A stretch of 29,914 nt of DNA, taken from positions 1-29,914 of the IMG/VR virus record IMGVR_UViG_3300020044_009798; one strand, written 5' to 3'. A program made the translations under genes and the position numbers. This document shows, piece after piece, positions 1 to 29,914 of this stretch. Source of the stretch: a virus. Its lineage: Duplodnaviria; Caudoviricetes. Below the pieces are notes generated by a model, which saw nothing but the letters and a program-made list of their open reading frames with translations, was not told the DNA's origin and did not search any database. How positions within the stretch are numbered: the stretch's first letter is position 1; every line of letters begins with the position of its first letter.

Positions 1-20
1 AAACACAACGCCGTGCACCG

Positions 21-578
21 ATGGCAAAGGCAAAGGAAGACAGCACGCAAATAATGGCCAAATTTGTCCCTACCCTGCCATTGGTTTTATCTAATCAAAA
101 TATAGCAATAGCAAGCACCCGTAACAACTTTGAAGTAGCTATCAGCGCAGAGCAAAGCGAATTTCAAAGCGAGCAGCAGCATCACGCTTCTAAGCTGAAA
201 TCGGCTATTCTTATTTTCGCTAAATTTACGTCTTGGAGTTCTATCTTGGCTATTGGGGTAATTATCTTATTGGTTCTGCTTACTGTGGATTTTAAGGGTA
301 AATCTGACGAGCCAAAGGATAAAGATAAGCCAAAGACATTTAGCGAAATTACGAACCATTTAAGCACTAATCTAAGCCGATTAAAAGATGCTTTGGAAAA
401 AGGCGAAAAAGGTGAAACTTACGCCGCTAACATTTTAAAAATTTATGATGAAGCTCAGGAAGCCCACCCCGAAAAGTTACGGGAAAAATTAGACCATTGG
501 GAGAAACTTGGGGACACTAAACCCTACCCAACGTACAAGCCTGAAGACCTAAAATTAATCGCTCCTAGTAAATCATAA
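21..578 (+). CDS. hypothetical membrane protein (may begin upstream of the window)
   Basis: 185-aa ORF with one long hydrophobic segment (AILIFAKFTSWSSILAIGVIILLVLLTV) between charged regions. Confidence 0.6.
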   Translation: MAKAKEDSTQIMAKFVPTLPLVLSNQNIAIASTRNNFEVAISAEQSEFQSEQQHHASKLKSAILIFAKFTSWSSILAIGVIILLVLLTVDFKGKSDEPKDKDKPKTFSEITNHLSTNLSRLKDALEKGEKGETYAANILKIYDEAQEAHPEKLREKLDHWEKLGDTKPYPTYKPEDLKLIAPSKS

Positions 579-642
579 CTCATTGATTATCAGATGTGGG
601 TATTTTGTGTGTATCGCAATTTGCCCACATTTTCACCACTAA

Positions 643-903
643 ATGCACACAAAAATGACGTTGGAACATATTAAAAATAGGGTTTTAGAATTGTGCCCAA
701 ATGCTATTATAGTTTTTCATTTTAATGGCATCTATTATAAAAATCAAAAAAAATCAACCTACGGATATGTTATAAAAGAGCCTCATTGTGGCGACTTTAT
801 AGAAGTAGGGGATTATTGTAAAAAAGAAATAGATGCTTGGAAAACAGCACTAAGTGAATTAAGAAAAAAACCTATAACACCACACCAAAAAAGCGACAAT
901 TAG
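643..903 (+). CDS. hypothetical phage protein
   Basis: 86-aa ORF in a tightly packed plus-strand run; the start could be the second Met. Confidence 0.6.
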   Translation: MHTKMTLEHIKNRVLELCPNAIIVFHFNGIYYKNQKKSTYGYVIKEPHCGDFIEVGDYCKKEIDAWKTALSELRKKPITPHQKSDN

Positions 904-929
904 AAATAAAATAAATACGATGCAACCTA

Positions 930-1280
930 TTGACAATCAGCGCATTTTATCCGTTCTTTGTTGGTATGAACATCGTATTTTTTTCCCTCGCACTAGCAGC
1001 CCTTTTACAGGTTTTAATACCTGAAAGAGGCTACGAAATTAAGTATCTAATTCCCCCGTCATTCCTTGCATGGTTATTCCCTGCAATGATAATCGGCGGG
1101 GAGTTGGGTATGATTTGCGGCCTAATTATCGGGGCTGCTAAATTTGCCGCAGGTGGGCTAAGAACTGCATGGCTTATGGCTTTGCAAGTTGAACCCCAAA
1201 GCGGATATTATTGGCGGGCGTTTGTCGTGGAAGTCATGATAACGCCGCCTATTTTAATGGGTATATTAAACTTTTTGTAA
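930..1280 (+). CDS. multi-pass membrane protein
   Basis: 116 aa with 3-4 hydrophobic segments; TTG start uncertain. Confidence 0.6.
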   Translation: MTISAFYPFFVGMNIVFFSLALAALLQVLIPERGYEIKYLIPPSFLAWLFPAMIIGGELGMICGLIIGAAKFAAGGLRTAWLMALQVEPQSGYYWRAFVVEVMITPPILMGILNFL

Positions 1281-1281
1281 A

Positions 1282-1533
1282 ATGGAATACACCGAAAACA
1301 TCTATATTTTTATAATCCCATGCTACTACAAACGGCAAATTAAATACCGTCCCGAAGTGGCCACATTTTTTGATACTTGCCAGATTCACCGCCAACCTTT
1401 CGATGGTACTTGGGAGGCTCAATCGTATAACTCAATCGAAGCTATTACGCCGTCCGATTATATGCAGTACGAAACCGAAACCGAAGCAATCAAAGCGGCG
1501 CAGGATTTTGTCGAACAACTTAAATCGCAGTAA
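1282..1533 (+). CDS. hypothetical phage protein
   Basis: 83 aa; abuts the previous gene and has a TAATG overlap with the next. Confidence 0.65.
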   Translation: MEYTENIYIFIIPCYYKRQIKYRPEVATFFDTCQIHRQPFDGTWEAQSYNSIEAITPSDYMQYETETEAIKAAQDFVEQLKSQ

Positions 1534-1850
1534 TGTGGCTCTACCTCTTCCAACACCGCCGTAAATTTGCGGTAAAAATCGGTATCACACGCCGCAAGAT
1601 AGCAAAGCGATTGGCAGAAGTAAGTAAAAATGAGCCGTGCCGCTTTTTATTTGCCGTTCCTGTGCTTTGGCCTGCTTTGCTCGAAAAGTGGCTACATAAC
1701 CGATATAAACGATTAAGGCGGTACGATTTAAGCGGTCGTGAATGGTTTTATTTCTGGCTACCGATTCGCCCTATTTTTTGGCTGCTGTTTTTCTTTTCGG
1801 CGCAGTTTTTATTTTTTATCTTAATTTTGTATGTAGTATGGCAACTATAA
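1533..1850 (+). CDS. T5orf172/Mug113-like GIY-YIG domain protein with C-terminal transmembrane helix
   Basis: Motifs LYL...VKIGITRR...RL, LEKWLH..Y and GREWF, followed by a hydrophobic tail. Confidence 0.75.
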   Translation: MWLYLFQHRRKFAVKIGITRRKIAKRLAEVSKNEPCRFLFAVPVLWPALLEKWLHNRYKRLRRYDLSGREWFYFWLPIRPIFWLLFFFSAQFLFFILILYVVWQL

Positions 1851-2170
1851 AGCGAGTGGTAAACATTGGGCAATCCCTAACATCGGAAACATTGCGTAAA
1901 AAAACAATCCTTGCAGCACGTTTAAAACGTGCCTCTATGAGAAAAAAGGCAATGATTAAGGCTATTAAAGTAGGGCAAATTTGGCACTTCAAAGACCGTT
2001 CTAAGCTGACCAAACATACGCACGAAACGCTGAAAATAATCGCAATAGTAAACGATTGGTGTATTACTATTCAGTACAAAGATTTTCAACCCTATGATAT
2101 TGATGCTGACGACATAATCTACAATTACAAACTAGCATCAGAACCCAAACAAAAACCCATAGCACGATAG
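1838..2170 (+). CDS. hypothetical basic protein
   Basis: ATG at 1838 (MATIKRVV) gives a short overlap with the upstream gene and is preferred over 1742. Confidence 0.6.
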   Translation: MATIKRVVNIGQSLTSETLRKKTILAARLKRASMRKKAMIKAIKVGQIWHFKDRSKLTKHTHETLKIIAIVNDWCITIQYKDFQPYDIDADDIIYNYKLASEPKQKPIAR

Positions 2171-2229
2171 AGTTTCACGCCGTTCTTTCAGGGATGCAAG
2201 GCGGTTTAATCGTAACAAAACACAAACAC

Positions 2230-2850
2230 ATGATAAATTTTCACAACTGCGATTGCATGGACTTTATGCGGTCTTTGCCTGATAAAGCGTATGATTTGGC
2301 GATTGTAGACCCGCCGTATGGGATAGGTAGGGATGGGGCGCAAAGAACGACAAGTAAACACGGAGGAAGAAAAGCGCATAGTTTTAAAGGTTGGGATAAT
2401 TATACACCCGACAAAGAATATTTTGACCAAATTTTTAGGGTATCTGTTAATCAAATTATTTGGGGCGCAAACTATTTTACGCCCTATCTGCCGCCGAAAA
2501 TGGGGTGGATTTTTTGGGACAAAGGGCAAAGAATTTGCAACTCTGATGGTGAGTTAGCTTTTTCTTCTTTTGACAGGGCGTTAAGAGTTGCTGAATATAA
2601 TAGGGTAGAGCTTTTAAAAGAGGGCACAATACACCCAACGCAAAAGCCCGCCGTTTTATATCGTTGGCTGCTAACCAACTACGCAAAGCAAGGCGATAAA
2701 ATCTTAGATACGCACGGCGGGTCAGGTTCTATCGCTATCGCTTGCCATGATTTAAAATTTGACTTGGATATTTGCGAATTAGATAGCGATTATTTTGAGG
2801 CTATGCAAAAACGATTTAACAACCATATTGCACAACTAACAATTTTCTAA
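2230..2850 (+). CDS. DNA N6-adenine/N4-cytosine methyltransferase, beta-class motif order
   Basis: DLAIVDPPYG, HPTQKP and ILDTHGGSGS motifs; likely start MINFHNCDCMDF at 2230. Confidence 0.93.
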   Translation: MINFHNCDCMDFMRSLPDKAYDLAIVDPPYGIGRDGAQRTTSKHGGRKAHSFKGWDNYTPDKEYFDQIFRVSVNQIIWGANYFTPYLPPKMGWIFWDKGQRICNSDGELAFSSFDRALRVAEYNRVELLKEGTIHPTQKPAVLYRWLLTNYAKQGDKILDTHGGSGSIAIACHDLKFDLDICELDSDYFEAMQKRFNNHIAQLTIF

Positions 2851-2852
2851 TT

Positions 2853-3725
2853 ATGAAACTAGGAGACAAAGGCGACCAAGTCGCAGCCCTACAAACAGCC
2901 TTAACCCGTAACGGCTACCCACTCACCGCCGACGGACATTTCGGCAACCTGACTAAATCCGCTCTTACGGCATTCCAACAAGCTCACGTTCCCGAAGCCG
3001 CTACGGGGGAATATAACGTAGCAACGGAGGCGGCATTAAATCCGTTATGGTTAGAAATAGCCGAAAAATACCCTTTACTCCCTACTCAGTACAAAACAGG
3101 AAATCACTTTGTAGCGAAAAAATTAGGCGTTTGTTTGCACCATACAGCAGGCGGCTCGAACCCTAAATCGGTCGTAAATGTTTGGGCAGGGGATAACAGG
3201 GGAGCAGTTGCAACGCACTTTATTATCGGTGGGCTAGGTGGGGATAAAACGGGCAGCTATGACGGTAAAATAGTACAATGTATGCCGTTACAATTCGGGG
3301 CTTATCATATCGCTATGGGACGGGTTAATATGGATAAATACAACATACTTGTGAATGCAGGCTACATAGGCATAGAAATATGCAACTGGGGGTATTTGGA
3401 TAAGGTAGGGGATAAGTACTACAATTACCGTGAGGGCTTGATGCAGCCTGAAGAAGTTGTCGATTTAGGCCATAAAGAGTTTGGCTATCGCTATTGGCAT
3501 AGGTACACCGATAAACAAGTGGCCTCTGTTCGCCTGCTATTGGCTAAACTGAAAGAGATATACGGCTTCCAATATGAATCGCTACCGCTCGATTTATCTT
3601 GGTTTAAAGCCGATAAACAGGCGCAAATAGGTAAACGGGTACTTACAACGCATACGAACTTTGAGGGATGGCCCAACAAGTACGATTGTAGTCCACAGCC
3701 TAATTTTTTCGAGATGGTACGATGA
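2853..3725 (+). CDS. endolysin: peptidoglycan-binding domain plus N-acetylmuramoyl-L-alanine amidase (Amidase_2)
   Basis: N-terminal LGDKGDQVAALQTAL...DGHFG..T..A...FQ; catalytic region LHHTAG, HFIIG, IGIEICNWG, THTN...KYDCSP. Confidence 0.9.
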   Translation: MKLGDKGDQVAALQTALTRNGYPLTADGHFGNLTKSALTAFQQAHVPEAATGEYNVATEAALNPLWLEIAEKYPLLPTQYKTGNHFVAKKLGVCLHHTAGGSNPKSVVNVWAGDNRGAVATHFIIGGLGGDKTGSYDGKIVQCMPLQFGAYHIAMGRVNMDKYNILVNAGYIGIEICNWGYLDKVGDKYYNYREGLMQPEEVVDLGHKEFGYRYWHRYTDKQVASVRLLLAKLKEIYGFQYESLPLDLSWFKADKQAQIGKRVLTTHTNFEGWPNKYDCSPQPNFFEMVR

Positions 3726-3750
3726 TAATTAACTTTTAAACAACAACAAA

Positions 3751-4128
3751 ATGACAGTACAAAATTTCGACTTCGATGCGTTCAAAGTAAATAGCATCGG
3801 ATTTTTGGCCAAAATGGGAAACGCCTTTGCAATGGCAGCCATTAAAAAAGCGATTGAAGGCATACGAACCGAAGGCCGCCCTGCAAATGTGCCGCTAAAG
3901 GGGATTTTAAATGAGGTGGTAGGTATCGAATTGCAAATTGCATCTATCCTCACGGATGACGAAAAGCAGAACGAAAAGCAGTTATCTGACCATTTCGAGG
4001 AATACGGCGAGGAGTATCTGCGAGAATTTGCCGCTAACATTATTTCGATTATGAAGATAAAGGGCAAAAGCAACAGGTTTTTAGACGGTTTAGCCGAATT
4101 ATTGGAAGACACAATCGAAGAAATTTAG
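3751..4128 (+). CDS. hypothetical acidic protein
   Basis: 125 aa, A-rich leader, followed by a terminator. Confidence 0.7.
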   Translation: MTVQNFDFDAFKVNSIGFLAKMGNAFAMAAIKKAIEGIRTEGRPANVPLKGILNEVVGIELQIASILTDDEKQNEKQLSDHFEEYGEEYLREFAANIISIMKIKGKSNRFLDGLAELLEDTIEEI

Positions 4129-4147
4129 CCCGTTTTACCCCGTTTTT

Positions 4148-4178
4148 AGCCCTAAAAGTAACTTTTTGGGGCTTTTTT
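4148..4178 (+). terminator. intrinsic terminator
   Basis: Imperfect stem AGCCCTAAAAG / CTTTTTGGGGCT followed by a T run. Confidence 0.7.
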
Positions 4179-4210
4179 ACGCTTTTTTTTTAAAATAATT
4201 GGGTGAAAGA

Positions 4211-4241
4211 CTTGACAAATAGAATAATCATCGTATATTTG
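4211..4241 (+). promoter_or_regulatory. Bacteroidota housekeeping-sigma promoter
   Basis: CTTG (4211-4214), 19-nt spacer, TATATTTG (4234-4241) matching TAnnTTTG. Confidence 0.75.
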
Positions 4242-4285
4242 TACTAAGCAATAACGCTAAAACACAAACACAAACAACCAACATC

Positions 4286-4609
4286 ATGAAACCAGTACAA
4301 AAATTAAACGGGCAATTTGGGGTTCTTTTACCATTAAAGTATAGTTGTTTAACATCGCCAAATCAAACTACTATACTTAAAAACATCCTAAACGACATGG
4401 GTGTTTTAGATGGGCGCAGTCAATACGATGCACGAGAAATATACAATACGCTTCCAAAAGAAAGCGGCGTGTCTTTCTTATTTTTAGAAGCTACGCCTGA
4501 AGTGCTAAAAAAGCATTTTAGCGGCTATGAAAAGATAAAAAATCGGCCATTAATGTGTGCTGATGGAGTAGAGCGAACAGAGGCCTACTATGAATCTGTA
4601 AAGTTTTAA
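4286..4609 (+). CDS. hypothetical protein, stand-alone transcription unit
   Basis: 107 aa with its own promoter and terminator. Confidence 0.75.
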   Translation: MKPVQKLNGQFGVLLPLKYSCLTSPNQTTILKNILNDMGVLDGRSQYDAREIYNTLPKESGVSFLFLEATPEVLKKHFSGYEKIKNRPLMCADGVERTEAYYESVKF

Positions 4610-4611
4610 CC

Positions 4612-4650
4612 AAAACCCCCAACACGCTCGTCATGTTGGGGGTTTTCTTT
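4612..4650 (+). terminator. intrinsic terminator
   Basis: Perfect 13-bp inverted repeat AAAACCCCCAACA / TGTTGGGGGTTTT followed by CTTT. Confidence 0.85.
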
Positions 4651-4674
4651 GCGCCGAATCTGCCGAACCATATC

Positions 4675-4711
4675 AAAAAAAATGCGCTCAGGACGGGAAT
4701 CCTGAGCGCAT
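4675..4711 (-). terminator. intrinsic terminator
   Basis: Stem TGCGCTCAGGA / TCCTGAGCGCA, 6-nt loop, T8 on the minus strand. Confidence 0.85.
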
Positions 4712-4777
4712 CTACCCCAAAAGGGTATATAATTTTTTTGATATTTTGTTTATTTAACCGTTTCACAACGGTAACGT
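4675..4777 (-). ncRNA. putative small structured RNA A
   Basis: Promoter TATCTTTG at 4789-4782, GUGA-loop hairpin 4757-4772, terminator 4683-4710 plus T8; homologous to 15412-15559. Confidence 0.6.
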
Positions 4778-4781
4778 ACTA

Positions 4782-4793
4782 CAAAGATACAAA
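4782..4793 (-). promoter_or_regulatory. Bacteroidota -7 promoter element
   Basis: TTTGTATCTTTG on the minus strand; no canonical -33 element at the expected spacing. Confidence 0.55.
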
Positions 4794-4804
4794 TATTTTA
4801 GATT

Positions 4805-4972
4805 CTACTGATTGATTTCGGTAGAATCTTTTTTATTTGTACGTATCAGCAGCAGCGTATCTACGCTATCGCTCGCAATAATCGTATCAATCGGCGTAAT
4901 TTCGGGCTGTGGTTCTACTGCATTATTGCAGCTAAAAGCGAAAAGGATAACTAAAGATGATAGTGTTTTCAT
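4805..4972 (-). CDS. small lipoprotein, candidate o-spanin (not in ORF track)
   Basis: 55 aa MKTLSSLVILFAFSC-NNAVEPQPEITP..., lipobox-like Cys15; ATGA overlap with the upstream membrane gene. Confidence 0.65.
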   Translation of the reverse strand: MKTLSSLVILFAFSCNNAVEPQPEITPIDTIIASDSVDTLLLIRTNKKDSTEINQ

Positions 4973-5202
4973 TTTATTTGTTTTTGTGAAATTTCCACCT
5001 TAGCAACTCTATGCTGCAAGGTTTTAACGTAATTAATAGCAAAGACAGAAGCGAACAAAACAGCAACACAAAACAGTATTAATGGCCCTGCTTTCCGCAT
5101 TGCGGCCTTAGCTGTCTTTGGTGGTCTTTGCTGCCCGTTTTCGGCCGTAATAGGGCTATTTTCGCCTGCTTCGGTGTTCGGTTGGTATAAGTCCCGTATC
5201 AT
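4969..5202 (-). CDS. single-pass membrane protein, candidate i-spanin or holin partner
   Basis: One TM segment and a short coiled C-terminus; ATGA overlaps at both ends. Confidence 0.55.
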   Translation of the reverse strand: MIRDLYQPNTEAGENSPITAENGQQRPPKTAKAAMRKAGPLILFCVAVLFASVFAINYVKTLQHRVAKVEISQKQIK

Positions 5203-5459
5203 AATTTTTGGTCGTTTATAGTGCGTTTTATATCCTCAATTTCTGCATCGTTTTTGTTTAGCCGTTCAACCGTTTGCTGTTCGAATCGTTTTGTATGGCT
5301 CTGCTTTTTAACCTTAACCATTTCCATAAACGGCTCTAAAAAGTAGGTTAAACCGCACCAAACAAGAACTATACAACATATCGCTATGCCGATAGTTTGC
5401 AGCACCTCCAAGATTAAAAACGTTGTTTCGATGGACTGTAAAAATAGGGGTGTTCTCAT
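5199..5459 (-). CDS. membrane protein, candidate holin
   Basis: N-terminal hydrophobic helix and charged C-terminus, at the end of the late operon. Confidence 0.5.
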   Translation of the reverse strand: MRTPLFLQSIETTFLILEVLQTIGIAICCIVLVWCGLTYFLEPFMEMVKVKKQSHTKRFEQQTVERLNKNDAEIEDIKRTINDQKL

Positions 5460-5470
5460 AGGGTGTAGGT

Positions 5471-5791
5471 TTAAGGTAGGGTCGTTCCTGTAACAATTCC
5501 AACTAACAAGTCCCTCATTTCTTCGTTTGTTGCTGGCACAGTTGCCCCAATCGTTACCGTAACTTCTAGTGGCTCAAACGGGATTTGATGCGACAAACCC
5601 GATTCCAACGTAATTAAACAATATGTATCTTCACGGTTTCGCCGCACCTCTGAAACGTCATCTTTTAGGATAACATAATCTTTCCAATCGTATTTGTATT
5701 CTTGTCCAATCGCAGGATTAACAGCGACCAAAACAAATAAACACGTTGCAAAAGAGGCTGTATCAAACGGGGTAATATTAATCGTTGTCAT
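5471..5791 (-). CDS. putative small virion protein
   Basis: 106 aa in the distal structural cluster, ATGA overlap. Confidence 0.6.
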   Translation of the reverse strand: MTTINITPFDTASFATCLFVLVAVNPAIGQEYKYDWKDYVILKDDVSEVRRNREDTYCLITLESGLSHQIPFEPLEVTVTIGATVPATNEEMRDLLVGIVTGTTLP

Positions 5792-6978
5792 AATTCCTTC
5801 ATGTTTATAGCTCCGTAAATATCTAAGTTGCTAGTAAGAGGCACAGCTGATAAAGTAAGAATATCCGCAGTCCCTGCTACAGTTGCACCAATGGCCGCCA
5901 AAAATGGTTTATCTATTAACTGCTCTTGGTTTGCAATAGCGTAAAAGCTAGATACTTGGGGGTTGGTTGCTGTAATAGTGTTTGTTCCTGCCACATCTCC
6001 CCTTGCAAATTCTGCTGATGAATTAACTAGGTTATTCCATACAAGCGCAGCCCCTGCAATGGTAGGATTTAACCGAACCCGAATTAAATAGCTGTCGTTT
6101 GTTGCTGATAGGGTGGATAGGGAGTTTGGTATAACGTAGGCATTTAAGGATGTAGATTTAAGCCTAATAGCTAAAAGTAAATATTCCGTTCCTACAACAT
6201 TCGCATTTACAAAAGCCGTTCCACTATCGCAGCCAATTTCTTTTCCTATCGTTTCCACACCTCCAAGAACAGAAAAACCGCCGCATATTTGCTGCATAGA
6301 ACCCACTCCGACCGTACTGCGAATCTCCCACCGCAAATAAAAATAAGGCGAATTACAGAATGTACTAAGTGCCGTTCCTGAATGCTCGTAAGTGTGGAAA
6401 TAAACAAGCTGACCGCCGATATTTAGGCAAAAACGAATCCATGTACCGCCTAAATAAAGGAAGTCTATTTGTAGAACAGTAAAGGTATCAAAATCGTAGT
6501 TTTCTCCACTAGGCCCGTTCCCATCTAATGGGTCATCCCAACTCGCCTGTGGTATGGTATTCAAAACACCGTTTTTGGCAATTACTAGATTGTACCCCGT
6601 TCCATCCATCTCTAAATACACCCCATCGTAGTTGGCTGTGTAGGGTGCAACGGTAGAAGACCGCCATGCCCCAACCCGTTTAACTACATTCGCTTGCACG
6701 CCTAAATCGGCAAAGGTAATAGTATAAATGCTAGGATGTGCCGATATGTACGGATGGCAAATACGGGTCTGTGCAATTGCGTATTGACCGGCAGCCACAG
6801 ACATAGCAACCTCACCCGCCGCCCAAACCTGCGAACCGGTGCCAACCCTATCTATCAAAAGCGGGTTATTGTCCTTATCTTGCAAGTAGTTTCCAATTAC
6901 ATTTTTCTGCGAAATCGGCATAAAGCCATTCGCATCTAATTGGTTACGTGCTATATTTAATTCGCTGATATAGGCCAT
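5788..6978 (-). CDS. putative virion structural or receptor-binding protein, beta-rich
   Basis: 396 aa, beta-strand-like composition, IPQASWDDPLDGNGPSG and DFLYLGG segments. Confidence 0.6.
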   Translation of the reverse strand: MAYISELNIARNQLDANGFMPISQKNVIGNYLQDKDNNPLLIDRVGTGSQVWAAGEVAMSVAAGQYAIAQTRICHPYISAHPSIYTITFADLGVQANVVKRVGAWRSSTVAPYTANYDGVYLEMDGTGYNLVIAKNGVLNTIPQASWDDPLDGNGPSGENYDFDTFTVLQIDFLYLGGTWIRFCLNIGGQLVYFHTYEHSGTALSTFCNSPYFYLRWEIRSTVGVGSMQQICGGFSVLGGVETIGKEIGCDSGTAFVNANVVGTEYLLLAIRLKSTSLNAYVIPNSLSTLSATNDSYLIRVRLNPTIAGAALVWNNLVNSSAEFARGDVAGTNTITATNPQVSSFYAIANQEQLIDKPFLAAIGATVAGTADILTLSAVPLTSNLDIYGAINMKEL

Positions 6979-7409
6979 TATGAGTAAGTTAAAATATCCA
7001 ACGCAATAGGATTTAAATCAGCTTCGGCAACTCGCTCCAAGTGCAACGAATAAAGCTGCGCCCGTTGGTCTGCGTCTGGAATTGCTATTTCCGTTTGCGG
7101 CTCGGTGAAAATAAAGTATTGGGCGCATATCGTTTGTTCTGCTGCATCCAATGCATCGAAGCCCCCTATATCTTCTACCACCTGCATTAAGCAAAGACGG
7201 TATTTATTATAGTCTCGGTTAAACATTGCAAAGCAGTCTAACGCTGTATGGGCCGCCCTTGTAACTAACCTAAAGTTTTGATTAGCAATAGCTGTGCTAT
7301 CCACTTGGGTAACGGTTATAAATGTTTCGGGCGTATCAGATAGCAGCACAACAAGCCCACCGCCACGATTCCAACCGTCCACTTCTTGATATATTCGATA
7401 TTTGCTCAT
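6978..7409 (-). CDS. hypothetical protein, possible fibre assembly factor
   Basis: 143 aa directly downstream of fibre-like genes. Confidence 0.55.
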   Translation of the reverse strand: MSKYRIYQEVDGWNRGGGLVVLLSDTPETFITVTQVDSTAIANQNFRLVTRAAHTALDCFAMFNRDYNKYRLCLMQVVEDIGGFDALDAAEQTICAQYFIFTEPQTEIAIPDADQRAQLYSLHLERVAEADLNPIALDILTYS

Positions 7410-7420
7410 ATTGTTTCAGT

Positions 7421-8071
7421 TTAGAATAAGAAAGCCCAACGCATAGAAGTTTGGTCGTAAAACATCGGCCGCCAACCGCTGCCTTGCAAGGAAATTGTAG
7501 CGGGTGGAAAGTCGAAACGGTTATCGGCAATAGATAGAACCGATTGCTTTTGCAGCGTTATTGTATTAGCTCCAACATTCCGCAAAATGCGAAGCGGTGA
7601 AGTTCCCGCAGGTGGGGCAGCTATGCCCGTAAGATTAACCGCTCCCGTTGCTGATATACGCCACACCATTACATCATCGCCGCCAGCAACCGTATAATCG
7701 TTTGTGTTCGCTACTAGGGCCGCAGGTGTGATGAAACTTGTACCTAAATCGAAAATTCCCGTTGCTGATAATAAGATAGAACTAGATGTACCGCCACCAC
7801 TTACGCTAAAAAAAAAAGAGCTATCTAGCAGCGTCATAAAAGCGTTTACAGTTGTAACGGTTTGAGCCGCCGCAGGTTCTACTTGTGTACTATTCACGTC
7901 TGCAAATTCGCAGTTGTACGCTAAATTATAGCCGTCCCAAAAGCGGATTGTTTGCCCGTTTGCATCCAATTCGATTCGGCAAGTAACGGGTAATTGCATA
8001 ATACGGCCGTTTGTCTTGTTCTGTATCCAAACGTTCCCACTTGCTTTTTTAACAAAATTAATGTATCCCAT
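7421..8071 (-). CDS. fibre/spike-like protein (conserved N-domain, Gly linker, variable C-domain)
   Basis: N-terminal ~88 aa similar to 8084-8656; SGGG linker. Confidence 0.6.
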   Translation of the reverse strand: MGYINFVKKASGNVWIQNKTNGRIMQLPVTCRIELDANGQTIRFWDGYNLAYNCEFADVNSTQVEPAAAQTVTTVNAFMTLLDSSFFFSVSGGGTSSSILLSATGIFDLGTSFITPAALVANTNDYTVAGGDDVMVWRISATGAVNLTGIAAPPAGTSPLRILRNVGANTITLQKQSVLSIADNRFDFPPATISLQGSGWRPMFYDQTSMRWAFLF

Positions 8072-8083
8072 GATTATTTAGTT

Positions 8084-8656
8084 TTAGTCCCCAATTAGCC
8101 ATTGGTTAGTGTATAAAGCTCTAAAAGTTGCCGAGTCCCATTTTTTTAAAGTAACGGAAATTAAACCCGTTATTCTATCCCCTGCAGGGTCATCGCACAA
8201 AACGTTCACCGTATTGTTATTCGCATAAATTCGGTAAAATTGCCCGATGGATGCGCCGATGGTTGGTAGTCTAAAATTGCCGTTTCCTACTGCGTAAATT
8301 ATGTAGTTAGTTGTTAGGATATTATAATTACCCGATGCACTAACTATATTTGTTTCCAACCCACCACCACCGCCGCCGCCGCCAGTAGCGTGCAATTCGT
8401 TAAAAAAGTATGTTACAAGCAGCGTCCAAAGCGTAGGCAAATTTCCTGTAAAAGCAACAGCAGCAGCAGGCAAAATCTGCGTTTGGGTTACAAATCCCCA
8501 TTCGAGAAAATACCGGCGTCCTACTTCGTCTATTATGTCAATGCCGCCACGCTTAAATGATAAATTAAACGTAACATTTTCTGATAAGCTCGCCACTACT
8601 GCGCCACCTATAAGAAAGAAAACATCCCCATTTAGCTGCTTTTGTATTAAAACCAT
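8084..8656 (-). CDS. fibre/spike-like protein, paralog of 7421-8071
   Basis: TQILPAAA..TLL..YFF versus TQVEPAAA..TLL..FFF; Gly8 linker; C-domain with LPT..GQ.Y motif. Confidence 0.6.
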   Translation of the reverse strand: MVLIQKQLNGDVFFLIGGAVVASLSENVTFNLSFKRGGIDIIDEVGRRYFLEWGFVTQTQILPAAAVAFTGNLPTLWTLLVTYFFNELHATGGGGGGGGLETNIVSASGNYNILTTNYIIYAVGNGNFRLPTIGASIGQFYRIYANNNTVNVLCDDPAGDRITGLISVTLKKWDSATFRALYTNQWLIGD

Positions 8657-9333
8657 TTTAATACGTTCTTTTTATAGGGGCTTGTTCCTTTACACGTATC
8701 GCACCCACACCCACTTACATGGCACTTACAAAGTTTATCAGCAGGGTATAATGGGTAATCGGTGCGGTTATCGCATAGGTACTCTTTAATTTCTGCCGTA
8801 AAAACATCAATCGTGCGTGTTTCGTTATCTTGCAAAAGCTGCATTTCACCCTTACTTGCTCCTCTTGCAAACTCGCTATTATTGATAAATAGGCCATTTG
8901 CGCCCGTTTGAATTAGGATGTTTGGCAACGATTGCAAATAGACAGAACGGCCGCAAAGCTGAAAGAGATATTTATCCCAAAGCGTTTGGTAAAAGGCGTT
9001 TGCAAACTTGGGTAATACCGTCCAAAATAGCGTATTTAATGGCTGTTCTGCTCCCGTTGTATTTTGGATGCACTCATAGGCGAAACCGTAGAAATTGACT
9101 ATATCCGTAGCTACATACAACGTGCCACTAACAAAATCGGGAGAAGCTGAATAGTCTATAATATCCGCTATCATGTCTTCATACAAATCCTTACACAAAA
9201 GCGGCTTAATAAAGCGCAATTCGGCAGGCTGTATCTGATTTGCGATTAGCTGCACATCGAATCTGGCATTTAACGGACTAGACCGAAAAACGCCCGTATT
9301 GAGGGCTTCGTTTGCATTAATTAGTGTTTCCAT
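8647..9333 (-). CDS. putative head-tail adaptor with internal carbohydrate-binding-like module
   Basis: Immediately downstream of portal; AE..FIKPLL..DLY and YL.DN...YPLY motifs. Confidence 0.6.
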   Translation of the reverse strand: METLINANEALNTGVFRSSPLNARFDVQLIANQIQPAELRFIKPLLCKDLYEDMIADIIDYSASPDFVSGTLYVATDIVNFYGFAYECIQNTTGAEQPLNTLFWTVLPKFANAFYQTLWDKYLFQLCGRSVYLQSLPNILIQTGANGLFINNSEFARGASKGEMQLLQDNETRTIDVFTAEIKEYLCDNRTDYPLYPADKLCKCHVSGCGCDTCKGTSPYKKNVLKWF

Positions 9334-10805
9334 TATTCGGCATCATTTTCTTGCGTCATTTCATCTATTCCCGTCATTTCTTCTTCCTGTACTTCCTCGT
9401 AGCCTAATATTTCACGTTGCTCATCTGTTGTCAAAACGGATGCAACGTTAATATCACCCAAGAAGCTAACAGGGTTATTATTAAGCGGTTTAAGCTCACT
9501 ATTGCCAAAGTCTTTGCCCTCAAAAGCTGCTGCCTCTTGCAAGGTACGGTTAAGCCATTGGCCGTATATCGTATTTTGAATAGGGCGTATAACGGTATTA
9601 CTAACCACCTCAAAAGCATTACGCATCTGTTGATTATCACCCAAAGAGCCTGCAACGGTAACACCGACAAGCGAGGGAGACCATTCGTGGGCTGTGATAA
9701 TATTATCCCTTGCAACCGTTCCCAGCTCCGTCCACATTCCATCGTACTGATTGGAAAGTATATCTACTTTGGAGGCCATAGACGGGTCGCTTAAAACCTG
9801 CATAATAACTTGGCTATTCAAACCCGTTCCTGTGTATTTTTCGTGGACTGCCAACATTGCCTGTTCTGCTTCCTCATCGCTCGCACCATTCGCAAAGGAT
9901 TGAATCAAAGCGGATGGCATAAAGCCGTTACGGAATTGACTTTGGTTAAACTTAGCTATTCTATATTCCATCTCGCTATGTAGAACCGAAGCGATATAAG
10001 TAGGTAGGGCGTAATATGTAAAAGTAGGGGTATAGGTTTTAATATGCAAAACGGAACGCTCTACGTTTGGGTTATCTTTGTCCGCTTCAAAAACGGGATA
10101 AAGTGGGTACTCGATTAAATCCGTGGGCCATTGTTCGCCCGTGTCCCAACGCTGCGAAAATCCGATTCTTGTAGCTTTGCCCCAGTTCTGTTGCTCAATC
10201 TTTTTAATGCGCCCCCATGCGAATTGGATATGCTCTTGGTAGTACCGTTTTGTGCTGCCTACAGTGCTTTTAGTTATCAGTATGTAGGCATTACCAAAGG
10301 TGTTAAAATCGGCGGTAACTTTGCGCAGTTGGTCAATTACAGAGCCCTCGTTTTGCGATATATTCTCTAAATATTCATTTATAGCAAATAGCTGTTGGTC
10401 GGTTATTTCGGTATCGTTTTTTAGTACGATTCCTTGTTTTGCGCATACCGTCATTCCATCTCCAACTACCATTCTGTTTTTCTTTTCGATTATCGCTGCA
10501 TTGGTTGGGCTTGTAGTAAGGGCGTTAAAAACCTGCGCTAATAAATTGTTATTAGTGCTTACATAGGGTATAAACGGAATAGATGTGTTTTGTACTACTT
10601 GGCGGCTATTCTCTTTGGGGCTATCTCCTAATAGAACATAGTCCCCTAATTCGCCGTCTCTTTGGCTGCGATACCTAGACGGTAAATGACCGTATAATCT
10701 ATCTACCTCCCATGCCGTATTACAAGCAACAAACCGCTTTTTATTCGGCTGTTGGTTCGATTGTTTCGCCTGATTCCTTTGCTGATTTCTTTTTCCCGTT
10801 TCCAT
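9333..10805 (-). CDS. portal protein
   Basis: SPTNAAII..K, DFNTFGNAY, YYALPTY, FRNGFMPS, KYTG..N and IRPIQ motifs; start METGK at 10805 preferred over 10880. Confidence 0.88.
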   Translation of the reverse strand: METGKRNQQRNQAKQSNQQPNKKRFVACNTAWEVDRLYGHLPSRYRSQRDGELGDYVLLGDSPKENSRQVVQNTSIPFIPYVSTNNNLLAQVFNALTTSPTNAAIIEKKNRMVVGDGMTVCAKQGIVLKNDTEITDQQLFAINEYLENISQNEGSVIDQLRKVTADFNTFGNAYILITKSTVGSTKRYYQEHIQFAWGRIKKIEQQNWGKATRIGFSQRWDTGEQWPTDLIEYPLYPVFEADKDNPNVERSVLHIKTYTPTFTYYALPTYIASVLHSEMEYRIAKFNQSQFRNGFMPSALIQSFANGASDEEAEQAMLAVHEKYTGTGLNSQVIMQVLSDPSMASKVDILSNQYDGMWTELGTVARDNIITAHEWSPSLVGVTVAGSLGDNQQMRNAFEVVSNTVIRPIQNTIYGQWLNRTLQEAAAFEGKDFGNSELKPLNNNPVSFLGDINVASVLTTDEQREILGYEEVQEEEMTGIDEMTQENDAE

Positions 10806-10950
10806 TTGCTGCTGTCTTTTTGATAACGTAAGGATGTTTGATTTCTTCGTGTAAGTATTGGAGTTGCTCCTGTGTAGCATCTTTTAGAATGCCGTCAAAT
10901 TTGGCCGCTCCTATCCTTACATTTTCCTTTCCTTTCAATATTTCGTACAT
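10741..10950 (-). CDS. small virion-associated hypothetical protein
   Basis: 69 aa containing DATQEQLQYLHE, A-rich leader; overlaps the portal 5' end. Confidence 0.65.
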   Translation of the reverse strand: MYEILKGKENVRIGAAKFDGILKDATQEQLQYLHEEIKHPYVIKKTAANGNGKKKSAKESGETIEPTAE

Positions 10951-10964
10951 ATTTTTTATAATTT

Positions 10965-10993
10965 AAAAAGGGTAGGCAGTTGCCCACCTACCC
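10965..10993 (-). terminator. intrinsic terminator after capsid and tail-tube genes
   Basis: Stem GGGTAGG / CCTACCC followed by T5 on the minus strand. Confidence 0.7.
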
Positions 10994-11020
10994 CATGACA
11001 GAAAGAGCAAACAAGGAAAA

Positions 11021-11557
11021 CTAGACTGGAACAGTGCCTGTAAATTTGTGTGCTAATTCGGTTGTAATACATTGCAAAACGATTGTTGTTTGTTTGGAAT
11101 CGCTCAAAGCTTTTCCGCTTGTGCCTGTGGTACTAAGCAGTTTTAAGTGGCGTTTATCCAAGTAGCCAACAGCCCAAGAAGTGCCGTCGAACATCTCGAC
11201 AATTGCAACCATTCCACAGCATACAGCTGAAAAAATTTGCTCCAAAGCGTTGCGGCCTTCAACTGTGTTACAAGGGAATGTAAACTCCAATTCTTGCGTA
11301 ACAACTTGGGCGCATCCGTTTTCGGTCGGGGCTGCATTCTCGCGAAATTCACCCGTAAAATCTTGGAAGTCGTAATCGAAAAACACCTTTAGGGCGTCCA
11401 TTGTTACGGCTGTAAAAATGCCCGTTGCGCCTGGCGTAAAACCCTCCGTGCCTACGGTTGTATCAATATCGTCTTTGTTGGTAAAGTAGAGCGTTTTAAC
11501 CCCACCCGTGCAATTTGCCGTTGCACAACTAATCGTATAACCTGCTGTTAAAGCCAT
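11021..11557 (-). CDS. major structural protein, probable tail tube protein
   Basis: 178 aa, LT.G..I.C....GGVK.LYF N-terminus, follows the capsid gene in the same high-expression unit. Confidence 0.6.
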   Translation of the reverse strand: MALTAGYTISCATANCTGGVKTLYFTNKDDIDTTVGTEGFTPGATGIFTAVTMDALKVFFDYDFQDFTGEFRENAAPTENGCAQVVTQELEFTFPCNTVEGRNALEQIFSAVCCGMVAIVEMFDGTSWAVGYLDKRHLKLLSTTGTSGKALSDSKQTTIVLQCITTELAHKFTGTVPV

Positions 11558-11580
11558 GTTTTTTAGATTTTAAGGGTTAA

Positions 11581-12576
11581 TTAATACGCTGCGCAAATCA
11601 ATTCAGGAAAGTCAATTTGAACACCGAATACAAACAAATTACGAACCAACGTTTTGAGGTCGTAAGGGTTGTAAAGAATCTCGAAGCTCATACCCTCTTG
11701 GTCATTAATGGCCCAAACAAAGTTCTGTTTCATTGTCAATACGGCCACATTTGCAAAGTTCAAACCAAGTTCAGAGCTGCAAAGTGCATCCCATTCGTAC
11801 TGAGGGCGAATCTCGATACCATCAAAATATTCTACGGTGATACCGTTTATAATTTGCGTGGTGTAGATTGTAGAATTGTACGAACCTGCTTTAAGGTCTT
11901 GTTTAAAGCGTTGGTACACCGCACGGGTCATGTAGATAACCTTTTGGCTAATATCTACGCCTGCCGTTTCATCGTTGCATTGGTCTACAAGGTCTTGCAA
12001 AAGTTGGATACCTTGACCTGCTGTAAGGGCTGCGCCTTGATAGCTTGTTACTTGCTTTGCAACGCCGACAGCAACCGCCTCTTTAATCAACTCAAAGTAG
12101 CCTTTAATTTGGTTAAATTCGGGATTAGCCGACAATTTATTACCAAACCAAGCGATAAGAGGCAAGTGGTTTTTATTTTCCATCATTGTCATTTCTGCAA
12201 TGAGGCCGCCCAACTCCGTACCAACCAAATTGTATTGGTCTAAGTTTGCACGTTGCAAAAGTGCTAAAACGGTGTTATTAAATTCATCACCGCAAAAATT
12301 ATTTTGGTAACCCAATTGAGTGGGAATAAATGTGCGTTGGGTAATTGCACGGGCTTCCGCTTCGGGAATAGTGCAACCGTCAATACGGCGCAAAGGATAT
12401 TTGCGTTTTGCAACGGTCAAAAGTTTGCTTTCCACGTCTTTATGTACTCCAACACGCTGGATGCGATAATCGGAAGCAATGAACGGGTCAGTATAAAGTG
12501 GCTCGGTAACGATTGCACGTACTTGTTCGAGCGTAAGGTTAGTTGTTAGTGCTAATTGACTGAAATTAGTAGCCAT
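11581..12576 (-). CDS. major capsid protein (HK97 fold)
   Basis: 331 aa downstream of the protease; FNQIKGY, VIYMT..VY, FDGIEI and FGVQ motifs. Confidence 0.8.
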   Translation of the reverse strand: MATNFSQLALTTNLTLEQVRAIVTEPLYTDPFIASDYRIQRVGVHKDVESKLLTVAKRKYPLRRIDGCTIPEAEARAITQRTFIPTQLGYQNNFCGDEFNNTVLALLQRANLDQYNLVGTELGGLIAEMTMMENKNHLPLIAWFGNKLSANPEFNQIKGYFELIKEAVAVGVAKQVTSYQGAALTAGQGIQLLQDLVDQCNDETAGVDISQKVIYMTRAVYQRFKQDLKAGSYNSTIYTTQIINGITVEYFDGIEIRPQYEWDALCSSELGLNFANVAVLTMKQNFVWAINDQEGMSFEILYNPYDLKTLVRNLFVFGVQIDFPELICAAY

Positions 12577-12599
12577 TATATTTTAGTGTTTTAGTTGGG

Positions 12600-13421
12600 T
12601 TATACAATAGTTGCGGTGAAGTTCACAACATACGCCGCATTGGTCGTATTATTGTTCACTGTGATAGAGCTTGCAGCGATTGCGCCTAATGCCGTAGTAT
12701 CAAGATTCACACGCATTGTCGTTGGGCTTTCCTCACCTGTTGCAATAGCCAAAGGAAAGGGAATAGTTTGGTTAAATGCTGTTGCAAGGGTCATCGCTGC
12801 GCCGTTATCGGTTGCACTAAGAATACGCAAAGGTTTTTGACCCGTTTGAGTATTAGAGAAATAAATAAGAGCGTAAGCGGTTGAATTTTGCGGAACTGCT
12901 ACACCAAAGGCCAAAGTACCCCCGTCGTTTACGTTTGCTTTTGCTACCGTTACAACGCCGTTCACAACCAACTCGCCAGCAAGCTGCAAAGTACCCGCCG
13001 TTTCTACCGTGCTGTAAGTGTATGTAATAGAACCTTTTGCGCCTTCCATTTTGTAGTTAAAAGCTCCGAATTTGGGGTCATCTGCGCTAATTGTAGGCTC
13101 TTCCCAATAGAAAGCAACAGTCCAATCGGTTGTTGCGTCTAGGCTAGAAGTTGTAATAGCAACGGGAGTTGCTACGCTAGCAACATCCAAAGAGCCAACA
13201 ACTTCAATACCTTTACCGTCTGTAATAGTTACACGGAAAACGCCGAGCGTGTTATCGGCGGGCAAAGATGCCGTAAGGGTTGCCGTTGTTGCACCTGCAT
13301 TGGTTACAAGCGTACCGCTAACGGGAACGGTAGCATAAGGATTTGGCAAATAAACGGTAAACATATTGTCGCCGTTTGCCTGTGGGTTTGTAGGATATAC
13401 AAGTTCGAATGGTGATGCCAT
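12600..13421 (-). CDS. putative head decoration protein, Ig-like beta-rich
   Basis: Thr/Val/Ala-rich 273 aa between protease and capsid genes. Confidence 0.5.
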   Translation of the reverse strand: MASPFELVYPTNPQANGDNMFTVYLPNPYATVPVSGTLVTNAGATTATLTASLPADNTLGVFRVTITDGKGIEVVGSLDVASVATPVAITTSSLDATTDWTVAFYWEEPTISADDPKFGAFNYKMEGAKGSITYTYSTVETAGTLQLAGELVVNGVVTVAKANVNDGGTLAFGVAVPQNSTAYALIYFSNTQTGQKPLRILSATDNGAAMTLATAFNQTIPFPLAIATGEESPTTMRVNLDTTALGAIAASSITVNNNTTNAAYVVNFTATIV

Positions 13422-14470
13422 TATTTACTGGATTTTAAAATGTTTGCGAAATGATTGAAACCGTTTTTAAAGGTCGTTTTTTCGGCCTTCGGAGCTTCGG
13501 GCGTGGTCGGTGTTACTTGGGCTTGTGCCTTAACTGCTACCGTTTCTAAAGCCTTGATTTGGTTTTGTGCCTCTTGCAGTTGTGCCATTGTAGCGTTCAA
13601 TTTTTCTTCGATTGCTTCGGCCTGTTTGCTTACTGCATAACCTTTAGCTTTTAGCAATTCGATTGCTTTTTCTTCGGTAATTTCCTCAGCAGCTATCGCT
13701 TTTGGCTCTTCGATTACAACGGGTGCAACGGGTTCAGCTACCGCTTCGGCTGCCTCGTTTTTGAAACCAAAAAGAGCAGCAAGTTTGGCAAAAAAGCCCT
13801 TTGCTTCCTCTTGGGTTAATGGTGTTTTATTTTCCATTTTTGAGAAACTGTTTTTAAAATTGGGAAATTGGTTTTTAATCTGTGGATATTGGGTTGCAAG
13901 TTGTGCGGCCAAATCTTCGGTTTCTTCTTCGGGAGCTTGTTGGGGTACATCGCAGTTCACTAACTTATCAACTAGGCCCATATCTAGACATTCACTAGCC
14001 GATAAGAATTGGTCTTTGGTCATTAATTCAGCCAACATTTTTTCGGTATCAGCAACCGAGCCATTAACCAACTTTCCGTTTTTAGCGATACGGCCCACAT
14101 AATAACCCATGATGCTTTTGCTGATTTGGTCTAATTGGTCGGCAGTCTGTCTTAGCTCTTCAGACGTGCCAAAATTGCCACCCATTGCGTTATGTATCAG
14201 CATGGTGCAATTATAATCCATGTGGACTTTATCGCAGCACATAGCCACCACAGTAGCAATAGAGGCCACCGAACCGCAAAGAATTGCTTTGGTCGGCATT
14301 GGGTGCGTTTTAATCATTGTGCAAAGTTCCAAGCCTTTGAACACATCGCCGCCGTTGCTGCATATTGTTAAGTCGATGGGCATGTTGCGATTTTCCAAGA
14401 TTGTGCGTTCTGCTGCATCTTGGTAACGGCTGCCCATATCCACTATGTACCCTAATAATAATACTTCCAT
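13421..14470 (-). CDS. ClpP-type prohead protease fused to a scaffold-like region
   Basis: CSNGGDVFKG, ASIATV, MLIHNAMG and FLSA.ECL..GLVD motifs; acidic, Ala-rich coiled C-terminus. Confidence 0.92.
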   Translation of the reverse strand: MEVLLLGYIVDMGSRYQDAAERTILENRNMPIDLTICSNGGDVFKGLELCTMIKTHPMPTKAILCGSVASIATVVAMCCDKVHMDYNCTMLIHNAMGGNFGTSEELRQTADQLDQISKSIMGYYVGRIAKNGKLVNGSVADTEKMLAELMTKDQFLSASECLDMGLVDKLVNCDVPQQAPEEETEDLAAQLATQYPQIKNQFPNFKNSFSKMENKTPLTQEEAKGFFAKLAALFGFKNEAAEAVAEPVAPVVIEEPKAIAAEEITEEKAIELLKAKGYAVSKQAEAIEEKLNATMAQLQEAQNQIKALETVAVKAQAQVTPTTPEAPKAEKTTFKNGFNHFANILKSSK

Positions 14471-14489
14471 AATAAAAAAGTGTGTAACG

Positions 14490-14551
14490 CAAATTTACGC
14501 TACACACCACCCCGTTTTTTCGCAAATAATGCGAATTAATCCGTATATTTG
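14490..14551. promoter_or_regulatory. divergent promoter pair with a central palindrome
   Basis: TAAATTTG (minus, 14497-14490), TATATTTG (plus, 14544-14551), TTCGCA-aataa-TGCGAA at 14519-14535. Confidence 0.65.
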
Positions 14552-14571
14552 TAAACTAAAACTAATCGAAC

Positions 14572-14814
14572 ATGGAAAACTTTGATTTTGGACAAAGATT
14601 GCGAATGATTGGATTTAAAGAAATGGAATCCTATTATGTAAAAGCAGTAGGAGAAAAACGTTTAATCGTTACCGTCTGCGAGGGCTGCCAAACTTTTCGG
14701 GTTAAGTATGGGAATAATGGGAGTTATATCAGTATAATAGACCCGAAAAAAAACCGAATACCGCAAACAGGTGAGGAGTTTAACGAATTATTTAAAATTT
14801 TAAAGGGGGTATAA
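14572..14814 (+). CDS. moron protein 1 (MENFDFG paralog)
   Basis: 80 aa, own promoter, antisense to the structural operon. Confidence 0.75.
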   Translation: MENFDFGQRLRMIGFKEMESYYVKAVGEKRLIVTVCEGCQTFRVKYGNNGSYISIIDPKKNRIPQTGEEFNELFKILKGV

Positions 14815-15056
14815 TGGAAAACTTTGATTTTGGGAAATGGCTAGAAGATAAAGGTTTTGTTTATTGCTTTTCTGCATACTACAAAACTATTAAAAGCACG
14901 CTTTATGCGCTATCGTTGTATGATAGCGATGTATTCGATATATCTTGGATGTGTGGAAACGATAAAGGGAATGCACTTAATTTTATTCCTATACCCAAAA
15001 GCGCAGCCGAAGCTGAAGCGATATTTGACAGATACCAAATACCGCTAAAACAATAA
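14814..15056 (+). CDS. moron protein 2 (MENFDFG paralog)
   Basis: 80 aa, TAATG-coupled; first 20 nt identical to the upstream gene. Confidence 0.75.
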   Translation: MENFDFGKWLEDKGFVYCFSAYYKTIKSTLYALSLYDSDVFDISWMCGNDKGNALNFIPIPKSAAEAEAIFDRYQIPLKQ

Positions 15057-15353
15057 GCCCGAAAACCAAACGGCATAATTTTTTCTAATCTCCCACAGTT
15101 GCCGCTCTGAAATCGGCACACGCTCCAATGTCCGATGTGATGCGAGGCCACAGTCCCCACGCTTACGGCGTGCCGATACCGTTCTTTCTATTTCCTTTTT
15201 GTATATCCAAATAGCCATAAACCGCAAAATCTGTTTTTCGGTAATAATGCCCAATTGCACCAAAGCACGAAGCAGGTCGAGCGGTTTAAGGTCTGCGAAT
15301 TTAGTCGCTATTAGGGTGCAAAAATCGGCGTTTAGTTTAGATTGTTTACTCAT
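15045..15353 (-). CDS. basic protein, possible HTH regulator
   Basis: 102 aa, C-terminal ISERQLWEIRK helix resembling an HTH recognition helix; lies upstream of head genes. Confidence 0.55.
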   Translation of the reverse strand: MSKQSKLNADFCTLIATKFADLKPLDLLRALVQLGIITEKQILRFMAIWIYKKEIERTVSARRKRGDCGLASHRTLERVPISERQLWEIRKNYAVWFSGLLF

Positions 15354-15393
15354 TATTTAAATTTAGCTTACTTTTTACTCATTATTTAAATTT
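15345..15393. repeat. 20-bp direct repeat, period 29
   Basis: TTTACTCATTATTTAAATTT at 15345-15364 and 15374-15393; core TTTACTCATT again at 15557-15566. Confidence 0.9.
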
Positions 15394-15395
15394 TG

Positions 15396-15407
15396 TTTGT
15401 ATATTTG
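15396..15407 (+). promoter_or_regulatory. Bacteroidota -7 promoter element
   Basis: TTTGTATATTTG; no canonical -33 element at the expected spacing. Confidence 0.55.
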
Positions 15408-15411
15408 TCTT

Positions 15412-15559
15412 ATGAAATGGTACTGTTGGGAAACAGCAAGAAAATATCAAAGATTTATATCAAAACCGATTTAGGATGCAAACCTAAATCAAACAAACTT
15501 AGAACGCCAATTCTAGGTTTATTTGCGCTCAGGACGGCAATCCTGAGCGCATTTTTTTT
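15412..15559 (+). ncRNA. putative small structured RNA B (four hairpins)
   Basis: Hairpins at 15423-15436, 15468-15490, 15495-15520 and 15524-15551 plus T8; homologous to 4675-4777. Confidence 0.6.
15524..15559 (+). terminator. intrinsic terminator
   Basis: TGCGCTCAGGA-cggcaa-TCCTGAGCGCA-T8. Confidence 0.85.
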
Positions 15560-15818
15560 ACTCATTTTCGTAACGGGTTTCGAAATACTCTAATACTTTA
15601 TTTACGCACTTATTGCAAGATAGATAGGCCTTTAATTTGGGCGCAAATCTCTCCTCTTTTGGCTGCCATTCGTGCGGCTCGACATATCGCAAATAGATAT
15701 TAGTAAGGGTACGAATATTCGATTGTCTTACCGTAGGGGGCAAATAGCCCCCTTTATTTATCAGCTCCTTGACCTGCGCTTCAATGTCGCTAGGTATTGG
15801 CATTTCGTATATTGTCAT
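15558..15818 (-). CDS. hypothetical protein with CxxC
   Basis: 86 aa, SCNKCV; ATGA overlap with the tape measure stop. Confidence 0.7.
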   Translation of the reverse strand: MTIYEMPIPSDIEAQVKELINKGGYLPPTVRQSNIRTLTNIYLRYVEPHEWQPKEERFAPKLKAYLSCNKCVNKVLEYFETRYENE

Positions 15819-18556
15819 AATGTTCTGCGTGTGTTTATTTCCTTGCGGTCTTTGTTGTCTTTGTTAATAGCCGCTTGGGTGTTCGGTGTGAAATCTACTT
15901 GCAGTCGGTCAATACGGCCATTTACGGCTAAAATAAGTTCTGTTAGTTGGTTGTTTTGTTCTACCGCCGAATTAATAGAAGGCGGCAAAGATGGAATGGT
16001 GGGAACTATGCCACCCGTTGCAAAACCTGGCACACCTGCAAAAGCTAAAGCATCATAACCGAGCCTTTGCTGTTGGTTTTGGTTTAGTACAACCTCCCCT
16101 GTTTTTAGCGTTGTAAGTACATTGTCCCCATTACTTCGTCTTATCGGTTTGCCTGTTATATCTCGCCCAACAACGCCACCCGTAGCGAGGGGCTGCGCTG
16201 CTATTGTCGCAATTTCTACCGCTCCTAAAGCCCCCGTAATCGCTGCTGTAATAAAAGAAGCTGGAGGCGGTAACGATGCTAAAGCATTGGTTATACCTAA
16301 AGCGGTGTTAATAATAGCCTGTATAATCGCAAAGGCTTTAGCAGTTTTAGCCGCTTGTTTTTCGGCATTAGCTTTGGCTGCTGCGATTCCATCGGCGGCG
16401 GCTTTTTCCTGTGCCACCTTATTTTCCAAGTATTCGGCCTCAAATCCACTAGCGTTTTCCAATTGCGCTTCCAAGTCCGCTATATTCTTTTGACGTGCTT
16501 GTAATTGGTCATCTAACTGCTTTATTTCTCTTTGATTTACAGCATCGGCCAAAGATGCAATTGCGCCAATAACCTGCTGCCCAGTCTGTAAAACCTGTTG
16601 TATAGCGGCTAAACGGGCTGCTTTTTGTTTGTCGGTTTCGGTCTTAACTTTTTCGGTTTGCTCTTCTTCGAGCTGCGCCAATTCGGTGTTAAGCTTTTGC
16701 CGTTGTAAAACTAATTGTTGGCGTGCTTGTTCGTCAGCAAAAAGCCCATCGTTTAGGTTTTGCTGTATTAAATCGGCTTGCTCTTGTAGGTATTTTTTCC
16801 GTGCATCAAATTCAGCTTTTGCGCCTGCTTCTACCGTTTGCTCTCGCTTTGCAACTGCCTCCTGTATTTGTAGGAATTGTAATTGGTAAGCATTCTCTAA
16901 TTCCGTTAATTCGGTTTGGCTTTGCGCTATTCGCTTTTGGAATGCCGCCTCTTCTTGTTGGTTGCGTTCGATTAGCCCCTTTGCTTGTATTTCTATAAGA
17001 GCTTGTTGGTGTGCAATTGCATCCTGTTCGCTTAATTGTGCGAATGTGGTTTCGAGCTGTGCGAGCTTATCGGTCGTTTCTTTTCGGAACGCAATAACCT
17101 CTGCGCTGCCCTCTTCGTACACTTCTAAAAGCTTTGTTTCTTGCTCTTGTATCTTTGCTTTAAGGTTATTGAATTGTGCCTCTCGTTCCGCTTTTCGAAA
17201 CTCATAATTTAGCTTTTCTTGTGCGACCGCCTTTTGTCCCTCATCTTCGATATTATCTACGATTGCCTTTGATAATTCAGCTTGCAGCTTTGCAATATCA
17301 TTGGCTTGGTCTTGGTTAAACTTCTTGCTATCCTCAAAGAATTTAGCCCGTTTCTTTTCGATTTCTTCGAGCGTTTTTTGATAATCTTTGCCCTGTTTTT
17401 CGGCTGCTTTGGTTGTTTGCTTGGTAAGGTCATCAAGATTTCCGCTAAATGCTTTGGAAAAATCAAGGCCATAAGCTCCAATGTCGGTCAAAGCCTTGCG
17501 TAATGAGGCCTCAATTTGTTGGTCGTTAGCGGCTACTTTCTTTGCGGTTTCAGCATTTTGTTCTTGTACCGTTGCATTAACATTTCGAGCTATGTCAATA
17601 ATAGCAAAACCCGTAGAAACGGCACTAGCTGCACGTGCTTTGTCGGCTTCGATTTGCGCTTGGATAGCCTCGTTCAATGCCTTTTCGATTAATTCGGCAC
17701 GCTTTTTTACCACTATTTGTTCAATAATAGCAGCGTTTACAGCCTTGTAAGCATCCGCAATTTCTTGTTCTGTGGATAGTTCGGTTAATTGGTTTGGTAG
17801 GTAGGTAGAATATTGTTCGTTAATGGCTGCCAATGCTTTTGCCCGTTCTTCTTGGGTTGCATTAACATCGGTAACCGCCGCAAAAAGAAAATCCAATTGC
17901 GCCCGTTCGTCTGTATATTCGCTTATAGCCTCCTTTGTCCCCTCGTTTACTAATTTTTGGGTACGGTATTGAGCATCTAAAGCGGTGTTTAATTGGTCTA
18001 TCGCATCCACAGCACCACGAACACCATTAGCAAGCATATTACCAATCGCACCGATACCACCACGACCGATTAAGCCTGAACTTAGTATTGTGCTTTTAAG
18101 CTCCCCAAACAGCCCCTTCAAACTGCCTGCGTAATTGCCTACATTGCGCCCAAACACACCCGTTGCACTATCCACCCGTTTTAATTGCGAATCTAGTCTA
18201 GCAGCTTCAAGGCGTGCAGCTTCGAGCTGCTCCCGTGTAACATTCCCACCCTTTATCGCTTCAGCTCCTAGCTGCTTAAAGCGTTCCCGTGCAACAAATA
18301 GTTGTGCTGATAATTGCTTATAGCTGCCGATGGTTGAATCTTTCGCCTCAAATTCGGCTTGGGCTAGTTTGGCTTGGGCTTGGGCTTTTTTTAGTTCCGT
18401 TTGCAACCGTGCCAAATCCTTTAAGAGTTGGTCGGCCACCGTTGGGTCATCGGTTTTAGATAGGTCTTTCTTTAGCTGCTTAATTTGCTTTTGCAGCTCA
18501 AATACTTCTTTAGAGCCCTTGATATCTATCTCGAAAACTACTTTTTTAGTTGCCAT
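15815..18556 (-). CDS. tape measure-like protein
   Basis: 913 aa, long Ala/Glu/Gln/Lys-rich helical protein; RNVGNY motif and C-terminal ATGGVV...GEVVLN. Confidence 0.8.
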   Translation of the reverse strand: MATKKVVFEIDIKGSKEVFELQKQIKQLKKDLSKTDDPTVADQLLKDLARLQTELKKAQAQAKLAQAEFEAKDSTIGSYKQLSAQLFVARERFKQLGAEAIKGGNVTREQLEAARLEAARLDSQLKRVDSATGVFGRNVGNYAGSLKGLFGELKSTILSSGLIGRGGIGAIGNMLANGVRGAVDAIDQLNTALDAQYRTQKLVNEGTKEAISEYTDERAQLDFLFAAVTDVNATQEERAKALAAINEQYSTYLPNQLTELSTEQEIADAYKAVNAAIIEQIVVKKRAELIEKALNEAIQAQIEADKARAASAVSTGFAIIDIARNVNATVQEQNAETAKKVAANDQQIEASLRKALTDIGAYGLDFSKAFSGNLDDLTKQTTKAAEKQGKDYQKTLEEIEKKRAKFFEDSKKFNQDQANDIAKLQAELSKAIVDNIEDEGQKAVAQEKLNYEFRKAEREAQFNNLKAKIQEQETKLLEVYEEGSAEVIAFRKETTDKLAQLETTFAQLSEQDAIAHQQALIEIQAKGLIERNQQEEAAFQKRIAQSQTELTELENAYQLQFLQIQEAVAKREQTVEAGAKAEFDARKKYLQEQADLIQQNLNDGLFADEQARQQLVLQRQKLNTELAQLEEEQTEKVKTETDKQKAARLAAIQQVLQTGQQVIGAIASLADAVNQREIKQLDDQLQARQKNIADLEAQLENASGFEAEYLENKVAQEKAAADGIAAAKANAEKQAAKTAKAFAIIQAIINTALGITNALASLPPPASFITAAITGALGAVEIATIAAQPLATGGVVGRDITGKPIRRSNGDNVLTTLKTGEVVLNQNQQQRLGYDALAFAGVPGFATGGIVPTIPSLPPSINSAVEQNNQLTELILAVNGRIDRLQVDFTPNTQAAINKDNKDRKEINTRRTL

Positions 18557-20751
18557 TATAAGTACAATATGTTTGAAACAAAACCCTGAACGGGGCTATT
18601 TGAAAAGCTGTTTATATCTTCGGTCTCGTCGGGTTGGTCGAGCTGCAAAACTACCTTTGTAGGCTCAACCGACATCGGTTTGTAACCGTTCACTTCTTGC
18701 AATATCCAACCCGTGCCACCTAGCAGAATCTTATCCCTAAATGTAAGATTTAGTATATCCACAGCATTCAAATATAGATTGGTACTTCGTGTGCGGCCTG
18801 AACGAATGCGAGCCATATCACGCAGGTAGAATCGTTTTGCAAGGCCTTGAACGGTGATGCCGTTTAAGGTTTGGTCAGAGTAGGATAGACAAGGGTCTAA
18901 ACCCGTTAAATCGTTGTAATTTACGGCCCATGTTTGGGGCATTTGTGCCGATTGTATATTTCCAACGGTATCAATAATGCGTAAGGTTACATCACTACGA
19001 AGCCCATCATAATACAAAATTCTAGGTTTATACGATTGTACTTTGTCCGTTTGCGTTGGGTCTTCGTTATAATCCGCAGCCATCAGCATTGGCACTAAAA
19101 CCGTTTTAGTACTTGTTGGCCATGTGATAGTCGGGTCTATTAAGTGCATAGTAGGGGCAAAAAACGAATTTTCTAGCACTTGGTCGCCCTCTTCAAAGCG
19201 GTTGGTATTTCGTGTGCATCTTGATTCGTATAGGGTAAAAATACCGTTTACTTCGCTGCTTTTGACCGTTGGGTCATTATCATCGGCTTGGTACTTGAAG
19301 ACCGTAATATTAGGCACGTTATCGGGGTTAAATTCATCGCTCGTACTATCGCTCACCACCCATTTGTTATTACTATCGGTCGTTACATTGCGCAAAAAAC
19401 CCTGTTCTACTTGGCTTGTAGCAGGTTGCAATTGGTATAAATACGGGTCTTTGGGTTCTATCGTAACAATTTGGCGGGCTACGTCTGTTTCGTATTGCAA
19501 ATTAAACAACTCCCCAAAGCCACGCAAAAAATCGGCACACGTCCAATCTTGCAGCAAATAGGCAAAGTCTATTGGTGCGCCGAGCGTTATTTCTGCCGCC
19601 TCTCCAAAGACTTCTACTTTAGCGTATGTAACGTCGAAACTCTCGCCAACAGCAGGGTCGGGGCCCCAAACAATGTAGGTATTTAAAACACTATTTAAGT
19701 CTATAAACACAATAAAAGAACCCGTAATAGTTTGACCATTTACAACGTCTTGATGTGATGCATTCCCACTTATAGCACCTGCGCCCGTTACTAATAAAGC
19801 AATATCTACATTTCCGCTCCCTGTTAATATATTGTCAATTGTTAATGCGTAAAATATTTTATAGTAGCCCCTAGCCCTAGCAGTATAAGCGCCTGCGAAA
19901 CTAGCACCAAATACAACCGAATCTTGGAACGGGTCAGGTGCAACAGGTGGGGCTATGTGGCTATTAAAATCTAAACCAGCACCCGTAACACCCACAGCAC
20001 CCGTGTAAGTTATCGGTACATTGCGCTCCCAACTTCCATCTAAGTAAGCAGCGTTAAATTCTTTTGGGTATTTGGATGGTAGAATAGTAGGCAAAACAAG
20101 CCCTAAAACGTAATCGGAATAGATGAAATTGGAGTTTATTGTATAGCCTAAATAGTTAAAAATCTTTTCGATTAGGGGCTGTATAAATAGGAATGGTTGG
20201 AACTCATCTACTTGTACGCAATACTCACCAATGGCCTGCTGATACTTCCAATCCATCAACTTCCAAACGTTGTAATTATAGTTACGCACGGGCGGCAAAG
20301 AGCCTAAAAACGGTAATATATTAGCTTGTGTGTAGTCGTGCCGTTCTGCGCTCCAATCTAAATCAGATAGGGGCAACGCTCCAAGTTGTACTATCCAATC
20401 GCTATTTCCACCATACAAGGCTACTTTGTACCCGATGCCATTTGCGCCGTAATGCGAGGGGGTTAGAATGGCCTCTTTTAATTGTGCTTGGCCTTCAATA
20501 ACGGGCAGTCCCTCCGCTTCCAAGTACATACGTTTATACTCCGTACCTGCTTTTATATCTTGCAAAGCATCCCACCATTGCGAAAAAATCGTATCGTTTG
20601 TTTTCGATGCTGGCAAAGAGATAGAACGCTCCGAAGATGCCCCCGCAGGCGTAAACCCGTTAGATGCTCGGTAGCTTAGCTCTATGCCAAAATCCTCCGC
20701 AGGCAGGTCGCAAACTTGGCTGTCTATGTATAGTTTGATGTACTTTTGCAT
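18556..20751 (-). CDS. tail structural protein (hub/tip)
   Basis: 731 aa; SISLPASKTND..F, DFLRG..ELFNL and PRILYY motifs; adjacent to tape measure. Confidence 0.7.
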   Translation of the reverse strand: MQKYIKLYIDSQVCDLPAEDFGIELSYRASNGFTPAGASSERSISLPASKTNDTIFSQWWDALQDIKAGTEYKRMYLEAEGLPVIEGQAQLKEAILTPSHYGANGIGYKVALYGGNSDWIVQLGALPLSDLDWSAERHDYTQANILPFLGSLPPVRNYNYNVWKLMDWKYQQAIGEYCVQVDEFQPFLFIQPLIEKIFNYLGYTINSNFIYSDYVLGLVLPTILPSKYPKEFNAAYLDGSWERNVPITYTGAVGVTGAGLDFNSHIAPPVAPDPFQDSVVFGASFAGAYTARARGYYKIFYALTIDNILTGSGNVDIALLVTGAGAISGNASHQDVVNGQTITGSFIVFIDLNSVLNTYIVWGPDPAVGESFDVTYAKVEVFGEAAEITLGAPIDFAYLLQDWTCADFLRGFGELFNLQYETDVARQIVTIEPKDPYLYQLQPATSQVEQGFLRNVTTDSNNKWVVSDSTSDEFNPDNVPNITVFKYQADDNDPTVKSSEVNGIFTLYESRCTRNTNRFEEGDQVLENSFFAPTMHLIDPTITWPTSTKTVLVPMLMAADYNEDPTQTDKVQSYKPRILYYDGLRSDVTLRIIDTVGNIQSAQMPQTWAVNYNDLTGLDPCLSYSDQTLNGITVQGLAKRFYLRDMARIRSGRTRSTNLYLNAVDILNLTFRDKILLGGTGWILQEVNGYKPMSVEPTKVVLQLDQPDETEDINSFSNSPVQGFVSNILYL

Positions 20752-20752
20752 C

Positions 20753-21994
20753 TTAGTTATGTTGGATTATTAGCCCGTTAGAATCGGCGTATGTAACCGT
20801 AAGAGTAACCAAATTAAGCTCCCCGTTTACTTCCTTTTCGATTGGGGTTGTGGTTGTGGTAACTACTATTGGAATATACGTGCCGTTGTCTTCTCGGTAC
20901 ACTTGGCCCGACTTTGCTATTTCGCTTAACCATAACGCTTCCGATGGTGTAAGTGGATTGCTTTGCGCCTCGTATGTGGTTACGCCCGTAGTTGCTAGTT
21001 TATACGTACCTTGTTGGCTCGGATTGTACGGTGGGCTTGTTAATTCCCATGCGCTCGGTCGGGTTGCTAGTGTGTAGCTTAGTTCGTCATCCTTGCGCTG
21101 CAGCTTCTTAAAGGTGTAAGCATCAGCACCGCCCAACAAGTTAAACCAATGTATTCTTACAGAGTTGTCGCAATTTTGCACTATCTCGAATGTGCGAGGT
21201 TCGATATAATCTATAAAGGGTACGGCACTATTCCAAAGCTGTACGACATAATAAGCAGCGTTGGGGTCGGGCAAAGTTACAGCACCAACTAGATAAACCT
21301 GAGTTGCAAGATTCGCAATTCCAACGCCGATGGATTGTGTATTGACTTGGTTTGCATCGGTATCAATGGCAAAAGAACCTTGACCGATTTGCACACCTGC
21401 CGAATCGTAAGTTGTAATCCTACAACGGTCGGCAGCAGCGTCTTCGATATGGCACAAAAACGCATTTTCATTGTCGGCTATTTCTTGCGTTGTTGGTGCG
21501 TTGGTTAGCCATTTAATCGTGTTTGGGCTGCCTGCTTGGGGAATGTAGGCAGTAAAGCTTTTGTCTTGATTGCTTTGTCTCGTGCCGCTTGTAGCGTAAT
21601 ACGGCGTGCTTGATTCTGTTACACCAGCATTTACTAAAAGGCCCGTAATTGCATCCCGATAAAGATATTCCACGTCAATCGAATATTCCACCAAACAATC
21701 ATTAACAGTCTGTTTATACGGCAAATCCAATGGCCCGAAAACCTCGCTTTGTGGGCTTGAAAAAGGGGAAATAGCAGCTTTTAAAAGGCTTTGCAAGTCC
21801 ACTTTAAAAAGGTATGTACTAAATGCAGAAATAGCGTAATATGGCACAGTGAACGATGTTTGTACTATGCCGTTTAAAGTAGGTGTAATGATTGCACGCT
21901 CTACCGCATTTACAGCGTCAAAGTAGGACATCCTAAATTCGTTGGGCTGGTACGCCGAATTAGGTTGGTAATTAGGGTTTATAAAGATTGCCAT
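20753..21994 (-). CDS. tail structural protein
   Basis: 413 aa; RIHWFNLLGG.DAYTF and WL.E...S..VY motifs. Confidence 0.7.
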   Translation of the reverse strand: MAIFINPNYQPNSAYQPNEFRMSYFDAVNAVERAIITPTLNGIVQTSFTVPYYAISAFSTYLFKVDLQSLLKAAISPFSSPQSEVFGPLDLPYKQTVNDCLVEYSIDVEYLYRDAITGLLVNAGVTESSTPYYATSGTRQSNQDKSFTAYIPQAGSPNTIKWLTNAPTTQEIADNENAFLCHIEDAAADRCRITTYDSAGVQIGQGSFAIDTDANQVNTQSIGVGIANLATQVYLVGAVTLPDPNAAYYVVQLWNSAVPFIDYIEPRTFEIVQNCDNSVRIHWFNLLGGADAYTFKKLQRKDDELSYTLATRPSAWELTSPPYNPSQQGTYKLATTGVTTYEAQSNPLTPSEALWLSEIAKSGQVYREDNGTYIPIVVTTTTTPIEKEVNGELNLVTLTVTYADSNGLIIQHN

Positions 21995-21998
21995 TTTA

Positions 21999-22208
21999 TT
22001 AGGGTCTTAAATCGTTTTTAATATTATTTGCTGCTTGTTGCTCGTACTTCTGTTTAATAGCAGAACGATAAAGAAAAGCCGATGCCATTTCTAAAACGGT
22101 TCTATCTGTATCTGTAAAAACATTACATTTCAAAATGTCTTCCATCTTTTTATGTAGCGTTTCAGCATCTAAAACGGTGCGGTTTATTATTTCAATATTG
22201 CGTTCCAT
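21999..22208 (-). CDS. hypothetical protein
   Basis: 69 aa filling the gap between structural genes. Confidence 0.6.
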   Translation of the reverse strand: MERNIEIINRTVLDAETLHKKMEDILKCNVFTDTDRTVLEMASAFLYRSAIKQKYEQQAANNIKNDLRP

Positions 22209-22209
22209 G

Positions 22210-22701
22210 CTAAAATGTTTTAGTTATTTCCGCTTCCAATTCGCCAATATACGCCAAAATTTGCGCTGATTCCTTTAAGATTGCCTCTTCGATATATTCG
22301 GTTCTTTTGCCCGTTTTGCTAAACTTGTAGCTGCCACGTGTCGGCATTCCCTCCTTGATATGTTTACGAGCTATCGCAAACGCAATACCTTTAGCCTGTT
22401 TTTCGGTTACTCTAAATCGTAGCTTTGCAAATCGGATAAGGCCTTGTATGTACTTGCTTACCTTTGCGCCTGTATAAGTTCCGTAAGGTATGCGAGATGC
22501 TACAACGCCCGTATTAACAGGCACGCCGTAATCGTTCAACAAGAATTGAATTACAACGCCATCGGGAACGGTTAGTGTTTTAGCCTCCACAGATTTAGAC
22601 AAAGAACCCGTCAATTTATGGCCTTGTAAAAGGATTTGATTGCGGATTTCTTCAACTAAGGAATTTCCGATTTTTTCAGCTATAAGGTAGAGTGAGGCCA
22701 T
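22210..22701 (-). CDS. neck/tail completion protein (HK97 gp10-like)
   Basis: TGSLSKSV, YG..VNTG and IAFAIARK...EG motifs. Confidence 0.65.
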   Translation of the reverse strand: MASLYLIAEKIGNSLVEEIRNQILLQGHKLTGSLSKSVEAKTLTVPDGVVIQFLLNDYGVPVNTGVVASRIPYGTYTGAKVSKYIQGLIRFAKLRFRVTEKQAKGIAFAIARKHIKEGMPTRGSYKFSKTGKRTEYIEEAILKESAQILAYIGELEAEITKTF

Positions 22702-22874
22702 TATGTCAAGGGTTTAATTTTAACGCCTTTATATTCGGTCATTCCGCACGCTACACATTGGGCGTAAATGGATTTTGAAACAAAGAAAGTTGCATCTTTT
22801 TCTTTCATTCTTTCGGGATATTCAGCAGCTAACTGCTCGAAAAATTCGATTAGTTTCAGGTCTTTGAGTTTCAT
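22701..22874 (-). CDS. 57-aa hypothetical protein (not in ORF track)
   Basis: MKLKDLKLIEFFEQLAAEYPERMKEKDATFFVSKSIYAQCVACGMTEYKGVKIKPLT; TAATG coupling at both ends. Confidence 0.75.
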   Translation of the reverse strand: MKLKDLKLIEFFEQLAAEYPERMKEKDATFFVSKSIYAQCVACGMTEYKGVKIKPLT

Positions 22875-23440
22875 TAAGTCAAGGGTTTAAGTGTTTCATA
22901 ATCAACCTCTAAAGATACAGGCCATTCGTAAGACGTAGGAATCAAAGCAGGGTTAAAAGTTTCCGTTGGGCACTCCTCGTTCCAAGTGGCTCGAAACGTT
23001 GCAACAACTTGGATTAGTCGGTCATTGTGCTGCATTTCCATTGTCTCGAATTGTACGGTCTGCGTTTCGATTCCTATGCCGTATTGATACATTTTACCTA
23101 AGCTACTAAGCAAATAAACAAATGCCTTAGCTTTATCCAATAGGCTTTGTGTTTGCTCTAGGGTTGTATCTGTTAGGGTTTGGCCTTGATTGTTTCGGTA
23201 TTGTAAATCGTAGAAATTAAGGCGAATATCATGCACACCTCGCAGGCAATTAGAGAATTGAATAGTGGACGGGATAGGCTCTAAAAGCACGTAAGGATAA
23301 CGGTTGCCCATTTTGTTTTGTGGGTTGGCGTTATTATCCACGTTTCGATTCATGTCCGATTCGTACCCCCTGTGATAGCCTAAAAATCCGATTTGTTGGG
23401 CTAAAAGGTTGCAAATATTACTAAAGCCTATTTGATTCAT
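22874..23440 (-). CDS. putative tail terminator-like protein
   Basis: 188 aa with YPYVLLEP and FYDL segments; adjacent to the neck gene. Confidence 0.55.
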   Translation of the reverse strand: MNQIGFSNICNLLAQQIGFLGYHRGYESDMNRNVDNNANPQNKMGNRYPYVLLEPIPSTIQFSNCLRGVHDIRLNFYDLQYRNNQGQTLTDTTLEQTQSLLDKAKAFVYLLSSLGKMYQYGIGIETQTVQFETMEMQHNDRLIQVVATFRATWNEECPTETFNPALIPTSYEWPVSLEVDYETLKPLT

Positions 23441-23742
23441 TTTCTGCGTTTTTGATGCTCTTCAGCGAGCCTGTTTTGATATTCTTGTTTTGCGTTTTGT
23501 GCTGATAGCCATGTGAAAACCTTGTATAAATCGGCCATCATTGCGCTATCAATCGCATCTTTGCCCCATACCGTAAAAATCCCACTTTCTGCAACTCGTT
23601 CGATAACCATGTACCAACCGTAACCGCCTAACAACTCCTTAACGCCTGCCGCTATTTCGATGCTCTTTGCACTTCCAAAGCAATTCGCAAAATGGGTTGT
23701 AATATGTCGTTTCGTTTCTGCAAAAAAAAAGAGATACGCCAC
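23437..23742 (-). CDS. C-terminal part of a -1 frameshift product (gpGT-like)
   Basis: Overlaps the upstream ORF in the -1 frame starting at a T9 run; contains YGWY. Confidence 0.6.
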   Translation of the reverse strand: MAYLFFFAETKRHITTHFANCFGSAKSIEIAAGVKELLGGYGWYMVIERVAESGIFTVWGKDAIDSAMMADLYKVFTWLSAQNAKQEYQNRLAEEHQKRRK

Positions 23743-24326
23743 GCCGCATCCATTGTCATATCAAGAAAAAACGGCTCTCGTTCTTCAGGCACTTGGCCGT
23801 TAAACTTTTCGCCCTCTTTCTTCAGTAAACAACAAGCCACTTTCGCTATTGCTTCCATCTCGTTACCGTTTGCATCATGTATCACCTTTTCAAATTGCGC
23901 CGCCTCCACATATTCGCCCAAAGTAGAACCTGCCATTAAACGCTTAGGGAAATAAAACGTTTCTCCTTGTATTTCGATGCTTTCTTGGTACTCATATTCG
24001 GGCTGTTTTAGCGTGCTTAGCAGCATATTATACAGCCGTTCAACTTGTTCTACCTCACATTCAAACAACACCGTTAAAGGTACATCTGATAGTGCGGAAA
24101 TAGTACGTGCAAAATGGGGCAAAAGCTCGGCGTTGTATATCGTATCAGTGATAGAATTATACAGCTCTTTTCGCTTTGCGGCCTTTCTTTCGCCTTGTAT
24201 CTGCTGCAAGATTTGCGGCGTTTTAGGTAGTACGGTTTTAGCGTATTGAATGTAAGTTCTTAGGCTTATATCCACCCATCCGCTCGGTATATTGTAGTTT
24301 TCCCCGTTAATGCTGATTTCTATCAT
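23652..24326 (-). CDS. putative tail assembly chaperone (gpG-like)
   Basis: 224 aa, IPSGW.DISL..Y start; slippery T9 near the 3' end. Confidence 0.6.
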   Translation of the reverse strand: MIEISINGENYNIPSGWVDISLRTYIQYAKTVLPKTPQILQQIQGERKAAKRKELYNSITDTIYNAELLPHFARTISALSDVPLTVLFECEVEQVERLYNMLLSTLKQPEYEYQESIEIQGETFYFPKRLMAGSTLGEYVEAAQFEKVIHDANGNEMEAIAKVACCLLKKEGEKFNGQVPEEREPFFLDMTMDAAWRISFFLQKRNDILQPILRIALEVQRASK

Positions 24327-24622
24327 TTTTTGCGGCTCTTTGCTTTTTGTACTGATTGCTCGGTATTGGCTGCTAACAGATTGCGAGGGGCTTCGTCTTC
24401 AATCGGTTGTGGTTGGGGCTGTGGTTGTGGCGGTTGTACTGTAGCTTTTGCCATTTGGACGCTGTGCGCTTTGCCCGTTGCTACACTTATTCCAGAGCGT
24501 ACAAAAATCCCTTGTATGTAGCGATGTAAACCATGTGCTAAGGGGTTAGCCATAGCCTCTTTATCGGCTTCTAATTCGGTGTAAAACGTGTGCAGTTTTT
24601 CTAAATGTTGTTGGTAATTCAT
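24323..24622 (-). CDS. hypothetical protein with PQ repeat
   Basis: 99 aa, QPPQPQPQPQP. Confidence 0.65.
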   Translation of the reverse strand: MNYQQHLEKLHTFYTELEADKEAMANPLAHGLHRYIQGIFVRSGISVATGKAHSVQMAKATVQPPQPQPQPQPIEDEAPRNLLAANTEQSVQKAKSRKK

Positions 24623-24626
24623 AATA

Positions 24627-25808
24627 TTAGAATGTTTTAATTATGTTTCTCAATGGTTTGTTTAATTTGGTTAAAGCATAGTAGCGAACAGCATCCCAAG
24701 CATGATTAAAATCATCTATCGGGTCGTTGCTCGGTTGCCCGTTCGATTCCGTTTTATACTTGTATAACTTTTGCTCTTTCAGTAGATTGTAGGAACGGGC
24801 TGTTATGTGTAGATTGTATTGCTTCAGCGTGTTAATACCGAACTGAATTGAATCTTTGCCCTTTTGCGCTGCGAACACCCGAAGCCCAAAGCGTTTTAGT
24901 TCCTCAATACTTTTCGGCTCGGCACTATCAGCATATACTTCGATTTTGCGGTCTAATCGTTTTGCTATTTGGTCGTTTGTTAGTGCATATTCGTACACCA
25001 GCTCGTCAAGATATAAGTTATCCCCAATCACGCCGCAAAGGATAGCCGCCGTAGGGTCGTTGGTATAGCCAAAATCAAGCCCTATTGCAATCCGTTCGCA
25101 TTGTTGGGGAAAACTATCAACTAATGTAATTTGCGGGAAAATTAGCCCCTTTACAATGCCGTACTGACCATGTACATAAACCTGTCTTAGTGTTTCGTCT
25201 TTGATAGCTTCAATCTCCCTGCGCTGTTCGTTTGTCAAAAAACCGTTATCTAAGTAAGTAAAGATGAAGCTTTCCACATCTTCCATTTCAACCGCTCGCT
25301 TATCTTCGATTTCCTCCTTAATCCAAATATAAGGGTCTGACGGGTTGAAATCGATAAATATGCAGTGAGCAGTTCTAATATTTAATTGGAAAAACTCGGT
25401 TTCGTAAATAAGCTCATTCCCCTCATTGCAAAATAAAATATCTCTTTTCCGTCCCCTTACTTTCTGTTCATCATCAACTGAAAAATAATCTAACTCCCTA
25501 TCTTCGTAAGTGTAGATTTTATCGGTTTTATTATGCTCAATCTTTTCGTAAAAACCCCAACTTACTAGGATTTCTTTAAAGTCTTTCATTGCAGTGGCTT
25601 TTAAACTAGGCAATGTGGCACGCACAACCGATGCTGTCTTTCCAACCTTTACACCTCTAAAAATACCAAATAAAAGCCAAAATGCAAACATCTGCATAAT
25701 AGCATAAGTTTTACCCGCTCTTGTTCCTCCCCTCGCTACAACGATTCTTTTTTTAGATGCGTTTAGCTTTTGGAAAACTTTAGTCGCTTTTATCCGTAGT
25801 TCCGTCAT
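24627..25808 (-). CDS. terL: terminase large subunit, PBSX family
   Basis: Walker A GGTRAGKT, ILFCNE, DFNP, GLDFGYTNDP, ADSAEP and DDFNHAWDAVRY. Confidence 0.96.
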   Translation of the reverse strand: MTELRIKATKVFQKLNASKKRIVVARGGTRAGKTYAIMQMFAFWLLFGIFRGVKVGKTASVVRATLPSLKATAMKDFKEILVSWGFYEKIEHNKTDKIYTYEDRELDYFSVDDEQKVRGRKRDILFCNEGNELIYETEFFQLNIRTAHCIFIDFNPSDPYIWIKEEIEDKRAVEMEDVESFIFTYLDNGFLTNEQRREIEAIKDETLRQVYVHGQYGIVKGLIFPQITLVDSFPQQCERIAIGLDFGYTNDPTAAILCGVIGDNLYLDELVYEYALTNDQIAKRLDRKIEVYADSAEPKSIEELKRFGLRVFAAQKGKDSIQFGINTLKQYNLHITARSYNLLKEQKLYKYKTESNGQPSNDPIDDFNHAWDAVRYYALTKLNKPLRNIIKTF

Positions 25809-26229
25809 TGGTTACGATTTCAATTACCACTTTATCAATCAGCCTTTCACCGTCTTTGCCCGTTACTTCCTGCCTTTGCGCCCATCCCTTTTCTTTGCCT
25901 TTGCGCTCCAGTACAAATTGTAAAAGTCCATCGGTTGCAATTATCTTTTTCTTAATAACCTTTACTGTTACTTCATTGTTAGGGTCGGTTGTTTCATGTA
26001 TTTCTTTAAAAGTATATCCCGATATTCTTCTTCGAGCCTCTAGCCATGCCTCCTTGTAAATGTCATCGGAATATTCGAGGGAATCAATCAACGCCTTAAA
26101 TTCATCTTGCTCTAACCACTTATTTAATGTTTTTCTATCAATACCCAAATCTTTACAAACCCGATTTTTGTTACCAAAATGGGATAAGTAAAGTTGGGCT
26201 GCTCTTTTCTTTTGCTCTTCGTTATACAT
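25780..26229 (-). CDS. terS: terminase small subunit
   Basis: N-terminal HTH (VCKDLGIDRKTLNKW), GKEKGW..RQEVTGKDG; overlaps terL. Confidence 0.82.
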   Translation of the reverse strand: MYNEEQKKRAAQLYLSHFGNKNRVCKDLGIDRKTLNKWLEQDEFKALIDSLEYSDDIYKEAWLEARRRISGYTFKEIHETTDPNNEVTVKVIKKKIIATDGLLQFVLERKGKEKGWAQRQEVTGKDGERLIDKVVIEIVTNDGTTDKSD

Positions 26230-26349
26230 TAAAAATAAGTGGATTTAAGTGGATTTTTTAAACCCTCGCAAATGTCCCCACTTGCGAGGTACTACTATTT
26301 TCTTATCCCTTTACAACATGGCATAACCTCCTAGTATGCCTTAGTTTTG

Positions 26350-26381
26350 CGAATATACGCCATTTTTGGGACAGATGCAAA
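26350..26381 (-). promoter_or_regulatory. promoter for terminase and late genes
   Basis: TTTG (26381-26378), 20-nt spacer, TATATTCG (26357-26350; one mismatch to TAnnTTTG). Confidence 0.6.
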
Positions 26382-26386
26382 TAAAA

Positions 26387-26653
26387 CTACTTAAACATAT
26401 CATTAAGCTCGGTTTCGTACTTTTTAAGATACTCCTTTGTGATAGTCAAGTCGCTAGATATACCGTCTTGCATTGCGTTTATTGCATCAGGAACGGACAT
26501 ACATAACCATTCAGCTATCGGCTTAAAAACAGCATCAGACATATCAAAACCGCTATGTTTTACAGTCTCTAAAGCCTTCTCATACATCGCAATTTCTTGC
26601 TTTGTCTTTTCGATTCTTTCGGCTAATTGGTTAGCCTTGTTTAGTTTTTCCAT
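26387..26653 (-). CDS. coiled-coil hypothetical protein
   Basis: Start MEKLNKANQ at 26653, just after the upstream stop. Confidence 0.65.
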   Translation of the reverse strand: MEKLNKANQLAERIEKTKQEIAMYEKALETVKHSGFDMSDAVFKPIAEWLCMSVPDAINAMQDGISSDLTITKEYLKKYETELNDMFK

Positions 26654-26655
26654 GT

Positions 26656-27075
26656 TTAAAATTTGTAAGGTTTTGCGGCATACCCTTTTATGTACCATTG
26701 GTTTAAAGGTTTGCCGATGAGGTGAAAATAATATTTGTGTATGTACTTGCAAAAGTCTTCAATCGATTCCAATTTAGAGCTATAAGCTCGGTACTTTCCG
26801 CATCGTTCCCCTTTCCATCCGTCCCCACATTTTATACCGAATAGGTTGTTTGATTTGCGGGCTAGTGGGGACGCTCCTAAATGCGATTCGTTCCAACCAA
26901 CGCCGAAAATTACTTCCTTTGGGATATTATAACGCAAGGCCATTGTATCTATGTAGTCTAAAATGGTGATAGGACGCACAGAATTAAGCCGTATTGAGTT
27001 ATTTTGTGTTGGTTGGTGTTCTATATCGTTTAGACCAAGAAAAGCGGCTATAAGGCAAAATAAAACGATTCTCAT
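26656..27075 (-). CDS. GH73 glucosaminidase-family peptidoglycan hydrolase with N-terminal signal sequence
   Basis: ES..G.S.LA..SNNLFGIK, YRAY.S..ESI.D and GYA..P.Y motifs. Confidence 0.85.
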   Translation of the reverse strand: MRIVLFCLIAAFLGLNDIEHQPTQNNSIRLNSVRPITILDYIDTMALRYNIPKEVIFGVGWNESHLGASPLARKSNNLFGIKCGDGWKGERCGKYRAYSSKLESIEDFCKYIHKYYFHLIGKPLNQWYIKGYAAKPYKF

Positions 27076-27659
27076 ATTTTAACGATTTTATACTCATATC
27101 GAACAGGGTCTTTAAATCGGTTTCTTCGCAGTCCCTTGCATTGTTGATATATCCAACCTTTATGTTTATCCACAAAACGGGCTGCGGCTGCAATAGTCGG
27201 CCAACGGCCCGTTTCTTTTCCGTTCTCTAATCTTACTACAATTCGGCAGGCTCTTTTTTCCGCTCCGATTAATCGAAAAGCATGGCCGCACTCGGTAATG
27301 CCGTTTTTTCTTCTGCCGTTTACATTAAAATTAATAACTGATACATCAATATTCAATGCCTCCGATGCAGCCTTGAAAGAGTTGTATGTAGCTATTTCCG
27401 TTCCGTAGATGTTGTAAGCTACGCATTTTATATCAGGTCGGCCCCGTCTCGCTTTTTCTGCTGCGAGGCGTTCCCTCTTAGCCTGCATTATTCGTTCCTC
27501 TTTTTGCTCGAAAATAGTAGGGTCTGAAAAACCTAGTTTTGGTATTGTGGTTATTTCTTTACCCACTAAGCCGATAAAGCATAAACCCTCATAGGGGCAT
27601 TGTGTTTGGTTTTTGGTTATAGGTTGGGCGCAAAAGGCGCAGTAGTTGTTGGATTGCAT
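27072..27659 (-). CDS. NUMOD1-repeat DNA-binding protein with N-terminal Cys motif
   Basis: YNSFKAASEALNI and WPTIAAAARFV repeats; CxxC...C...C. Confidence 0.65.
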   Translation of the reverse strand: MQSNNYCAFCAQPITKNQTQCPYEGLCFIGLVGKEITTIPKLGFSDPTIFEQKEERIMQAKRERLAAEKARRGRPDIKCVAYNIYGTEIATYNSFKAASEALNIDVSVINFNVNGRRKNGITECGHAFRLIGAEKRACRIVVRLENGKETGRWPTIAAAARFVDKHKGWIYQQCKGLRRNRFKDPVRYEYKIVKI

Positions 27660-27663
27660 GATG

Positions 27664-28119
27664 TTAGAGTTTTTTAATTATTCGTTTTTTAGCTGCTCGC
27701 TTGTTAGCTTCTTTTGTTGTTTTAATGGCCTCAAACAGGTGCGGCGGCGTTGTGCTGTCAATTACCGCCTTAACTGTTTGGGCACACCAACTAGGATTTT
27801 CTTTTGCTTGTTTTGATGTGAAGCGTAGAACGGTATAGCCTAACATCGCATAACAATTATACTTATGGCAGTTATCCGAATATACTTCAGGACGGTTATG
27901 GCCACCGTTCCCAAATACGCCGCCCTCGATTTCTACGGCTATTTTCTTTTCCCCAATGATGAAAAGATAGTCGGTTCGCCAATCTCGTCCTAATTCTTTT
28001 GCAAAAAGCACTTCGCCCGTGCTTGTATCGCAATACGGCATAGGTATTTCGAGGTTCTTGCAGCAGATTAAAAAGAACGGGTATTTTTCGGGTTTGTTGG
28101 ATTTTTTGTAGAAGCGCAT
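27664..28119 (-). CDS. DUF559/Vsr-like PD-(D/E)XK endonuclease
   Basis: WRTDY, IAVEIEGG, GGHNR and KYN..AMLGYTVLRFT motifs. Confidence 0.85.
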   Translation of the reverse strand: MRFYKKSNKPEKYPFFLICCKNLEIPMPYCDTSTGEVLFAKELGRDWRTDYLFIIGEKKIAVEIEGGVFGNGGHNRPEVYSDNCHKYNCYAMLGYTVLRFTSKQAKENPSWCAQTVKAVIDSTTPPHLFEAIKTTKEANKRAAKKRIIKKL

Positions 28120-28123
28120 GGTT

Positions 28124-28342
28124 TTAAGGTTGAAAAGCGAGATAAAAGCCTGTTTCTGTGCGATTTACGACAACTAATTTTCTTTCAAATCGCAATTCAA
28201 GGCCGTTAATAGAATAACCCATATTAGGTTTTTGAGGCGTGTATTTCACTACTAAAAAATCCTTGCATATTTCAGCATTAAAGCCTATTTTCTTTAATTC
28301 AGCTAAAAGCTGTTCGTTTGGTGTTAAAATGCGCTGTTCCAT
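28124..28342 (-). CDS. hypothetical protein
   Basis: 72 aa overlapping the helicase stop. Confidence 0.6.
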   Translation of the reverse strand: MEQRILTPNEQLLAELKKIGFNAEICKDFLVVKYTPQKPNMGYSINGLELRFERKLVVVNRTETGFYLAFQP

Positions 28343-29646
28343 TGTGCTTGTTGGTAGTTTTCAAATTTGAAATAATATCCTGAGTAGCGAATGCGCTCGC
28401 AGGCTGTTTGCCCCTCTCTATTCTTTGCAATATAAATATCAGCTTTGCCGATTGAATCCTCACCATCCTCAAATTGCATTATCCCCTCTTTTTCGGGCCG
28501 ATGTATAAGTAGTATTTTAGATGCGCAATTCTCCAAAGCCTGCGCCCCTAGTAAATCGGCGGCGGTTGGTCGTGAGCCTAATTTGTTTTTTCTTAGCTGC
28601 GAGGCTGCTATGACAGGAACACCTAAATGTTTTTTAATATTCATCAGCTCTCGAGCCACAAAAGAAGAAGATTCGTTTTGGTCTTTGAAAAAGCGGCCCG
28701 TTGGAATGAGCTGCATATAATCAATAAAAATGCCGTTTATTTTATGTTGGCAGCTCGCAGCTATACACTTTGCCCGTAGCACCTCAATACTCATTCCCCC
28801 ACAATCGAAAATATGTAAAAGGTTTTTTTCGATTTTCTCATTTATCCAAAGACGGGCTAATTTATATCTTTGCCGCTCATCTTCGGACATCGTACCCATT
28901 TTTATATTTTGGGCCATTACTTCAGCTTTGGCAGAAATTAAGCGTATCAGAAGCTTTTTTGTACTCATTTCGTAGGAAAAAACCGCACAACTTTTTCCGT
29001 TTTCTAGGAATGAAGAAACGATATTGAACATTAAGGCTGTTTTGCCTACGCCTGAATCAGCGCCAATCACAAAAAAATCGTCGTTTTCCACTCCGCCGCA
29101 AATATTTTTATCTAAATCCGTTATTCCTGTACTTACGGGACTATTTGCAGGATTATAAACACCATCAGCATCATTGTCGATTCCTTGTAAAATATCGCTT
29201 AAATTATCTTCGGTTTTTGTAAGTTTGTCTGTTACTTCCATAACAGAACGCTGTGCATATCCTACTGTTTCCAAAATATCTACCGAAGCATCAAAAGCGG
29301 ATTTTTGCGTTATGTCGCTAATTTTTATTAGCTCACGGCGCATAGTTACCTGTTTTAAGCATTGGACATGATATTCTAAATTAGCCGTACTTCCTACGGT
29401 GTTAGAAATATCCATCACGTCCATAATATCACCGCCACTAGCTACAAAAGCCTGCCCGACTGTTAGTAGGTCAATTTTGCCGTTGTTTTTCGCTATGCCT
29501 TGAATAGCTTTAAATATTGCGGCGTGATGCGCTGTATAAAAATCGTTTTCCGTTAATGGCTGCTGATTCATAACACGATAATACGCCATTGAATCTATTA
29601 ACATAGCCCCTAAAATCGCACGCTCTAAATTAGGCTGCGAGGGGAA
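28324..29646 (-). CDS. dnaB: replicative DnaB-family helicase, 5' end interrupted
   Basis: GADSGVGKT, FSYEMS, IDYMQL, ASQL and IAKNREG; frame continues upstream as FPSQPNLERAILGAM to the junction near 29641. Confidence 0.93.
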   Translation of the reverse strand, partial: FPSQPNLERAILGAMLIDSMAYYRVMNQQPLTENDFYTAHHAAIFKAIQGIAKNNGKIDLLTVGQAFVASGGDIMDVMDISNTVGSTANLEYHVQCLKQVTMRRELIKISDITQKSAFDASVDILETVGYAQRSVMEVTDKLTKTEDNLSDILQGIDNDADGVYNPANSPVSTGITDLDKNICGGVENDDFFVIGADSGVGKTALMFNIVSSFLENGKSCAVFSYEMSTKKLLIRLISAKAEVMAQNIKMGTMSEDERQRYKLARLWINEKIEKNLLHIFDCGGMSIEVLRAKCIAASCQHKINGIFIDYMQLIPTGRFFKDQNESSSFVARELMNIKKHLGVPVIAASQLRKNKLGSRPTAADLLGAQALENCASKILLIHRPEKEGIMQFEDGEDSIGKADIYIAKNREGQTACERIRYSGYYFKFENYQQAQWNSAF

Positions 29647-29914
29647 TGAGTATTGAGGTGTTACGAGCGAAGTGTATAGCTGCGAGCTGCCAACATAAAA
29701 TAAACGGCATTTTTATTGATTATATGCAGCTTATTCCAACGGGCCGCTTTTTCAAAGACCAGAACGAATCTTCTTCTTTTGTGGCTCGTGAGCTGATGAA
29801 TATCAAAAAACATTTAGGTGTTCCTGTTATAGCAGCCTCGCAGCTAAGAAAAAACAAATTAGGCTCACGACCAACCGCCGCCGATTTACTAGGGGCGCAG
29901 GCTTTGGAGAATTG
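29641..29914 (+). repeat. 274-bp inverted copy of dnaB internal segment 28526-28799
   Basis: Reverse-complement match with 8 substitutions, running to the window end. Confidence 0.95.

Follow-up and report, generated by a model that had tools for sequence, protein, structure and literature searches.

The boxB hairpin of phage lambda has a GNRA-like fold. In the lambda N-nut system a hairpin with a 4-5 nt GNRA-like loop stands beside a single-stranded box (PMC2724277, PMC3177189; here and below, papers are cited for the portions available to us), and leaders that combine a hairpin with a terminator have precedents in LoaP (PMC12691694) and in lambdoid PR'-tR'/StxS (PMC7547250). In the lambdoid PR'-6S-tR'/StxS arrangement a promoter, a short RNA and an intrinsic terminator precede the late operon, and StxS illustrates that a terminated leader RNA can take a trans role (PMC7547250). 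The dfn and mln leaders of Bacillus velezensis carry a small conserved hairpin upstream of a terminator in the 5' leader; this hairpin has a UNCG loop and binds LoaP, a chromosomal NusG paralog (PMC12691694). In Bacteroidota, the FopS sRNAs of Bacteroides (RF04319) are short multi-copy RNAs with their own promoter and terminator, with an unpaired 5' seed and no 5' hairpin, and they have also been reported in a phage (PMC11697453). Flavo-1 (RF01705) is a structured multi-copy RNA motif of Flavobacteriaceae.

Here we describe a unit that occurs twice, as copies A and B, in the window, by which we mean the whole 29,914-nt stretch of phage DNA that was analysed, together with a family of leaders in Flavobacterium phages to which, judged by their sequences, both copies are very probably homologous. 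The phage leaders resemble the lambdoid arrangement in their order of parts, and for A and B we tentatively propose a role in trans; however, no Q-family protein was found, the conserved element is an RNA hairpin here and a DNA element there, and the unit in the window is detached from any operon and present twice. The leader family shares with the LoaP leaders a small hairpin upstream of a terminator, but its loop is G(U/G)GA(N), with UNCG in 0/17 sites, it belongs to phages, and the proteins scanned yielded no NusG paralog. It shares with N-nut a hairpin beside a single-stranded box, but the genes concerned are late rather than early, no N-like protein was found in the proteins scanned, and by eye the A-rich box is unlike the boxA consensus. 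Proteins resembling Q, N, NusG or ArpU were not detected among 25 proteins of phage FCL-2 (Pfam), 49 proteins of the related genome G406 (PHROG and Pfam) and 42 window proteins (Pfam, on a genome that is ~63% complete), scans that remote homologs would escape.

The units are multi-copy short RNAs like FopS but differ in having a 5' hairpin, and the FopS covariance model gave no match at E<=10, with a control that scored above its cut-off in 1/14 genomes; descent from a host Bacteroides sRNA (MasB, FopS) was set aside, as neither Rfam nor sequence scans supported it. The Flavo-1 model likewise matched nowhere in the window, G406 or FCL-2, and its two sub-threshold matches in phage FL-1 lie away from the leader. 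In the main-text portions consulted of a mostly open-access literature, we found no description of the leader or of a phage decoy of it (including PMC10994844, PMC11697453, PMC9723704, PMC8092290, PMC12197685, PMC12691694), and no account of late-gene timing in Bacteroidota phages (including PMC8092290). The RNA family is new, its architecture is of a known kind, and the orphan arrangement is unusual.

Two copies of one unit in a partial phage genome

The window is a partial tailed-phage genome in which Pfam identified terminase, portal, Clp protease, DnaB and amidase and PHROG gave a weak match to a tape measure protein; the named relatives of its DnaB are from Bacteroidota, at 30-33% identity. 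Using the -7 consensus of Bacteroidota promoters given in the accessible part of PMC9723704, we found four intergenic promoters of this type, at 4234, 14544, 15400 (copy B) and 4789 (copy A), and those at 4234 and 14544 precede accessory plus-strand genes. The 107-aa gene at 4234-4609 (+) has its own promoter, and relatives show a different gene start after 4264. At 14572-15056 (+), two 80-aa genes that share their first seven residues have their own promoter and are inserted against the late operon; no family match was found for them. At the contig end, 28526-28799 and 29641-29914 form a 274-nt inverted repeat (97%) that duplicates the end of dnaB and is probably a fold-back from assembly or amplification.

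The initial annotation had listed a series of elements for copy A, and their coordinates bear out that order from promoter to T8; copy B does carry the same ordered elements with an identical terminator stem and T8 (Table 1). Promoter, hairpin 1, A-rich box, TTATAT and terminator stem are common to both copies, the middle hairpins differ, and copy B is 45 nt longer; MAFFT misaligned the two at full length. The predicted RNAs measure ~102 nt for A (ends near 4776 and 4675) and ~147 nt for B (ends near 15413 and 15559).

Table 1. Coordinates of copies A and B and of the features around them in the window.
Feature	Position	Strand	Remark
Copy A, whole unit	4675-4793	-	all elements first described present in order
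Copy A, promoter: -7 box TAnnTTTG (4782-4789) and upstream TTTG	4782-4793	-	start inferred near 4776
Copy A, hairpin 1, 6 bp, GUGA loop	4757-4772	-	conserved hairpin of the leader family
Copy A, single-stranded A-rich box AAAATATCAAA	4737-4747	-	42 nt from -7 box
Copy A, TTATAT (4727-4732) and hairpin 2 (4713-4727)	4713-4732	-	TTATAT shared with copy B alone
Copy A, intrinsic terminator: 11-bp stem, 6-nt loop (4683-4710), U8 (4675-4682)	4675-4710	-	-21.1 kcal/mol
Separate convergent terminator, between ORF 4286-4609 (+) and late operon (-)	4612-4646		
Variable site in relatives around copy A	4647-4850		relatives' contigs
Copy B, whole unit	15396-15559	+	element order as in copy A
Copy B, promoter: -7 box (15400-15407) and upstream TTTG	15396-15407	+	
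Copy B, hairpin 1 (5 bp with GGGA loop), followed by the A-C mismatch of the phage leaders	15423-15436	+	
Copy B, A-rich box (15441-15451, 41 nt from -7 box) and TTATAT (15455-15460)	15441-15460	+	
Two extra hairpins specific to copy B	15468-15517	+	
Copy B, terminator, stem identical to that of copy A, U8	15524-15559	+	
12-nt direct repeats flanking copy B	left 15372-15383, right 15555-15566		
20-nt tandem duplication near copy B	15345 and 15374		

Both copies fold better than shuffled sequences (z = -5.97 for A and -5.78 for B; 0/200 shuffles as good), with most of the folding energy coming from the terminator. The compensatory change between C-G and T-A in the first stem and the GNRA loops of both copies, which had been taken as signs of selection on structure, are present, and the stretch thought to be displayed single-stranded has a mean unpaired probability of 0.94 in A and 0.70 in B. 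A pattern of promoter, hairpin and box, derived from the whole family with A and B included, matched the window twice and 1000 shuffles not once; the 11-mer AAAATATCAAA is a weak signal alone, with 2 exact copies in the window and 6 matches at <=1 mismatch vs 2.7 expected. A short structured RNA under selection is supported, and its transcription, as modelled from these elements, is probable; among the sequencing runs listed as carrying matching sequence, none is of RNA. The units also lie outside Rfam, as had been supposed: cmscan against Rfam 15 gave no match at either copy, the CRISPR models included, and one weak match elsewhere in the window. Copy A is roughly symmetric over 4732-4797, where the A-rich box on the other strand resembles the promoter in 9/13 letters and a model (R1) weakly matches the opposite strand; this symmetry is absent from copy B.

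Viral sequences scanned for the A-rich box with TTATAT and the terminator gave 0 loci. The A-rich box with TTATATAC gave 78, none with the architecture by eye, and the terminator stem 4; these, like 14 loci from genome contigs and 2 from metagenomes, were rejected as chance matches. Neither copy searched by blastn against phages, nor copy A against plasmids, had a match over 31% of the query. The core pattern occurred in 0/400 Bacteroidota genomes and the terminator pattern in 1/301 (G186); that genome holds seven identical, REP-like perfect palindromes (L100-L106) whose stem is the same as that of the A and B terminator. Covariance model searches of host chromosomes gave matches in 0/121, 0/150 and 0/150 genomes, a weak test with at most 35-41 candidates scored per genome, and the one match in a further search of 150 genomes at the same depth was rejected on inspection.

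A leader family before late operons of Flavobacterium phages

The hairpin and A-rich box together were found at 18 viral loci, two of which (one sequence) also had the promoter, the stem and a terminator and carried the unit directly before a head-maturation protease gene. Among distinct regions upstream of this protease the unit was present in 8/9, including those of the cultured phages FL-1 and FCL-2, and a wider pattern gave 20 viral loci, of which all nine that bear a promoter precede the same head protease, four of them new. In total we count 15 leaders in 12 genomes of Ficleduovirus-like Flavobacterium phages, three of which have a second copy before the portal operon. G406, G407 and FL-1 carry the second leader before a 97-aa gene that itself precedes portal, and FCL-2 has no second leader. 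In FL-1 this leader is separated from the 97-aa gene by another ORF, of 236 aa (L148:1622-2332), which resembles a GIY-YIG homing endonuclease.

The leader occupies ~87 nt between the promoter and the start codon of the head-protease operon and is unannotated; the start codon of the structural operon lies 17-26 nt behind the U-run in 7/8 cases measured. All 79 blastn matches to one leader were Flavobacterium phages, although most of these records are near-identical relatives of FCL-2 and count as about two lineages, and 0/40 of the matches listed (79 in all) had an annotated feature under the match. Rfam 15 models gave no match at the leader in eight leader loci, with three weak matches elsewhere. 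Weak model matches at L154, L155, L172:1596 and L176 were dropped, being without hairpin, promoter or terminator, and L148 (19.3 bits) was kept in the family, as all parts are present. The Cellulophaga phage phiSM, whose protease is 46% identical, has no leader unit. Its promoter is present all the same, as it is at L141 and at the FCL-2 portal-operon site, where the leader is likewise missing; in some relatives the leader is therefore dispensable for late expression. Other genes seen in these genomes include FCL-2 gp61, conserved in the three ficleduovirus-like genomes compared and without a Pfam match, and, in G406, a histone-like Hc1 gene (L159:10216-10380) and an acyl carrier protein gene (L158:13229-13471).

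The covariance-model check proposed at the outset was run with a model from phage leaders and finds copies B and A. Built from eight leaders without A and B, this model (R2) had just two matches in 86 kb, B at 37 bits (E = 9e-4) and A at 26.6 bits (E = 0.05). The common promoter box contributes to these scores, the E-values are rough, and one of the eight training leaders (L134) was itself found by an A/B-derived pattern. The core is short and AT-rich, and a host site without a clear hairpin or terminator scored 34 bits with model R3. Both copies have the -7 box followed by a hairpin with a G(U/G)GA(N) loop and intact inner 4 pairs, and an A-rich box followed by an intrinsic terminator; neither has the start codon of a structural operon behind the U-run. 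The spacing, tight among the leaders, is off in the copies: the -7 box lies 23 nt (A) and 28 nt (B) from the loop vs 28-33, and 107 and 152 nt from the U-run vs 87-92. The terminator of A and B is unrelated in sequence to those of the leaders and lies 15-65 nt further away. Homologs that conserve only the terminator had been named as a warning sign; what the homologs keep is instead the 5' hairpin and the A-rich box. Exactly these two parts are retained in A and B, with the box at an almost constant 41-42 nt from the promoter and the rest diverged.

The inner 4 pairs of the hairpin are intact in 17/17 sites, and pairs 1 and 4 each show a single compensatory change. At pair 5 the bases pair in 15/17 sites and take five different forms. 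Pair 6 is mismatched (A-C or A-A) in 15/17, and pair 7 is paired in 16/17, ten of them as U-G. After the fifth pair, copy B has the A-C mismatch of the leaders; copy A has a Watson-Crick pair in its place and has lost the outer stem. The GNRA loop seen in both copies does not hold family-wide, where GNRA tetraloops make up only 7/17, 5-nt loops 9/17 and UUGA 1/17. The covariation score is 0.419 vs 0.19 in shuffles (0/500 as high) and above all slid controls, and the model alignment has 4 pairs with two-sided change; with an alignment fitted to the structure and related sequences, this is supportive rather than proof. In alignment A8 three rows stand one column out of register, which lowers its pair counts; the 17-site counts are anchored on the loop. 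From the U-G pairs and the kept mismatch we infer that an RNA helix fits better than a DNA palindrome. Neither a conserved kissing interaction between two loops nor a conserved antiterminator fold was seen by eye in the 17 sites.

As regards the origin of the copies, the initial annotation proposed a small-RNA family; that the RNA is structured and selected stands, but its origin as an sRNA does not, since all 15 homologous sites examined elsewhere are cis leaders before a structural (late) operon. Because the homologs keep the hairpin and box and all 15 are cis leaders, we read A and B, on this comparison of sequences, as orphaned late-gene leaders rather than as a family born as sRNAs. The window proteins gave no tblastn match in FCL-2, G404, G406 or G407, and the GC content of the window is 41.7% vs 30-38% in the leader loci, which lends no support to a host common to the window phage and the FCL-2-type loci.

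Surroundings of the two copies

Relatives at ~90% identity (two runs of one study) are without copy A: their contigs (runs X1 and X4) join 4646 to 4851 with 35 other letters between, and one low-depth X1 contig (20-letter side) joins 4667 to 4795, close to copy A's own ends. On these sequences copy A is accessory. The terminator at 4612-4646 is retained in the relatives without copy A, which is thus not needed to end the late operon. Another X1 contig (one contig, depth 2.4) matches 4670-4747 with 14 differences and one gap; its flanks are different, and there may thus be a third copy of the unit elsewhere. Searches with the terminase (1 distant contig) and the capsid (0 viral loci) turned up no locus from a close relative of the window phage; the capsid search found one distant prophage, in 401 and in 151 genomes, and the models found no unit in the 35 kb of it examined.

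No sense gene was found downstream of copy A, behind which lie a second terminator at ~30 nt and only a 21-codon frame, and no flanking repeat >6 nt was found. Copy B likewise has no sense gene downstream that we could find. It is oriented antisense to two neighbouring late-strand genes and lies in the gap after ORF 15558-15818 stops and before ORF 15045-15353 starts. It looks like an insertion, as judged from the flanking 12-nt direct repeat, which includes the stop of the gene upstream and is similar to the start of the gene downstream. The 102-aa protein adjoining copy B (15045-15353, -) has a homolog at 95% identity and no Pfam or PHROG match; its nearest named Atlas cluster is the Mor activator (0.76, a lead only), and we regard it as a candidate late regulator.

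A separate leader (26230-26390, -) belongs to the terminase small subunit gene and has TTTG, 20 nt, a variant of the -7 box, a hairpin, an A-rich stretch and an 11-bp terminator-like hairpin with a GGGA loop. Its layout is as in the leader family, yet the covariance models did not match it; it is possibly the window phage's own late attenuator. A 13-bp hairpin with T6 (14471-14510, -) lies 3 nt before the Clp protease start, and by eye the loop region of this hairpin is similar to the leader terminators of the Flavobacterium phages. Models R2 and R3 match neither the terminase nor the Clp leader, although terminator-like hairpins are present in both.

Possible roles of the orphaned copies

We reasoned that the leader of the Flavobacterium phages is, by analogy with the systems described above, probably an attenuator whose hairpin and A-rich box recruit a factor, because a terminator with a U-rich run before the capsid operon must be read through and because three loci (L134, L136, L137) have a further terminator-like hairpin, recognised by eye, just upstream of the promoter. 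In these phages a host sigma promoter would make an ~85-nt RNA that stops at the leader terminator, and a factor reading the hairpin and the A-rich box would allow read-through into the head-protease or portal operon. In the window phage the same core, joined to a different terminator and with no sense gene behind it, would yield free RNAs of ~102 and 147 nt that display the hairpin and the A-rich box and titrate the factor; this would act on co-infecting phages or set a threshold for the phage's own late switch.

Our preferred, if tentative, model regards A and B as orphaned, accessory leader RNAs which may act in trans as decoys for a hairpin-binding factor. A decoy would be the simplest trans role because A and B keep the parts such a factor would read and have no gene behind them. 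The protein sponge first proposed thus survives in the model as the best trans role, but its parent unit is a cis late-gene leader. More doubtful is the specific version in which free RNA copies of the late switch of rival phages would sequester the antiterminator and keep these rivals from expressing their capsid genes. Of the other trans roles put forward, an antitoxin decoy finds no footing in the window, where neither tandem repeats nor a toxin neighbour were found and the type III antitoxin or pseudo-antitoxin hallmark of a tandem repeat array beside a toxin gene is missing. For an RNA anti-CRISPR or tracrRNA mimic, the comparison covered the CRISPR models of Rfam, which matched neither copy.

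It is rather unlikely, in our judgement, that A and B act in cis, whether as stranded leaders of lost accessory genes or as switches from which, once antiterminated, antisense RNA would extend into the tail genes in the case of B and towards the lysis genes in that of A. The cis position of all 15 homologous sites elsewhere speaks for such a role, as do the accessory plus-strand genes near both copies with the same promoter type (4234, 14544), the antisense orientation of copy B into the tail operon and the possible 11-nt pairing of the copy A box with the U-run and the adjoining downstream bases. However, this pairing is private to A, the other 16 sites offering 4-8 nt, a second terminator and only the 21-codon frame lie behind A, and relics would be unlikely to retain compensatory changes as well as, at two separate loci, the same 11-bp terminator.

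Base-pairing sRNAs of the StxS or FopS kind, whose A-rich strand would serve as a seed for U-rich mRNA of host or phage, are an unlikely alternative to the decoy, even in the variant in which the leader may function as an sRNA throughout the family and merely be located at strong promoters. The RNAs are predicted to be short and terminated and to expose a conserved stretch, related phages differ in whether they have the leader, and StxS, a late-leader by-product turned trans sRNA, offers a precedent (PMC7547250). Against this, the longest perfect complements in the window, FCL-2, G406 and G407 are 12-14 nt, AT-rich and not common to A and B (a comparison with no null model); FopS did not match; and the A-rich box is degenerate in 4/15 leaders with the hairpin nearly invariant, which fits protein binding better. 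The antisense regulator of the initial annotation likewise found no supported target among the complements in these four sequences.

That the units are a MITE-like mobile cassette of promoter and terminator, selfish or neutral, or resemble the phage leader by convergence and without common function, seems to us quite improbable. The clean presence or absence of A, the direct repeats at B and the modest model scores would fit such an element, but there are only two copies, no terminal inverted repeat is listed, a direct repeat (12 nt) stands at B only with none >6 nt flanking A, and the core and terminator patterns are as good as missing from the Bacteroidota genomes scanned (0/400 and 1/301); the leaders' A-C mismatch kept in B argues against convergence. 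That the units encode small peptides is very unlikely, since the ATG-started frames of 20 and 58 codons near the 5' end of B have no match in A (first ATG at RNA position 70, 7 codons) and no peptide is common to both.

The conserved, unannotated leader in cultured phages (FL-1, FCL-2 and relatives) makes late-gene timing directly testable. If A and B are decoys, they would represent RNA-only interference of one phage with another, a role that would be new, and would give a handle for finding the antiterminator of a candidate hairpin-based late antitermination in Bacteroidota phages.

Follow-up and report, generated by a model that had tools for sequence, protein, structure and literature searches.

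The window analysed here, a stretch of DNA of 29,914 nucleotides, is an entire record (G000) and represents a fragment of a tailed freshwater bacteriophage. A terminase, a portal protein, a ClpP-type protease, an amidase, a methylase and a DnaB-like helicase were recognised in it. The replication and late genes are located on the minus strand from position 29604 to 4805, and the accessory genes on the plus strand are preceded by promoters of the TAnnTTTG class. These promoters, a close match of the 102-aa protein encoded at the locus in the ESM Atlas, which is mostly from Bacteroidota, and the bins containing relatives of the portal protein (a Bacteroidia bin and a Sediminibacterium bin among seven genome loci) make a Bacteroidota host likely. 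The locus of interest, termed copy B, lies between two late genes that code for an 86-aa CxxC protein and for the 102-aa protein. The latter possibly contains a C-terminal helix-turn-helix, and its nearest named Atlas cluster is Mor-like at 0.76, which is a lead only. The alignment of the 86-aa protein is too variable to serve as a search query, and IMG/VR searches with single proteins (the 102-aa protein, a 331-aa protein and P0014) returned no relative. A second accessory insert (14544-15056, plus strand) possesses its own TATATTTG box and two tandem 80-aa genes, both of whose products start with MENFDFG; these were without a match in Pfam and PHROG, and the Atlas gave uncharacterised look-alikes only. 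Immediately before the ClpP gene there is a minus-strand terminator (14479-14508) whose loop contains a TAAATTTG box, so that a promoter may be built into it. At the end of the contig, an inverted repeat of 274 nt (28526-28799 and 29641-29914, 97%) overlaps the DnaB-like gene and is probably a fold-back artefact from amplification or assembly.

Table 1. Features of copy B, of its insertion site and of copy A.
Feature	Position	Strand	Remarks
86-aa CxxC gene	15558..15818	-	upstream flank of copy B in the late operon
102-aa gene	15045..15353	-	downstream flank of copy B; weak Mor-like lead
212-nt insertion, 30% GC	15355..15566		between late genes; ends can slide within a 10-nt direct repeat
Direct repeat TTTACTCATT, copy 1	15345..15354		contains the start codon of the 102-aa gene (- strand)
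Direct repeat, copy 2	15374..15383		belongs to a local tandem duplication of 29 nt ahead of the promoter
Direct repeat, copy 3	15557..15566		contains the stop codon of the 86-aa gene
-7 box TATATTTG, Bacteroidota sigma-A	15400..15407	+	sequence motif; predicted use
5' module TA-CT-GTTG overlapping H1 (CTGTT-GGGA-AACAG, GNRA loop)	15421..15436	+	common to copy A and late leaders
A-rich linker, mostly unpaired, ATATCAAA twice	15437..15467	+	ATATCAAA at 15444-15451 and 15457-15464
Stem H2, 8 bp, 7-nt loop with GCAA	15468..15490	+	GATTTAGG/CCTAAATC, 15468-15475/15483-15490
Stem H3, 10 bp including one G-U	15495..15520	+	AAACTTAGAA/TTCTAGGTTT, 15495-15504/15511-15520
Intrinsic terminator, 11 bp and U8	15524..15559	+	hairpin 15524-15551, T8 15552-15559
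Copy A	4675..4789	-	-7 box 4789-4782; module and H1 4773-4757; ATATCAAA 4744-4737
Copy A, 3' part	4710-4675	-	small stem upstream; terminator 4710-4683; U8 4682-4675

Copy B extends over positions 15400-15559 of the plus strand and combines a promoter box of the Bacteroidota -7 class with four stems and a terminator that ends in a U8 tract (Table 1). In PMC9723704 the -7 box is placed at -12 to -5; transcription of copy B is therefore predicted to start at 15412 and to yield an RNA of about 148 nt. A search for sigma-70 promoters gave none at copy B, and direct reading found no -33 TTTG at 19-21 nt from the -7 box; the TAnnTTTG motif occurs 37 times in the contig. The letters TA-CT-GTTG of the 5' module resemble the -7 box. 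Copy B is probably transcribed. The longest sense ORF within the predicted transcript comprises 20 codons and starts at the predicted +1; on the minus strand, a 36-codon ORF (15455-15565) overlaps copy B. The latter was considered as a possible type I toxin partner, gave no hit in PHROG and appears to have arisen as a by-product when the start codon was duplicated. Copy A preserves neither of the two frames, and every long ORF downstream of copy B is on the opposite strand. The initial annotation had described a promoter and a T-tailed terminator that face the plus strand inside a minus-strand operon with no real gene between them, two stems beyond those shared with copy A, a terminator-like apex of H3 with a compensatory change, a repeated ATATCAAA, and a family relationship to copy A. 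All of these features were recovered, the promoter as a Bacteroidota -7 box.

The region 15420-15562 folds at -43.6 kcal/mol (z -6.61), and none of 200 shuffled sequences folded as well. Without its terminator, copy B has a z of -3.5 (1 of 300 shuffles), and H2 and H3 by themselves reach a z of -5.7 (0 of 300). The best z among 426 windows of the contig (-8.5, determined with only 12 shuffles per window) belongs to 15471-15610. The plus strand is favoured by the U8 tract and by the G-U pair of H3, which becomes a C-A mismatch on the minus strand; the corresponding energies are -8.3 and -5.1 kcal/mol. The remaining stems fold about equally well on either strand. H2 is followed by a U-rich tail when read on the minus strand and scores also as a minus-strand terminator. 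In a test for pseudoknots and kissing loops, no pairing of at least 7 nt was found between the 5' end or the 5' loop of copy B and the terminator loop. Antisense targets of the 5' end and the linkers were sought in the contig, which is incomplete, and no convincing duplex was obtained: the best matches of copy B lie inside a gene (12-nt match) or on the non-coding strand.

Copy A is located past the late operon and points in the same direction as the latter. With three scoring schemes, the alignment of the two bodies, from the promoter to the 3' stems, surpassed those of all 5000 shuffles and all 5344 window tiles; under stricter local scoring the result is weaker (14 of 3000 shuffles). The terminators have 28 of 29 letters in common on the plus strand though the units point in opposite ways. 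Their arms are identical and the loop is inverted, reading TTCCCG in the transcript of copy A versus CGGCAA in that of copy B. Between A and B, one pair of H1 is changed on both sides (U-A versus C-G), and ATATCAAA occurs once in copy A and twice in copy B. A sequence-blind scan for a box and a terminator without an ORF gave 24 candidates over the window and 87 related loci, and in the window it returned exactly copies A and B. As these alignments indicate, A and B are homologous and form a family of two members. The antisense strand of copy A (4669-4746, plus strand) folds as a three-way junction with a closing stem of 12-13 bp (ATATCAAAAAA/TTTTTTGATAT); copy B is devoid of this closing arm. 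Further gene-less units of promoter and terminator were seen in related phages, on the minus strand of L140 at 5973 (counted on that strand), in L082 at 6070, and in L074 at 6146 and its kin. In the L140 unit the 5' loop is complementary to the terminator loop, and a class of 63-68 nt lies directly before ClpP in several related loci.

The 212-nt insertion that contains copy B has a GC content of 30%, against a value of about 41% for comparison, and TTTACTCATT flanks it with one further repeat inside. An empty site was found in run X2. A contig of 188 nt from a phage that is about 90% identical maps to 15557-15731 with 17 differences, and 11 loose letters of this contig continue MSKQSKL, the start of the 102-aa gene (chance about 1 in 100,000). 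This relative lacks the 212 nt, and in it the two genes overlap, the 86-aa gene with its stop and the 102-aa gene with its start. Note that the empty site is represented by one contig reaching 11 letters past the junction, which is under the 31-letter bar for bridging. A contig from run X3 is identical over 15434-15637; it possibly stems from the same strain or source and was not counted as independent. Runs X1 and X4 are without cover over the insert and were not used as evidence of absence. Among 32 distinct related loci (37 rows minus 5 duplicates), the flanking genes, i.e. the CxxC gene that follows the tape-measure gene and the next gene, overlap in 29; in the three loci L126, L128 and L142 the junction is filled by a small ORF on the opposite strand. 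These loci are distant relatives with portal proteins 27-44% identical, and orthology at the junction was deduced from gene order and the CxxC pattern. The comparison identifies copy B as an insertion that is missing from a close relative, which was overlooked in the first reading of the locus. The junction is a site for accessory inserts, here with one that lacks a protein payload.

Searches with Rfam 15 gave no match in the window and none at E<=5 in 14400-15900; around copy A, 16 sub-threshold matches were all far below gathering. Outside this phage, no full-length homologue was found in IMG/VR, JGI metagenomes, INPHARED and PLSDB, nor in genomes of the class Bacteroidia (401 searched by pattern, 151 by a covariance model without positive control). 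The covariance model R1, built from two sequences, recovered A and B but no further member at E<0.5 in 87 sources. The terminator pattern had no match in IMG/VR and 53 in JGI metagenomes, none of them a relative; L038 alone aligns to the window, across the 36-nt terminator only. Several candidate identities were rejected. The pattern GTTGNGAAACRG..AATATCAAA matched 18 IMG/VR loci, all in coding-like context and none homologous. ATATCAAA, a suspected marker of Bacteroidota antirepressor leaders, was found at 16 distinct places (24 rows) in 12 of 41 genomes versus 13 control matches, and no common structure was seen at these places. The terminator of copy B reads GGA-N6-TCC, and a Bacteroidetes LexA-like operator is GGA-N5-TCC or CTAA-N5-TTAG; according to PMC8565304, spacer changes abolish binding. 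The alignment excerpts of GUCCY-hairpin, Flavo-1 and Bacteroides-2 from the supplement of PMC2864571 are unlike copy B by eye. In the limited literature searched, no earlier account of the ORF-less insert or of the leader module described below for phage lillamy9-5 was found.

The part common to both copies, TA-nn-GTTG-NG-AAAC-R, follows just after the promoter. A scan for the -7 box and TAC-YGTTG-N-GAAAC gave six IMG/VR loci. Four of them are intergenic late leaders, and three of these, two being near-identical, precede a portal-like or tail gene: L234/L236 and L237 are located just before the gene after the terminase, a portal by similarity. The two others, L235 and L238, appear to be chance matches in coding sequence. 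In the temperate phage G403, promoter, module, terminator and late gene succeed each other (L233, position 16342), and a second module lies before its portal gene. The module is also present in the portal leader of the cultured Flavobacterium phage lillamy9-5, which had been selected for the similarity of its portal protein irrespective of the motif; here only 3 pairs form. It is missing from four of five cultured lineages picked by protein (phi19:1, JQ, Arctus_1 and Freya_3). An alignment of seven leaders shows an invariant core, GUU-GNGA-AAC, with pairing in 32 of 35 cells, and two of the five pairs, the outer ones, change on both sides; four of the seven rows were found by, or are the source of, a pattern demanding most of the module letters, and a fifth came from the same pattern. 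Covariation of the module is weak (17 of 500 shuffles). Copies A and B are the sole places in the window where the module follows a -7 box (2 observed versus 0.34 expected), and hence the contig offers no downstream gene on the sense strand that could be switched on. In 121 host genomes the same combination gave 6 matches versus 7 in the control, i.e. it is neither enriched nor host-wide. Since the same cap tops a terminator-like hairpin in L095, the module may simply be a common stable hairpin. Two readings of the module are conceivable, a GNRA hairpin and, as at lambdoid late promoters (PMC5001585), a repeated -7 box that a pause sequence follows; the latter fits partly.

Late promoters with TA-nn-GTTG-TG-AAAC were seen in G403:C1 at 16342, 28879 and 30801 (minus strand), in L237 at 985-1046 and in L256 at 20092-20125. 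In the three promoters of G403, the -7 box is immediately preceded by a palindrome, AGTATAA..TTATACT; the terminase gene of this phage adjoins a 72-aa gene with no assigned function. These features of Flavobacterium-type phages possibly belong to a late-control system, of which the literature searched gave no description; a search for a reader of the hairpin gave no Q-like match among 20 G403 proteins. In L141 (2163-2190), a ClpP gene has its ATG at the predicted +1 of a TATAATTG box. This start matches the promoter and the first 11 transcribed letters of copy B at 21 of 23 positions, which may be due to chance (E 0.54).

The initial annotation had deduced from the similar stems that an internal duplication created a multivalent, protein-titrating decoy. 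H3 and the terminator are identical in 9 of the 12 letters of arm and loop (p ~3e-4), and of their ten pairs four are the same, five are changed on both sides and one is changed on one side; in H2, read by eye, four of eight pairs are changed on both sides. The pattern of H3 and the terminator would suit a duplication followed by selection on pairing, and also the independent use of a favoured cap. Three related stems with a similar apex and lower stems changed on both sides are what selection on a repeated site would leave, and AGGA occurs in the 5' arms of H2 and the terminator. However, the terminator loop is inverted in copy A and the apex is therefore not a family feature, there are only three repeats, and their GGA is paired and not in loops. 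Moreover, CsrA (PF02599) was detected in 1 of 61 genomes of the class Bacteroidia (the control was detected in 3 of 14). The pairing of GGA and the rarity of CsrA leave little support for stems that act as repeated binding sites of a CsrB-like multivalent sponge, and we consider such a function very unlikely: the related stems are supported, and their apex as the source of valency is not. The apex pattern occurs at 49 IMG/VR loci in 29 distinct contexts. Among 20 loci picked from these matches, 11 hold a C4 RNA of Rfam and 9 an isrK match, and relative to the isrK/c4-a1b1 leader hairpin the apex of copy B is the reverse complement. In a C4-like reading, the loops of the three 3' stems (H2, H3 and terminator) would correspond to the a' segment of C4 and base-pair with a1-type loops that rival prophages carry in their immunity leaders, which would make copy B a multi-specific immunity RNA that acts in trans; CI RNA works by such pairing (PMC4825925). 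There is only a slight chance that this applies. Copy A has the opposite orientation, copy B possesses neither the C4 fold nor an Rfam match, and the 12-nt match within a gene is the best duplex in the contig, where no convincing target was found. The apex was found in 1 of 151 genomes of the class Bacteroidia (C4 in none of them, with the control likewise undetected). Several other apex loci resemble terminators on the strand that matches the orientation of copy A, and the cap tops plain terminators in unrelated phages, too.

A possible, if somewhat unlikely, function would be that of a brake in cis. The convergent promoter with a promoter-proximal pause would block or collide with late transcription, or the antisense RNA and the minus-strand stems would lead to cleavage or attenuation of the late mRNA directly ahead of the 102-aa gene, a gene that the insertion has uncoupled from the one preceding it. 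Copy B lies entirely antisense to the late mRNA, at a junction where the two genes overlap in 29 of 32 relatives, and H2 scores as a terminator of the minus strand; G403 shows the order promoter, module, terminator and gene at 16342. TAnnGTTG has five of the six fixed letters of TAnnTTTG in all seven leaders, five rows being selected for, or the source of, the TA; the TA stands two letters before GTTG in 7 of 7, including the two that were not selected for it. G at -10 and C at -1 (7 of 7 leaders) fit the elemental pause (PMC5001585), but G at +1 is found in 2 of 7 leaders and not in copy B, and the pause would occur 6 nt after the box instead of 10-11 nt as in lambda. Both the U8 tract and the G-U pair in H3 speak for the plus strand, and copy A has the module yet sits past the end of the late operon in the same orientation, a position that a brake leaves unexplained. 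No Q-family antiterminator was found among the 45 proteins of the window, the contig being incomplete. It is unlikely that copy B is a functionless relic, that is, a moron or a captured late promoter-leader-terminator whose ORF was lost or never present and whose stems were maintained by template-switch correction of palindromes and not by selection. Its presence in one strain and absence from another, the lack of a homologue elsewhere, the ORF-bearing inserts at the same junction in 3 of 32 relatives and the 21 of 23 matches to the ClpP start of L141 (E 0.54) agree with a relic, as does the inverted loop between A and B, since such a loop is a mark of palindrome-driven inversion. On the other hand, two homologous copies at separate sites keep an unpaired linker and the 5' module, the difference in H1 changes both sides, and template switching would remove the G-U pair of H3. 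A leaderless mRNA for a peptide of 20 residues (15412-15474) with a structured 3' UTR would explain the ATG exactly at the predicted +1 and is extremely improbable: copy A is without such an ATG or frame, ATG is not enriched at this distance in 88 sequences, and leaderless mRNAs make up 3.7-5.5% in Bacteroidota (PMC9723704, PMC7366714).

Because the single 5' hairpin is conserved, it is a better candidate for a decoy than the repeated apex. We tentatively propose, with less than even confidence, that copy B is a moron-like small-RNA gene that displays the late-leader hairpin as a decoy. The payload of the insertion would then be RNA rather than protein. The host RNA polymerase with sigma-A would start near 15412, stop at the U8 tract and release the RNA of about 148 nt. 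Less surely, this RNA would present in trans its 5' hairpin (GUU-GNGA-AAC with a GNRA loop) and the A-rich linker, and the displayed hairpin would bind and sequester a protein that reads the same hairpin in late leaders. The late leaders of the window itself are without the module, and so the target would be the regulator of another phage or a host factor; the reader may be a regulator of late genes in a competing Flavobacterium-type phage, or a factor of the host that such phages use. As the contig is incomplete, a target within the phage itself is conceivable. The stems H2 and H3 probably originated together with the terminator hairpin, or as duplicates of it, and would protect the 3' part of the RNA; they are possible extra binding sites, for which copy A offers no support. 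Two units without a gene that both retain a late-leader hairpin and an A-rich linker, and that have no sense gene behind them, are most simply explained by such a decoy. The initial interpretation is partly supported, its focus having moved from the duplicated 3' stems to the 5' module. It is decidedly improbable, as a further extension, that ORF-less mobile morons titrate the late-gene regulator of a rival and thereby cause superinfection exclusion by RNA only, with the loops of copy B complementing C4-type immunity leaders as well. If this were true, copy B would be a modular anti-phage RNA built from the late-leader hairpin of rival Bacteroidota phages.

Copy B is an accessory phage insert with a presumed RNA payload; the two units, A and B, were found in one phage fragment only. 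An ORF-less moron that is gained and lost within a natural phage population and reuses a late-leader hairpin of cultured Flavobacterium phages would point to small RNAs in phage-phage or phage-host control in Bacteroidota, for which PMC7366714 states no obvious homologue of Hfq or ProQ. The lillamy portal-leader module would bear on the switch-on of late genes, and a cultured system exists.

Copy B can be compared with four known systems. CsrB, RsmY and RsmZ are protein-sequestering sRNAs with many GGA motifs exposed in hairpin loops. Copy B is likewise gene-less and contains several hairpins and AGGA letters; in contrast, its GGA is in stems, it has three repeats only, and CsrA is rare in the likely host class. 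With C4 (RF01695), c4-a1b1 (RF03163), isrK (RF01394) and the P4 CI RNA it has in common that its three 3' stems carry the reverse-complement apex; it is without the C4 fold, the a1/b1-a2/b2 operon and an adjacent antirepressor gene, and the orientation in copy A is opposite. In lambda, the 6S RNA and tR' are part of the late leader, pR'-6S RNA-tR'. A sigma-dependent pause belongs to this leader (PMC5001585). Like the lambda arrangement, copy B has a promoter whose box is repeated in the initially transcribed bases, followed by a short leader and a strong terminator, and the same module precedes late genes in Flavobacterium-type phages. Unlike pR'-tR', copies A and B have no sense gene downstream, belong to the Bacteroidota promoter class and have a shorter spacing to the pause. 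Phage morons are cassettes of promoter, gene and terminator inserted between conserved late genes and are thought of as protein cassettes. Copy B resembles them in its insertion between genes that are adjacent in relatives, in its own host-type promoter and terminator, both present as motifs, in its low GC content and in its presence in some strains only. It differs from them in having no protein-coding payload; its predicted product is a structured RNA that has a paralogue at another site of the genome.
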